The notes under the pieces: model-generated
Databases searched by the model: none
Seen by the model: the letters and a program-made list of their open reading frames with translations, nothing else
What the model was told of the DNA's origin: nothing
Translations under genes and position numbers: made by a program
In this document: piece by piece, positions 1 through 64,000 of the stretch
Numbering within the stretch: the stretch's first letter is position 1
Layout: each line of letters opens with the position of its first letter
Assembly: GCA_039815185.1 (NCBI GenBank)
Contig: JBCBZT010000018.1
Coordinates: forward strand, 32,001-96,000
Length of the DNA stretch: 64,000 nucleotides
DNA from: Cyanobacteria bacterium P01_A01_bin.123
GTDB lineage: Bacteria > Cyanobacteriota > Cyanobacteriia > Phormidesmidales > Phormidesmidaceae
Direction of reading: 5' to 3'

Positions 1-1654
1 AAAGCTGTGGAGTGCAAATCAAAATCAATTTGCCGCACCGCGCTGCTACCCAAGGAAGATAGCGAATAAACTGAATCACATCCCCAGCTCCTTGTTCGGT
101 ATGCAATAGCAGGGTCTGATCAGGCATCGGTCGCCCATCCCACTGGGGTTGGGGGCAGTTGAACGGGGTAAACTCTGGCGTTTGCCAGCGCCATTCGCAT
201 TCAGCCCAGCCCCGATGAAAATCACCGCTTCTTAGACAGGCCATCCCCAAGTTGTAATGGGCCTTGGCATCGTTGGGGTGAATGTGCACCGCCTGTTCAC
301 AATGGAATAGGGCTTGGGTGAACTGATTTTGTTCACCATAGAGATAGGCTAAGGTTTTGTGGGCATCCCCATGTCGGGCTTCTGCCTGCAGCACTTGCGT
401 CAGCTGGGCGATGGCTGCTGTATATTGCCCCAAATCACCCAGGGCCACCCCGAGATTGTAGCGCGCGGGCAAAAAGTCTGGTCGCAATGCTAAACAGGCG
501 CGGTAAGCCTCAATGGCCGCTGCCAGTTGTCCCTGATGAGCATGGGCATTACCCTGTTCAAAATGCACTGGGGCAGCGGTTTGCTGGGGGCTGGGGTGAA
601 CCACCTCCGCGAGGGCGTCATCGGGCAAAACATAGGAACTGCCCAGCAAGGTTTCATCATTATCAATCAGCTCCGGAAACCGGACACCATCCAACACCGC
701 CACGGAGAAAATTTCTTGCACCGCGTCTTGGAACTGCAAAAAGGCCACAGTTTCGCCAGCAACAATGTTGACTACCCATACCCCACAGATGCGCGCTTGC
801 TGAGTTTGGGTTAAGGGAAGACCGCTAAAGGCAGCAGTCTCGCGTACCTGGGACAAGCCAACAAAGGCAAAATCGCCCCAAAAATCCAGTCCTCGGGTAA
901 AGCCAGGCAGTTCAACCACGGGGATCAGTTGCCCGGTGGCCAAATCCACTTGGGCCAAACTGCCTCGGCCAGATTCTAGAACCCAGAGGCGATCGCGATA
1001 CCAACGGGGAGAATGGGGCATCGACAGGCCCCGAGCCAACACCCTATTAGTGGTGACATCCATGAGGATGCCCCCATGAGCCTTATGGGCTCGCCAACCT
1101 CCGGCGCTATCGGTTTCCCCTAGGGCCGTGACATAGCGGGGTTGTCCATCTCGCACCCCCAGGCCGTTTAAATGGCAGCGATCGCTTAAATCATAAGCAC
1201 TCACGAAAGGGGGCCGCCAGCGGGGCACAAAGCTGTAGCGCGAATCTAAGGTGCACAGACAAGAAAAGCGGGTATTCACAAACCACAAATCTTGGCCAAT
1301 CCAGGCCATTTCGTGAATGTCAATATCACCTGTGAAGTAGGTCTGGCGGGGCAAATAGCAACCATCATAGCGGCCCACGGGTTCTATTTTTGCCGCCACC
1401 GCAGGCACATTGCGAAAGTCCCAAACCTGGTGAGCAGTTCCCACCGCTAGTTTTTCGCGATCCGCCGCCAACCCCATGGGCCTATTGAAAATCCGAAAGT
1501 GGGTATTGACTGCATTGCCATCGGCCCGCATGATGATGAGCTTCCCAGCCTGATAGGTTGACACGACCAGCGACAACCCCAGTTGTGCCAGGACAGCAGT
1601 GAAGCTGTCGGTATGAACACTACGCATGGGATTTGATGGAGCAGTGGAGGACAT
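1..1654 (-). CDS. TIGR03032 (DUF4915) family protein fused to TPR repeats and a glycosyltransferase-like domain; runs off the left edge
   Basis: Missing from the ORF track because no stop lies in the window. Manual translation from ATG at 1654: MSSTAPSNPMRSVHTDSF...LVVSTYQAGKLIIMR...NTHFRIFNRPMGL...DIDIHEMAW...DRCHLNGLG...GLSMPHSPRWY...LPGFTRGLDF, then TPR helices (ARYNLGVAL, AHYNLGMACL) and WRW...WDG...LLLHTEQGAGDVIQFIRYLP. Confidence 0.88.
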   Translation of the reverse strand, partial: MSSTAPSNPMRSVHTDSFTAVLAQLGLSLVVSTYQAGKLIIMRADGNAVNTHFRIFNRPMGLAADREKLAVGTAHQVWDFRNVPAVAAKIEPVGRYDGCYLPRQTYFTGDIDIHEMAWIGQDLWFVNTRFSCLCTLDSRYSFVPRWRPPFVSAYDLSDRCHLNGLGVRDGQPRYVTALGETDSAGGWRAHKAHGGILMDVTTNRVLARGLSMPHSPRWYRDRLWVLESGRGSLAQVDLATGQLIPVVELPGFTRGLDFWGDFAFVGLSQVRETAAFSGLPLTQTQQARICGVWVVNIVAGETVAFLQFQDAVQEIFSVAVLDGVRFPELIDNDETLLGSSYVLPDDALAEVVHPSPQQTAAPVHFEQGNAHAHQGQLAAAIEAYRACLALRPDFLPARYNLGVALGDLGQYTAAIAQLTQVLQAEARHGDAHKTLAYLYGEQNQFTQALFHCEQAVHIHPNDAKAHYNLGMACLRSGDFHRGWAECEWRWQTPEFTPFNCPQPQWDGRPMPDQTLLLHTEQGAGDVIQFIRYLPWVAARCGKLILICTPQL

Positions 1655-1739
1655 GGCGGGTCACAAATAGGGCCAATGCAATTATTGCCCAGGGTTCTCA
1701 ATTTGATAGTTTGAACCCAGTGTTATAGAAGCGCTCATT

Positions 1740-2309
1740 ATGCCAGACCTACGCTTGAATCTAGGCTCAGGACAACAGCCTATTGAAGGCTATGTCAATG
1801 TGGATAAATTTGGCGAGCCGGATCTGTGTTTTGACCTGGAGACGTTTCCCTGGCCCTGGGCAGACAACAGTGTGTCAGAAATTAAGCTCCTCCATGTGCT
1901 CGAACATTTGGGACAGCAAACCAATATCTATTTCCAAATCGTCCAGGAAATGTATCGCATCTGTCTCCCAAACGCCACGATCCATATCGTTGTGCCCCAC
2001 CATCGCCACGATAATTTTGTCCATGACCCTACCCATGTGAGGGCAATCACCGCTGCTGGGTTACAGATGTTTTCACGGCGGATAAATCGAGACTGGCAGG
2101 TTCAAGGCTGCGCCAATACGCCCTTAGGCCTATATCTGGATGTGGATTTTGAACTCGTACAAACTAACCTGAGCGCCAGCCCATTGTGGTTTGAGCGATA
2201 TCGCGATCGCGCCAATGATGTCCAGCTTTTACTGCAAGAAAGCGCTCTCTACAACAACCTGATTGAAGAAATAGAAATGCAGCTCCAGGTAATCAAACCC
2301 CTCAGATAA
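1740..2309 (+). CDS. class I SAM-dependent methyltransferase-like protein
   Basis: LNLGSG...YVNVD, PWADNSV, HVLEHL and DPTHVR motifs of the short methyltransferase family common in glycan loci. Confidence 0.8.
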   Translation: MPDLRLNLGSGQQPIEGYVNVDKFGEPDLCFDLETFPWPWADNSVSEIKLLHVLEHLGQQTNIYFQIVQEMYRICLPNATIHIVVPHHRHDNFVHDPTHVRAITAAGLQMFSRRINRDWQVQGCANTPLGLYLDVDFELVQTNLSASPLWFERYRDRANDVQLLLQESALYNNLIEEIEMQLQVIKPLR

Positions 2310-2381
2310 AGCTACCCATAGTGTAAGCGTCTTGCCTCGGATGTAAGACAAGATACCCACTCAGCAAAAGCATTGGGTCTC

Positions 2382-3524
2382 CTAAACTTCCACTCCTGAT
2401 AATGCCCTCATTTGCAGACAGTCCTGCAACAACCGAATCACCCTCTCAGGAGGCAACTCAACCATGCACTGCTGCTGCTCCTGCAAACAGGTTTGATTCT
2501 TAAACCGCTGCTCCTGACACAACGTACACTTTGCGTCCGATAGCGCTAGTTTCACCCAAGGCTGTCGCGGTGCCCACAATCGCACTGGACTCACACCATC
2601 GCCATCACGATCGTTGCCAAAGATCGCCACAGTGGGGCAACTGACTGCTGCAGCAATGTGCAGCGGCCCCGTATCGACCGTGATAAACGCCTTTGTCTGC
2701 GCCAAGGCCCCCGCTAGCTCTGGCAATGTAGCCTGACCGCGCAGATCAATCAACGTGGTATTGAGCAGCAGTTGATCTTCCACATCGTCTGCATGGTAGA
2801 GCTGCTTTTGCACATCTGAGCGGCTGCCCACCAACCCCACTGTCACCCCCTGCTGTTGGCACCAAGCAATCACCCGTTGCCAGTATTCCGGTAGCCATAG
2901 CTTAGCCGCCCGACTCGCTGTCACATGTACTAACACATCAGGCACCGCAAACTTAGGCGGCTGGATGGGCAACTCCAGTTGAGTAAAGTCGGTCTCTACA
3001 TAGGCCAAGCGACACAATAGCTCGGCAATATAGTTGCTTCGGGTTACATCCCTGTATTTTTGAACAAAGGTTGGCCCATTCCAGTTGGCATCTTGCAGCA
3101 TGCACTGCACGGGATGTTTACCAAAGTCCAAGGTTTCGTCGAAGGCAGATGAAGTAGACCCCCCTACGACATAGGTGGGTTGGATTACTGACATGGCCCG
3201 GTGAGTCAGGTCGCTATATTCATCGCAATTAATCGCTAAATCATAGGCTCCATAGCAGTGCTGTCGCCTTTGGATCGCCGCCTTTAAGGGAGGAAGCCCA
3301 TCAGGTGAATGGGAATGCAGTGAAAAGTGCCAGTCAATGGTGGCGAGATTTTCCTCAAACTCACGGGTAAGGTCGCTGCCAAAAAAATCCAGCGTGCAAT
3401 TAGGATATTTGGCTTTTAAGCCTCGCAGCAGTGGGGTAGTCACCACAAAATTGCCCAGCTTGTTTGAACCCAAAACGGCAATGTGGGGACGATTCCGTAA
3501 CGGTTGGTTTGAAAAAAGTTCCAT
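2382..3524 (-). CDS. glycosyltransferase family 9 (heptosyltransferase-like)
   Basis: KLGNFVVTTPLLRGLK N-terminus; DLRGQATLPEL and VDTGPLHIAAAV...PTVAIFG GT9 signature. Confidence 0.88.
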   Translation of the reverse strand: MELFSNQPLRNRPHIAVLGSNKLGNFVVTTPLLRGLKAKYPNCTLDFFGSDLTREFEENLATIDWHFSLHSHSPDGLPPLKAAIQRRQHCYGAYDLAINCDEYSDLTHRAMSVIQPTYVVGGSTSSAFDETLDFGKHPVQCMLQDANWNGPTFVQKYRDVTRSNYIAELLCRLAYVETDFTQLELPIQPPKFAVPDVLVHVTASRAAKLWLPEYWQRVIAWCQQQGVTVGLVGSRSDVQKQLYHADDVEDQLLLNTTLIDLRGQATLPELAGALAQTKAFITVDTGPLHIAAAVSCPTVAIFGNDRDGDGVSPVRLWAPRQPWVKLALSDAKCTLCQEQRFKNQTCLQEQQQCMVELPPERVIRLLQDCLQMRALSGVEV

Positions 3525-3635
3525 GGCCTCAGCCCTTACTAAACCACATCCGATTTGAAACCTGGCGTTTTAGTCTTGGCTAGGGGTGGTGATGGTGTTG
3601 AGGTTCGGTTGCACAAAATTCTGTAAAGTCTCCAT

Positions 3636-6600
3636 CTACGGGATAACCGTAGGGCAACTCCCTTCATTATTCGGCTCGCCCTCTGCATCGCTGCCAGTGG
3701 CGCACAGAGCATCATCGCTGCCATCGGAGTCATTAGCTTGATCTTGAGTGGCAGGGGGTGGAGTCGCATCGTGGATATCTCCATCAGTACCTGTTGATCT
3801 GAGGGTACCGTCATCATTCAATCGCTCCAGAATGCCGAGATCCTCCGCAAACGCTTGGTCAATGGTAAGGACGGGATCATTGGGGCCTTCGGCTATCCTA
3901 AGGGCATCAGGGCGGTTGAATAGGATATCGGGATCGAGGATATTGACATCAACTATTCCCTCAAACGCTCCAATATCTCGGATGCCAATGGCTGCAACTC
4001 CCCGCTGGTCAGCGGCAGTGGCTCCAGTGCCGCTGGCATTGATAGCTGGGCTACCGATCAACAGACCATGGGTTTGGGTGGGGCCATTGTTATCCGCGAG
4101 CGGGGCCAGCAGGGGATCTTGACCAACAATATTGCCATCCACCCGATCAATGGGTGCCCCAGCAGTGATGCCTGTAGTGTCTTGAATCAGGCTATTCGTT
4201 ATCGTGCTACTGCTGAGGTTAGCGCTGATATCGGGTGCGCTACCACTTACATCAACGTTGTTGGCGATGATGCTGTTGCTAATGGTGTTGTTCCTTGTCG
4301 TGTTCACAAAGATGCCACCACCGAGGCTATTAGAGGTGTTGAAGGCAATCGTGGCGTTGTTCAGGATGAGGTTGCCACCACCATTGTTGCGGGTAAAAAT
4401 CCCACCCCCTCGATTACTCGTTGAATTCCCCGACACCGTAGAATTGATCACGGTGACATCTCCGCCACCACGGGCATACATGCCACCCCCTCTATTGGAT
4501 GAATTACCCGATATCGTCGAATTGGTGATGGTGGCATGATTACGGTGATAAGACCCACCGCCTTTATTAGCTGCCGAATTACCCGATATCGTAGAGTTCG
4601 TTATGGTGAGCGAACCTGTGGCATAAAGGCCACCCCCCAAATCGCCCGCTGAATTGCCCGACACGGTTGAATTCGTCACGGTGACATCACGGGAGTAAAC
4701 TCCGGCAGCAGAAAGCCTTGCCGAATTTCCCGATACCGTGGAATCAGTTAGGGTGATCGAACGATTACGGCTCCAAATGCCTCCAGTATGGCGGTTTGAC
4801 GAATTCCCCGACACTGTAGAATTCGTTACGGTGATTGCACCACTACGGCTATAAAGGCCCCCGCCGTTGCGACGCGATGAGTTGCCTGACACCGTAGAAT
4901 TTGTCACGGTGATCACACTACGGGTATAAATGCCGCCACCATATCGATTTGATGAATTACCCGACACCGTGGAATTCGTCATAGTAATCAAACCATTGCG
5001 GCCATAAATCCCGCCACCGTTATCGGTTGCCGAGTTACCCGAAACCGTGGAATTGCTAAGCGTCACAGCATCACGGGTATAAATCCCGCCACCTCTATCG
5101 CCTGCCGAATTACCCGAAACCGTGGAATTGCTAAGCGTCACAGCCCCATTGCTAGAGAAACCACCGCCGTTACCTGTCGTACTGCCATTTTGAACCGTCA
5201 GATTCTCCAGGGTGAGGGCGTCCGTGCTGGAATTATTCAACACTTGGTGAGTGCCGCTCCCATCTAAGACAGTACTTGTCTCGCCTGCTCCGCTGATGGT
5301 TACCGCTCGGCTGATGGCAATCGTCTGCCCCTCAGTAAATGTTCCTGGCGCCACGTTCACCGTGCCGCTAGCAGCAGCCACGTCCACACCATTCTGCACA
5401 CTACCACTGCCCCCAACATTCACCGTATTCACCCCGGTACCTGCCAGGGTGCTCCCTGCCCTAAGGGTAATGCGCTGATTCAAATTAGCCGTCGGTGCCT
5501 GGAGCGTCAAATTGCCTGCATTAGCATTGCCGCTAGCATCAATTGCCGCATCCACCGTAATCGAGTTTGTTGCCTGGAGGGTGACATTGGTACCATCAAG
5601 TGATGTGACCACATTGCTAGCGGCAATCGTACTGTCGCCAGCAGGCAGATTAGTTCCTGTGGCTGCACTCGCAGTCCCCGTTGCCCCTACTGTCAAATCC
5701 GCCGGATCTAGCAACCAAGTACCCCAAACCCCATTCATCGCTCGGGTCGCCACCTCAGCCGTATTGGCCACCGTCAGCCGCTGTGCCCCGGAGGTCTCCA
5801 CAAAACCACCATCCCCTGCAACGGCCCCCCCCTGAGCAGAAATCTGGCCTGCAAACAAAGTGTCCTGATCCGCCCAGACAATCACCTGACCACCATCTCC
5901 TGTTTGGATAGCATCCGCTGAAATGGTCGTGGCGGCATCCACTTGGGTGAACTGAGCCGTAGGCAAGTCTCCCTGCCCCAAGTAGTCACCGCCAATCCCC
6001 ACATTGCCACCACCCTCAGTACCACTGGCGTTAATCGTGGCTCCATTCAAGGCAATGGTTTCTCCTAATACCTGCACTTGCCCACCCTGGTTACCCGAGA
6101 CATCTACTGTGCCTGTGCCGGTGACTGCTCTAGGTGTTGTGTTCACTGCATCCCCACTGGAAAGTACAACAGTGCCATCGTCTAAAGTGCTCACCGTAGT
6201 GGCATTACCGCCCCATTCGCCAGCGAGTAAACTGGGCAAATCTAACGGCGTAATTCCTGAATCCACCAAATCTTGGAGCTGGTTGCTAGGAACTGCCAAA
6301 CTCATTACCAAGCCATCCTGGGAAATGCTCAGAATGCCTTCTTCTGGTACGGCCACAATGGAGACACTGCCTCCCGAAGCTTCCAGGCTACCCGTATTAA
6401 TCACGGTGCTCCCAGCGAGGGTCAAGCTTTCTCCGGGGTTAACCGCTAGGTCTGCTTCATTTAGCAATACCCCTTCATTGCCCAAAAAGACATAGCCCGT
6501 GGGATTGCCTGTTAGGGCACTGTAGTCATTGCTGCCCGTGGCGTTGAAGACACTGTCGCTAAAGGCTAGGCCACTGGCAGTGCTAATTGAAAACGACCCA

Positions 6601-7013
6601 GCTAGGTTCAAATGGGCATTGCGGCCCAACAATACCCCGGCAGGGTTGAGGATGAAGAGATTGGCGTTGTTGCCACCGCTGACTTGCAAGAGGCCGTTGA
6701 TGACTGAGGTTTGTCCCCCACTCACCCGAGCCAGAATATTGCTGACATCGGGATTAGCAAGGAAGTTGGCGATCTCGTTGGTACTCAAGCCAAACTGTTG
6801 AAAGCTATGGAATAGATTGGCATCGACTTGGGTGCCGCCGTTGATGGTGTAGGTTTGGCTGGCGGCATCGAAGGTAACTGCAGTGCCGGTGCCGTCGGGG
6901 GCGGCGGTTACTGAGGGGTTGGCTAATGCTGGCAGTGTCAGTAGGGCAGGGCCAGTGGACAACAGCAGAACTAATCCTGCGCGTAACCCTGCAATCAATG
7001 CCATATTTCCCAT
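3636..7013 (-). CDS. filamentous haemagglutinin N-terminal (TPS) domain exoprotein with Pmp-like beta-helix repeats and a choice-of-anchor Q-like region
   Basis: Signal peptide; NLFHSFQQFGL and ANLFILNPAGV TPS motifs; GGFVETSG; many xTNSTVSGNS...GGG repeats; DPLLAPLADNNGPTQTH...GSPAINA...DQRG...DIGAFE. Confidence 0.88.
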   Translation of the reverse strand: MGNMALIAGLRAGLVLLLSTGPALLTLPALANPSVTAAPDGTGTAVTFDAASQTYTINGGTQVDANLFHSFQQFGLSTNEIANFLANPDVSNILARVSGGQTSVINGLLQVSGGNNANLFILNPAGVLLGRNAHLNLAGSFSISTASGLAFSDSVFNATGSNDYSALTGNPTGYVFLGNEGVLLNEADLAVNPGESLTLAGSTVINTGSLEASGGSVSIVAVPEEGILSISQDGLVMSLAVPSNQLQDLVDSGITPLDLPSLLAGEWGGNATTVSTLDDGTVVLSSGDAVNTTPRAVTGTGTVDVSGNQGGQVQVLGETIALNGATINASGTEGGGNVGIGGDYLGQGDLPTAQFTQVDAATTISADAIQTGDGGQVIVWADQDTLFAGQISAQGGAVAGDGGFVETSGAQRLTVANTAEVATRAMNGVWGTWLLDPADLTVGATGTASAATGTNLPAGDSTIAASNVVTSLDGTNVTLQATNSITVDAAIDASGNANAGNLTLQAPTANLNQRITLRAGSTLAGTGVNTVNVGGSGSVQNGVDVAAASGTVNVAPGTFTEGQTIAISRAVTISGAGETSTVLDGSGTHQVLNNSSTDALTLENLTVQNGSTTGNGGGFSSNGAVTLSNSTVSGNSAGDRGGGIYTRDAVTLSNSTVSGNSATDNGGGIYGRNGLITMTNSTVSGNSSNRYGGGIYTRSVITVTNSTVSGNSSRRNGGGLYSRSGAITVTNSTVSGNSSNRHTGGIWSRNRSITLTDSTVSGNSARLSAAGVYSRDVTVTNSTVSGNSAGDLGGGLYATGSLTITNSTISGNSAANKGGGSYHRNHATITNSTISGNSSNRGGGMYARGGGDVTVINSTVSGNSTSNRGGGIFTRNNGGGNLILNNATIAFNTSNSLGGGIFVNTTRNNTISNSIIANNVDVSGSAPDISANLSSSTITNSLIQDTTGITAGAPIDRVDGNIVGQDPLLAPLADNNGPTQTHGLLIGSPAINASGTGATAADQRGVAAIGIRDIGAFEGIVDVNILDPDILFNRPDALRIAEGPNDPVLTIDQAFAEDLGILERLNDDGTLRSTGTDGDIHDATPPPATQDQANDSDGSDDALCATGSDAEGEPNNEGSCPTVIP
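4330..5190 (-). repeat. intragenic tandem repeats of about 25 codons (NSTVSGNSxxxGGG); boundaries approximate
   Basis: About 11 units in the protein; exact 35-bp duplication TTACCCGAAACCGTGGAATTGCTAAGCGTCACAGC at 5035-5069 and 5110-5144. Confidence 0.8.
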
Positions 7014-7574
7014 TGCGATAGAAACCCCAAATCTGCAAACAGATCAACACACTTTCCGGTGATATGGGTATTGCCTAGTTCGGTCAATACCCAGAATTCT
7101 GTGGAATTCTAGTGAACCTTAGTGTTGGTCAATTGCTAGGAGAAACTACTGCGAAATTTCACCTAACTTTGCGAAATTCTGCAAGATGATGGTTGCCCTA
7201 GTACAAGATAGTGGCGGTTTCCTCAATATAGTAGTGAGCGTCTCGCTCACGTCTTAGGCAAGATGAGCAGATTCTGAATGGGTCGCTTATTTCTGCGTCC
7301 GGTCTTGAGCGCACTATGACTCAAATTACGAGACAGGCCATAAACGACCGGGCAGAATTTGAAGCGTTTCGTCACATCGGCAGCTTTCAGCCGAACATTG
7401 CACTGGGCTATCTTCCCGGTCAGATCCATGCTTAAAATCTGCCTGAAAAAGCGCCTTGACTGTACGGCATTAGCCAACAGCGTAAAGCATATGCAAACGG
7501 TGACGACTGCTAAAAACAAGATGGGTAGAAGGTCAAAGCCTTCCACCCATTGATGCCTCGAAAGACAAAAAGCA

Positions 7575-7647
7575 TACCCCCAAGGGAATTCGAATCCCTG
7601 TCGCCTCCGTGAAAGGGAGGTGTCCTAGGCCTCTAGACGATGGGGGC
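7575..7647 (-). tRNA. trnE: tRNA-Glu (anticodon TTC)
   Basis: Reverse complement GCCCCCATCGTCTAGAGGCCTAGGACACCTCCCTTTCACGGAGGCGACAGGGATTCGAATTCCCTTGGGGGTA folds as a 73-nt cloverleaf; CCA not encoded. Confidence 0.97.
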
Positions 7648-7798
7648 CTGTTGTTAAACGATCCCTAATATAGCCAATCGGGGTATCTGTGTCAATTTGC
7701 AAAGAGATCATCGCACATCATTTATTTGGAGCAGCAAACTCAGCCCAGAGAATGGATTGAGGCTACTGTGCAACTTTGGTCACTAACTGAGAAAATTC

Positions 7799-8062
7799 CT
7801 AACTAGCGTTCCGCAGCCGAATGAGTTGGCGGCGTAGATTTGGAGATGCATCTAGCTCAGCCACTTCATGAACCACAACGTCAGTGTCAAGTGACTCCAT
7901 ATATTCGTCGCTGCCGTAGGCAAACGCGTCAACCAGCATCTGCAGAAGCTGCTCAGGGTCTCTCATGGCCAGTTTTTCCTCAATGAGACGGAATTTAAGG
8001 CGGATTTCACACTCGTATACCCCGACAGAGTCGTCTATTGTCTGATTCGCAGGATTGTTCAT
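7799..8062 (-). CDS. Npun_R1517-family small regulator
   Basis: VGVYECEIRLKFRLIEEK...GSDEYME...ASPNLRRQLIRLRN matches the recalled family; ATG at 8062 preferred over GTG at 8083. Confidence 0.78.
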   Translation of the reverse strand: MNNPANQTIDDSVGVYECEIRLKFRLIEEKLAMRDPEQLLQMLVDAFAYGSDEYMESLDTDVVVHEVAELDASPNLRRQLIRLRNAS

Positions 8063-9161
8063 CACCTTATATGTTCCATCCACTAGCGCATAGATTCCTG
8101 AGTGAAGAAGAGCTGATCGGTTTCTTGAAGATTCCTAAGCCTTTATTCCTGAGCCCTTACTATAGGGCTGCAAAACATTTCTCCAACCTGAACAAAGGCT
8201 AACATTTGCTCAAGGATAGAGTATCCGTTAAATAGCGGAATTAACTAAAACAAAAAAAACACATCGCAGTCATCCAATATAAGAGATTCCTTTGTATTTT
8301 CAGGCAAGCCACGCATAATTTAAAGTTGTTATAAAACCTTCTCCATCATCTAAAACCCTGTTAATGAGAGGATTCTATGAGTCTATATTAGAATTCAATC
8401 AAGATAATGAGAGACACAAAAGCCAAGTATGAATATCAAATGAAAGCTTCTCTTTTAGGCTTCATCAAAGCTTTATAAATGAGTCTTTCTTACCTTAAAA
8501 ATCAGTGTTCTATAGAAATATACAGAGCTAAAACATTGCATCTGACACACGCAAGAGTTGGGTATGTTTTGGCGAAGACACAGTGGCTTTTCTCAAGCTT
8601 TATGTAGCGTTTATCTCTCATTTGACCGTATATTTTCTAGGGCGGTTCCTCTCAGCACACTTCGGTATAGAGCTGTCGATTGGCTATCTTTGGGCGCAAA
8701 TCTAACCTCAGGTGTTTATCTGGAGCTTGCTTAAAGGCGTTGAATATGTGACAAATTTTCCTGAATCTAGGGAAAATCCCGTGTAGCTCCGAAGATAGAG
8801 GGTGTTAAGCCAATGCTCACAGGGGTGACTCAAAACACATCACGGCTATTTATTTCAGCACTCATATGCCAATCGGCTTCTGCCCTGATATCGATAGGGC
8901 AGCTGAATGTAGACTCCTATCAGTCTTAAAGAATTGCTTTAGTGGATATGCGCTCCCCTTCCCTTAGGGCAGATTAGAGTATAGAGATAACAGTACATTG
9001 GCTCAATATCCGCCTTGAGAGTAAGTATGCTAAGACTGAGGCAGGTTTTAGTCGTATCCTGACCCTTGCCTACGTTGGTCTCTGAGACCACTGGGCTAAG
9101 TTCAGGGCACCGAATTTGAAGTTTATTGATTTCAAGACATTGACGTTGAAGGACAGAAGTC

Positions 9162-9935
9162 ATGGGGTTATTTGATCGCGTTAGCCGCGTTGTCCGGTCT
9201 AATCTCAATGCAGCTGTCAGTGCTGCAGAAGATCCAGAAAAGATCTTGGATCAGGCAATTATTGATATGCAGGAAGACCTGGTGCAAATGCGTCAAGCGG
9301 TTGCAGGCGCGATTGCCAGTCAAAAACGAGTGCAGCAGCAGTATGGGAAGGCTCAGACTGAAGCCGAACGTTGGAAATCTAGGGCCCAATTAGCCGTTCA
9401 AAAAGGTGATGAAAGCCTTGCCCGTGAAGCGCTGGTTCGCAAGAAAAGTCAGGCCGATACTGCTGCCGCCCTTAAAACACAATTAGATCAGCAAGCTGGA
9501 TCTGTAGATACTCTGAAGCGTAACTTGATTGCTCTGGAGAGCAAAATCGCTGAAGCGAAGACGAAAAAAGACATGCTTAAGGCACGTTCTAGTGCTGCCA
9601 AAGCAAATGAAAAGCTCCAGCAAACCATGGGCAATTTAGGCACAAGCAGTGCCATGGGCGCATTTGAACGGATGGAAGATAAGATTTTGCAGATTGAAGC
9701 AAAATCTCAAGCAGCCCAAGAATTGGCCGGAGCCGATTTAGAAAGCCAATTTGCAGTCTTAGAGTCAGGCAGCGATGTGGACGACGAATTGGCTGCCTTG
9801 AAAGTGCAGATGTTAGGTGGGAGCACCACTGACCAAGCTCAGCTACCGGCTTCTGAAGCGCCCCAATCTGCGCCTCAAGATGCGGCTGTCGATGAAGAGT
9901 TAGAGGCGCTGAAGACTCAACTGGATGAACTGTAA
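9162..9935 (+). CDS. vipp1: Vipp1/IM30 (PspA family) thylakoid membrane protein
   Basis: MGLFDRVSRVVRSNLN...AEDPEKIL, long coiled coil, extra C-terminal helix VDEELEALKTQL typical of Vipp1. Confidence 0.92.
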   Translation: MGLFDRVSRVVRSNLNAAVSAAEDPEKILDQAIIDMQEDLVQMRQAVAGAIASQKRVQQQYGKAQTEAERWKSRAQLAVQKGDESLAREALVRKKSQADTAAALKTQLDQQAGSVDTLKRNLIALESKIAEAKTKKDMLKARSSAAKANEKLQQTMGNLGTSSAMGAFERMEDKILQIEAKSQAAQELAGADLESQFAVLESGSDVDDELAALKVQMLGGSTTDQAQLPASEAPQSAPQDAAVDEELEALKTQLDEL

Positions 9936-9990
9936 CGGATAACTCTAGTACTCAAATCTGTTTGAGTGCTCAGATTGAGGTGAATTTGTT

Positions 9991-10017
9991 AAAGCTCGGC
10001 GATCGCCGAGCTTTTTT
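9991..10017 (+). terminator. intrinsic terminator after vipp1
   Basis: Perfect 24-bp palindrome AAAGCTCGGCGATCGCCGAGCTTT running into a T tract. Confidence 0.85.
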
Positions 10018-10186
10018 GTTGATACCCCACTCTCACGTTTCCTTCGTTGAAGGTCTGCAAAGGCATTCCCAGAAAACACGCAAATCGGTAAGCCTTTCCT
10101 CTACTCTTGATTAAGGAGGAAGGGTTAAGATTTGATTGCTCTACCTCCGACTGATTTGATTAATGTGAAGGGCTCAGGGATTTGTT

Positions 10187-10525
10187 ATGAGTGATGCAGT
10201 CACCCCGATTACGGATACTGATTTCGCCGCTGAAGTGTTGGCCGCTGATAAGCCTGTATTGGTCTACTTTTGGGCGACCTGGTGTGGTCCATGCCGTTTA
10301 ATGTCTCCTATTATGAGTGATTTGGCTGTGGCCAACGGCGATCGCTTAAAGATCGTCAAAATGGAGGTTAACCCCGATTCAACGGCAGTCGCAGACTATA
10401 ACGTTGAGGGCGTACCCGCCTTAAGGTTATTCGTTGGGGGAAAGTTAGTTGAAACCAGGGAAGGGGTGATGAGTAAACCCCAAGTGGAACAACTGCTTAC
10501 AAACCACTTGTCCTCCATGGCTTAA
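10187..10525 (+). CDS. thioredoxin family protein
   Basis: FWATWCGPC active site, VPAL cis-Pro loop. Confidence 0.92.
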   Translation: MSDAVTPITDTDFAAEVLAADKPVLVYFWATWCGPCRLMSPIMSDLAVANGDRLKIVKMEVNPDSTAVADYNVEGVPALRLFVGGKLVETREGVMSKPQVEQLLTNHLSSMA

Positions 10526-10556
10526 GACTGCTTAGCAACCTTTCAGATTTAAAGTT

Positions 10557-11729
10557 ATGCAAATTGCTCGACGGTTAGCCCCCCTCCAGCGGAATGTTTT
10601 TGCGGATATGGATCGGGCCAAAGCTAAAGCTCGATTGGCTGGACGAGAGATTATTGATCTATCTCTGGGTTCCTCTGATATCCCTGTGGCTAAACCGATT
10701 TTAGATGCGATCGCGGCCTCTCTCTATGACCCGACGACTCACGGCTATTCTCTATTTCAGAGTACCCAACCCTTTCGTCAGGCCGTTGCCGATTGGTATA
10801 CCCGAAAGTATGGGTTGCCAGTTGATCCGGAAACGGAAGTATTGACTTTAATTGGATCCCAAGAGGGCACAGCCCATTTGCCCCTGGCAATTTTGAACCC
10901 AAAGGATTTTGCCCTGCTCATGGATCCGGGGTATCCCTCCCATGCTGGAGGCGTACATTTGGCCGATGGACAAATCTATACAATGCCGTTGCGCGCCGAG
11001 AATGAATTTCTTCCGGTCTTTTCAGAGATTCCATCTGAGGTGATAGACCAGTCTCGGATGATGGTTTTGAGCTATCCGAATAATCCCACAACTGCCCAAG
11101 CGCCCCTAGATTTTTGGCAATCGGCAGTGGCCTTTTGTCAGACCCACAACATTGTGTTGGTTCACGATTTTCCCTATACCGATGTTGTATTTGACGGTGA
11201 TCATGCCCCTTCGGTATTCCAGGCTGATCCAGAAAAATCAGTGTCGATTGAATTCTACAGCTTCTCCAAGTCTTACAATATGGGTGGCTTTCGGGTCGGC
11301 TATGCCATTGGTAATGCTGAGCTGATCAAAGCACTACGTCAGGTCAAAGCCAATGTTGATTTTAATCAGTACCGTGGCATTCTCAACGGTGCGATCGCGG
11401 CTTTATCAGGGCCCCAGTGTTATGTTCAGCAAACCGTTGATACCTTTCGTCAACGTCGGGATGCATTTGTCCAGGCGATGCACAACATTGGCTGGGCGGT
11501 ACCAACCCCAACCGCCACGATGTACATCTGGGCTCAATTGCCCCAACCCTGGGCTGAACGCTCTATGGAGTTTGCTGTGAAGCTAGTTGAGACAACTGGT
11601 GTTGCAGTCTCACCAGGTTTTGGATTTGGTAAATCTGGCGAAGGTTACGTGCGTTTTGCACTCGTCCATGAACCAGAGACGCTAATCACAGCAGTTGAAC
11701 GCATGGCTCAGTTTCTCAAATCAAAATAA
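10557..11729 (+). CDS. class I/II PLP aminotransferase (LL-diaminopimelate aminotransferase-like)
   Basis: YPNNPT, HDFPY, SFSKSYNMGGFRVG, GEGYVRFAL. Confidence 0.88.
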   Translation: MQIARRLAPLQRNVFADMDRAKAKARLAGREIIDLSLGSSDIPVAKPILDAIAASLYDPTTHGYSLFQSTQPFRQAVADWYTRKYGLPVDPETEVLTLIGSQEGTAHLPLAILNPKDFALLMDPGYPSHAGGVHLADGQIYTMPLRAENEFLPVFSEIPSEVIDQSRMMVLSYPNNPTTAQAPLDFWQSAVAFCQTHNIVLVHDFPYTDVVFDGDHAPSVFQADPEKSVSIEFYSFSKSYNMGGFRVGYAIGNAELIKALRQVKANVDFNQYRGILNGAIAALSGPQCYVQQTVDTFRQRRDAFVQAMHNIGWAVPTPTATMYIWAQLPQPWAERSMEFAVKLVETTGVAVSPGFGFGKSGEGYVRFALVHEPETLITAVERMAQFLKSK

Positions 11730-11742
11730 ATGCCTAATCGTA

Positions 11743-12165
11743 ATGGCCTTGGTTGCGGCCATGGCCGAAGCTCCGATGCCTCCCTCTGAGTCTAAAGGAC
11801 GAATCCTAGTTATCGAAGACGACGCAGCTAATCTCAAGCTACTGGTAGATTACCTTGAGCACCTTAATTACGCAGTGCTCGGGTTAGAAGAAGGTCGCCG
11901 TCTACTCCAGCATTTGACGTCTTTTCGACCCCATGTGATCTTGCTCGACATTAAGCTGCCGGGACCTTCCGGGTATCATTTGATCCAACAGGTTAGACAA
12001 CATCCCCTCTGGCAAAGGCTACCAATTGTGGTACTTTCCGGCTATGCGTTTGCCACCGATCGACAAAAAGCCCTTGATTTGGGGGCCAACGACTATCTGG
12101 TTAAACCCGTAAAGCTCCAACAGCTGAGACAGCGAATTGAGCAAGCCTGCGATTTAAGTCCCTAA
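11743..12165 (+). CDS. single-domain CheY-like response regulator (start uncertain: 11743, 11761 or 11776)
   Basis: ILVIEDD, LLDIKLPG, GANDYLVKPV. Confidence 0.88.
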   Translation: MALVAAMAEAPMPPSESKGRILVIEDDAANLKLLVDYLEHLNYAVLGLEEGRRLLQHLTSFRPHVILLDIKLPGPSGYHLIQQVRQHPLWQRLPIVVLSGYAFATDRQKALDLGANDYLVKPVKLQQLRQRIEQACDLSP

Positions 12166-12345
12166 ATCCTCAGTATCTTCCGTATTCAGGTAGTCTTCGA
12201 CGGTTTGGCTCAGGGAATGAAGGGCATCTCCAATGCCATTGACCCGAGTCTCCAATTGGGAGACAACTAAAACTAAGGTTTGTAGTTGGTTGAGTACATC
12301 GCTGATCTCTTCGCGATATTGCTGTTCAAAGGTTTGCTTATCCAT
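12154..12345 (-). CDS. small coiled-coil hypothetical protein
   Basis: 63-aa ATG ORF, amphipathic helical pattern, convergent with the response regulator. Confidence 0.6.
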   Translation of the reverse strand: MDKQTFEQQYREEISDVLNQLQTLVLVVSQLETRVNGIGDALHSLSQTVEDYLNTEDTEDLGT

Positions 12346-12946
12346 TGGGATTAATCGATTTCAGGAAGGAACACACCGACACCCCTGGATCGATCCTTGA
12401 TCAAGCTCAATCCGAGGTATCTTCCCATTAATTCACAATCTGAAGAGCAAAATACCAAGAAAGTTTTGTAAATTATCAAAAAAATACGTATCCTTTAATG
12501 CTATTAAGGGGACTTTACATTCGTAGATTTTGCATCGATCGGCCAATTCAGTTAAATGCTGTGCTGCTTTCAGGCTAAAGCAAAGATCAGATTGTCCTCT
12601 TTTTCTCGTGGCAGTGGTGGCAAGAGTATGTGTAGTATAAATTACCTCTATGGCTAAGTATTTATTCTGTGGGAGAATTCTAGGGCTAAGATCTCGTTAG
12701 TCTCCTTAGTTATTCGCCATGAGCACCATCACCGAGCGTAAAAGCCAAGTGCAGCGCATCCAAAAGTTGGGCTTTGGAGATGGCTCCCCTAGTCAGTCTG
12801 ACTGATTTGGCAGTGCTTGGCTCTCAAGAGAATCCGCTCAGCGATCGCGCCTGTCCACCACAATCCGAGACAATCTGCTCGTTCTGAGCCCTGCATGCAA
12901 TTTCATGGCTTTTGGGGGAATGATGCGATCAAGGCAGCAGGGAAAA

Positions 12947-12996
12947 ACTGTATAGGTTCTCTAGCCTGTGAGATAAGAAAACTTGTGAAGGCCAAT
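12947..12996 (+). repeat. LRR-array leader element, copy 1
   Basis: ACTGTATAGGTTCTCTAGCCTGTGAGATAAGAAAACTTGTGAAGGCCAAT aligns with copies at 14095, 16070, 17308 and 25177. Confidence 0.75.
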
Positions 12997-13087
12997 AGGG
13001 TTTTGCTAGTTAAAGCGGTCATGCCGTAAGCGGGGTTCTCCCGAGCATGAACCCTTTGGAGGCCGCCGAAACTCAGGAGGAGTGGCC

Positions 13088-13244
13088 ATGAAGCGCGCGA
13101 TCGCGATCGGTTTGCTGCCGATTTAATAGTGTCGATGTCACTCCCCTCAACCGCTTGACAAATTTAGAGGTGCTTTCTTTGGCGGGCAATGACATCAGCG
13201 ATCGCACTTGCCCCGTGCAACCCGAAACCGTTTGTCGGTTTTGA
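13088..13244 (+). pseudogene. internally deleted LRR gene remnant
   Basis: GGAGGAG RBS, then MKRAIAIGLLPI*, then in another frame VDVTPLNRLTNLEVLSLAGNDISDRTCPVQPETVCRF*; both termini match the neighbouring LRR genes. Confidence 0.85.
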
Positions 13245-13302
13245 CCCTGCCCCTGCCCGTGGCGGCATGGCTGCACAGAACACAAAACTAGGAGGTATGA
13301 CC

Positions 13303-14016
13303 ATGAAACCGATTCACATTGTTGGGCTATCGGTGCTTGTGGCGAATGTCGGTTGTACCAGCACTACAGACTTAAACAACAAAACTGCCTCAGAACCACC
13401 TGAATCACCAAAACCTGAAATCACGGCCCCAAATGAGACTGTATCAGCAACGGCTGAAGGGTTTGCCACCTTTGCCGACTGGTGTCTAAACCGAGAGAGT
13501 TTATCTCCAGAGGCGCTGCATACCGTTGAGCTGCTCTTAGAGAAAGCCGGAACTCAGGACTGTAGCTCAGCGCAAGAAAGTCTGGGCAATCTGAGTGACC
13601 TTATGCTCAGTAACAGCCAAGCTATAGAACTGGCACCGTTGGCCAGCCTGACCCACCTAAGCAGGCTTGACCTCAGCCGCAATCAAATTGTGGATGTGGC
13701 TCCCTTAGCCAACCTGACTAACTTGACTGGGCTTTATCTCAGCGATAACGAAATTGTAGATGTGGCCCCGTTAAATCGTTTGAACCGTCTGAGCGAACTT
13801 TCTCTGGCGGGCAATGACATCGCCGATGTGGCCCCACTCGCGAATCTGACTAACTTGGCCACACTTGATCTCTACAACAACGCCATTACAGATGTGACTC
13901 CCTTAGCGGCACTGAGCGAGTTGACCCTGCTTTACCTGGGCGAAAATCCACTCAGCGATCGCACCTGCCCTCTGCAACCCGAGACCATTTGCATCTTCTC
14001 TAACATCGTTCCTTAA
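13303..14016 (+). CDS. internalin-like leucine-rich repeat lipoprotein (LRR-1)
   Basis: GGAGG at 13291; lipobox-like NVG-C; FADWC...QDC cap; 22-aa repeats LxxLxLxxNxIxDVxPL; DRTCPLQPETIC end. Confidence 0.9.
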   Translation: MKPIHIVGLSVLVANVGCTSTTDLNNKTASEPPESPKPEITAPNETVSATAEGFATFADWCLNRESLSPEALHTVELLLEKAGTQDCSSAQESLGNLSDLMLSNSQAIELAPLASLTHLSRLDLSRNQIVDVAPLANLTNLTGLYLSDNEIVDVAPLNRLNRLSELSLAGNDIADVAPLANLTNLATLDLYNNAITDVTPLAALSELTLLYLGENPLSDRTCPLQPETICIFSNIVP

Positions 14017-14094
14017 CAGCCTGAAACTATCTGTCAGTTATGACTCCCAAATGCGATCGCTTCAGGAAAAAATGGGATTAGGCAACAGAGAAAA

Positions 14095-14143
14095 ACAGCA
14101 TAAGTTATTCGACTTGCGAAATAAGGAATCTGTGAGGGCCAAT
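14095..14143 (+). repeat. LRR-array leader element, copy 2
   Basis: ACAGCATAAGTTATTCGACTTGCGAAATAAGGAATCTGTGAGGGCCAAT. Confidence 0.85.
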
Positions 14144-14198
14144 GGTGGCCTTCCTCAAGGGGCAACCTGGAATCCATAAAGCATCATGAAGAGTCACC

Positions 14199-15308
14199 AT
14201 GAAGGACGCGATCGCCATCGGCTTATTATTTTTTTTATGCGCGAATTGTGGAAATGTCATCGCTCAAAATGAGACTGCTTCAGACTCGTTTGAAACCTTT
14301 GCCGATTGGTGTCTGAATCAAGACCGTCTATCCCCAGAAGCTCAGCTTACCGTCGAGGCGTTATTAACTAGGGCTGGAACGCAGGATTGCAACCAGGCTG
14401 AAGCAGTGCTCACCAATCTGACCCAACTTACCTTTTATGGGGGTACCAGTGATGGCATCGTCGATCTTGCGCCCTTTGCCAGCTTGACCCATCTGACTGA
14501 GCTGACCCTCAATGGCCAAGGCATCGTTGATGTCACGCCTTTAGCCCGTTTGACCCAGCTGACCACGCTTGAACTCAATCAAAATAACATCGTAGACGTG
14601 ACCCCCTTAGCCGGTTTGACGAACCTGGCCAAGCTTGAACTGGGAGATAATCACATCGCGGATGTGACTCCCCTAGCAAGTTTGACTCAGCTAACCAAAC
14701 TTGACCTTAGCGGCAATGAAATTGTAGATGTCGCACCGCTCTCTAGCCTCACCAACCTAACCTGGCTGATGCTTGTAGGCAATCAAATCGTGGAGGTATC
14801 TCCCTTAGCCAGTCTGACCGATCTGGGATGGCTTTTTCTAGATAGCAATCAAATTACGGACGTCGCTCCCTTCGGGAGTCTGACCCAGCTAAAAGCGCTG
14901 TCTATTGGTAACAACCTAATTATTGATGTGACTCCGCTGGCCAACCTGACCGATTTAGATGCACTCTGGCTCCAAGGTAATCAGATTGCGGACGTTTCGC
15001 CGCTAACAAATATGACCGGTTTGTCGCTACTCTACATTGCGGATAATCAAATCACGGATATCGCCTCATTAGCGAATCTGACGAATCTAAACGAGCTTTG
15101 GCTCAATCACAATCAAATTGCAGACGTCGCTCCGTTAGCCAGTCTAACCAGACTTACGGAGCTTGACCTCAGCCACAATCAAATCGTGGATGTGAGCCCA
15201 TTAGCCAGCCTAATACATCTGACCGACCTTAATCTGCGTGAAAATCCGCTCCGCGATCGCACTTGCCCCGTGATATCCGACACCCCCTACACAATCTGCT
15301 GGTTTTGA
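14199..15308 (+). CDS. secreted internalin-like LRR protein (LRR-2)
   Basis: MKDAIAIGLL signal, FADWC cap, about 12-13 22-aa LRRs, DRTCP...IC end. Confidence 0.92.
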   Translation: MKDAIAIGLLFFLCANCGNVIAQNETASDSFETFADWCLNQDRLSPEAQLTVEALLTRAGTQDCNQAEAVLTNLTQLTFYGGTSDGIVDLAPFASLTHLTELTLNGQGIVDVTPLARLTQLTTLELNQNNIVDVTPLAGLTNLAKLELGDNHIADVTPLASLTQLTKLDLSGNEIVDVAPLSSLTNLTWLMLVGNQIVEVSPLASLTDLGWLFLDSNQITDVAPFGSLTQLKALSIGNNLIIDVTPLANLTDLDALWLQGNQIADVSPLTNMTGLSLLYIADNQITDIASLANLTNLNELWLNHNQIADVAPLASLTRLTELDLSHNQIVDVSPLASLIHLTDLNLRENPLRDRTCPVISDTPYTICWF

Positions 15309-15371
15309 CCCCCTTTACTTGAGCGCTGCTGTATTCGCGACAAGGGCTCCCCATCTCCCTGCAAAAACAGC

Positions 15372-15890
15372 TCACGCCTCACCATGCACATATAAATCGA
15401 AGTACTCATCAGTGTCGATGTTGTAGTGAATCTGAAAGTAACAGTCTCCCCCATCCAGAGGAGGCCCTCCCCCATCCATTAAATCCTCGACTGAGGCATT
15501 GCAGAAAAAGCTGGTATAGATAATTGCTTCACCATCAGTAGTGAAGTAGCCAAAATACTGACGGCCATAGTCTGGCAGCGCTTCCTCCAAAGGCCGCACT
15601 GGGTTAAAGCCAACGCCATCGCTCAATCGCTCGTCTGTGAGCAGGGCAGGCAGAATCTGCGCTTCCAAGTGGGCAATGTCTGCGGCAGAAGGTGACCAAA
15701 ATTCGACAGTGTCGGCAGTCATAGGTATATCAAGGCGTTGCCGCTCTGCCTCAGCGGCACTAAAGATCACACCAAGGTAGTCTGGCTCTTGAATCAAAGT
15801 TGTCGGAGGTGCAGGTGTCTCCACCGCGCATCCGGCCAGACTAATCGCAATGGGCATAACGATGGTAAAGAACAGTCTTGAAAGTGGCAT
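15372..15890 (-). CDS. hypothetical lipoprotein
   Basis: Lipobox LAG-C; YGRQYFG...FFC...DGGDCYF...VHGEA. Confidence 0.78.
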   Translation of the reverse strand: MPLSRLFFTIVMPIAISLAGCAVETPAPPTTLIQEPDYLGVIFSAAEAERQRLDIPMTADTVEFWSPSAADIAHLEAQILPALLTDERLSDGVGFNPVRPLEEALPDYGRQYFGYFTTDGEAIIYTSFFCNASVEDLMDGGGPPLDGGDCYFQIHYNIDTDEYFDLYVHGEA

Positions 15891-16069
15891 CTTGATTTCT
15901 CTCCCATTTGCTCGAAGCTATGTCTGAGGCGATTCAGGTGTGTTGCTCGTTCTGAGTGGGATTGGAGCCGATGCGATCGCCCTCAACAGCATTACTGTTG
16001 AGTTAACTTCACCGCCACCGCAGCCAGTTCTGGATCTCTCTAGTATTTGTTTGGACGGTGATCAAGTTA

Positions 16070-16118
16070 ACTGCATAAGTTATTCGACTTGCGAAATAAG
16101 AAACCTTTGAGGGCCAAT
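16070..16118 (+). repeat. LRR-array leader element, copy 3
   Basis: ACTGCATAAGTTATTCGACTTGCGAAATAAGAAACCTTTGAGGGCCAAT, near-identical to copy 2. Confidence 0.85.
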
Positions 16119-16173
16119 GGCGGCCTTCCTCAACGGACAACCTGGAAGCCACAAAGCATCAAGAGGAGTCACC

Positions 16174-17265
16174 ATGAAGGGTGCGATCGCGATCGGTTTA
16201 TTATGCGCGAGTTGTGGAAATGCCATCGCTCAAAACGAGACTGCTTCAAACTCGTTTGAAACCTTTGCCGATTGGTGTCTGAATCAAGACCGTCTATCCC
16301 CAGAAGCCCAGCTTACCGTCGAGGCGTTATTAACCAGGGCTAGAACGCAGGATTGCAACCAGGCTGAAGCGGTGCTCACTAATCTGACCCAGCTTACCTT
16401 TTATGTGAGTACCAGTGAGGGCATCGTCGATCTTGCTCCCTTCGCCAGCTTGCCCCATCTGACTGAGCTGACCCTCGATGGGCAAGACATCGTCGATGTG
16501 ACCCCGCTCGCCAGTTTGACCCAGCTGACTCAGCTAACTCTCGCAGGCAATAATCTCACAGATGTGTCTCCCCTAGCCAGTTTGACGAATCTCGCGAAGC
16601 TTGACCTGCGAGATAATTGCATCGCCGATGTGGCTCCCTTAGCGAATCTAACCGAGCTGCTCCAGCTTGACCTCAGCAACAATGCGATTGTAGATATTGC
16701 TCCGCTTGCTAGCCTTACCCACCTGACCGCGCTGATACTTTCGGGCAATCAAATTGTGGAGGGGGCTCCCTTAGCCAGTCTGACCTATCTCAGAACGCTG
16801 ACCCTCGATGACAACCAAATTGTAGAGGTGGCTCCCTTAACCAATCTGACCCATCTCAGAACGCTGACCCTCGGTAACAATCAAATTGCCGATGTCACCC
16901 CATTGGGTAGTCTGACAAGTTTGGATGCGCTTTGGCTTTACGACAATCAAATCGCTGATGTCACCCCGCTAGCGAACTTGAGCGATCTGTCGTTGCTTTA
17001 CCTGGCAGACAACCAAATCACGGATGTCAGCCCGTTAGCGAGCCTGACACAGCTCAATGAGCTTTGGCTTTATGACAATCAAATTGCAGACGTGGCGCCG
17101 CTAGCGAGTCTGACCAATCTTATCAAGCTTGACCTCAGCCAAAATCAAATTGCCGATGTGAGTCCGTTAGCGAGTCTGACATATCTCAGCAAACTGGATC
17201 TGGGTGAGAATCCGCTGCGCGATCGCACTTGCCCCGTGCAACCCGAAACTATCTGTCAGTTCTGA
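16174..17265 (+). CDS. secreted internalin-like LRR protein (LRR-3)
   Basis: GAGGAG RBS before ATG 16174; N-terminal ~100 aa nearly identical to LRR-2; DRTCPVQPETICQF end. Confidence 0.92.
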   Translation: MKGAIAIGLLCASCGNAIAQNETASNSFETFADWCLNQDRLSPEAQLTVEALLTRARTQDCNQAEAVLTNLTQLTFYVSTSEGIVDLAPFASLPHLTELTLDGQDIVDVTPLASLTQLTQLTLAGNNLTDVSPLASLTNLAKLDLRDNCIADVAPLANLTELLQLDLSNNAIVDIAPLASLTHLTALILSGNQIVEGAPLASLTYLRTLTLDDNQIVEVAPLTNLTHLRTLTLGNNQIADVTPLGSLTSLDALWLYDNQIADVTPLANLSDLSLLYLADNQITDVSPLASLTQLNELWLYDNQIADVAPLASLTNLIKLDLSQNQIADVSPLASLTYLSKLDLGENPLRDRTCPVQPETICQF

Positions 17266-17307
17266 TGCCCGAACGCGATCGCCTCTGAGACCAGGAAGCA
17301 AGGCCAT

Positions 17308-17356
17308 ACTGCATAAGTTCTCCGGTCTATGACATGGGAAACCTGTGAAGGCCAAT
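17308..17356 (+). repeat. LRR-array leader element, copy 4 (no LRR gene follows)
   Basis: ACTGCATAAGTTCTCCGGTCTATGACATGGGAAACCTGTGAAGGCCAAT. Confidence 0.8.
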
Positions 17357-17429
17357 GGTGGCTCTCTGCTTGGGGCATGACTTCTGCAATTCAAAATCGC
17401 AAATCCATAATTGATCACACCCTTGAGTT

Positions 17430-17466
17430 CTATCTATAATATTTGTTTTGCAAATATTATAGATAG
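17430..17466. promoter_or_regulatory. AT-rich 16-bp inverted repeat upstream of flv4
   Basis: CTATCTATAATATTTG-TTTTG-CAAATATTATAGATAG; function unknown. Confidence 0.5.
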
Positions 17467-17581
17467 TTATTTATATAAATTACTTATCAAAAGCTTTTAA
17501 GATTGACATTTTACAGTTGGTGGGGCGAGCGCAATTATAAAGGTAAGCCTATCGACCACTCAGAAAGGATAGACAAACTTC

Positions 17582-19318
17582 ATGATTGCCCTGACTGATT
17601 CGCGCCAAACTGCTCAAGCATCTAATCGACTAACGCTTCAAACTGCAACCATCGCCCAGAACTCCACAGCTATTCGCTGCCTCGACTGGGACCGTGATCG
17701 CTTCGATATTGAGTTTGAGTTGCAAAATGGCACAACCTACAATTCGTTTCTGATTCGGGGCGATAAAACTGCCCTGGTCGATACGTCCCATCGCAAGTTC
17801 GAGTCTCTCTACTTCGATAGCCTGATGGGCTTGGTTAACCCGGCTGAAATTGACTACCTAATCGTCAACCACACCGAACCAGACCACAGCGGCCTGATTC
17901 AAGCGCTGCTGAAGCTAGCCCCCCAGATTACCGTTGTGGGATCTAAGGTGGCTATTCAGTTTTTAGAAAATCAGGTCCACTGCACCTTCAAAGCCCATCG
18001 AGTCAAAAGTGGCGACCGTCTAGATTTGGGCCAGGGCCACCAGCTCGAATTTATCTCAGCACCTAACCTGCACTGGCCCGATACCATCTTCACCTATGAC
18101 CATGGCACCCAGGTGCTCTATACCTGTGATGTCTTTGGCATGCACTACTGTGATGACGCCCTCTATGACGAGGCACCGCAGCTTCTAGATGCTGATTTTC
18201 AGTATTACTACGATTGCTTAATGGGCCCCAACGCCCGGTCGGTGCTGGGAGCGCTGAAGCGGATGGCTCCTTTTTCTATCGATCTGGTGGCCACGGGCCA
18301 CGGGCCTTTGCTGCGGCACCATAAGGAAGATTGGATTAGCCATTATCGTACCTGGAGCGAAACCCAATCAAAAGCTGCCCCCTTTGTGGCCGTGTTTTAC
18401 ACCGATGGCTATGGCTACAGCGATCGCATTGCCCACACCATTGCGCAAGGCATCAGTAAAACGGGTACGGATGTGGAGCTGATGGATGTGCAGGAAGCCG
18501 ACGCCCATGACGTGCGAGAACTGGTTAGCGAAGCGGCTGGCCTAGTGATTGGCATGCCGCCCCAGGCAGAAGCCGACACCAGTTTGCATCCCATCCTCAG
18601 CACAATTTTGGCAGCCGCCCATGATAAGCAAGCCATCGGCCTGTTTGAAACCGGGGGTGGCCATGACGAACCGATTTATCCCTTGCGGAATCGGTTTCAA
18701 GAATTGGGACTGACAGCAGCCTTTGCGCCCATTGTGATTAAGGCAACGCCATCAGCAGCCACAGACAAACTTTGCGAAGAAGCAGGAACTGACCTGAGTC
18801 AATGGCTGAATCGAGACCGTACTCAGCGGCAAGTTAAATCGCTGAATGCCCATTTAGACCAGGCTTTAGGACGCCTTAGCAGTGGATTGTATCTTCTGAC
18901 TGTGCGCAAGGGGAATGTCACCGGGGCTATGTTGGCTTCCTGGGTGATTCAAGCTAGCTTTCAACCCCTGGGAGTCGCGATCACCGTTGCCAAAGACCGC
19001 GCCATTGAATCGCTTTTGCAAGTGGGCGACAGCTTTGTCCTCAATGTTTTGGAAGAAGGCGACTACCAGCCCTTGATGAAGCATTTTCTGAAGCGATTTC
19101 CCCCTGGTGCCGACCGCTTTGCAGGCATTGCGACCTACGACGCCACCAATGGCTCTCCCATTTTGGCAGACGCACTGGCCTATCTAGAATGCACCGTTAC
19201 CCGTCGGTTGGAAGCTAGCGATCACTGGATTGTCTATTGCACCGCCAAAGCCGGACGGGTTGCCAACTCAGATGGATTAACCGCTGTTCATCATCGCAAA
19301 GTCGGCAGTCATTACTAA
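17582..19318 (+). CDS. flv4: flavodiiron protein Flv4
   Basis: RCLDWDRDRFDIEF, HTEPDH, HWPD, CDVFGMH, ATGHG; flavodoxin and flavin reductase domains; first gene of a flv-PsiE-flv arrangement. Confidence 0.88.
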   Translation: MIALTDSRQTAQASNRLTLQTATIAQNSTAIRCLDWDRDRFDIEFELQNGTTYNSFLIRGDKTALVDTSHRKFESLYFDSLMGLVNPAEIDYLIVNHTEPDHSGLIQALLKLAPQITVVGSKVAIQFLENQVHCTFKAHRVKSGDRLDLGQGHQLEFISAPNLHWPDTIFTYDHGTQVLYTCDVFGMHYCDDALYDEAPQLLDADFQYYYDCLMGPNARSVLGALKRMAPFSIDLVATGHGPLLRHHKEDWISHYRTWSETQSKAAPFVAVFYTDGYGYSDRIAHTIAQGISKTGTDVELMDVQEADAHDVRELVSEAAGLVIGMPPQAEADTSLHPILSTILAAAHDKQAIGLFETGGGHDEPIYPLRNRFQELGLTAAFAPIVIKATPSAATDKLCEEAGTDLSQWLNRDRTQRQVKSLNAHLDQALGRLSSGLYLLTVRKGNVTGAMLASWVIQASFQPLGVAITVAKDRAIESLLQVGDSFVLNVLEEGDYQPLMKHFLKRFPPGADRFAGIATYDATNGSPILADALAYLECTVTRRLEASDHWIVYCTAKAGRVANSDGLTAVHHRKVGSHY

Positions 19319-19457
19319 AAACACTGCTCTTTTTGCGCTTGCAGGCCTGTCTGACCCTTCGCATTGCGACAGCCACCCATGATGAGCTTGAGCGCCAGGT
19401 AGGGCATGACTGCTGCAATCCAAAATCGCAAATTCAAAATCCAAAATCAGTATCATC

Positions 19458-19982
19458 ATGCAATCCTCATCTTCATCTCCCTCCCCCCGTTGGGCCACCT
19501 GGCTCAGCAACATTCATATCGTTCGCGTCCTAGAACTGGTTCAAGACTTGATTGTGATTTCTCTTTGCATTGGGCTGTTCAGCTTTATGGTGATGCAGCT
19601 ACGAGAGATGTTCGTGTCGCTGCTGCCGCCTCTGAACTTTCCCCATGTCACTGCGGATATTCTGTTCCTGCTGATTATGGTGGAACTGTTTCGGTTGCTG
19701 ATTATTTACCTGAAAGAGCATCGGGTCTCCATTGGCGTGGCAGTAGAAGTGTCGATCGTTTCGGTGCTACGGGAAATTATTGTGAACGGCGTGCTTGAAA
19801 TCCCTTGGACTCAAGTGTTGGCGACCTGCTCTTTTCTGCTCGTCTTAGGAGCCTTATTGGTCATCCGGGTCTGGATTCCGCCCACCTTTGATGGCGTTGA
19901 CCCAGAGCAGCAAGTTTCTCGCCGTCACCGGATTCGGTTTGCCCACGATTTAGCGGAAATGAGCGGCAAACAAGACCATTGA
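19458..19982 (+). CDS. Sll0218-like PsiE-family membrane protein
   Basis: Four hydrophobic segments, ILFLLIMVELFRLL...VEVSIVSVLREII; lies between two flv genes as in Synechocystis sll0217-0219. Confidence 0.85.
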   Translation: MQSSSSSPSPRWATWLSNIHIVRVLELVQDLIVISLCIGLFSFMVMQLREMFVSLLPPLNFPHVTADILFLLIMVELFRLLIIYLKEHRVSIGVAVEVSIVSVLREIIVNGVLEIPWTQVLATCSFLLVLGALLVIRVWIPPTFDGVDPEQQVSRRHRIRFAHDLAEMSGKQDH

Positions 19983-20040
19983 TGGCTTCAGTCCCCATTA
20001 GACAGGGTTCCTACTCCCATAATCAATCCCCCTTAATCCC

Positions 20041-21795
20041 ATGGTTTACTCCACAAATTCTCAACCTATCTCCATGCAAGCAACGCCCCGCCCCAGAGAT
20101 GTCTAGGTCGCCGAGATTGCGCAACAAACTCAAGTGTTGCGATCGCGCACCTGGGATCGCCTCAAGTTTGAAGTCGAATATGGACGCCGCTGCGGCACCA
20201 CAGCAAACTCCTATCTGATTCGGGGTGATAAAACAGCCGTCATTGATCCGCCGGGTGAGTCCTTCACCTGGATTTACATAGAAGCCTTACAGCAACAGGT
20301 CGAATTTAGCGATATCGACTACATCATCACCAGCCATGTCAATTCCAACCGCATGGCAACCCTAGAACAGCTCCGAGAATTGGCTCCCCAAGCGATTATT
20401 GTTTGCTCTCGTCCAGCGGCTAATGCCCTCAAGAACGCCTTGCTTGCCTGGGAAGATTCCCTGTATGCTGTCCGCTCGGGTGAAAGTCTGGATCTGGGTC
20501 AGGGTCACCACTTAGAGTTTACGACTGTCCCTACCCCCCGCTGGCCCGATGGGCTTTGCACCTATGATCTGGCGACCCAGATTCTCTATAGCGACAAGCT
20601 GTTTGGGGCACACATTTGTAGCGAAACCCTGTGGGATGAGAACTACCGGAAACTAGAAGCTGATCGACGTTACTATTTTGACTGCCTTCAAGCGCTCCAG
20701 GCTCGCCAGGTAGAAACCGCCCTCGACCAGTTTGAAACGCTGCCGTTACAGTGCCTTGCCCCTGGCCATGGCCCCCTGGTACGCCACAGCCTCAGCCGAT
20801 TGCGCCAGGATTATCGGCAATGGTGCCAACAAGAAACCCAACGGAGTTTGCGAGTAGCTTTGCTCTATACCTCGGCCTATGGCAACACTGCTAAAGTCGC
20901 AGATGCGATCGCCAACGGGCTAACGACTGCCAACGTGGCGGTCGAGTCGATCAACTGTGAGTCAACCCCACCGGAGGACATTGCCCAAATGATCAAAGCC
21001 TGCGATGGATTCATCATTGGATCACCCACCTTGGGAGGGCATGCGCCGGTTCAAATTCAAACGGCGCTAGGCAGTATTTTGGCGAACGTTCCTAAAACTA
21101 AACTGGCTGGGGTCTTTGGTTCCTATGGTTGGAGTGGCGAGGCAATTGGCCTACTCGATCAAAAGCTGCGGGATGCAGGCTACTGCTTTGGCTTTGACCC
21201 CATCCGGGTTCGATTTAGCCCCGACAAAGCCATCCTGTCCCTTTGCAAAACTGCCGGAAATCAATTTGCGCAGCAACTCCGAAAGCGGTCAAAACAGCAG
21301 GTTCCCCGACAGGTTGTAACAGGTGCCCAAGCCAATCGCACTGCCCAGGCTATAGGTCGGGTAATCGGGTCTCTCTGCGTGGTCACCAGTCGCCAGCATG
21401 ATATCCATAGCGGCATTTTGACCACCTGGGTTACCCAAGCCACGTTTACCCCACCGGGGCTAATGCTTGCCTTACCAGCCCATGACCCCGTGTTTAGTGA
21501 CTTGCAGCCAGGCCAGCCTTTTGTACTCAACATTCTCAAAGAAGGTCGCACCATTCGGCGTCACTTTTCTGCCCAGCAGTCCACTCAGACTGCCTTTTCC
21601 CATCTGAATACTCGCCCCGCTGAAAACGGCAGTCTAATTATCACCGATGCCTTGGCTTATCTGGAATGCACGGTTCAAGCAGGTATACCTGCTGGCGATC
21701 ATCAGCTGATCTATGCCCAAGTTTTGACTGGCAGCCTGCTGGGATCGGATGGGGTGACCGCCGTTCAGCATCGTAAGTCTGGCAGTCAGCACTGA
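20041..21795 (+). pseudogene. flv2: flavodiiron protein Flv2 interrupted by in-frame TAG at codon 22 (downstream ORF 20134-21795 is open)
   Basis: ATG 20041 gives MVYSTNSQPISMQATPRPRDV*VAEIAQQTQVLRSRTWDRLKFEVEY; non-canonical ligands (HVNSNR, RWPD, SDKLFG) of the Flv1/Flv2 class. Confidence 0.75.
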
Positions 21796-21870
21796 GTGAG
21801 TGATGTATGCCATAGTTCAAGAAACTGAATCGCTTCTGGAGTTGGTCAAGGGGTGATGCGTAAGTGATCT

Positions 21871-22737
21871 ATGGTTTACATTCAACTAACGCTAACGGCC
21901 ATTATTTGGGGCGGTACCTTTATTGCTGGGCGTGTGGTTGTGGCTGAAATGGGGGCATTTTCGGCTGCTTTTCTGCGTTTTGCAGTCGCTTCGCTCTGTC
22001 TGTTGCTGATGGCGCATCAATTTCAAGATGGGTTGGTCAAACTCAAGCTACGCCAACTGCCATATTTGATTTTGCTGGGTTTGAGCGGCGTATTTGCTTA
22101 CAACATTTTCTTTTTTCTGGGTCTCCAAACCATTACGGCTGGGCGAGCGTCCTTAATTGTGGCGCTCAATCCGATCGCGATCGCCTTGTTTTCAGCGTTG
22201 ATTTTAAGAGAGCGACTCACACTATTGAAATTCGTAGGCATTGCGACGTCTCTGTTAGGGGCAGCCATTGTGATTGGTCAAGGTAATCCGTTGGGTTTAC
22301 TATCGGGTGGCTTACAGCAGGGAGATTTATTTGTGTTGGGGTGTGTTGCCAGTTGGGTGGTTTACACGCTGGTAGGTAAGCAAGTGATGGCATCGCTGTC
22401 ACCCTTTGTGGCAACAACCTATGCTTGTCTAATTGGGGCTGCAGCACTTTTACCCTTAGCCCTCTATAACGGCTTGATTCAAGACTTACGGCAACTGTCA
22501 CCCGTGGCTGGTTTTGGGATTCTGTATCTAGGGTTGTTGGGTTCTGCAGTAGGCTTTAGCTGGTATTACACCGGGGTAAAAGCCATTGGTGCGGCTAAAG
22601 CCGCTATTTTTATCAACTTAGTGCCACTCTCTGCGATTCTGTTAGCGGCTGTGTTATTAAAGGAACCGATTACATCAGCTTTGGCAATCGGGGGTGGATT
22701 GGTGATTGTTGGTGTTTTTTGTACTAACCGGGGTTAG
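21871..22737 (+). CDS. DMT/EamA family transporter
   Basis: About 10 TM segments, IWGGTF...LRF, LLKEPIT. Confidence 0.9.
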   Translation: MVYIQLTLTAIIWGGTFIAGRVVVAEMGAFSAAFLRFAVASLCLLLMAHQFQDGLVKLKLRQLPYLILLGLSGVFAYNIFFFLGLQTITAGRASLIVALNPIAIALFSALILRERLTLLKFVGIATSLLGAAIVIGQGNPLGLLSGGLQQGDLFVLGCVASWVVYTLVGKQVMASLSPFVATTYACLIGAAALLPLALYNGLIQDLRQLSPVAGFGILYLGLLGSAVGFSWYYTGVKAIGAAKAAIFINLVPLSAILLAAVLLKEPITSALAIGGGLVIVGVFCTNRG

Positions 22738-22810
22738 CTGCCTCTGAGATAATCAGTGAAAGCTAGGTTTGTGTGCAGCTTGTCTATTGTCATCTTGTTT
22801 AGGTGCTGTC

Positions 22811-24235
22811 ATGCTTCATGATCCCGATCAGGCTGATCTGTTTCCTAAGTTGTCTGAAGCAGATCTGCAAAAAATTGCCAACCAGGGCAAAGAGCGCCAG
22901 TTTTCCGATGGCGCAATTCTATTTTCTCAGGGCGATTTGACCTATCCGTTTTATATCGTGTTGACCGGTGAAGTCCGCATTAGTAAACAAGTCGGCGGAG
23001 AAACCCAGCTGCTAACAATTCACGGGCCAGGTGAATTCACCGGAGACATTAGCATGATGGCGGGCAACCCAGCGATGGTTACCGCACAGGCCGTTGGTTC
23101 CATTCGTGTGTTGGAGTTCTCGCCGGAAGGCTTTCGTCGCGTGATTGCCGAGTGTTCACGTTCTGCAGCGGTGATTTTGACGGCGATGGCAGGGCGTTCG
23201 GAAGACGTGGGCGTTCAGCTCCAGCAACAGGAAAAACTGGCTGCATTAGGTAAACTCTCAGCCGGGTTGGCCCATGAGCTGAACAATCCAGCAGCAGCAG
23301 CGGTGCGGGCCTCAAAACAGTTGCGTGAGTCGCTGCACCAGTTGCAGCAGCAAACCCTCGCGCTGTCGCAGCAAACCTTGTCAACCCAACAGCAGCAGGA
23401 ACTCCAACAGGTGCAAGATTTTGCCCTGGCCTGCCGCAGCAATGTCACGTCGCTGACGCCGTTAGAGCAGGGGGAACGCGAAGATGCCTTGGCAGACTGG
23501 CTGGATGATCGCGACATTGCCGACAGTTGGAAACTGGCCCCAGAGTTGGTGACAGGTGGCGTCGACGAAGCCTATCTGAGTCAGCTTGAGGATGCCGTGG
23601 GGCGTAAGCATTTGAGCAGTGCGCTGCATTGGCTGGAAGGTAATCTCACGGTGGCATCGCTGGTGTATCAGGTTGAGCACAGTACACAGCGGATCTCAGA
23701 ACTGGTTAAAGCGCTCAAATCCTACACCTATATGGATCAAGCGCCCCTGCAAGAAATCGATATCCATCAAGGCCTGGAAGATACGCTGACGATTTTGCAT
23801 CACAAGTTGAAGTACGGCATTGCCGTAGAACGAGACTATGATCTAGCGTTGCCCAAGATTTGTGCCTACGGCAGTGAGCTGAACCAAGTCTGGACTAACC
23901 TGCTAGACAATGCCATCGATGCCCTAGGCAGTGGTCAGAATTTAGCCCAAAAGCCTGACGGCCCTCGAATTACCATTCACACCTGCCAGAAAGCGGATTA
24001 CGTCCAGGTGGACATCATTGATAACGGGTCTGGGATTTCTGAAGACGTGCGATCGCAGATTTTTGAGCCATTTTTCACGACGAAGGGCGTCGGTGCTGGC
24101 ACAGGGCTGGGGCTAGACATTGCCCACCGGATTGTGGTCAAGCGACATGGCGGTTCTATTCGGGTGACTTCCCAACCCGGCGACACCTGCTTTCAAGTTT
24201 GCTTGCCCTTCCGTCCTCCTACACAAACCCCCTAG
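22811..24235 (+). CDS. cyclic-nucleotide-binding domain histidine kinase
   Basis: cNMP fold (LFSQGD, GPGEFTG), H-box AHELNNP, NLLDNAIDA, DNGSG, FTTK, GTGLGL. Confidence 0.92.
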   Translation: MLHDPDQADLFPKLSEADLQKIANQGKERQFSDGAILFSQGDLTYPFYIVLTGEVRISKQVGGETQLLTIHGPGEFTGDISMMAGNPAMVTAQAVGSIRVLEFSPEGFRRVIAECSRSAAVILTAMAGRSEDVGVQLQQQEKLAALGKLSAGLAHELNNPAAAAVRASKQLRESLHQLQQQTLALSQQTLSTQQQQELQQVQDFALACRSNVTSLTPLEQGEREDALADWLDDRDIADSWKLAPELVTGGVDEAYLSQLEDAVGRKHLSSALHWLEGNLTVASLVYQVEHSTQRISELVKALKSYTYMDQAPLQEIDIHQGLEDTLTILHHKLKYGIAVERDYDLALPKICAYGSELNQVWTNLLDNAIDALGSGQNLAQKPDGPRITIHTCQKADYVQVDIIDNGSGISEDVRSQIFEPFFTTKGVGAGTGLGLDIAHRIVVKRHGGSIRVTSQPGDTCFQVCLPFRPPTQTP

Positions 24236-24272
24236 TCGGAGGTCACAATTAACCTAGGCGTACGAAGGCGAT

Positions 24273-24430
24273 ATGACGATGGTTAAGTCTCAGTTCATGC
24301 CGATAGTCGGATTTGTGATCACGGGGTTAGCACTGGTGAGTTGTGCCTCCCCAAATTCGGCTCAGTCAGAATCACCCCCCAACCCGACTCCCTCGGCTGC
24401 CGATGCCGCTAGTGCTGATGCATCAGCCCC
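24273..24430 (+). pseudogene. N-terminal remnant of a lipoprotein paralogous to the dehydrogenase at 26785
   Basis: MTMVKS...LVSC...PSAADAASADAS versus MTMVKY...LIGC...PAADASAASDA; shared upstream DNA. Confidence 0.65.
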
Positions 24431-25087
24431 CACTATCGATTTCTCGTCTGGGATGCTCGGGGTCACGGACAATCGCAACCTATGGGTTCCAGCTTTTCGC
24501 TCGATACCTGTGCCCAAGATATGCTGGCTATTCTCGACGATATGAAAGTTTCGCAGGCAGTGTTTTGTGGTCAATCACTCGGCGGCTATATCGCTCAACA
24601 AATCTATTTTTCTGCCCCTGAGCGTATGCAGGCGATAATCATTATCGGCGCTACCCCCATCGCCAAAGCGTACAGCAAATTTGAAATCTGGGTGCTCAAA
24701 GCCAGCTTGCCTCTCTTCCGATTCTGGCCCTATGGCCATTTCACTCAAGCGGTGGCTAGGAATACGGCTCAGACCCAACTAGTACAGGACTATGCGCTCC
24801 AGGCAATTCGGCAGGTTAACCGAGAGGATTTTCTTTCAATTTGGCGGGCTGTCACCCTAGCTGTTGATGATCAAGGCCAACCCGAACTGACAATTGATGT
24901 GCCGTTGTTATTAGTCCATGGGGATCAGGACGGGGTAGGCAGCATCAAGCGAGACATGCCCATTTGGGCAACCCAGGAGAAGAAGGCAACCTATCACGTT
25001 ATCCCTAACGCTGGGCATAATGCCAACCAAGACAATCCGACGTTTACGAACCAGGTTATTGTCGAGTTTCTAGCACGCGATCGCTGA
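24428..25087 (+). pseudogene. 5'-truncated alpha/beta hydrolase
   Basis: Frame reads PHYRFLVWDARGHGQSQPM... upstream of ATG 24482, with a stop at 24416; GQSLGG, HGDQD and AGH present, N-terminal HG strand missing. Confidence 0.72.
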
Positions 25088-25176
25088 TGATTTGAGAGCA
25101 CTGCAAGCACGCGACCTAGCTCGCTGTAGCGCACCAAGCTTGATAGCGACGGCCATCCCAGCGCAGCAAAGACAAA

Positions 25177-25225
25177 ACAGTATAAGTTCTCCTATGTGCG
25201 ACATAGGAACCTTCTGAGGGCTACT
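25177..25225 (+). repeat. LRR-array leader element, copy 5
   Basis: ACAGTATAAGTTCTCCTATGTGCGACATAGGAACCTTCTGAGGGC aligns without gaps to copy 2. Confidence 0.72.
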
Positions 25226-25342
25226 GAAGATTGCGCCGGGTAAAACGATAAAGCAGAGCGTGTGCAGCTAGAACTTTGACTTGGCGTATTGAGCAATCTG
25301 ACTAACGCCGTAATACTGTGCTTGAAATCGGGAGAAGGGGCT

Positions 25343-26092
25343 ATGACTAAAGCGATCGCGATCGGTTTACTATCAAGTCTGGTTGCAGTTACGTGCGCGA
25401 CAACCGTTGTCGCGCAAACCGAAAGTTCTACAGAATCATTTGAAACCTTTGGTGACTGGTGTCGTAACCGGATCCGTTTGACCCCAGCAGCCGAGCATAC
25501 CGTCAACGTGCTAATAGAAGAGGCTGGAACCACGGATTGCCAGCAGGCAGAAGAGACACTCACCAATTCGATTGAGCTTGATCTCAGTGGCCGTCAAATA
25601 GCAGATGTATCCCCTTTAGGCAGTTTGACCCATCTGACTCGTTTAGGCTTGCGTGACAACCAAGTTGGGGATGTAACCCCGTTAGCTAGGCTCACCAACT
25701 TGAGAGGGCTGGGGCTGAGTAACAATGTCATTAGAGATGTAGCCCCGCTCACGAATTTGACGAATCTGACATTGCTCAACCTCGCACACAATCAAGTCGA
25801 GGATGTCACACCATTGGCCGAACTCACCAACCTCAATAACCTTTTTCTCGATGACAATGCCATCGCAGATGTAGCCCCATTAGCCGGGCTGACCAACTTG
25901 AGAACGCTTTGGCTTTGGAATAACGACATTGTGGATGCAACCCCATTAGCCAGTTTGACGGGTCTGCAAAGACTGTATTTGGGTGCTAACCCACTTAATG
26001 ATTGCACCTGTCCCATCCAACCCGAAATCAGCTGTCAGAGCGATGACCGTTCAGCTCGGTGTCAGTTCGGTGACCCCATGTACGGTCGCTGA
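25343..26092 (+). CDS. secreted internalin-like LRR protein (LRR-4)
   Basis: MTKAIAIGLL signal, FGDWC cap, about 7 LRRs, DCTCPIQPEISC. Confidence 0.9.
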   Translation: MTKAIAIGLLSSLVAVTCATTVVAQTESSTESFETFGDWCRNRIRLTPAAEHTVNVLIEEAGTTDCQQAEETLTNSIELDLSGRQIADVSPLGSLTHLTRLGLRDNQVGDVTPLARLTNLRGLGLSNNVIRDVAPLTNLTNLTLLNLAHNQVEDVTPLAELTNLNNLFLDDNAIADVAPLAGLTNLRTLWLWNNDIVDATPLASLTGLQRLYLGANPLNDCTCPIQPEISCQSDDRSARCQFGDPMYGR

Positions 26093-26146
26093 TTGATTGT
26101 TTGAAGACAAGCACAACACTGCGCTCAAAAATTGGGAGGCGTGGCT

Positions 26147-26641
26147 ATGGCGAAAGCAATTGTTATCGGCTTGCTATCAATATTCGCGATTGGCGCAACT
26201 TGTACACACGTTGCGTTTCAAAGCGAAGCCCCTCTTGCCAGCTTGAGTCGTCTCAACGCCCTTGATCTAAGTCGCACTAGAATCACCGATATGTTGCCGC
26301 TAGCCAATCTGAACAATCTGACTCGCCTGAACTTTTATCAAAATCAAATTGCAAATGTTGCACCATTGTAGAACCTGACGGCGCTGACTAACCTTGACCT
26401 GGGGCGCAAGCAAATCACAGATGTGACTCCTCTAGCGAGCCTGACCAATTTGGCTTGGCTTGACCTCAATAACAATCAAATTACGGATGTATCTGCACTA
26501 GCTGATTTGCCCAATCTGACAACCCTCGTCCTAGTCGATAATCCACTTAATGATCAAACTTGCCCACGGCAACCTGAAACGATCTGTGAGTTTGAGTTTT
26601 ACAACCCCCGTGACGCGCTGCCACCACAGTCATATCCCTAA
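26147..26641 (+). pseudogene. degenerate LRR gene (cap deleted, in-frame TAG at 26369-26371)
   Basis: MAKAIVIGLL joined directly to LRRs; the two track ORFs are in the same frame across one TAG; ends DQTCPRQPETICEF... Confidence 0.85.
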
Positions 26642-26784
26642 TCGCAACTGACCTGGACAAACACCTACACAAACCACCTGACCGGAGGTCACAATTGACC
26701 TAAATAGGCTTTGGTGACAATTGAGCGCGTGGGTATGACCCATCGCTCAGCCTTAACTCAAACACGGTCAGCTAAGAAGGAGAG

Positions 26785-28044
26785 ATGACGATGGTCAAGT
26801 ATCGTGGCCTGTCAACGGTTGGGGCAGTCGTCGGGGTCATCCTGATCGGATGTACGTCTACTAATCCAGTGCCGCCAGCATCACAGGCCAACCCAAGCTC
26901 AGATGCCCCTGCCGCCGATGCCTCTGCTGCCAGTGATGCGGTAGCGTCTAACGATGAGAATTCATCTGGCGCAGCGATCGCGCAGGTACAAACTGCCCAA
27001 CAAATTACCCTAGTTGAGGGTCTAGAACACCCCTGGGGAATGGCGTGGCTACCGGATGGCAACCTACTTGTAACCGAACGTCCCGGTAGAGTGCGGATTA
27101 TTCGGGATGGCGAGCTTGCCCCGACCCCAGTGCCCGGTGTCCCGGCAGTATTGGGTGCAGGACAAGGGGGTTTGCTCGATATCTCCGTTCACCCCCAGTT
27201 TGCTGACAACCAATGGGTTTATTTCACCTATGCCCACGGCGCCAGTAACGCCAACCAAACCCGCGTGGCTCGTGCTCGGTTTGACGGCAGTACCCTCTCG
27301 GATTGGACGCCGATTTTTGAAGTTAACCGTTCTAAAGAGGGGACTCAGCATTTTGGGTCTCGCATCACCTGGCTACCTGACAACACGATGTTGATCTCCA
27401 TTGGGGATGGTGGCAATCCACCGTTAAGACTTGAGGGAGAATTGATTCGCAATCAGGCTCAAAATCTAGGTAGCCATCTGGGCAAAGTGGTGCGGTTGAG
27501 CGATGATGGCTCAATCCCCGCTGATAATCCCTTTGTCAACACGCCAAATGCTGACCCGGCCCTATGGAGCTATGGCCATCGCAACATCCAGGGAATGGCG
27601 TTCGACCCAGTGACCAATCAGATTTGGGTGACAGAACATGGGTCACGGGGCGGTGATGAGTTGAATCGGGTCGATCCAGGAGAGAATTACGGTTGGCCAC
27701 TCGTCACCCACAGCCAGGAATATTCTGGCGGCGAGATTTCATCGGAGCGATCGCGCCCCGGCATGGTCGATCCCAGTATTGTTTGGACACCCGCGATCGC
27801 GCCCTCTGGCTTAATGATGTATCGGGGCGATCGCTTCCCGCAGTGGCAGGGCAATCTGTTCGCTGGAGGACTGGTATCACAAGATATCAAACGAATTGAG
27901 CTGGATGAGACTGGCACGGTCATTAGCGAGACCCCCATAGCTATTGGGCAGCGGGTGCGCGATGTGCATCAGGGGCCAGATGGGTTAATTTACATCCTGA
28001 CCGATGAACCGAATGGCCGCTTGATTCGGCTGGAACCGGGTTAA
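26785..28044 (+). CDS. PQQ-dependent sugar dehydrogenase (YliI/Asd-type) lipoprotein
   Basis: GLEHPWGMAWLPDG, GQGGLLDI, HFGSRI, YGHRNIQG, EHGSRGGDELN, RVRDV. Confidence 0.92.
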   Translation: MTMVKYRGLSTVGAVVGVILIGCTSTNPVPPASQANPSSDAPAADASAASDAVASNDENSSGAAIAQVQTAQQITLVEGLEHPWGMAWLPDGNLLVTERPGRVRIIRDGELAPTPVPGVPAVLGAGQGGLLDISVHPQFADNQWVYFTYAHGASNANQTRVARARFDGSTLSDWTPIFEVNRSKEGTQHFGSRITWLPDNTMLISIGDGGNPPLRLEGELIRNQAQNLGSHLGKVVRLSDDGSIPADNPFVNTPNADPALWSYGHRNIQGMAFDPVTNQIWVTEHGSRGGDELNRVDPGENYGWPLVTHSQEYSGGEISSERSRPGMVDPSIVWTPAIAPSGLMMYRGDRFPQWQGNLFAGGLVSQDIKRIELDETGTVISETPIAIGQRVRDVHQGPDGLIYILTDEPNGRLIRLEPG

Positions 28045-28132
28045 GGAAGCAACCCAACCCCTTACACTCGAACGCCTAACGCTTTACGATGCTGAATGAA
28101 CCGGATCTTATCCATAGGCTTGTCGAGATTCC

Positions 28133-28522
28133 ATGACAGATACAATCCAGGCAACCGCTCGTAAGGCGTTTGATTTGTTTGCTCAAGGTTGGATTAATGG
28201 CGATTTCAACCCTTATATTGATTTACTCGCGGATGAAATGACCTTTTGGTTTCCTATGGGGAAACATCGGGGCAAATTTAGTGGCGTTGAGGGACGGCAA
28301 CAAATGATTGCTAAATGCCGTGATCATGAAGCTGCGGGCGACCGCCTCACATTCCATCCCCCTAATTATGTATTGACTGATGGAACCTCGGTGATCTTTG
28401 AATTTGAGTCAGAAGGGCTTTACGGTGGTGAACCTTACAAAGGGCATAACGCGATCGCGTTTGAGATCCAAGACGGCAAAGTGATTGGCTTCCGCGAATA
28501 TTTTGGGGACCTCGGAGCGTAA
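28133..28522 (+). CDS. NTF2/SnoaL-like protein
   Basis: 129 aa; FEIQDGKVIGFREYFG C-terminus. Confidence 0.82.
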   Translation: MTDTIQATARKAFDLFAQGWINGDFNPYIDLLADEMTFWFPMGKHRGKFSGVEGRQQMIAKCRDHEAAGDRLTFHPPNYVLTDGTSVIFEFESEGLYGGEPYKGHNAIAFEIQDGKVIGFREYFGDLGA

Positions 28523-28570
28523 CATAGTTTCAGCATGGATTAGCGTCTGACATCAGGAGCCTGTACACCG

Positions 28571-29155
28571 ATGGAGAAGGGCAGATTGGAGGCGTTTAGT
28601 GATGGTGTCCTTGCGATTGTGATCACCATCATGGTTTTAGAGCTGAAGGTTCCAGAGACTGCTGGCCTAGCCTCTCTACAACCGCTGTTGCCAACCTTTT
28701 TCAGCTATGTGCTGAGCTATTTTTATCTCGGCATCTACTGGAACAATCACCATCATCTCTTGCAGGCAACCCGCCGGATCAATGGTCGCGTTCTTTGGGC
28801 AAACCTCCACCTGCTGTTTTGGTTGTCACTCATTCCGTTTGTGACGGGATGGATGGGCGAAAATCACTTTGCAGCTGTATCAGTGGCCCTGTATGGTGTG
28901 GTTCTCTTTGCCGCTGCGATCGCCTACTTTATCCTCAGCCGGTTTCTGATGGCCCATCCAGACAATAACCCTGTCCTTTTGAAAGCCCTGGGCAAAGACT
29001 TAAAAGGGAAGCTATCAATGGGCGTCTATGTTGTTGCGATTCCGCTATCCTTTGTGTCATCTTGGATTGCCTGCACCTTATATGTGCTAATAGCAGCCCT
29101 ATGGCTGATTCCAGATCGTCGCATTGAGAACACACTCTCTCACCTGCGAGAATAA
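28571..29155 (+). CDS. TMEM175 family K+ channel (DUF1211)
   Basis: RLEAFSDGVLAIVITIMVLEL, YWNNHHH. Confidence 0.92.
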   Translation: MEKGRLEAFSDGVLAIVITIMVLELKVPETAGLASLQPLLPTFFSYVLSYFYLGIYWNNHHHLLQATRRINGRVLWANLHLLFWLSLIPFVTGWMGENHFAAVSVALYGVVLFAAAIAYFILSRFLMAHPDNNPVLLKALGKDLKGKLSMGVYVVAIPLSFVSSWIACTLYVLIAALWLIPDRRIENTLSHLRE

Positions 29156-29175
29156 GTCTTTGAGAAAATGAAGGC

Positions 29176-29577
29176 TTATGAATTGGGTTTCTCTGATATC
29201 TGTGATTGGTCATATGCGACTCTTGCTGTTTCAACAGCATTAAAATTCCTTATTGACCAATTGCACAGAGACCTGAGCACGACATTTAAGGCTTCACCTA
29301 GGTCTGTGAGAGAATATTCCACCCTTGGTGGTACTACTGGATAAACTTTCCGGCTCACCAACCCATTACGTTCTAAGTTTCTAAGCGTACGGGTTAGCAT
29401 CCGTTGAGAAATCCCGCCAATTTCCCGTTGCAGTTCACCGTAGCGCTTTGTACTGCGGGACAGAACATACATCACCGCGATCACCCACTTATCATCAATC
29501 AGATCAAGCGTTTGATGCAAGTAGGGATGGTGCTCCAACACTGTGGCCGGAGTCATGGGTTCTGGAGATTGCGTCAT
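29176..29577 (-). CDS. HxlR family transcriptional regulator
   Basis: KW...RYGEL...ISQRMLTRTLRNLERNGLVSRKVYPVVPPRVEYSLT; start uncertain. Confidence 0.9.
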   Translation of the reverse strand: MTQSPEPMTPATVLEHHPYLHQTLDLIDDKWVIAVMYVLSRSTKRYGELQREIGGISQRMLTRTLRNLERNGLVSRKVYPVVPPRVEYSLTDLGEALNVVLRSLCNWSIRNFNAVETARVAYDQSQISEKPNS

Positions 29578-29866
29578 GGTAGAAGCTGTGTACCTACACT
29601 CGTGTACGTATAGCAGTTTTTTGTACGTACTTGTCATGATCAAGTCTTGAACAAGATAATCAAATCACGAAAGCACAAAACAAAGTCAAATCAGCTTCAA
29701 ATTAGAGGGCTCTAGGTTCTGTGATTTCTCGACTGCTTCACTTAAATATGGTCTACCTGTGCCTAACTGAAGCCGCATACATGTGCCCGTTTTTAGTTGA
29801 GCTCGGAGAACATAAGAGTAGTTTATATCTGTCATTTTTTTTTGCATACTAATCAAGGCATTAATC

Positions 29867-30571
29867 ATGAGTGGCAATCCATTCTCTGAAGAACTAACGG
29901 CTGACAATTGCATTTTCATGATGATAGATCATCAAGTCGGGCTGCTACAATTTTTGCCCTCTATTGATCCGATGATTCTCAAAAATAATATCCTGGGCCA
30001 TGCAAAAACTGCCAAAGCATTCGGCATTCCAACAGTACTTGGCACGAGTTGGCCACAAGGGCCAAATGGACCAACATTGCCTGAATTAGTCGATCTCTTT
30101 GGCAAAGAACAAATCATTGATCGACCCACTGTAAATTTCTGGAATGACCAGACTTCACGCGCAAAGGTCAAATCATATGGGCGTAGAAAGTTGGTGATTT
30201 CAGGTTTGGCAACAGAGGTTTGTGTTGCATTTCCGTCCCTAGCGGCAGTGCAGGAAGATTACGACATTTATGCCGTCATAGACGCTTCATCTGACTTTAA
30301 TCCGCTGATTACGCAGGTAACAATGCAGCGGCTTGCGAGTGCTGGTGTTGTGGTCACAACATGGGTTGCAGTGCTTGCTGAATTAGCTAGTAATACGCAA
30401 ATCAATGGCAAGTTTATTGGCAATCTTTTGAAGGAACACTGTGGTCAATATGCGGCTAGTTGGGATAACTTCATAGGAACCGCAAAAAGTGCAGATACGG
30501 TCACCAAACAGTTGGGTCTGTATGCAGCGAAAGAACCTGTTAATTACGCCACCATGAACACGCCCACCTAA
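29867..30571 (+). CDS. isochorismatase family hydrolase (YcaC-like)
   Basis: MIDHQVGL, GPNGP, GLATEVCVAFP, DAS. Confidence 0.88.
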   Translation: MSGNPFSEELTADNCIFMMIDHQVGLLQFLPSIDPMILKNNILGHAKTAKAFGIPTVLGTSWPQGPNGPTLPELVDLFGKEQIIDRPTVNFWNDQTSRAKVKSYGRRKLVISGLATEVCVAFPSLAAVQEDYDIYAVIDASSDFNPLITQVTMQRLASAGVVVTTWVAVLAELASNTQINGKFIGNLLKEHCGQYAASWDNFIGTAKSADTVTKQLGLYAAKEPVNYATMNTPT

Positions 30572-30656
30572 GGACAATCTTGAAAATTATCTCAATCATG
30601 TAGGACAACATTTCTATAGTCTCAATTATGCTTCAGCACACCTATGGCGTGAATCA

Positions 30657-32156
30657 TTAAGGCAGGGTTGGTGATTGTCTATCCCACTGGTCGAAGTTCT
30701 GTCGTGTGCCATTTCGCCAAATAATAGGCAAAGAATTCTCTTGCTGCTGCAACCTCACGCGTTTGCCATGGCTACCTTGGTATTCCCAAGCGGGGGCGAT
30801 GGAGTTGAGTTGAGATTGAGCCAATACGGCTGATTTAAAGACATCAAAATCCCCATGGGTTTGGGGCTCTCCCACTTCTAAGGCAAAGCCATTCGTAAAA
30901 CGGGTAATGGCAAGCCAGGTTGATTCGCCCGTTACAAAGGTAATGTCGCCAAGGGTTTGGATGGTTACTGTTGTCGGATAGTCAATGGTGGGAATCGTTG
31001 CTCCCTGCCAAAGCAAAAGGTTATCGAATTGGGCGATCGCGTGGTGTCCGCCCCCCTCTACAGTTAATATTTCAGTGCCTGTGCTCCCAAGCCAGCGCAA
31101 ACTAAAGCCGCTCCAGTCTCCCCCTGTGCCTTTGGCTAAACTACCGAGTTGAAAGGTATGCCCAAAGTAGACCGTTTCGTAAAACGCAGGCCCGTACAGA
31201 CCGGGCTTCCAGTTTTCGTAGTGGGGATGAGTGCGGCGAATTTCAACAGGTTTGACAAATCGACGATGGGCGATTGCGATGGCATCAGGTGGTGGGCTAT
31301 AACGGCTGGTCAAGGCATGAATCCAGTCAAGATCGAGATCTGTCGGTAGGGGGCCATCGCCGAAATAGAACCAAAAGAACCGCTGGGCGTCATCGCCATA
31401 GATTCTTTTGGCAGGGCCATTCCACTCTCCCCGCCAATATTTCAAGGCTGCTGCTCGAAACAGGCAGTCTAGGCCATCTTGAGCCAGTTGCCGCACTTCT
31501 GGGTCTTGGGCAAAGTCGTAAAGATTCAGGTAAGCGGCTGTCGTGTGACCGTGGTACACCGGGCTATCCCACTCTCCCATGCCAATATCCAATAGGGTCG
31601 AGACATAGCGTTGCAGACGGGCTTTGTAAATTAACCGGGTTGATTCGTTGCCCGTTTCTTCAGCCATCAGATAGACCGAAGTTTCTCGCATGGCCCTGAG
31701 ATTATCAGTATTGCGACAATCAACAGGCGTCTCGCAGTCGTCTTCCGAACGCTCCCAAAATTTTCGGGGCGGATCCGCCGTCCGATCCAGGGGATCGCTC
31801 AACGTGAACTGATGCATCGCCTGCCACATTCGTTGGCGATAGTCTGGATCGAGGCGATCGCCAAAATAAAAATACTTCCTTATTTGTCCTTTAAGGGTGA
31901 ACCCAGAGTGGAGATCGACCCCCAACGTTTCTACGGCTTGGGGATCAAGCTTTTGTAAAAAAGCGAGGGCAGGCGCGGCTTCTACCTCATTGGTGCTGGC
32001 AATTAAATCTGCCATTGCTAAGGGATAGGAGTGCTTTTCGTATTCGTAGGCAATGCTGCCGTAATCGTCTGGCTGTCTAAGCTGCTCCAACGCCCAAACC
32101 GAGCGGAATTCCACCATAATGCTGAACAAGCTGTCAAACATGCGGGATCCATCCAA
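30657..32156 (-). CDS. hypothetical protein (helical N-terminal half, beta-rich C-terminal half)
   Basis: 499-aa ORF; RNTDNLRAM, GMGEWDSPVY; no family recognised with confidence. Confidence 0.72.
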   Translation of the reverse strand: MDGSRMFDSLFSIMVEFRSVWALEQLRQPDDYGSIAYEYEKHSYPLAMADLIASTNEVEAAPALAFLQKLDPQAVETLGVDLHSGFTLKGQIRKYFYFGDRLDPDYRQRMWQAMHQFTLSDPLDRTADPPRKFWERSEDDCETPVDCRNTDNLRAMRETSVYLMAEETGNESTRLIYKARLQRYVSTLLDIGMGEWDSPVYHGHTTAAYLNLYDFAQDPEVRQLAQDGLDCLFRAAALKYWRGEWNGPAKRIYGDDAQRFFWFYFGDGPLPTDLDLDWIHALTSRYSPPPDAIAIAHRRFVKPVEIRRTHPHYENWKPGLYGPAFYETVYFGHTFQLGSLAKGTGGDWSGFSLRWLGSTGTEILTVEGGGHHAIAQFDNLLLWQGATIPTIDYPTTVTIQTLGDITFVTGESTWLAITRFTNGFALEVGEPQTHGDFDVFKSAVLAQSQLNSIAPAWEYQGSHGKRVRLQQQENSLPIIWRNGTRQNFDQWDRQSPTLP

Positions 32157-32511
32157 GCTTCAGAATGGTTGGGGCTTTAGGATGTTTGAATTTGAATAGA
32201 GCCCCGAAAGCCATATTATCGTTTTCGGCGTTTCCACAACGATTGAGATTACGCTAAATGAGCTACTTGATCACATTCCTGGCCTATCGTGGCATTCAAT
32301 ATCTGCGTTAAGAGCACAGGTTTGAATCTGAACTGCTGAATCCCGTAAACTGAGTCATCCATCCTTAGATCAAACTGATCATAGGGTGGATTGTATTTAA
32401 GGGTTTAGCCTGCTGTAAGCCTGCTTCCTTCGGTAAGGTGGTCAGTGATGGCAGAACCTAATCTTGAAAATTAGCAGCAAAACACCGGGTCTCTGTTGTT
32501 CAATCAGCCTT

Positions 32512-33678
32512 ATGCAAATCTATCTAGACTACAGCGCCACAACCCCGACTCGTCCTGAAGCGATCGCAGCCATGCAAGCCGTTATGGCTGACCAATGGGG
32601 GAATCCGTCGAGTCTGCATCAATGGGGTAACCGATCGGCCACCGCGTTGGAGCAAGCCCGGATGCAGGTGGCTGACTTACTCAATGCAGCCATTGACGCG
32701 GTAGTTTTTACCGCTGGCGGCACTGAGGCTGATAATTTGGCCGTGATGGGGGTAGCACGACAGTACAAACAGCCCCAACATTTGATTATTTCAGCGGTTG
32801 AACATTCTGCGATCGCAGAACCTGTTCATTTGCTTGAGAGCTGGGGTTGGCAGGTGACTCGTCTGGGGGTAGATGCGCTGGGGCGAGTTAGTCCTGCAGA
32901 TCTAAAAGTCGCACTGCAACCGAATACCGTGTTGGTGTCTGTGATTTATGGGCAAAGCGAAGTTGGGACGCTGCAACCGATTGCTGAATTAGGGCAAATT
33001 GCCCGCGATCACGGAGCATTATTTCACACCGATGCGGTGCAGGTAGCCGGACGGTTACCGCTGGACGTGCAGACATTGCCCGTTGATTTGCTCTCCCTCT
33101 CAAGTCATAAAATCTATGGCCCCCAAGGCGCTGGGGCATTGTATGTGCGCCCTGGTACCTCATTAATGCCGCTGTTGGGAGGGGGGGGACAAGAATTTAA
33201 GTTGCGTTCTGGAACCCAGGCTGTACCCAACCTGGCAGGATTCGGGGTAGCCGCAGAATTAGCGGCTGCAGAAATGGCGACTGAAACGCTGCGGTTGATT
33301 CACCTACGCGATCGCTTGTTCGATCAACTTGCGGATGTACCTGGCTTAGAACCCACGGGCGATCGCCGCAATCGTCTGCCCCATCATGCCAGCTTCTGCC
33401 TGACTCAGGCTGATGGTGACAGGGTCAGTGGTAAAACCCTCGTTCGGCAAATGAATTTAGCTGGAATTGCCATTAGTGCCGGATCAGCTTGCCACAGCGG
33501 CAAACTTACCCCTAGCCCGATTTTGAAAGCGATGGGTCGTAGCGATCGCCAGGCTAAATCAGGTATCCGTTTGACCCTAGGGAGAAAGACAACAGTCGCT
33601 GATATCGATTGGACAGCGTTGGTTTTGAAACAAGTTCTATCACGATCCTTGCCAGCAGCCCTGGCTGCTGCCGTATAA
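32512..33678 (+). CDS. cysteine desulfurase (IscS/NifS-like)
   Basis: IYLDYSATTP, GNPSSLH, HTDAVQ, SSHKIYGPQG, SAGSACHS. Confidence 0.93.
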   Translation: MQIYLDYSATTPTRPEAIAAMQAVMADQWGNPSSLHQWGNRSATALEQARMQVADLLNAAIDAVVFTAGGTEADNLAVMGVARQYKQPQHLIISAVEHSAIAEPVHLLESWGWQVTRLGVDALGRVSPADLKVALQPNTVLVSVIYGQSEVGTLQPIAELGQIARDHGALFHTDAVQVAGRLPLDVQTLPVDLLSLSSHKIYGPQGAGALYVRPGTSLMPLLGGGGQEFKLRSGTQAVPNLAGFGVAAELAAAEMATETLRLIHLRDRLFDQLADVPGLEPTGDRRNRLPHHASFCLTQADGDRVSGKTLVRQMNLAGIAISAGSACHSGKLTPSPILKAMGRSDRQAKSGIRLTLGRKTTVADIDWTALVLKQVLSRSLPAALAAAV

Positions 33679-33711
33679 TCTGAATCCCCCTTAAATTATT
33701 TGATTTTTCCT

Positions 33712-34434
33712 ATGACAGCGCTGCCCAACAGTCTGGAAGACGCGATTGTGCAAGCAAAAGGTGCGACTCAAGCGGCCATTGGTCAGGGTTTCAGTCGACT
33801 GACCGTCGAACTGGTGTTTCCAGAACTTAAAATAATGCCGCTGGCCCAACAGTTCTATCCTGTGTTTCAAGAGATGGGGCTGCAATTTAAGGTGTATTTC
33901 CCTGATGCCGGTGCGGCCGCCTTGGCCAAGCGAGACTGGGACAATCCCGATGTTTCTATTCGTGGGTTAGGGGAACTCAAAGGTCAGATTGAGCCTGATG
34001 ATGATGCCTTCTTGATAATTGAGCCTTCAGCGGTGGAAGTTGAAGCGGTGGAAAAACTGGTGGAAGCGTCGATGGGCCGTCCCGTCGTGATCCTGAATCC
34101 CAAACTTGAAGACATCGCCACGATCGGCATTGGTTATGCAGGGCGGCAGTTGCGAGAGAGGTTTCTCAATACATTAGAGGCTTGCTATTATCTCCGTCCG
34201 ATGGAAGGGGCAGCCATTAGGCGATGTTATCCAAGCGCTTGGCAGGTTTGGCGTGAGATTGCTGCAGGTGATTATGAACTTTTAACAGAAACACCGACCC
34301 GTCCCCAGGGAGAAGCCCTCGATCGAATTTTGTATGGTAACCCTGAGGATGAGACCCTTGAGGCCGCGCCGACCAAGCCTAAAAAAGGCTTTTTAGGAGA
34401 ACTGCAGCAGTTCATCCGAGCGCTTACGCAATAG
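33712..34434 (+). CDS. DUF1995 family protein
   Basis: FPDAGAAALAKRDW, YYLRP, LQQFIRAL. Confidence 0.85.
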   Translation: MTALPNSLEDAIVQAKGATQAAIGQGFSRLTVELVFPELKIMPLAQQFYPVFQEMGLQFKVYFPDAGAAALAKRDWDNPDVSIRGLGELKGQIEPDDDAFLIIEPSAVEVEAVEKLVEASMGRPVVILNPKLEDIATIGIGYAGRQLRERFLNTLEACYYLRPMEGAAIRRCYPSAWQVWREIAAGDYELLTETPTRPQGEALDRILYGNPEDETLEAAPTKPKKGFLGELQQFIRALTQ

Positions 34435-34451
34435 GGTCACCTATGATTTAG

Positions 34452-34666
34452 TTTTCCACAGGGTTGTTGAGGTGAATGATCGCCTAACGCCAGCGGTTGA
34501 TCGCTGGGGATTTTCTGTTAACCCAGACACAATCTTATGATCAACTCTAGAAAGGCTTGGTACATCAGCACTTGATCTCCTATTTAGGATCTCTCAAACA
34601 ACTCAATTTAATCTTTTCTTCCCTAATGTGAAGCGATTTATAGCTTGTGGAAAATGCTGTGGAAAA
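34452..34666. promoter_or_regulatory. three DnaA-box-like 9-mers
   Basis: TTTTCCACA at 34452-34460; TGTGGAAAA at 34646-34654 and 34658-34666. Confidence 0.5.
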
Positions 34667-35013
34667 CTATCTTCCCAACTGTTTTTGGCCGCAGTCCTAA
34701 GCCTTGGCTACATCCAGATCCATTGTTCCGCTTAGGCTAAAAGCTCAAGGTTTCAAATCGGATGTCGTTGTGCTTTATATTGGCTGGGACTAGTTTGCCA
34801 GAGGGCTGTTACCCATCTCACCAATGAGAATTTGATCCGGGATAATGCTAACTTATCGTCAATGCTGACTTGGGAGAATTAAACCGTTAGCGATCGTAGA
34901 AATCGGGTATTTTCTCAATAGAGTGTGCTGCTAGAAGATTGAATAATGCCAGTTGTTTACTAAGACAACTTAGCGTTAATTATTGTGCTGTTTATTTAAC
35001 TTTAGAGAATCCA

Positions 35014-35088
35014 ATGGAATTAGCATTTGCTGCAATTGTGTTTGGCACTGTCTTGGTGCTGTTTACCCGTGATGTTTTCAGTAGTTGA
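35014..35088 (+). CDS. candidate 24-aa single-TM microprotein
   Basis: MELAFAAIVFGTVLVLFTRDVFSS*; below the ORF-track cutoff. Confidence 0.35.
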   Translation: MELAFAAIVFGTVLVLFTRDVFSS

Positions 35089-35123
35089 AGCTACCGATGG
35101 ATTACAAAGCCTTACTCTACTAG

Positions 35124-35318
35124 CTAATCTAATGTAACGATTAAGGTCCGATTGTCAACCGTAACGCGATCGCCCTCGAACAATTTGCGACCCCGTCGCG
35201 TTTCGACTGTCTCGTTAACTTGGACAATCCCGTCTTGAATTAGCAGCTTAGCGATGCCCCCGGTGGGGGCAATCTGTTGCAATTTGAGAAACTGATCGAG
35301 CTTGATGTAATCTTTCAC
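35124..35318 (-). CDS. S4-domain RNA-binding protein (YbcJ/YaaA family)
   Basis: YIKLDQFLK...TGGIAKLLI...VETRRGRKL. Confidence 0.9.
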   Translation of the reverse strand: MKDYIKLDQFLKLQQIAPTGGIAKLLIQDGIVQVNETVETRRGRKLFEGDRVTVDNRTLIVTLD

Positions 35319-35493
35319 AGAAAAACTTCAACTCCTAGACCAAATATCGGGGCTAAACTCTTAAGTAACCACATCCGATTCGAAACCTTGAGTTTTTTAG
35401 CTTGGGGAAGGCTATAGATCTAGGTGTGGTCAAGGTTGAAATCGGTTCTTGGTTTTGGTACAGAGGAATTCCCTCTCAACTTGAGCTTATTCT

Positions 35494-35832
35494 ATGGATT
35501 CAGCAGATTCCAATCTTGTGCGAGAGCTCTATCGAAAATCTGCACGTCTGAAGCAGTTTAAAGCTTCCCTAGACGGCTCTCTTCAAGCTATGCTCGATTG
35601 CTGCGAATGGAGCGTCATTGCCAATGAAGGCAAAGACGGCTTGCCGTTATTATCCCTGCGATTGAGACATCGGATCAGCCTTCATGATCCTCAATTAGTA
35701 CAACTGGCTGAACAAGCCGAGCGCTACTATGGCCCGATTGATTTTGCCCTATTTTCTGGAGAAACGCCAGAACCTTTGCGGGTTCTGAGCAAAACGCTGA
35801 TTGATACCCACTGGCGTTGGAAAAATTCCTGA
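35494..35832 (+). CDS. hypothetical protein
   Basis: 112-aa ATG ORF filling the gap between convergent neighbours. Confidence 0.7.
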   Translation: MDSADSNLVRELYRKSARLKQFKASLDGSLQAMLDCCEWSVIANEGKDGLPLLSLRLRHRISLHDPQLVQLAEQAERYYGPIDFALFSGETPEPLRVLSKTLIDTHWRWKNS

Positions 35833-35839
35833 TTAAATT

Positions 35840-36178
35840 CTATTGCTTGGCTTGCCCGTTTGAGGCTTGGCGCGTAGATACCTGACTGTTTGAGGCTTGA
35901 CGGTTGATCACGGCTTGGCGGAAGCCTAGGACTACCAAAATATTGGACAGGGTTAAAAACGCTTCAGCGCCACCGTGGAGAAAATCTACGTTGGCCAATT
36001 CTGCACCGTAGGCCGCCTGGGCATAAATGCCGACGGGAATCGTGACCGCAACAAACACCAGCAGCACATAAAAGCCAATGAGTGCCAGCCGGGGGGTTTG
36101 TCCCGAGCGCGTGATGAACCAGAGAAAGCCCAAATAAGGAAATAGGGATAGGGCAAACAGGGTTTCTTTGCTAAACAT
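35840..36178 (-). CDS. DUF3593 family membrane protein
   Basis: LFALSLFPYLGFLWF...LANVDFLHGGAE. Confidence 0.87.
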   Translation of the reverse strand: MFSKETLFALSLFPYLGFLWFITRSGQTPRLALIGFYVLLVFVAVTIPVGIYAQAAYGAELANVDFLHGGAEAFLTLSNILVVLGFRQAVINRQASNSQVSTRQASNGQAKQ

Positions 36179-36229
36179 GGCTCACATGATATGTTCACTT
36201 TCTGCGTTCTATTCCCTAGGCTCAAATCA

Positions 36230-36538
36230 TTAGGGACTTTCCGTGGTGTTTGCTTGTTTCCAAATCCACCAGGCGGCCAGACAGACGGTGCTGTTACCCA
36301 CGACGGTCATCGCTGCTTGCAACGTGACGAGCCAGCTTAGGGATTGAGCATTGTCAAAGAAATGCCAGGTGCAGGCACACATGGCGCTGATCAAGGCAGG
36401 CAACATGGCAAAAGAAAGCCAGCGCCAAGCAGGGCGATCCCAGACGACTGCATATTGCCAAATAAACGCGATCGCAGCGATCCATTCCGCCACACTGGCG
36501 ACGTGGATAATCCAGGTTGGAATTGAAAGGGCATGCAT
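36230..36538 (-). CDS. DUF2499 (Ycf49-like) protein
   Basis: MHALSIPTWIIHVASVAEW...MCACTWHFFDN. Confidence 0.88.
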   Translation of the reverse strand: MHALSIPTWIIHVASVAEWIAAIAFIWQYAVVWDRPAWRWLSFAMLPALISAMCACTWHFFDNAQSLSWLVTLQAAMTVVGNSTVCLAAWWIWKQANTTESP

Positions 36539-36699
36539 GGTGAGTAAATCACATCCGAGTTGGCGTCTTAATTAGGAAGTCGGAATGCAAGGGCTTGCGA
36601 CCCTACCCGAAAAACTATGGCATCAGATGTGGGCGAAGTTGATTAGAATCTGTCCACCGCTATTGTAAGGATGGTGTTGACGTAACGGCAGGATGTTTC

Positions 36700-37776
36700 A
36701 TGCGGGCAGTTCTCTGTGGATATTACGGCATGGGCAATGGGGGGGATGAGGCCTTGCTGGCTTCCCTATTGCAACTGCTACCCAAAACCGTTGAACCGAT
36801 TGTACTCTCTGGGAACCCAGAGGAGACGGCTCAACGCTATGGGGTAGAAGCTTGTCCGCGCAAGTCGTTTTTAGCAGTTTGGGCTGCCCTACGCCGTTCT
36901 CAGGTATTTATTTGGGGGGGCGGTAGCCTGATGCAAGATGCGACTAGCCCGCTGAATCCGCTTTACTATGGCGGATTGATGAAGTTGGCGCAGCTGATGG
37001 GACTAACCACGGTTGCTTGGGCTCAGGGGATTGGCCCGTTACGGCGACGGTGGACTCAAAGGCTGACTCAGCAAGCTTTACGAGGGTGTGCGGCCGTCAG
37101 CGTGCGCGATCGCGGTTCAGCAGGCCTGCTCAACCAGTGGCAAATTCCCAGTTTGCTGGCCCCAGACCCCGTGTGGATCCTAGATTCTAAACCGGTTGAA
37201 GGGCTATGGGATTTACCAGCTCCCCGGATTGCTGTGGCGCTACGGGGTCATCCATGGTTAACAGCGGCAAAGTTAGACCAAATCGCGATCGCGCTCAATG
37301 ATTTTCAGCAGGCGACCCAAACTTGTCTATTGTTAGTGCCATTTCAACCTGTCAAAGATCTGGCGATCGCCCAAGTCATCCAATCGCGATTAAAAGGGCC
37401 AAACCAAATTTTTTCCTTGCCTAATCCAATTGAACTCAAAGGGCTTTTTCGGGGTGTGGACATGGTCATTGGGATGCGTTTCCATGCTCTGGTGATGGCG
37501 GCGGCTGAAGGGTGCCGCTGTTTTGCCCTCAGTTATGATCCCAAAGTGACTCAATTAATGCGTGATCTGTCCCTACCCGGTTGGGATCTCAATCCCAAGG
37601 TTTCCGCTAGCCAGGGATTCTATGCCCCGATGCCAACGCAGGCGATCGCGATCACCGAAACATGGCTGCGTCATTATGCCAATGGGGAATCGCTTCAGCA
37701 GGCTCAAATTGCTGCTCAAATTGATCGGGCCCATCTCCACCAAGAACTGCTGCAAAAAGTCATGGCGAAGCCATAA
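36700..37776 (+). CDS. csaB: polysaccharide pyruvyl transferase CsaB
   Basis: GYYGMGNGGDEA, GGGSLMQD, AQGIGP, VRD, GMRFHA, SYDPKV. Confidence 0.92.
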   Translation: MRAVLCGYYGMGNGGDEALLASLLQLLPKTVEPIVLSGNPEETAQRYGVEACPRKSFLAVWAALRRSQVFIWGGGSLMQDATSPLNPLYYGGLMKLAQLMGLTTVAWAQGIGPLRRRWTQRLTQQALRGCAAVSVRDRGSAGLLNQWQIPSLLAPDPVWILDSKPVEGLWDLPAPRIAVALRGHPWLTAAKLDQIAIALNDFQQATQTCLLLVPFQPVKDLAIAQVIQSRLKGPNQIFSLPNPIELKGLFRGVDMVIGMRFHALVMAAAEGCRCFALSYDPKVTQLMRDLSLPGWDLNPKVSASQGFYAPMPTQAIAITETWLRHYANGESLQQAQIAAQIDRAHLHQELLQKVMAKP

Positions 37777-38120
37777 CTCTGGTTTAAAGCTCAAGTCTTC
37801 AAATCGGACATGATTTAGAATCTATCCCCTAAAATCATCGTGTTGATTAATTTTAAGCAGGGTTTAATTTCTAATTTCTATGCTAAACCATTAAGTATTC
37901 CAACGATATTGTCGTGAAGCTGGGATTACTGCTTGACTTAAAGTCAAGTTTTTCCAGGATGTATCGTTGAGTTGTTGCCTGAAATTGTCTTGAAATTGAG
38001 CGCTAATTGTCTAGCGATGGTTTCTAAGGTTCGATCTAGCTCCTTTTGGGCAGCGACGCCGACGATCATCGCACTACTGCCAAGTCTGAATGTCACGTTT
38101 AGAGTCAGATCTATAGATCT

Positions 38121-39743
38121 ATGAGCGAAGCGAACTTACCTCCCCATGACCCTGTCCAGCCTCAGCCAGGGATCTACCCTCCCACTTATCAGGGCAGTTT
38201 GCAGCCTCATACCCCAGCCCAGGCAGAGGCCAGCGCTAGTGACGAATGGCAGTCAGTGCCTCTTCCCCAAGCGATTCAAGCCCAAGATTTGGGTTTGGCA
38301 CCCGATCGCAACGGAGCCCACCTATCTAGCAGTGTTTCCCCTAGCCATGCCGCTGAAGTAACTGTCGCTACTGAACGGGAAACCGAGCTCTTAAGCCTAA
38401 TTCACGATCTCAATGCCTGTAATGACCATCTCTTGCAGCGTGTCGCCCAGCTTGAAGATGCCTTAGAAACTTCCCAAACAGCATTACAAGCTGAAATTGT
38501 GCGATCGCAAGATCAACCAACCCCGTCTTTAACGCAAGCTGCGGCACCGCATCCTCAAATTGCGCAACTGATTAGCGATCTTGACTACGCCCAGCAAGAT
38601 CTCAAGCAGCAACGCGTGCTGAATGAAACCCTTAAGGCTCAACTGGCTGCCAGTCACCAACAGATTGCCCAATTAGAGCGCGAATGCGCGTTACTGCGAC
38701 AGCGTGACGGTGAGCAATCTCAAGCCCTCTCCCGGGCTGAAAGCAACTGTCGAGACTTGCGGGTTCGGTTGCAGCGACAACAGCGCTATACCCTGCAGTT
38801 CAAAGTTGCCTTAGAGAAATCTCTAGATGTGGCTGCTCATCGTTCTGAAGCAACGACTTATGGTTACGAAAACGTCGCCGATAACGGCTCGGATAGCGTT
38901 GTTGAAACGGGCAATTCTCCTAGTATTGTGGCGATGCCTAAAATTCAACGCATTCAGCCTTGGAGTGCTGATGCAACGCCGATCCAGTCTGAACCAGCCC
39001 TTGAAACTCTAATTCAAGGGATAGGCGTTAGATCGAAGCAACCCCCAGCCCCCGCTGCTGCCGATCAGAGGCCTGATCCGCAGCCTCAAAATCCCCCATC
39101 TGTTAATTCCCAGCCGCCAGCTGTACCTCGGGTTGAGGCTGATCCAGAGGCAGAGACCCTACTCTGGAAAGATTTGGAACGGGTGATTGATGCCGCTGCC
39201 AGTGGGGTGCCATCTACCAGCCCTGAGTTGAATCGGGCTGAGACTGGTTCAACCCAATCTGAGGGCCTAACCCAATCTGAACCGCAGGAAGGATCGGTCT
39301 CATCTGAATCTGAACCCTTAATGATTGAGACTCCGATGCCAGAACTGACCCAGTCAAATCAACCAGAACCGCCTCAATTTACGGAACCTTCTCCTTGGGG
39401 AGCGCCATTGCCTGCTCCAGCGACCCAACAAAATCCACCAGAGCAAGCTAAGACCGACAGTGGGGGTGATCCGCAACCGATAATATCCCAGCCAGTGATT
39501 CATCAAAGTGAAAATCTTCCAGCCCCGGATGCACTGACCTTGAAGCAGGAAGTGGCCGCCGCTTTGATGGCTAGGGCCCAAAACCTTCAATCTCCTGAAA
39601 ACGCCACGGGTTTACCGCCAGCTTTGACTTACCAGAATGCCCCATCCTCGCCTTCACCCATCGTGCATCCACTGCGACCCCAGAAGAAGATTAAATCGTT
39701 AGCTGCGGTACAGCTGCCCAATTTTCCGCGCCGAAAATCCTGA
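38121..39743 (+). CDS. coiled-coil and Pro-rich cyanobacterial hypothetical protein
   Basis: LRVRLQRQQRYTLQFKVALEKSL and C-terminal PSPIVHPLRP...SLAAVQLPNF. Confidence 0.8.
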   Translation: MSEANLPPHDPVQPQPGIYPPTYQGSLQPHTPAQAEASASDEWQSVPLPQAIQAQDLGLAPDRNGAHLSSSVSPSHAAEVTVATERETELLSLIHDLNACNDHLLQRVAQLEDALETSQTALQAEIVRSQDQPTPSLTQAAAPHPQIAQLISDLDYAQQDLKQQRVLNETLKAQLAASHQQIAQLERECALLRQRDGEQSQALSRAESNCRDLRVRLQRQQRYTLQFKVALEKSLDVAAHRSEATTYGYENVADNGSDSVVETGNSPSIVAMPKIQRIQPWSADATPIQSEPALETLIQGIGVRSKQPPAPAAADQRPDPQPQNPPSVNSQPPAVPRVEADPEAETLLWKDLERVIDAAASGVPSTSPELNRAETGSTQSEGLTQSEPQEGSVSSESEPLMIETPMPELTQSNQPEPPQFTEPSPWGAPLPAPATQQNPPEQAKTDSGGDPQPIISQPVIHQSENLPAPDALTLKQEVAAALMARAQNLQSPENATGLPPALTYQNAPSSPSPIVHPLRPQKKIKSLAAVQLPNFPRRKS

Positions 39744-39752
39744 TGATCAGGT

Positions 39753-42062
39753 TTAACGGATAACTTTCATATCAGGTTGAGGCATATCGGTCTGAGGTAT
39801 ATCGGGTTGGGGCGATCGCTCATCATCTGCCGTCGCTTCGCTGACTGAGCGGCGGGGTTGTTTGGGGCGCGGTGTCCGCAAGCTCTCTACGGTGGGCGCT
39901 TGAATGCGAACCTGCACTGCTGAGGGTTTACCCGTGCCATAGGTAAGACCATAGCTTTTGGCTAATAAGCTGTACCACATAGCTGGCCACAGGGGTTCCA
40001 ACCATGCCTGTTGGCGATGCAACCAGTTGGGAAACCAGCTCAAGCACCAACTCAGCAGGGCACTAGTGGTAAAGGTGAGATAGCTGCCCACCCATCGCAC
40101 CATATCAACAGGGCCAGCTAACTGCCAAATCCAGCCCAGTAAAGCTGGGTTTTGACTTGCGGCCGTTAGCGCCATGCGGTTAAATTCTGGCCAGGTTGCC
40201 CGATCTTTAATGAATCGATTGGCTACATCGGGTGATTGTTGCCCCAACACTCCAAAAAAAGTGTTGAGCATGGAATTGATCCGTTGGGGGGGAATAAACT
40301 CATGGGTGGGCACCATCATGCCCCTTGAAAATAGCCAGGTGACGGCGATATTACTTTGGAAAGCTCGAATTTGATTGAGATGGCGATCGCGCAGCAAATC
40401 ATAGCGTAGTGCAGTATCGAGCAGTTCCGTCAATCGGGGGAGATTCCTCACTAAGGAACCAAAACCCGTAAACACCAACGGTGATTGTAGCGAGGCCGCA
40501 TCACCGATGGCAACCAGGCGATCAAAGGCGACGGTGCGTTCTTCTGCACGGGTACTAAAGTGTCCTGGGATGTAGCCAAATGTGGGTTTACGCCAAGTCA
40601 GTTTGTCGAGATCGCAGCGACGATACTCGGGCAAAATGTGGAAAAAGTCCTCGTACATTTCCAGTAGGGAACCCGGGTTCTCAGGATTAACTTGATGATA
40701 GTGAAAAAGGTAAACTGTGAGCTCATTGTCACGGCCTGGAAACAGCTCCCAAATGAGTTGCCGTCCGCGGGAAATATCGCCGTGACTGAACAATACATCT
40801 CCATAGTCTGAATTCCATACCTCTGGAGCAATTCCCCCCGAAATACAGGCTCCCACGGTAGGACAAACACTATCAAAGGCACGCCCGCCGTTGAGTTGCC
40901 ACGCAATCGGAGAGGCCGTACCCATGGCATCGACCAGCAGTCTCCCCTGAATGCGATGCTGCGTTTGGCGATTGCTCTCCTGGGCTGGCTCAACCCCTTC
41001 GGGTGGTTTACGCCAGTACTCACCGCGATGTCGAGTGTGTACCATTACCCCGTCCTGATCGATTTCGGCCCAAAGAAAGTCGGTTTCATCTAAGATGATG
41101 CCCCCAGCCGCCGTGAATTTTTCGCCACAGAATTTTAGGAGCTTTTCAGAATCAATGGCAATATTGAGCACCGTTGGGGTATGTAAAGTGGGCGCTTGGG
41201 CAGCAACCGGATTATTGGCATCAAAAAACTTGTTGAATCCGTCTTGGTATTCGTGGGCAATGAGGGCTTCAAACTCCTCGCTACTAAAAAGGCCTAAGTC
41301 AATTAGAGACTGAAACTCCTGGCGCGAGATGTTCCACTCCCGGTTCATGCGGCCGAAGGGTAACCGCTCAATCAACAGCACCCGGTGTCCTAGAGTGGCC
41401 ATCACAGCAGCATGGATAATCCCTAAAGCACCTCCGACATAAATCAGGTCAAATGGGGTTGGGGTAGCCTCAGGCAAGGTTGATTGAGGCCTCTTGTTAA
41501 CAACAAATGGAATTTCAGTTTTAGGGTTAGGAGGCGCTTCCGAGGGCTTAAATAGGACAGGCTGGGGTTGCTTAGGCGATCGCACCGAGGCCCGCCATCG
41601 CTGTTCCCACCAGTAAACTCGCTGCAAGTCTTGCTCACCATTGGGCATCCGTTGGAAATAGTGAACGGTTTTTGGGTAATGCGGTTGGAGTGCCTCAAAG
41701 ATCGACTGCTGGCTCAAATCGACCGTCGGAGGAGCAGGATATTGATGAGGAAAGGCTTGGCGAATTTCATCGGTGAGCTGCGGGATCGTTTCTTCCAGCT
41801 TTTGGGCTGAGGCCTGCCAGCAGAAGGCTTTCAAATAGGTGGTGCGCTGCACAGACCAAACAAAACAGGCGATCGCAGCGGCAAGTTGTGGATTGGTTTG
41901 TCCATCGGGCTGACGAGTGTCTTGGGGTGGTTGGAGTGATAGGCGAATGCCATCGGTAGTGATAACTTTGTGGCCAATTTTCGGTTCAAAAGTATGGTGC
42001 AGCCAATGAATGACCGCTTCAGTATCAGGGGTTGGAATCTCTAAATAGAGAATTTCTCTCAT
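39753..42062 (-). CDS. cruA: CruA-type lycopene cyclase (FAD-dependent)
   Basis: ILYLEIPTPD N-terminus, YVGGALG, MNREWNIS, VCPTVG, GDAASLQSPLVFTGFGS. Confidence 0.8.
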   Translation of the reverse strand: MREILYLEIPTPDTEAVIHWLHHTFEPKIGHKVITTDGIRLSLQPPQDTRQPDGQTNPQLAAAIACFVWSVQRTTYLKAFCWQASAQKLEETIPQLTDEIRQAFPHQYPAPPTVDLSQQSIFEALQPHYPKTVHYFQRMPNGEQDLQRVYWWEQRWRASVRSPKQPQPVLFKPSEAPPNPKTEIPFVVNKRPQSTLPEATPTPFDLIYVGGALGIIHAAVMATLGHRVLLIERLPFGRMNREWNISRQEFQSLIDLGLFSSEEFEALIAHEYQDGFNKFFDANNPVAAQAPTLHTPTVLNIAIDSEKLLKFCGEKFTAAGGIILDETDFLWAEIDQDGVMVHTRHRGEYWRKPPEGVEPAQESNRQTQHRIQGRLLVDAMGTASPIAWQLNGGRAFDSVCPTVGACISGGIAPEVWNSDYGDVLFSHGDISRGRQLIWELFPGRDNELTVYLFHYHQVNPENPGSLLEMYEDFFHILPEYRRCDLDKLTWRKPTFGYIPGHFSTRAEERTVAFDRLVAIGDAASLQSPLVFTGFGSLVRNLPRLTELLDTALRYDLLRDRHLNQIRAFQSNIAVTWLFSRGMMVPTHEFIPPQRINSMLNTFFGVLGQQSPDVANRFIKDRATWPEFNRMALTAASQNPALLGWIWQLAGPVDMVRWVGSYLTFTTSALLSWCLSWFPNWLHRQQAWLEPLWPAMWYSLLAKSYGLTYGTGKPSAVQVRIQAPTVESLRTPRPKQPRRSVSEATADDERSPQPDIPQTDMPQPDMKVIR

Positions 42063-42240
42063 CGGAAGTTTGATTTAAAGTAAGGGAGCTAAAAATTCCA
42101 GCTAATATTGCACTGAAATCAGACAGGGGTGACCTGCCATTTAGGCGCTATGTCAGCTATATTCAGCACACCCGGGGATTAAATAGGGGTTTTCAACAGA
42201 GTGCGAGCCTTTTTCGTAGTCTCTAACACCATATTTCATT

Positions 42241-42288
42241 AAATAGCAATCGGGCGACGTTGAGACCAACGTCGCCCGATTGCTATTT
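42241..42288 (-). terminator. 22-bp perfect hairpin downstream of hetR
   Basis: AAATAGCAATCGGGCGACGTTG-AGAC-CAACGTCGCCCGATTGCTATTT. Confidence 0.75.
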
Positions 42289-42318
42289 TGCCCTTACGGC
42301 TGGAAAGTACCTAGGCTT

Positions 42319-43263
<945 letters not shown>

Positions 43264-43506
43264 CTAGTAATGGAACACTACAAAGTGACTCATTTCAGGA
43301 TTGCCCATCAGTATGAAAGCTTGATGCTGGTATAGCTTAAAGCATTTTGATTGTTGTAACTCATGCAGTTATGAGTCTAAAATCAATCTAATGATTTGCT
43401 TGGTGATGGGCGTTGAGATTGGTGACGAGCAACTAAGACTGTTATCAACGATCGATAACAAATCAACTGTGTAACAAGCGCCTTGATTTAATTGGCAAAC
43501 TAGCGT

Positions 43507-43935
43507 TTAAATCAAAGATTTTGCCATGGCAGTCTGAGCGTCCGAGGTGACGCGTCCGCTGCCTCGAAACGCTATGTTTTGCTGGTCTTCACTGGCATAA
43601 GCTGTAAGACGTCCACTGCCGCGATCTTGTTCGTTAGCTTTGATACTCGTGACGTACCAGTAGTTTGTCTCAGTGATATTTAACCCAGCTACGAAGCGGC
43701 CGCTACCGCGGTCGTCCTGGGCGGTCATGCGACCGCTGCCACGATTGGCGGGTTTGACCGGTTCTGCCATTGCCTTCATGCGACCGCTGCCACGAAAGAG
43801 CGTAGGGCGATGGGGGGAATGATCGATTTGGTTGACTTGGATTGATGAAGAATTGCTAGAAAAGCTACCAATGGCACCCAATATTGACATAATGCTGAGG
43901 GAACCAGCCCAAAGAAGTTTTGAAGAAGTCTGCAT
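43507..43935 (-). CDS. patX: PatX-like signal-peptide protein with five RGSGR motifs
   Basis: Hydrophobic N-terminus; RGSGR at aa 48, 65, 76, 105 and 124; lies between an FAD oxidoreductase gene and hetR. Confidence 0.85.
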   Translation of the reverse strand: MQTSSKLLWAGSLSIMSILGAIGSFSSNSSSIQVNQIDHSPHRPTLFRGSGRMKAMAEPVKPANRGSGRMTAQDDRGSGRFVAGLNITETNYWYVTSIKANEQDRGSGRLTAYASEDQQNIAFRGSGRVTSDAQTAMAKSLI

Positions 43936-43969
43936 AAGAACCTTTCCGTCTTTAGCGCTTATGGTTCTT

Positions 43970-43998
43970 CTTACGTGGGTTGCCCGTTCAGCTCAGGA
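43970..43998 (-). promoter_or_regulatory. DIF1-like promoter of patX
   Basis: Minus strand TCCTGA-N18-GTAAG; one mismatch from the DIF1 TCCGGA -35 element. Confidence 0.5.
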
Positions 43999-44097
43999 AA
44001 ATATACGTCCGTGTAAACGCTGAACTTTACAATTTGCGGGATATGGTTTAAAGCAATTGTGTTAATTTGAGCCAGGCTCAACATCTATTGTTAACAC

Positions 44098-46020
44098 TCA
44101 TGCTTTGTGTTTGCTGAGTTGGAGCGTGTTGACGCGCAGCCATGACCCAGATGGATTCCACCAGCCTGTGACGGTAATGGGTTGGGAATTGGATAACTGT
44201 TTGAGAACTTGCTCGATGCTGGGACGCAAGGTGACTAAAGGGCAAGGATCGAGTAAGCCGTCCAGGGTCGGCTGTATCAGGGCATATTGTTGGGGGTCGA
44301 TGCGCTGAAATAGGCCGCTGACAGACTGGTAGTTTGGGGTTTTGGTATTGTCGTTGAGTGATGGGGTGGATAGCGTGGCTGCGTCATGGGAGCTACGCTG
44401 TCTCTTGAGGGCGATCGCCGCCTCATCTGTAGCTGACATCGATGGGGCGAAGGCGTTGTCCCACCCCTGCTTGGGATAGTGCTCAGGAAAATTCAAATAG
44501 TGTTGCTGCTGGGCCAGCCAAGCTTGAGGATTATTAGATAGATTGAATAAAGGAACTACGGCTGAAGGGGCTAACGGATCATTCAATAATGCGCTTTGGA
44601 GCGACCGGATTGATAAGGCGCGGGGTTGCTGATTGCCCTCAACGCAAAGCGCTGCTGCCATGCCAGCTGCTTGGCCAATTAGGAGCACGACAGGTTGTAG
44701 GCGGGTCGCGCCGTTGGCCAGATGACTGACAGATAGATTTTTGTCACACACTAAGAAGCCATCAATGGCTTCAGGTACGAGGGCACCGTAAGGGATGGCG
44801 AAAGGCGTGCCAGTCCATCGTCCCCCCCAGCGGATTGATTTGGATCGCAGCGGATAGTCAACCCCTGGATAGTGGTGATCGTTGGTATAGTTACCAATGG
44901 CGATCGCGTTGATGTCTCCTGCTGAATTATGAGGCAAGGTGGCTACGGCACCCTCGCTCAGCGGCAGAATGTCGATTTCTGTGACGGTGGATAGACCCTG
45001 AAGACGGCGGCTTTCACGGTAGTAGGGCATCAAGCCAAAGGCACCGCCGCCTAACTGCCCTGGCCATTGGGGAAACAGATCGGTTGCTAAGCCATAGCGT
45101 TGTCCAACGTGTTTTTGAATATAATGTGCGAAGCCCTGGCTGTGGGCGTGGGCTGATTGTAGCCAGTCTTGGCGAGTAGCGGCGTCTGCCACTAATTGTT
45201 GGAGATTATGGCCATAGTCATTACCGCGTATGGGCCAATTAATCATGAAACGATTGCCAGGTAGCCGCCCATAGTTAAGAAAGGTCGTTGCCCCATGATT
45301 CGCCCAGGCACCTCCGAATTGAGCTAAATCAATCCCCTCAGGAAGGGGAATTTCTGGCGCGATCGTCCTCTCAGTCTGGTCTTCTCTCCCTGCGGCATCG
45401 CCAAAATCTTGCATTACCACGACCCATGTGGGAGCTTGTACGGGATACTTATCGGCGATCGCGGCTAATGGATCACTCAAATCGCTTAAATCTGCTGGGG
45501 CACTGGGCTCTTGCCAAACATGCCGATCTTCCCAACCCCAGCGATAGGGAATTTCGCCTAGGGCCAGCAGATCGCCCAACTCAGTGCCGTCTAGGGTGAT
45601 TTGGGCATAGATCGTATAGTCAGAAAATTGAACGCCCACGACGCGATCGCCCTGACGCAATACTTCTTGGGGCACCTGATGGGCAATCCAATAAAGATTG
45701 GGTAGTGCCTTTACCCAATCTGTAAAAATACCTGCGCCGATGGCCGGGTCAAAATTAAAAAAACTGACCCAGCCGTGGTCTAATCCTGCCGGGTGGCGCG
45801 CTTCCAATGCGTCTAGAAAGGCTCCCCAAAGCCCCGTTTGCCATGCTTCCAGCTCATTACCGTCGGGTGCCGACACCCCTGCTGCAGTGAGCATTCCCCC
45901 CAGCCAGCTAAACTCACTGACTAGGATGGTTTGGGCACCCCGCCGAGCGGCTTGGATGGCAGCTGCTGTACCCCCTGTGCCACCGCCCACGACCAAAACT
46001 TCTGTAGAGAGGGTTTCCAT
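44098..46020 (-). CDS. FAD-dependent oxidoreductase
   Basis: VLVVGGGTGG, LGGMLT, DGTELGDL, PYYRESRRL, NGATRLQP. Confidence 0.9.
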   Translation of the reverse strand: METLSTEVLVVGGGTGGTAAAIQAARRGAQTILVSEFSWLGGMLTAAGVSAPDGNELEAWQTGLWGAFLDALEARHPAGLDHGWVSFFNFDPAIGAGIFTDWVKALPNLYWIAHQVPQEVLRQGDRVVGVQFSDYTIYAQITLDGTELGDLLALGEIPYRWGWEDRHVWQEPSAPADLSDLSDPLAAIADKYPVQAPTWVVVMQDFGDAAGREDQTERTIAPEIPLPEGIDLAQFGGAWANHGATTFLNYGRLPGNRFMINWPIRGNDYGHNLQQLVADAATRQDWLQSAHAHSQGFAHYIQKHVGQRYGLATDLFPQWPGQLGGGAFGLMPYYRESRRLQGLSTVTEIDILPLSEGAVATLPHNSAGDINAIAIGNYTNDHHYPGVDYPLRSKSIRWGGRWTGTPFAIPYGALVPEAIDGFLVCDKNLSVSHLANGATRLQPVVLLIGQAAGMAAALCVEGNQQPRALSIRSLQSALLNDPLAPSAVVPLFNLSNNPQAWLAQQQHYLNFPEHYPKQGWDNAFAPSMSATDEAAIALKRQRSSHDAATLSTPSLNDNTKTPNYQSVSGLFQRIDPQQYALIQPTLDGLLDPCPLVTLRPSIEQVLKQLSNSQPITVTGWWNPSGSWLRVNTLQLSKHKA

Positions 46021-46147
46021 CGATAACCCTGGTTAAAGACGCCTCATCATATCAGTCTTCTAACCAACCTTTTGGACTACACACACCTTCGTAGAAGGAT
46101 GGTACTTTAAGGTCAAGGCTCATTCAGTGAACGTTACGACACTAACC

Positions 46148-47026
46148 ATGTACCAGCGCGCGCTCATCTGCACCGATTTTACCGATGGCATTTATCGGTT
46201 AACCGCTTTTATTGCTGAGTTGAAAGCGGGGGGCTTACGCCACTTGGTCTTTTTTCACAATGTTCCCATTGACGAAGATCGGGGAATCCCACGCATCGAT
46301 GAAGAACAGGTTGAAGCCTGTTGTAATCGGCTCGAATCGAGCCTTCCTGATCTTCCTGATGGTATTACCGTCGAGGTAAAAGTTGAATCGGGGCGGGTTA
46401 CCGATAACATCTTGGAGGTTACCAAAGCCGACGAAATTGATGTGGTCATCTTAGGAGCCGCAACCCGAAATGTGCTTCAAGAGCAGTTTTTTGGGAGTAC
46501 TACCAAAGAACTGCTGCAAAAAATTCCTGTTCCCATACTTATCCTCAGACCCCAATTGATTTCTGCCTACACGGCTGAGGAGTTGGCCCTACGCTGTTGT
46601 CACCTGTTCCGATACTTTCTGCTGCCCTACGACGATAGCGACAGTGCTAAGTTCATCGTTAGCCGCATTCTAGAGCAGCTTGAGGCCCACCCTTCTGGCG
46701 GCTTAGAAAAGGCTCTGCTGTTGTGGGTAATTGACGATAGCATCCGGGAAGAACTCAGGGCTGGTATGACCCCAGAAACCCTCCAGGAACCCCTAGATCA
46801 AACTGCTCAAAAGCTATCGGCAAAACAGATTGAAGTAAAAACTGAGATCCAACAAGGCGATCCTTGTGCCGAGATTTTGAAAGCGGCAGAGATTCACGAC
46901 ATCAGCGCGATCGCGCTTTCATCAGGCGCTAAAGGCTGGCGACGCTGGTCAGTGCCCAGTACCACAAGCGCTATTTTGCGACAAAGCTGGCATCCCGTTT
47001 TGGTTTATCCCACCGCTGATAGCTAG
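46148..47026 (+). CDS. tandem-domain universal stress protein
   Basis: ALICTDFTD...FFGSTT...PILILRP; second domain LLPYD...WHPVLVYP. Confidence 0.88.
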   Translation: MYQRALICTDFTDGIYRLTAFIAELKAGGLRHLVFFHNVPIDEDRGIPRIDEEQVEACCNRLESSLPDLPDGITVEVKVESGRVTDNILEVTKADEIDVVILGAATRNVLQEQFFGSTTKELLQKIPVPILILRPQLISAYTAEELALRCCHLFRYFLLPYDDSDSAKFIVSRILEQLEAHPSGGLEKALLLWVIDDSIREELRAGMTPETLQEPLDQTAQKLSAKQIEVKTEIQQGDPCAEILKAAEIHDISAIALSSGAKGWRRWSVPSTTSAILRQSWHPVLVYPTADS

Positions 47027-47035
47027 GTAGGAACC

Positions 47036-48583
47036 TTAGTGTCCAGGAAGGCCTTTGGCAATTCCCGAGGTTACGTCTGGATAAATCGACTCCAGTAACT
47101 TTGCAATCTTGGGTTTAAGCTTGTCGTTGAGTTCTGTTTTCAAGATGGCTTTGCTGTCTTGGGGGTTGCCCACGGAACGCTGGGGTTGGGCAATTGTCAT
47201 CCACTCTTTCAGCAGCTTGCACTGGGGAATCACAATGCTTGCTTCCGCCACATGGGCACAACGCCGCGGCTCTTCGAGGGCAAAAAAGAGAATTTTGTAG
47301 CGACCCGTTCGAGCCAAAAGCCCTGTCATCTCTGGGCCTGACGGACTCTTCAAATCGAGATAACATGGCAACCAGCGGAGCCCCTTAGTGCTGGTGTAAA
47401 CGACGGTTAACCACAGCACCATGGGATGGGGACTCATGGTACAGATAAAATTGTTATAGGGGGCGCGAATTAATTCGGATTGAATAGCCCTTTGGGGCAA
47501 CATTACCCAAAGGGTAGGCCACACCTGCTCAGAAGTGCGAAACGGCTGATAAAAGACAATTTCTGCTATTGGTTTATCCTTAGGCCAAGATGCCAAAGAA
47601 AAAATCGTTGCCTCAGCACTGTTTTTAGAAGATGATTTCTTGGTGATCGGCAGTTCTGAGAGGGTTTTATTGATGCGATGACTAATGCGTAGGCCTGCGC
47701 CATACTTTTCCTCGAGGGGGGCGAGTTCATCGAGAACGGCTTTGATGCTTTGGGGTCGCTGATCCGCATCTTTTGCCAGACAGGCCATCACTAAAGATTC
47801 CAGCCGTTTAGGGATAGTTGCTCTGGGATCAATCTGGGATAGGCGTTTGGGCGTTTGGGAATGATGGGCTTTATACCAACTGCCAAAAGAGTGCGTATCA
47901 GCTCGAATCGGCATCTTGCCCGTGAGCATTTGAAACATCATCACGCCTAAGCTATAGATGTCTGAGCGACTGTCGAGTTCGCGGCCTTCCATCTGCTCTG
48001 GGGAGGCATAGGCTAAGGTGCCCATGAAGCAATTGGTTTGTTGACTGTCAGCCTGCATCAGTTTGGCGATGCCGAAGTCAAGGATTTTGGCGAGTTCTCC
48101 CAGGGTAGGATCTTGGGTTACTAAAATATTGCTCGGTTTGATGTCGCGGTGAATGATGGGAAAAGTTTTGCCCCGTAGGATGATACCTTCATGGGCCGCA
48201 ACTAACCCCAGACTAATTTGGCGAGCTAAGCCTAGGAATCTGGGCACAGCCAAAGGATTCAGATTAATCAATTTGCTAAGGCTGTTGCCCCGCAAATACT
48301 CCATCACGTAGTACGGGATTTCGTCTTCACTGACGCCGTAATCGGTAACCCGTACTACGTGGATGCTTTTTTGTCCGAGTTGGGCACAGGTGGTCGCTTC
48401 TTGGACAAACCGCTCCCGCATTTTTTCATTGAGTAGGGTTTGGGATAGAAACTTAACCGCGACTTGAACTCCCCCTAGTAATCCATCTTCTGCCAGATAT
48501 ACCCGCCCCATCGATCCTTGCCCAACGGTTTCGATCAATTCGTAGCGGTTGGCGAGTTTTCGTCCGATGTTGTTATCTGGCAT
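47036..48583 (-). CDS. Hanks-type Ser/Thr protein kinase
   Basis: GQGSMGRV, VAVK, HRDIKPSN, DFG, YASPEQ, SDIYSLG; start taken at MPDNNIG. Confidence 0.93.
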   Translation of the reverse strand: MPDNNIGRKLANRYELIETVGQGSMGRVYLAEDGLLGGVQVAVKFLSQTLLNEKMRERFVQEATTCAQLGQKSIHVVRVTDYGVSEDEIPYYVMEYLRGNSLSKLINLNPLAVPRFLGLARQISLGLVAAHEGIILRGKTFPIIHRDIKPSNILVTQDPTLGELAKILDFGIAKLMQADSQQTNCFMGTLAYASPEQMEGRELDSRSDIYSLGVMMFQMLTGKMPIRADTHSFGSWYKAHHSQTPKRLSQIDPRATIPKRLESLVMACLAKDADQRPQSIKAVLDELAPLEEKYGAGLRISHRINKTLSELPITKKSSSKNSAEATIFSLASWPKDKPIAEIVFYQPFRTSEQVWPTLWVMLPQRAIQSELIRAPYNNFICTMSPHPMVLWLTVVYTSTKGLRWLPCYLDLKSPSGPEMTGLLARTGRYKILFFALEEPRRCAHVAEASIVIPQCKLLKEWMTIAQPQRSVGNPQDSKAILKTELNDKLKPKIAKLLESIYPDVTSGIAKGLPGH

Positions 48584-48758
48584 AGGCCTAAAACGGGGGC
48601 ATTGGAAGACAAGCAAAGGCACGCAAATGTATTGTGGCGTGGTGCTAAAGACATGAGAGGTCAGTTTTAACGCCCAGCTCAAAATCGCTGCACATAATTC
48701 GCATTTAACTTTTATCGTAGCGCCCCAACCTAGCATTCCCAACTATGGCGCTCTCAAA

Positions 48759-49232
48759 TCATGAACGGATATCTTGGCGCTCCAAAGTCGCTTCCATTGC
48801 GCTCACCAGATAATGACCCGCCATGATACCACTAGAGAGATGATATCGATTCTCCCCTACGCGATATAGGGTTTCAAACCCAGTTCTCCGTTGGCGATCG
48901 CCGAGCACCCAATATCTTTGAACAATTGATTCAGGAGCGACCCAACCTTCCCCTTCCACGCGCCCAAGCAGGCTGTGTTGTAAGACGAAGGTATACTGGC
49001 GTTCCCCAGATATTAAACGCCCCCGATATTGCAACGCGATATCATCCATTGCACCTTCAGATTCCGAGAATTCCCCATTGGAAAACGTCAGCTTGGTCAC
49101 CATTGTGAACCAGTCATCCCGGCTCCAGGCAATCAATGTCTTGCCCCTCACAAGCACAGGCATTGCGTCGCGCTCTAGCCAGTTGCCTTGGAGTGTCCAA
49201 CGCCCTGGTTCAATTAAAAAGCTGTGGACCAC
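48759..49232 (-). CDS. conserved cyanobacterial hypothetical protein (beta-rich)
   Basis: HSFLIEPGRW...YTFVLQHSLLGRVEGEGW...RRTGFET. Confidence 0.8.
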   Translation of the reverse strand: MVHSFLIEPGRWTLQGNWLERDAMPVLVRGKTLIAWSRDDWFTMVTKLTFSNGEFSESEGAMDDIALQYRGRLISGERQYTFVLQHSLLGRVEGEGWVAPESIVQRYWVLGDRQRRTGFETLYRVGENRYHLSSGIMAGHYLVSAMEATLERQDIRS

Positions 49233-49403
49233 TAATTTGTCCTTGGAATCTATCTTTAGTTCTATATCACCCTTCCCAGAATATCGGGAATTTGAAATGG
49301 GTTGTTATGGAACTTGATCGAGTCTTTACAGCTTTATCCTGTCTTTACAGCTTGGGAAGGCCATGATCAGGAGAGACCCCTAGAGCCACATTCCAAGCTG
49401 GGC

Positions 49404-50558
49404 TTAATTTGTATTCCAAACCTCTCCTAGGGATACCGCAGTTGTGGCCCCGGTGACTTTGGGTAGATTGCTGGCTACATTGTGCCAGCGCCAGTAGGCG
49501 AGTACCGCGAATGCGATCGCTTCTTTGTGTTCAACACTGATGTTCGCCGCTTCAGTCGTCAAGATTGCCACTGGAGATAATCGCTGTTGCAGCCGCTGCC
49601 GTAGATAGCTGTTGCGACTGCCACCACCACACAGCAAGATCTGATCAGGCAATTGGGGCAAAAATCGGGTGTATTCTTGGGCGATTGAAGCAGCGGTAAA
49701 GTCAGTCAGCGTGGCCAAAATATCGGCAGGGTTCAAGTCGTATGCTGTCGCTTGCATCAGGCAAGCCTTTAGGTAGTCAGGGCCAAACAATTCTCGTCCG
49801 GTCGATTTGGGAGGAATTTGCTGAAAATACTCATGCTGTAACCAGTGATCCACGAGTGGTAAGCAAGGGATGCCCTTGGCTGCCCAAGCCCCGTTTTGAT
49901 CATAGTGCTGTTGCCCGCCGGACAATTGGGCGACGGCCAAATCGATCAAACTGTTGCCGGGGCCTGTGTCCCAACCCCGAACTTGACTGATTGCCGGTTC
50001 TGGCCCGGTAGTTTGAGCCGGCAGATAGGTTGCGTTACCAATGCCCCCCAGGTTTTGCACGCAGCGATTGAAGCTGGCATGACTGAGTAAACAGGCATCT
50101 ACCAAGGGCACTAAAGGAGCCCCTTGGCCGCCGAGGGCAATGTCGGCAGCACGAAAGTTACTGATGGTGGGTGTTCTGGTCAGCCGCGCGATCGCGTCTC
50201 CCCGCCCTAACTGGAGACTATAGCCTAAGGTCTGGGGTTGGGTCGGACGGTGGAAGACCGTTTGCCCATGGGAGCCGATTAACCTGGCATGATCGCTGGC
50301 GGCTTGGTCAGCCTGAATCGAGAGAGCTGCTTGGGCAAAGGCTTGGGCGATCGTATCGTCTAATGTGGCTAAATCGGTTAGGGTGACGGGGGCACCTAAG
50401 GCGATCGCTAAGATTTTCTGTCGCAGGGCTGGGGCATAGGCGTAAGTTGCCCCGTGAATCAACGTCACGTCAACGGTATAACCTGTGCCTGTCACCTCAA
50501 CCAGGGCGGCGTCGATGCCATCTACCGACGTGCCGCTTATCAAACCGATCACTTTCAT
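49404..50558 (-). CDS. anmK: anhydro-N-acetylmuramic acid kinase
   Basis: [56 protein letters not shown]. Confidence 0.95.
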
Positions 50559-50653
50559 ACGCTCGCCTTAAACCACATCCGCTTTGAAAACTTGAGCTTT
50601 TAACTGCGGAAAAATCATAGCTCTGGATGTGGGGCTCTAGATGTGACTGGGGT

Positions 50654-51361
50654 TTACGTTTTGGGTAGCCGATCAATACCTTTATTTGCCCCAACGATCA
50701 CCATCACGGTACCTTCCTTGAGGCGAGTCACTGGGCTTGGGTTAATCTCAAATTTGTCAGGGGTTTCGGTTTTGCTAATAGCCATCAGGGTTAGCCCGTA
50801 GCGTTTCCGCAACTCTAGCTCCACAATGGTTTTTTGATCAAAGGACGGCGGCACAATCACTTCCACAATGCTGTGATCAGGGTCTAGCTCAAAGCGTTCG
50901 AGAATGCCAGGTTTCGTCAGCGATCGCGCCAATTCGCACCCCATCTCATGCTCAGGAAATACGACATGGTCAGCTCCCACTCGACGCAGAAGTTTGCCAT
51001 GAATTTCAGACGATGCTTTGGCCACTACCCGCTTCACGCCCGCTTCTTTGAGGTTCAAGGTCGTGATAATGCTTTCCTGGATATAATTACCGATGCCCAC
51101 AATGACCGTATCCATATCAGTTACCCCTGCCTCTTTGAGGGCAGAGGGCTCAGTTGAATCTAACTGAATCGCGTGGGTTGCCAACTGCTCTGACAAAATG
51201 TGTGCTACCCGCCGCTCATCCACATCAATACCCAAAACCTCATAGCCCAAGTGGTGCAGTGTAGAACACACTGCCCGACCAAAACGGCCAAGACCAATTA
51301 CGGTAAACTGTCGATTGCTCGTCCGTAGATTATGAAAAAAGCTCAGCGATGATAGGTTCAC
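50654..51361 (-). CDS. TrkA/KtrA potassium uptake regulatory subunit
   Basis: VIGLGRFG, RVGADHVVFPE; GTG start at 51361 avoids overlap with guaB3. Confidence 0.9.
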   Translation of the reverse strand: MNLSSLSFFHNLRTSNRQFTVIGLGRFGRAVCSTLHHLGYEVLGIDVDERRVAHILSEQLATHAIQLDSTEPSALKEAGVTDMDTVIVGIGNYIQESIITTLNLKEAGVKRVVAKASSEIHGKLLRRVGADHVVFPEHEMGCELARSLTKPGILERFELDPDHSIVEVIVPPSFDQKTIVELELRKRYGLTLMAISKTETPDKFEINPSPVTRLKEGTVMVIVGANKGIDRLPKT

Positions 51362-51509
51362 CTCGGTTCCTCGTGCTGTAAGCAATGGGGCCAAAGCGAT
51401 AGCTATAAAGCGATGGCTACAAAAATTATCCCCTAACCCAGGATGATCGGCGATTCCCATAAGTTTATTTGCTAGGCTAGCTAAATGATCTTGGGGATGG
51501 AAAAGAGCC

Positions 51510-52673
51510 GTGAGCATTCAAATTGGTCGAGGTAAAACTGCACGCAGAGCATACGGAATTGACGAAATTGCTCTAGTCCCAGGGCTGCGGACACTCGATC
51601 CTCAGCTTGCCGATACACGTTGGAAAATCGGTGATATTGAACGCGAAATTCCCATTATTGCTAGTGCCATGGATGGCGTTGTCGACGTCAAAATGGCGGT
51701 TCAGCTGTCCAAGCTTGGTGCATTTGGGGTGCTCAATTTAGAAGGTATCCAAACGCGATATCGCGATCCTGAGCCCATTCTCGACAAAATTACGGCGGTG
51801 GGGAAAGACGAGTTTGTCCCGTTGATGCAGCAGCTCTATGCTGAGCCGGTTCAATCCGACTTGATTAAACGCCGTATCGAAGAGATTAAAAACCAAGGCG
51901 GTATTGCTGCAATCAGTATTACTCCAGCTGGTGCCGGACGTTATGGTGCAGTGATTGCTGAAGCTGGAGCGGATTTAGTGTTCGTCCAGGCGACAGTTGT
52001 TTCTACAGCCCACCTCTCACCAGAATCGATCATTCCCCTAGATTTGGCGGAGTTTTGCCAAACGATGCCCATGCCCGTGATTTTGGGTAACTGCGTCACC
52101 TACGATGTCGCCCTCAATTTAATGAAAACAGGGGCTGCTGGTGTCCTGGTTGGTATTGGGCCAGGGGCTGCCTGTACCTCACGGGGAGTGTTGGGAGTTG
52201 GCGTTCCCCAGGCGACGGCAGTGGCTGATTGTGCGGCAGCTCGCGATGACTACTATCGAGAAACTGGCCGCTATGTCACCGTGATTGCTGATGGCGGTTT
52301 GGTAACGGGGGGCGATATTTGTAAATGTATTGCTTGCGGTGCCGATGGCGTTATGGTTGGGTCTCCATTTGCCAGAGCAGCAGAAGCGCCTGGTAGAGGT
52401 TTTCATTGGGGTATGGCTACTCCCAGCCCGGTGTTGCCTCGGGGAACCCGCATTCATGTGGGGACTACGGGGACGTTAGCGCAAATTTTGCGGGGGCCAG
52501 CCCAACTGGACGATGGCACCCATAACTTTTTAGGGGCCTTACAAACTAGCATGGGAACGTTGGGAGCCAAAGACATTCGCGAAATGCAGCAGGCGGAAGT
52601 GATTGTGGCCCCTTCACTCTTAACAGAAGGCAAGGTTTACCAAAAAGCTCAACAGCTTGGTATGGGCAAATAA
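51510..52673 (+). CDS. guaB: GuaB3-family IMP dehydrogenase
   Basis: RRAYGIDEIALVP, ASAMDGV, VGIGPGAACTSR, IADGG, WGMA. Confidence 0.93.
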   Translation: MSIQIGRGKTARRAYGIDEIALVPGLRTLDPQLADTRWKIGDIEREIPIIASAMDGVVDVKMAVQLSKLGAFGVLNLEGIQTRYRDPEPILDKITAVGKDEFVPLMQQLYAEPVQSDLIKRRIEEIKNQGGIAAISITPAGAGRYGAVIAEAGADLVFVQATVVSTAHLSPESIIPLDLAEFCQTMPMPVILGNCVTYDVALNLMKTGAAGVLVGIGPGAACTSRGVLGVGVPQATAVADCAAARDDYYRETGRYVTVIADGGLVTGGDICKCIACGADGVMVGSPFARAAEAPGRGFHWGMATPSPVLPRGTRIHVGTTGTLAQILRGPAQLDDGTHNFLGALQTSMGTLGAKDIREMQQAEVIVAPSLLTEGKVYQKAQQLGMGK

Positions 52674-52801
52674 AATTAGAAAACAACGTGGTCTGTCTGA
52701 GTCAGGCGTTTGTCAGCAAACCATGAACCCTTGTTTAAGAGTTCTCAAATCCTTGTCAGGAAGGATGGCAAATACTTAATAGTCTCTTAAAATGGAGAAA
52801 A

Positions 52802-52867
52802 GCGGAGACGGAAGTTTCCGTTCACTCCTCACACCACACTGCGCCTGGGTGAATCACCCAGGCGTTT
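52802..52867 (+). ncRNA. yfr1: Yfr1 small RNA
   Basis: ACTCCTCACAC motif between two hairpins (ACGGAAGTTTCCGT; CGCCTGGGTGAATCACCCAGGCG-TTT) in the usual guaB-trxA intergenic position. Confidence 0.93.
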
Positions 52868-53054
52868 CCTAATGGGCATCTGGTGAATATTGGTGTTGCT
52901 GCGAGCAGCCGGGAAACCGAATCTTTTCAAGGGTTTGACTGTGGTAAGATTGCCATAAGCAACATCCGATTTTGGATCTTGAGTTTTTGACTTGAGGGAA
53001 CTGTGGATCTGGATGTGATCGAGGGTTAAATAGCTGAATCAAGGATTTCTAGGC

Positions 53055-53375
53055 ATGTCAGCCGAACAGGTTACGGACTCTACATTCAAGCAAGAAGTAC
53101 TTGAGAGTGAACTCCCAGTACTAGTGGACTTCTGGGCACCTTGGTGTGGCCCTTGCCGCATGGTTGCACCCGTGGTTGAGGAAATCTCGGAGCAGTATGA
53201 CGGCAAAATAAAAGTTGTCAAGGTTAATACTGACGATAACCCGAGCGTTGCCAGTCAGTATGGTATTCGCAGTATTCCGACGCTGATGATCTTCAAAGGC
53301 GGTCAACGCGTTGATATGGTCGTGGGTGCTGTGCCCAAGACGACCCTCGCCAATACCCTAGAAAAGTATCTCTAA
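53055..53375 (+). CDS. trxA: thioredoxin (m-type)
   Basis: [20 protein letters not shown]. Confidence 0.95.
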
Positions 53376-53566
53376 TGCTTTTAGGTGTGGCGGCTGTTTG
53401 TTGTTGTATCTAAGCGCTGGATATCCGCCCTCAAATGATCACCTGAATTGGCCTAGCTTTCTCTGAATACAGGTTTATGACAACAGAGGTGTCTTGGAGT
53501 AATCTAAGATACCTTTGTCGTTCTTATGGATGTTCTAATGCTCGTCCATATTCAGATCTTTAGGCT

Positions 53567-55099
53567 TTAGAAATTTTGCTGAATGTGCTGCAAAATGCCC
53601 TGGGCAATAGCGCTAGCCATGCGTTGTTGCCATGCTGGATCATTGAGGTTGTGAACATCAACGTTGCCAGTTACAAAGCCTGTTTCGACTAGGACTGCAG
53701 GCATTGAGGTATTGCGCAAAACGTAGAAGCGAGCACGACGTACGCCGCGATCGCGGTGGTCAATCATCTGCAAAACTGCATTGTGGATCGTTCTCGCTAA
53801 TCGCAAACCAGCATCAGAATAGTAATAGGTTTCAAATCCGTTGACATCCTGACGACTGAGGTTAATAGCGTTGGCGTGAATGCTGATAAACAAATCGGCA
53901 TTCACTTGCTCGGCCAACTGGACGCGGGGGTCGAGATCAATGAAATAATCGCCGTCTCGGGTCATCACGACCTGAATGCCCTGCTGGGTCAAAATGGCGG
54001 CTACTTGCTGTGAAATTGCCAGCGCTACCCCCTTTTCTTGAAGACCGCCGATGCCTACGGCACCTGGATCTCGCCCTCCATGACCGGGGTCAATCACGAC
54101 GACCAATCGCCTGTCGTTAGGCACGTTGGGGATGTTGGGGGGGGATGTCGATGTTGGCGGAGGTGATATGGGTGGAGCAGATGTTGGGGGGGCTGGCGGA
54201 ACGGCGATCGCTTCTGTATTGGCTGCCGTTCCCTGTTGGTCAGGAATGGACGCCAGTGTCACTCCCAACGGGGGCAGTACAATGACCCCACCTAAGCTGG
54301 GAATCGGTCTTGCCCGCCATAAAGGACTTTCTGGGGCTAGGTATAGGGTAATGCGGGTTAGGGGTGGATCGGTTTGGACTAGATCTGCTGCCCATCGAGC
54401 CACACTGTACCGATTGTTCGGTAGACTCTGAGGTGTTAAAAATCTTGAAATGGCACTATTCGGCAGTTCGATCTGAATACGGCGATCATCACCGTCTTCA
54501 ATTTCTTGAACATTTATTTCAGGCAGATCGCCGGTAGTGCGGATAAAAAAGCCCTCAGAAGTGGCAATAATGGCATCTACTTGGGTTGGCGCACTCAGCC
54601 CAGGCTCCCCGTTTACCGTGTTCACCCCAGCCACAGCAGGATTAGTGGGGGCAGCTTCCTCAATACGCTGCGCTTCAGGTAACTGAACGACCCACTGACG
54701 GGTTGTTTCACCGAGCACTTGGACTTGCTGCGGGTCAATGGTGTAACCCGGGTTAAATTCAATCACCAGACGCGTGGTATTGGCATCAAATTGGCCTACG
54801 CGAATTTCTCGGATCGCCCCCCCCACCTGTTGATTCACCGTGGATTGTCCCAGCGATGTGCCCGGTAAATCAATCACCACCCGCGTTGGATTGAAAATCA
54901 ATTGGGCTCTAGGCTGAACCCCACTATCAGTGGTAAAAAGCAATCGATTTTGTTGGTTGTCAAATCGCCAGAACTGCAAAATGGCAGCATCGACGGGGAG
55001 TGCCATCAGCACACTGCCGAGGCAACCTAGAACTGCAGGAACTAAGCATGCAGGCAGTAATCGACGAACTTTCACGAATTCCCATTCCTTTCGGTACAC
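53567..55099 (-). CDS. amiC: N-acetylmuramoyl-L-alanine amidase with AMIN domain (start uncertain)
   Basis: PTRVVIDLP AMIN; IDPGHGGRDPGA, EK, SIHAN, VLVETGF. Confidence 0.9.
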   Translation of the reverse strand: MYRKEWEFVKVRRLLPACLVPAVLGCLGSVLMALPVDAAILQFWRFDNQQNRLLFTTDSGVQPRAQLIFNPTRVVIDLPGTSLGQSTVNQQVGGAIREIRVGQFDANTTRLVIEFNPGYTIDPQQVQVLGETTRQWVVQLPEAQRIEEAAPTNPAVAGVNTVNGEPGLSAPTQVDAIIATSEGFFIRTTGDLPEINVQEIEDGDDRRIQIELPNSAISRFLTPQSLPNNRYSVARWAADLVQTDPPLTRITLYLAPESPLWRARPIPSLGGVIVLPPLGVTLASIPDQQGTAANTEAIAVPPAPPTSAPPISPPPTSTSPPNIPNVPNDRRLVVVIDPGHGGRDPGAVGIGGLQEKGVALAISQQVAAILTQQGIQVVMTRDGDYFIDLDPRVQLAEQVNADLFISIHANAINLSRQDVNGFETYYYSDAGLRLARTIHNAVLQMIDHRDRGVRRARFYVLRNTSMPAVLVETGFVTGNVDVHNLNDPAWQQRMASAIAQGILQHIQQNF

Positions 55100-55454
55100 G
55101 ATTGAAGCGTTGCCTAACCTTGTGCATCCAGGCCCTTTTGTAACATGACCAGGCAGACAATGATCAAGCTAGATTTAATCGGTTGCTTGATCTCTCCGCA
55201 AACCCTACGCATCCTAGCACTGTCCACTTAATTCCATGGCCTATTCGAATTGTGAGTCCCAAATCTTGAAAGAAGCTTGACCTGGGTTGTATTGGCTTCT
55301 CAGGATACCATTGCCGCAAAACCTTGCATTGCTTAGGTGAATCTTGAGTTTGACTGGGCATAACACAGGTTCACGCCCTTGCGTTTTTGGGAACCTTTGT
55401 ACTCTGCCACTGGTCGAGTTCTCAAGATGCCTGACCTGTTAGTTAGTTTGATCC

Positions 55455-56846
55455 ATGCGTGTCGTCGGAAGTATTATTCTATCCCTAAGCCTGCTGACTG
55501 CTGCGAGTTTACTCCCACCTGTACGCAATTCAGTTTGTCCCTTGGCAGCTTGGGCGACTCGAATCGTTGACTATGGCAATGATGGCAACGATGGTCGCGA
55601 TGGTCGCAATGGGGAAACTGGGCAACCGGGCACTAGCCAGACAGTTACGGCTTCAGGGACGGCGGCGGTGTTTAATCTTGTCGGTGGAGATGGCCGCAGG
55701 GGAGAAGATGGCGCGGACGGCCATCGACCGGTTTGTGGGGGGCAACCCCGTGATGTCGACTATGATCTGCAAGCCCCGGATGGCGGTGATGGCGGTGATG
55801 GCGGTGACGGGGGACGAGGGGGTAACGGCGGTAACTTGACTCTGTACTACCAAGATCTGACCAGTTTGAGGCAGATTTTGGTGAATGCTGAAGGCGGCCA
55901 ACCGGGTCGGGGTGGACGGGGTGGTGCGGGTGCAGCAGGTTGTGACTGTCGCGATCGCCGGTGGGAAAAGCAAACCTGTACCGGAACCCCAGGCCAGTCA
56001 GATTATAGCTGTAGCACCGAAACCTTTATTTGCGAAGATGGTGACTATGGTCGGCGCGGACGAGATGGCCGGGATGGCCAAACGGGTCAACCGGGGCAGC
56101 TGTATGTTATCAATCAGCTAGCGCCCTTAACAGCTGATCAGCCCAGTCGTAACCTGAATCTTTCAGCTCTGGCTGAGGATGTTGTTGACCTCTCAAAGAA
56201 TCTTTGGGAAACCCGCAGTGGGGCATTGGCTCTATTGGCCCCTGGCTCTGTCATCAGCAGTGATTATCAAGAATATGTCGGACGAGCTGAGGGCCAGTTT
56301 CGCCTCAATTGGGAAGCCCCTCGCCCGGTCGGTGAATTTGCGGCAGATGGGGCAACCCTGGCAATTCAAGCCAACGGCCGCATCGAGTTTGAGCTAAGTG
56401 ATAATCTCTGGGTCGATCAAACCACAACCTATGAGAATGGCATCACGACCGCAACGATTTCTGGTATTTTGCGGGCTAACGAAGTAACGCAACTGGCCTT
56501 TGGTGAGATTAGGGGACGCAGCAACGGTTTGGCCGTAGCGGTTGTCGATCTAGCGGGACAAGCTGAATATTTAGATACCCAATTTCGGTTAGTCTTGCGC
56601 ACCTCTAATGATGATCCGCGCGACACCGTGCGACCACGCTACACTACCCGCTATGACAATGTGATTCCACAGGATTTGATCAGCCGCGATTATAACCGCT
56701 ACCAGTTAGCCATTGGTCGTCTACCCATTAGGGGCCAGCATCTGAGCACGGGTACCCCTGTCCAGATTGAATTACATATGACGCGTACTTTTGCGGGACG
56801 AACTGCTACTCAGACGATTGATTGGCAGGGGCAGATCGACCGCTAA
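55455..56846 (+). CDS. secreted protein with collagen-like Gly-X-Y segments
   Basis: Signal-like N-terminus; GNDGNDGRDGRNGETGQPG, GGDGGDGGDGGRGG; Cys-rich loop. Confidence 0.8.
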   Translation: MRVVGSIILSLSLLTAASLLPPVRNSVCPLAAWATRIVDYGNDGNDGRDGRNGETGQPGTSQTVTASGTAAVFNLVGGDGRRGEDGADGHRPVCGGQPRDVDYDLQAPDGGDGGDGGDGGRGGNGGNLTLYYQDLTSLRQILVNAEGGQPGRGGRGGAGAAGCDCRDRRWEKQTCTGTPGQSDYSCSTETFICEDGDYGRRGRDGRDGQTGQPGQLYVINQLAPLTADQPSRNLNLSALAEDVVDLSKNLWETRSGALALLAPGSVISSDYQEYVGRAEGQFRLNWEAPRPVGEFAADGATLAIQANGRIEFELSDNLWVDQTTTYENGITTATISGILRANEVTQLAFGEIRGRSNGLAVAVVDLAGQAEYLDTQFRLVLRTSNDDPRDTVRPRYTTRYDNVIPQDLISRDYNRYQLAIGRLPIRGQHLSTGTPVQIELHMTRTFAGRTATQTIDWQGQIDR

Positions 56847-56910
56847 TCGATCAAGGACGTAAAGCTGTACGCCCCTACCGGAAAACTATGGATTTGGATG
56901 TGATCACGGC

Positions 56911-57444
56911 TTAAAGCGCTTGAATCATACGCTGCTGATACTCTTGTTCGGTCATTAAATCATCAACTTTTTCGACCCGATCGAGAAAGACCTTGCCTTC
57001 GAGGTGGTCATATTCGTGTTGAAAAATTCGGGCCACAAAATCGGTAAAGAGGGTGCATTGGCGATAGCCATTGCGATTGACATATTCCACTGCGATTTGC
57101 TTATGACGGGGTACTAAGCCGCGTAGACCAGGTACACTCAGGCAACCTTCCCATCCCTTTTCAATTTCATCAGATTGAGACACAATGCGTGGATTAATGA
57201 TTGCCGTCGGTTCCATGGTCGGCGCGTGAGGATAGCGGAGATTGGGGCGAGAGGCCAAGATAAACAAACGCTTTGACTCCGCTACTTGAGGCGCAGCAAT
57301 GCCTACCCCGTTAGTTGCGACAGCTGTCGCAATCAAGTCGTCTATTAAGATTTGGATGGCTGGTAGGTGTACCTGTGTAATAGGCTGAGCTTGTGCTCGC
57401 AGGCGGGGATCGCCCAATTGGATAATGGTTAGAGGAGATGTCAT
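56911..57444 (-). CDS. def: peptide deformylase
   Basis: GVGIAAPQ, EGCLS, QHEYDHL. Confidence 0.96.
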   Translation of the reverse strand: MTSPLTIIQLGDPRLRAQAQPITQVHLPAIQILIDDLIATAVATNGVGIAAPQVAESKRLFILASRPNLRYPHAPTMEPTAIINPRIVSQSDEIEKGWEGCLSVPGLRGLVPRHKQIAVEYVNRNGYRQCTLFTDFVARIFQHEYDHLEGKVFLDRVEKVDDLMTEQEYQQRMIQAL

Positions 57445-57625
57445 TGGCGGTGTGAGTTAAATTTTGGATTGCAAGGGCCGATCTCTAAGATAACGAACGT
57501 GAGAGGCTAGGAATAATTTGTCGGTGTAGAGGGGGCTGGTCAGCTGGAGCCCTCCGGTTAAGCAAAATACAAATCCAGCCATTGGATTCGTTAAAATAGA
57601 AAAAACGTAAAGAATTATTGAGCAT

Positions 57626-57889
57626 ATGGCACCTAAAGTTGAGATCTACACCTGGAGTACCTGCCCTTTCTGTATTCGAGCTAAAGCGCTGCTTGATCGA
57701 AAAGAGATTGCGTATACCGAATACTGTATCGATGGAGATGAAATCGCTCGGGCTGAAATGGCTAAGCGAGCCAATGGTCGCCGTTCTTTACCCCAAATCT
57801 TCATTGCCGATCGGCACATTGGGGGGTGTGATGAGATGCATGCCCTAGAGGCTGGTGGCAAACTTGACCCTATGCTGCAAGCGGCTTGA
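57626..57889 (+). CDS. grxC: glutaredoxin 3
   Basis: CPFC, LPQIFI, IGGCD. Confidence 0.93.
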   Translation: MAPKVEIYTWSTCPFCIRAKALLDRKEIAYTEYCIDGDEIARAEMAKRANGRRSLPQIFIADRHIGGCDEMHALEAGGKLDPMLQAA

Positions 57890-58042
57890 GGCGTTGCTCG
57901 AAGGTCTTTGTTGCGATTTAGGCAGTGGGATTAAATTGCTGAGCAGATAGGAAAGAGCCTAGTTTTGCCGAGTAGCAATCTTGAATTAGCCAGAGAATGC
58001 TAAAACAAGGGCAGGCTGTTCGCTAAATCTCTGGGCAGATCG

Positions 58043-58399
58043 ATGCAAAATACCCGTCTCAATACCCTCATTAATGCCCTAGGCAGTCGCTTGGGAGAAT
58101 GGTTGTTCAATCCCTGGCGACGTTTGTCTTTGGGCATTATTAGCTTATTGTTTGGCAATTTCTTCGCGATTTCGATTTCCTCGATTGCGGGGCAAACTGC
58201 CGACTTAGACGTGGTGATTTCGCTATTTTTGCTGTTGTTTGTTGAAATTGTCAGTCGTTGGGTTTACGGTACGCCACGTTCTGTGACGCCATCTGGAGCA
58301 GCGTCCAAGCCACGAGCGCTATTTTTAGAAATGCTCAATGCCTTTAAGCTAGGCATGGTCTATGGCCTATTCGTTGAAGCCTTTAAGCTTGGCAGTTAA
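58043..58399 (+). CDS. ycf20: Ycf20/DUF565 family protein
   Basis: MQNTRL...NPWRRLS...[11 protein letters not shown]. Confidence 0.9.
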   Translation: MQNTRLNTLINALGSRLGEWLFNPWRRLSLGIISLLFGNFFAISISSIAGQTADLDVVISLFLLLFVEIVSRWVYGTPRSVTPSGAASKPRALFLEMLNAFKLGMVYGLFVEAFKLGS

Positions 58400-59037
58400 G
58401 GTTCAACGCCCAGGTTGCGGCGCAGGTTTGCGGCTTTATGGGCGATCGCGTCCCAATCTCCTTGACGCAATGCCGCTTGAGGAAATAAATCGCTAGAGAC
58501 CCCCACTGCGATCGCCCCTGATGTCAACAAATCTGGGGCATTGGTTGTGGTCACGCCGCCCGTTGGAATGAGCGGGATATGACCCAAGGGGCCCTGCAAG
58601 GCCTTTAGATAGACGGGCCCTCCCATCACTGAGATCGGAAAAATCTTTACACTGGCTGCTCCTGCTTGCCAAGCAGTCACAATTTCTGAGGGAGTGAGTG
58701 CACCGGGAATAAACGGCAAATTGCAGGTTCCAGCGTAATCAATCAAAGTCGGATCAGTGTGGGGGGAAAAACAAAATTTTGCCCCGGCTGCGATCGCCCG
58801 TTTCAAATCCGTTAGGGTTAGCAAGGTACCTGTTCCGATTGTGCAGTGAGGCAGGCTAGCACTCAGGGTTTCAACCAACGTTTCGGGCTGGGGACTGTTC
58901 CAGGTGATTTCGATCAGCGTAAGGCCGCCTTGGGCAACTGCCTTGGCCATGGCTACCCCAGTTTCAAAAGAGGGGGCGCGGACAACGGCGATCGCTTTGG
59001 CCTGTCTTACCAAGCCACACCAAGCTTGCCTATCCAT
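58396..59037 (-). CDS. eda: KHG/KDPG aldolase
   Basis: [36 protein letters not shown] 59037 overlaps the stop of the upstream gene. Confidence 0.9.
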
Positions 59038-59815
59038 CCAAATTGGCGGATCTGGTTGTCGATGTTCCACCACCTTGGGCTGCAGCTTCACTCATTAGTG
59101 ATATAACAATCACGGTGATGTTATCGCGCCCGCCCCGTTGCTTGGCCGAACTCACTAGAGCGGCAGCGGCGGTTTCACATCCTCGAATGGTTTTCAAGTG
59201 AGAGGCAATCAGGTGATCAGAGAGTTCTTCCGTTAAGCCATCGCTGCACAACAATAGACGATCGCCCGCTTGAATCTCAAAGGGCTGAACATCAATTTGA
59301 TACAAATCCTCTCGCCCCAAGCATTGGGAGAGTACATGTCGCCATGGGTGACTTCGTGATTGAGCAATAGTCAGCTCTCCCTCTCGAATAGCTCGGGCAA
59401 CCCAGGTATGGTCTTGGGTAATCTGATCTAATTTTGCGCCCCGTAACCGATACAGTCGGGAATCTCCCACATGGGCGCACCAGGGTTGATCTTCATCCCG
59501 AAAAATCAGCGTTACTGCAGTGGTTCCCATGTCTGCCCGGTCGGGATGGAGCAGTTGATCTTTGACAATGGCTTCATTGGCCATAACGCAAGCTTGATCA
59601 AGCAGCGCCTCAGAAGACATATCACTGGTCCAGTGTTTGTCTAGATAGGAGCGAATTTCGTCCGTTGCAATCCGACTCGCTTCTTGTCCCCCAGCATGTC
59701 CCCCCATGCCATCGGCCACAATAAAAAAGCGCCCCGCATCATCAATATAGTAAGCATCCTGATTGCTTGAACGAATCAAGCCTGGGTCAGTCAGCCCTGC
59801 AAACACACGTTTCAT
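59030..59815 (-). CDS. PP2C-family Ser/Thr phosphatase
   Basis: NQD, VADGMGG, MGTT, HVGDSR, CSDGL, GGRDN. Confidence 0.94.
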
Positions 59816-59911
59816 CTCGGATCTGATCCCTCCTGGGCGACGGGCGTTACGGGTTGCCCCTACAGAGGATGGGTTGCAAACAAATATTGCGTTCCTTCCA
59901 GGAGCAGCGGA

Positions 59912-61828
59912 TTAAGGCATGCGCTCGGCACGGGCTAGACGCAACATCAGGCGAACTAAGGCAACGCCAGCCAAAGCTGCGATCGCAGCCGCTACTAAGG
60001 CTAACCAAGGAAATTGGTGAACTAGTAAGAGCGTTGCCGATAGCGTAAATGTACCCACCAACAGCGTGTAATTGGTCGCCATATTAACACCGCTTACCCG
60101 CCGCAAGATCCGATCGGTTTCAATAGAACGAACCCGAACTCGCACATCTCCCCGTTCAAGTTTCTCTAAAGTATCCTCTAAGCGACGGGGCAGCCCCAAA
60201 GCGGTGCTACTCATCTGAGCTGCTTGTCGACTCAGCTCACCAAATAATCCGTTGGGGTCTGAAGAATTTCCGCTAGTCATAAGTTCGTTCGCAAAGGGCT
60301 TGGCCGCTTCCATAAAGTTAAATTCGGGATCTAGCCCCTTACCGACTCCTTCTAGAGTAGAAAAGGCGCGCATAACAAAGGTAAAAGTTGCTGGGAACCT
60401 GAAAGGCTGATCGTAGGCGATCGCATACAAATCATCACTGATAGCGGCCACCGACTGTTGCTCAAAGGGCTGATCCATCAAGTTATCCAGAATATACTGA
60501 ATTGAGCGACGGACAGGCCCCATATCGTCGGTTTCAGCCAGCGCACCCAGCTCGATCAAAGAGCGCATTACCCGTTCAGCATCTTTCTGAGCAACGCCAA
60601 AGAAAGTTTGCATCAAGCGCTCTCGGGTAATGGGTTGCACCTCACCCATCATGCCAAAGTCATAAAATATTAATGATCCATTGGGGCTCACTGCAATGTT
60701 GCCAGGATGGGGATCAGCATGGAAAAAGCCATCGTTTAAGAGCTGATGAAGATAGGCTTGGGCGCCTAAGTGGGCCAGTCTGCTTCGATCTAGCCCCGCT
60801 GCTTCTAGAGCCTCGTAGTGGCTAATCTTAATGCCTGGTAAGTATTCTAAAGTCAAAACCCGGGGGGAAGCATAGCGCCAGTAAACCCGAGGCACGTAGA
60901 CCCAATCTTCTTGGTTAAAATTGCGTCGGAAGGTGTCTGCGTTACGCCCTTCGTTGAGATAGTCGATTTCCAACCATAGGATGCGGCAACACTCACCATA
61001 AATGCCCAGCCAATCTCGCCCCCGGCCCCACTCGGGGTGACTTTGAAAGTATTTGGCAATGCCCTTGAGGATAGCTAAATCAATCTCAAATAAGCGTTTT
61101 AGCCCAGGCCGTTGGACTTTAACCACCACCTCTTCCCCAGAGTGTAGGTGGGCTCGGTGAACCTGACCCAAACTGGCTGCTGCTAAAGGAATTGGATCAA
61201 AACTCTGGTAGAGCGTTTGAATCGGCTTACCCAAGTCTGATTCGATAATCTGCTTGGCCTGTTCGTAGCTAAAAGCAGGCACTCGATCTTGCAGCTTTGA
61301 AAGTTCTTCAACATATTCCGTGGGAAACAAATCTGCCCGAGTTGAAAATAACTGACCAACCTTAATAAAAGTTGGGCCGAGATTCAGCAGGGTCTCTCGA
61401 ATCCAGATGGCCTGGCGTCGCCGCCTCAGGGCTTGCTTCTCTGGGGTGAGTTGGGCATTGCTATAACTCCAAGCTTTGCCGTAGGCCCAACGGGCCGTCA
61501 GCAGCCGCAATACAAACGACCAAATATCAACAAACCGTCGCGATTTAGAGTAACGGTTTTGGTTCCATCGGTAGGCGTTATCGGTGTAGTACTTAGGTAA
61601 CTCTCTAGTTTGGCTATCAATGGGTGGCTTAACATTTATCAAAGTTTCTGGGCCATTAATACCCAAGGGCGGGTGCTCTAAATCCCCGGGTACATCTTCT
61701 TCTAAATGATTACCTAAATCGGTTGAAGCCAACGACTCAGTCGAAAGATGCCCATCATTGTCCATCCGGGTAGCGTCGTCAACTGTGGAAAATTCAGATG
61801 CAATGGGGTCTTTCGACAGGGCAGACAC
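59912..61828 (-). CDS. ABC1/UbiB family atypical kinase
   Basis: LGPTFIKVGQ, AAASLGQVH, VVVKVQRP, FFHADPHPGN, YDFGM. Confidence 0.93.
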   Translation of the reverse strand: MSALSKDPIASEFSTVDDATRMDNDGHLSTESLASTDLGNHLEEDVPGDLEHPPLGINGPETLINVKPPIDSQTRELPKYYTDNAYRWNQNRYSKSRRFVDIWSFVLRLLTARWAYGKAWSYSNAQLTPEKQALRRRRQAIWIRETLLNLGPTFIKVGQLFSTRADLFPTEYVEELSKLQDRVPAFSYEQAKQIIESDLGKPIQTLYQSFDPIPLAAASLGQVHRAHLHSGEEVVVKVQRPGLKRLFEIDLAILKGIAKYFQSHPEWGRGRDWLGIYGECCRILWLEIDYLNEGRNADTFRRNFNQEDWVYVPRVYWRYASPRVLTLEYLPGIKISHYEALEAAGLDRSRLAHLGAQAYLHQLLNDGFFHADPHPGNIAVSPNGSLIFYDFGMMGEVQPITRERLMQTFFGVAQKDAERVMRSLIELGALAETDDMGPVRRSIQYILDNLMDQPFEQQSVAAISDDLYAIAYDQPFRFPATFTFVMRAFSTLEGVGKGLDPEFNFMEAAKPFANELMTSGNSSDPNGLFGELSRQAAQMSSTALGLPRRLEDTLEKLERGDVRVRVRSIETDRILRRVSGVNMATNYTLLVGTFTLSATLLLVHQFPWLALVAAAIAALAGVALVRLMLRLARAERMP

Positions 61829-61965
61829 TCAGGCTCCTATAGCTAACAGCTAACGTGTTTGTAAATGAAAGGTTTACGACTTTGGTTTGAATTAAAATCA
61901 ACCCCTGGTTTGAACAAGTCTCGGTCGAATATTCATGCTAAGGGAGACCGCTCAACATAAGCAGG

Positions 61966-62292
61966 CTAAGAGGCAGCGCGATGCTGCTGGAGGGTCGCTC
62001 GCACTTGAGCGATCTCGGCTCTCAAATTGTCAATGGTTGCCTGGAGATCTTGGTTGGCAGGCGTCGTAGCTGACGAACTCTCAGTACCGGGTCGAGTATC
62101 CATCGCAGCAGCTTCTTCTTGCTGGGCTCGAACCATGACCTCTTCGGTAAACTGACGCAGGTTTTCCCGCTGTTCAGCATCGAACCTACCGAGAGCACTG
62201 AGGCTATCCGTCATCAAATGCTCAACCCGCTCACCAACTGCGGCAGCTAGGGCTCGACCAATAAAAAAGGCATGAACCATGGGATTGCTCAT
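61966..62292 (-). CDS. conserved cyanobacterial hypothetical protein
   Basis: HAFFIGRALA...FDAEQRENLRQF...IDNLRAEIA. Confidence 0.8.
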   Translation of the reverse strand: MSNPMVHAFFIGRALAAAVGERVEHLMTDSLSALGRFDAEQRENLRQFTEEVMVRAQQEEAAAMDTRPGTESSSATTPANQDLQATIDNLRAEIAQVRATLQQHRAAS

Positions 62293-62402
62293 AGCAAATG
62301 ATAACTTTGATGGGCTTCTGCAACAAATTATAACAAAATTGCACCCTTTATCTCAGCATTCCCAGAAACTCACAGGCTTATCTCTAATCCAACTTTAAAG
62401 GA

Positions 62403-64000
62403 TTACTCGGTCGACATTGACGCTTGCGGCAAAGAAATCGGCGGGAGGCCAGCCTCGTCATCCCCTTGATTTTCACTATCAGGGGGTGTAACAACAGGGG
62501 CTTCGGGTTGGACAGAGCCCGCTGGATTGGGAAACGTTTCTGCCGGGGGTGGCAACTTAGGCGAAATATCTATGTCTGGGAAATTGCTCGGATTATCGAC
62601 TTCGAGGTTAGGAGCCTCGCGGTCTAAAAGCTCGTTGTCATCGTCTGCACTGGTCTCTAGGGGTGGGTTAGAGATCTCATCATTGGTCGTTTCAGGTTGA
62701 GATTCGGCGTTCGAGGGCGGGGAGGAATTGACCGGGGAAATCGGTGCAGTGTTGATATTGTGTGGGTTGGGGTTGGTTTCGAGGGGCCCATCATAGTATG
62801 AGTTAAAGTCTGATGTGTCTTCTACGATGGGCCAGTTTGATTGGGGTGGAAAGGCTTGTTCTGGGTTCAAGCGGATGCCTGAAGTTTGAGGCAGGGCAGA
62901 AAAGCGCAGCATACTGCCGAATCCAATGCCGAGCAACCCTGCGATACCGGCTACCGATAGTATGATCGGTATTCGCCTGATGGTTGGTTGATTTCGGGGT
63001 TGCGCTGGCTTGGGAGTTATTTCGGTGGGCGTGGAGGATGGCGTGGTGGTGGCTCTGCCAGACGGGGCTCTAGCCATTGCAGGCTGGAGGTTGATGGGAC
63101 GAGACTCCTGACTACTGCTGCTGGTTTGAGGGGGTAGCTCGGTGATTACCTCTCCGGTGATTGTCGTTGAATTGGGGTGGGAAATTAAAGCGGGTGATAA
63201 GGGGGCTGTAATGTTAACTGGGGATGCTTTCGGCAGTCCTGGCAATTTAAGCCCGATTGCAGCCTTGGCGACGCTAGAGGTTGCCGAGTCTTGGGGTTGG
63301 CTCGCTTCAGCTTGGCGGATCAATCTGGGCTCAATGGCTTGAGAGAACTTTTGGAATAAATCTAACTGGTTGATCCGGCCAGAGGATTCACCTGCAGCGG
63401 GTGAAAGGGCTGTCCTGATTGCTTGAATTAAGGTGTTACTGACGCTGGGTTGAAGTTGCTGGACTAGCGCTAGTTGGTGTTCAACTGGCGCATCAGATAA
63501 GACCCCTGTGAGTAGATAAATCAGCAATATGGCTGCAGTTCTTGCATCTGCCCCGTGTTGAAATGCTGCCGTCAACGTCGATGGAGATGACTTTGGATAA
63601 TCGTTGAGGCCCCCCGGAAATAACCCTTTGGGGCGGAGGAGTTCTGTGATGTAAAGGCAGTGAGTCTTGGGCTCGAATCGCAGACTTTGAGGATGGAGGT
63701 TGACCTCAGGTAAATGTAACTGATGAGAAACCTGAGCGCCTCCAAGCAATCGATCGAGATGATGCAGGGCTTGAACTTCTGTAAACGGCTTTGCCCGGGC
63801 TAGATATTGGGCTAGGGTTGGCGGATAGGCGGGTTGCACCAATACCAATTCACCCTCTGCTTGAAAGGCGGCTAGCGGTGTCAGAATGTTGTACTGCTTG
63901 TGAGCCAGTTGGTTTAGTTTTTCAATGGCTGCGATGTAAGACTTTGCGGCTTCAGTTTGGTCAGGGCTATCAGGCGCGATCGCGGCAATGGGCTTTAACC
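62403..64000 (-). CDS. kinase-like N-terminal region, one TM helix and Pro-rich tail; 5' end beyond the window
   Basis: Frame stays open from 63848 to the window edge; YLLTG-type helix; TM IILSVAGIAGLLGIGFG; no HRD or DFG. Confidence 0.7.
   Translation of the reverse strand, partial: LKPIAAIAPDSPDQTEAAKSYIAAIEKLNQLAHKQYNILTPLAAFQAEGELVLVQPAYPPTLAQYLARAKPFTEVQALHHLDRLLGGAQVSHQLHLPEVNLHPQSLRFEPKTHCLYITELLRPKGLFPGGLNDYPKSSPSTLTAAFQHGADARTAAILLIYLLTGVLSDAPVEHQLALVQQLQPSVSNTLIQAIRTALSPAAGESSGRINQLDLFQKFSQAIEPRLIRQAEASQPQDSATSSVAKAAIGLKLPGLPKASPVNITAPLSPALISHPNSTTITGEVITELPPQTSSSSQESRPINLQPAMARAPSGRATTTPSSTPTEITPKPAQPRNQPTIRRIPIILSVAGIAGLLGIGFGSMLRFSALPQTSGIRLNPEQAFPPQSNWPIVEDTSDFNSYYDGPLETNPNPHNINTAPISPVNSSPPSNAESQPETTNDEISNPPLETSADDDNELLDREAPNLEVDNPSNFPDIDISPKLPPPAETFPNPAGSVQPEAPVVTPPDSENQGDDEAGLPPISLPQASMSTE

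Follow-up and report, generated by a model that had tools for sequence, protein, structure and literature searches.

A predicted multi-core patX gene beside hetR in a cyanobacterium that probably forms no heterocysts

An open reading frame (ORF) that carries the RGSGR motif five times just before hetR raises the question of what it encodes, whether all of its motif copies matter and on which target they act. The ORF was found in a stretch of 64,000 nucleotides from Cyanobacteria bacterium P01_A01_bin.123 (the window), and it was examined together with the rest of that genome and with hetR loci from its own family, the Phormidesmidaceae, and from other cyanobacteria.

The five-motif ORF and its locus

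The original prediction had described a 142-aa ORF with a hydrophobic N-terminus and five exact RGSGR motifs, and this was confirmed at the position given in Table 1. The prediction gave no strand; the ORF exists on the minus strand only, and the plus-strand reading contains many stops. Its placement directly upstream of hetR also held, as both genes lie on the same strand with 258 bp between the patX ORF and the hetR start. The ORF sits between an oxidoreductase gene and hetR, which is the slot of the single-motif genes in other filamentous cyanobacteria. Scanning all six frames of the genome (8.09 Mb) gave 78 RG(S/T)GR motifs, 5 in the patX frame and 73 occurring singly elsewhere, and the chance expectation is about 0.0006 per 142 codons; the five motifs of this ORF are therefore not a chance occurrence. 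No PatS- or HetN-like gene was seen among the inspected part of the other 73 motifs, and a C-terminal RGTGR on contig C43 was discarded as chance because it is antisense and inside an epimerase gene. Copies 1 and 2 share their codons within a 20-nt exact repeat and copies 3–5 differ synonymously, as had been noticed before, and a search for a tandem array across the ORF found none.

Table 1. Features of the patX–hetR locus in the window
Feature	Position	Strand	Basis or remark
patX, 142-aa precursor with five RGSGR (P0001)	43507..43935	minus	ORF translation and census of relatives
Putative Sec signal peptide, about residues 1–27 (Lys 6, hydrophobic core 7–25)	43855..43935	minus	hydropathy only
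RGSGR copy 1, residue 48	43780..43794	minus	F before, M after
RGSGR copy 2, residue 65	43729..43743	minus	N before, M after; codons as in copy 1
RGSGR copy 3, residue 76	43696..43710	minus	D before, F after
RGSGR copy 4, residue 105	43609..43623	minus	D before, L after
RGSGR copy 5, residue 124	43552..43566	minus	F before, V after
DIF1 / sigma-HetZ-type promoter, TCCTGA (-35), 18 nt, GTA (-10)	43972..43998	minus	starts 63 nt before patX ATG
hetR, 309 aa	42319..43248	minus	NF009718, 543 bits (cut-off 489)
FAD-dependent oxidoreductase (PF12831), usual upstream neighbour of patX–hetR	44098..46020	minus	

The mean Kyte-Doolittle hydropathy of the precursor was 1.67 over residues 7–25 and 2.04 over residues 13–23, and an N-terminal hydrophobic stretch, judged by hydropathy only, is common to 91 of 95 Phormidesmidaceae relatives. 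The protein (P0001) matched no family of Pfam or NCBIfam at the usual thresholds. With the equivalog model NF047413 (heterocyst_PatX, cut-off 30 bits) it scored 9.6 bits and the protein of PCC 6406 scored 12.1 bits, while 23 of 38 multi-motif proteins matched this model weakly (E up to 1, best 1.9e-6). We put the score of P0001 below the cut-off down to a failure of a model built for single-motif proteins, and P0001 is classed as PatX by its motif, N-terminus and position, not by NF047413. The best NF047413 match on contig C76 (16.6 bits) was set aside as chance, as it overlaps another long frame. PatS is very short and ends in ERGSGR, whereas P0001 has 142 aa with all its motifs internal; HetN has a short-chain reductase fold, to which the lack of any Pfam or NCBIfam match in P0001 does not correspond.

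Upstream of the ATG lies a DIF1-type promoter, which is read by sigma-HetZ (PMC13342950; PMC7377430) and for which the consensus was taken from PMC13342950, both as far as the accessible text of these papers goes. Its TCCTGA hexamer has one mismatch to TCCGGA, as in Leptolyngbya BL0902. Of 94 Phormidesmidaceae loci, 53 have the pattern TCCTGA-N18-GTA at a distance of 55–70 nt from the ATG, whereas 200 shuffles did not produce it once; a slightly looser pattern was found at 36 of 51 single-motif loci outside the family. The genera g3, g14 and g16 keep the hexamer with GAA at -10, and most g18 loci keep it with a spacer one base shorter, so the strict count of 53/94 understates the conservation. 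The scan for sigma-70 promoters and terminators stayed at chance level.

The FAD-dependent oxidoreductase gene was found at 61 of the 102 Phormidesmidaceae loci and at 16 of the 60 named loci with long flanks; we found no evidence of its action on PatX, and it also flanks single-motif patX. Downstream of hetR, at 39753–42062 on the minus strand of the window, a 769-aa protein with a weak flavoprotein-type match is encoded, which adjoins hetR in 9 of 102 Phormidesmidaceae loci as fetched with short downstream flanks. Taken together, the motif, N-terminus, position and promoter supported the earlier naming of the product as PatX, and on sequence grounds the ORF is the patX of this organism in a multi-core form.

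Motif number across hetR loci

In the Phormidesmidaceae, the family of the window genome, 155 of 173 genomes gave a hetR match. The census covered a subset of these matches, namely 102 hetR loci (22 plus 80 chosen across genera), and included two ORFs cut by contig ends. Ninety-seven loci had a hetR-adjacent ORF with RG(S/T)GR, and 95 of these ORFs carry 2–9 motifs: the counts were none at 5 loci, one at 2, two at 29, three at 35, four at 16, five at 8, six at 3, eight at 2 and nine at 2. Three of the five motif-less loci lie at a contig edge and the other two are second hetR copies. The comparison set of 88 other loci (8 from other families and 80 named records) had one motif at 55 loci, none within the flank at 29, and three or four motifs at 4. 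These four multi-motif loci are all named records; the HetR of three of them (L036, L073 and L074, the last from Leptolyngbya sp. PCC 6406) falls among the Phormidesmidaceae on the HetR tree, and the fourth (L037) was left out of the tree as a duplicate sequence. Counting RG(S/T)GR in the ORFs beside hetR thus showed several motifs to be the usual design of the Phormidesmidaceae, a branch of thin filamentous cyanobacteria, the single-motif form being typical elsewhere. Five motifs had been thought unusual, which did not hold, as 2–9 is the norm of this family and P0004 and P0155 are other five-motif proteins.

The loci L140, L141, L145 and L147 have 8–9 motifs in nearly pure 12-residue units, and their predicted PatX is the clearest polyprotein-like form. 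In two further proteins, P0029 (named Symploca sp., four tandem motifs) and P0148 (nine motifs), the N-termini are closest to single-motif PatX from outside the Phormidesmidaceae, which suggests that these two are probably independent motif expansions. The HetR tree, rooted on a distant paralog, separated the Phormidesmidaceae from the other records with a support of only 0.52, and it therefore does not show that the multi-motif state arose once. A DNA pattern for two adjacent motifs, run across the class on 401 genomes, was discarded because its reversed-pattern control matched as often.

HetR, the host and the fate of the motifs

The presence of genes known from heterocyst patterning and nitrogen fixation was searched in the window genome. 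Heterocyst-glycolipid synthase models serve as heterocyst markers, and no match above cut-off to heterocyst-glycolipid-type synthases was found in the genome with two family models. The window HetR groups apart from the Nostocales (Calothrix) records on the tree, and a full nif cluster (G000:C29:85900-103500) with nifH above cut-off is present. The host is thus probably a diazotroph without heterocysts, in agreement with what had been supposed for this strain. The nif cluster contains an apparent fused nifE-nifN frame of 983 codons, the name being judged from the translation. A hetZ gene above cut-off lies on contig C99, and a second hetZ-like gene (G000:C92:221269-222384) scored 505.7 bits, under the cut-off of 550. 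Furthermore, the genome contains PF02113 (PatP-type) peptidase genes, one of them a 494-codon frame at E 8e-96.

The residues that contact the peptide have been described in the Anabaena HetR structure (PMC4649674, accessible text), and alanine at these positions is reported there to weaken peptide binding. The window HetR keeps all of the published PatS-contact residues (R223, E253, E254, D256, D270 and D278 in Anabaena numbering), and E253, D270 and R223 are kept in the adjacent HetR of all 99 Phormidesmidaceae sequences. A second hetR-like gene of the window genome (G000:C93:17661-18563) is 53% identical and has no RG(S/T)GR ORF beside it; its product keeps R223, E253, D256, D270 and D278, with A in the place of E254. 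Two g12 genomes (L112 and L113) likewise contain an additional close hetR copy (74%) that lacks an upstream RGSGR gene. In the g4 loci (L027, L030, L134-L150), which have 4–9 motifs, HetR has S254 in all 18 sequences, and in the two-motif g18 loci (L171-L190) N occupies positions 256 and 278 in each of the 20 sequences. The idea that more motifs offset a weaker HetR site fits g4 and was rejected, as it fits neither g18 nor the window genome, where the site is intact and there are five motifs; this comparison rests on one lineage each. The idea that more motifs titrate more hetR paralogs was also rejected, since g4, the genus richest in motifs, showed a single hetR match in each of the two genomes seen.

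Export followed by cleavage into several peptides, as proposed originally, came out as the best model, by analogy with the single-motif PatX of Nostoc. According to the accessible text of PMC12756182, export of Nostoc PatX is required, PatP cuts PatX, and the hexapeptide binds HetR at 88 nM. The same text reports that full-length PatX devoid of its signal did not interact with HetR in a two-hybrid assay, and that it blocked heterocysts only when the peptidase was co-expressed. In the HetR structure the free amino group of the peptide is held by E254/D256, its C-terminal carboxyl lies next to R223, and longer peptide N-termini clash (PMC4649674, accessible text). The HetR site thus wants free peptide ends, so internal motifs must be cut on either side. 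In E. coli, the site of PatP cleavage was mapped to 27 residues before the motif (PMC12756182, accessible text), which makes release of the exact hexapeptide an assumption even in Nostoc.

The flanks of the Phormidesmidaceae motifs were described, as counts and not as tests, the kin not being independent: I, L, V, F or M directly follows 286 of 313 motifs, against 19% in the spacers. A hydrophobic residue after the motif reaches at least 70% in 15 of 16 genera, genus g8 having 0/4, and in single-motif PatX from outside the family the same position is mostly a stop, R or C. A or S stands two residues before the motif in 70%, and the residue immediately before it is variable (Y, D, H, F, E, W). 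We read these conserved flanks as candidate cleavage marks.

We thus favour, with a probability of roughly 0.6, a model in which the precursor would be exported and cleaved into up to five near-equivalent hexapeptides that inhibit HetR, with copy number setting the dose. By analogy with Nostoc, sigma-HetZ would transcribe patX, probably together with hetR; Sec would export the precursor, a periplasmic peptidase would cut it, and each released xRGSGR hexapeptide would bind the HetR hood and strip HetR off the DNA. The cuts may fall behind the small residue that stands two positions ahead of the motif and in front of the conserved hydrophobic residue that follows it, so that one precursor could yield up to five near-equivalent peptides, and copy number would then set how much inhibitor each transcript provides in a feedback loop of HetR, HetZ and PatX. 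Such a loop would control something other than heterocysts, the published guess being filament growth or fragmentation, and the peptides probably reach the second, unlinked HetR paralog too.

The main evidence against this model comes from Leptolyngbya BL0902, where the expression changes caused by a patX deletion were for the most part independent of the hetR beside it, and where the transcriptome of the patX-hetR double deletion resembled that of the patX deletion and not that of the hetR deletion (PMC11298460, accessible text). This result would be explained if the peptides of an exported multi-core precursor had as their main target something other than the adjacent HetR, either a HetR paralog or an unrelated receptor. 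Such a target would also accord with the three hetR-like genes reported for BL0902 in the accessible literature, with the paralog of the window genome that keeps five of the six contacts, and with the g18 HetR, which lost two acidic contacts while two exact motifs were kept in its PatX. Against such a target stand E253, D270 and R223, intact in every adjacent Phormidesmidaceae HetR, the position of patX beside hetR across the class, and the single hetR match in both genomes checked of g4, the genus with the most motifs. We consider a mainly non-adjacent target unlikely, though it is the most serious of the alternatives; because there are three hetR-like genes in BL0902 and the paralog of the window genome keeps five of the six contacts, action through paralogs could reconcile the BL0902 result with HetR-family inhibition.

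The original prediction had also allowed for multivalent binding of HetR by the intact protein, in which an uncut or only signal-cleaved precursor would fill the two clefts of one HetR dimer or bind more than one dimer at once. The dimer does have two clefts (PMC4649674, accessible text), two motifs are the floor in the Phormidesmidaceae, and the peptide binds as a beta-strand that a hydrophobic residue after the motif might extend. This part of the prediction nevertheless found no support, as the structure wants a free N- and C-terminus: a peptide extended at its N-terminus clashes, and binding depends in part on the C-terminal carboxyl (PMC4649674, accessible text). The inactivity of signal-less full-length Nostoc PatX unless a peptidase is co-expressed (PMC12756182, accessible text) points the same way. 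HetR is moreover cytoplasmic while the precursor looks exported, and unstructured spacers of 9–60 aa with no conserved length suit cleavage rather than a fixed two-site geometry, which leaves multivalent binding quite improbable.

Whether all motif copies matter was judged from their conservation. In 95 distinct full-length Phormidesmidaceae proteins, 315 motifs were exact and none was one residue off, which upheld the earlier claim of selection on the RGSGR copies; these counts are likewise descriptive. Copies within a gene differ by 2–4 synonymous bases on average, and the spacers, measured from motif start to motif start, are poorly conserved and variable in length. It is conceivable that only one motif matters and that slippage or recombination produced the rest, which would persist for a short time as neutral or spare copies. 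The identical DNA of copies 1 and 2, the fresh 12-codon tandem units of g4 in 4–9 copies and the loss of single motifs in several orthologs would fit this. It is, however, as improbable as multivalent binding, given the absence of one-mismatch motifs (0/315) despite saturated synonymous change and divergent spacers, the conserved positions of two to three motifs throughout genera, and the five-slot layout, which is still present in P0004 and P0002 where identity is about 55%. The conservation points to every motif copy being under selection. The constraint is not perfect: one copy in P0002 has decayed to RGRGR, 120 database matches contain 6 one-mismatch copies beside 408 exact ones, whole motifs were lost in six aligned orthologs (L115, L116, L122, L126, L185 and L187), and the g8 flank and the g18 HetR depart from the rule. 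A putative signal peptide followed by repeated cores resembles multi-cassette peptide precursors, but it is highly improbable that P0001 is a repeat protein of structural, adhesive or RiPP type with no part in HetR signalling, in view of the exact PatS/PatX motif, the patX position, the sigma-HetZ-type promoter, the PatX model as the sole weak match and the lack of adjoining modifying enzymes apart from the oxidoreductase, whose gene is a neighbour of single-motif patX as well.

Published record and comparison with known systems

The literature search, which did not reach the 2018 work of Elhai and Khudyakov, found no account of multi-motif PatX. Those authors reportedly defined PatX over many genomes. 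The genomes of PCC 6406 and Nodosilinea nodulosa predate 2018, so the multi-motif design may already be visible in that work. The accessible parts of PMC7761841, PMC7476756 and PMC12669612 contain nothing on multi-motif PatX, and PMC5812504, in its accessible part, surveyed heterocystous strains only. One multi-motif member already appears as patX in the literature: GFS31_32390 of Leptolyngbya BL0902 was given this name and deleted (PMC11298460, 2024, accessible text), and the database protein named GFS31_32390 (P0168) has three motifs. The same accessible text does not comment on motif multiplicity, its two mentions of RGSGR being in the reference list. In public databases the multi-motif proteins are labelled hypothetical, some of them with a precomputed PF28278 match.

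For Nodosilinea nodulosa, Nodosilinea E11, Leptothoe kymatousa, Leptolyngbya cf. ectocarpi LEGE 11479 and BL0902, a 2025 survey that relied on NF047413 entered PatX as 0 (PMC12756182, Table S3, accessible part). The database proteins of these strains have 3 (P0057), 3 (P0059), 5 (P0155), 6 (P0133) and 3 (P0168) motifs, respectively. The patX-hetR pair thus occurs more widely than the survey had inferred, and the published PatX distribution is corrected accordingly. Furthermore, the natural dose series of 2–9 cores bears on the role of HetR and PatX in filaments without heterocysts and could be used in a tractable strain for which deletions of patX and hetR exist, and the conserved motif flanks, as a candidate cleavage signature, point to a PatX cleavage rule. 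More tentatively, and with the odds rather against it, the family may hold a bacterial morphogen polyprotein, a design undescribed in print. One exported precursor would be cut at a conserved signature into several inhibitors of the HetR family, with the motif number (2 to 9, at least three independent expansions) as an evolvable dose dial and with first-residue variants that possibly differ in stability, uptake or HetR-paralog preference. The whole would drive an unseen cell pattern in heterocyst-free filaments.

Among the known systems, PatX (Asl2332) of Nostoc/Anabaena PCC 7120 resembles P0001 in its small size, hydrophobic N-terminus, internal RG(S/T)GR and DIF1-type promoter, and both hosts have an intact HetR binding site and a PatP-type peptidase. 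Asl2332 has one HRGTGR in 77 aa whereas P0001 has five RGSGR in 142 aa, and in the host of P0001, unlike in PCC 7120, heterocyst glycolipid synthase genes were not found. The patX of BL0902 (GFS31_32390) is likewise directly upstream of hetR with a TCCTGA promoter in a non-heterocystous host; its protein has three motifs against the five of P0001, and in both a hydrophobic residue follows each motif. PatS and HetN of Anabaena PCC 7120 share the RGSGR core, which in these two inhibits HetR after processing, but PatS has 17 aa with a C-terminal motif and HetN is reductase-like, each with one motif and no Sec signal. Multi-core precursors such as yeast alpha-factor, neuropeptide and cyanobactin precursors combine a signal or leader with repeated active cores that have conserved flanks, and P0001 is likened to them by analogy only, with no sequence relation claimed.
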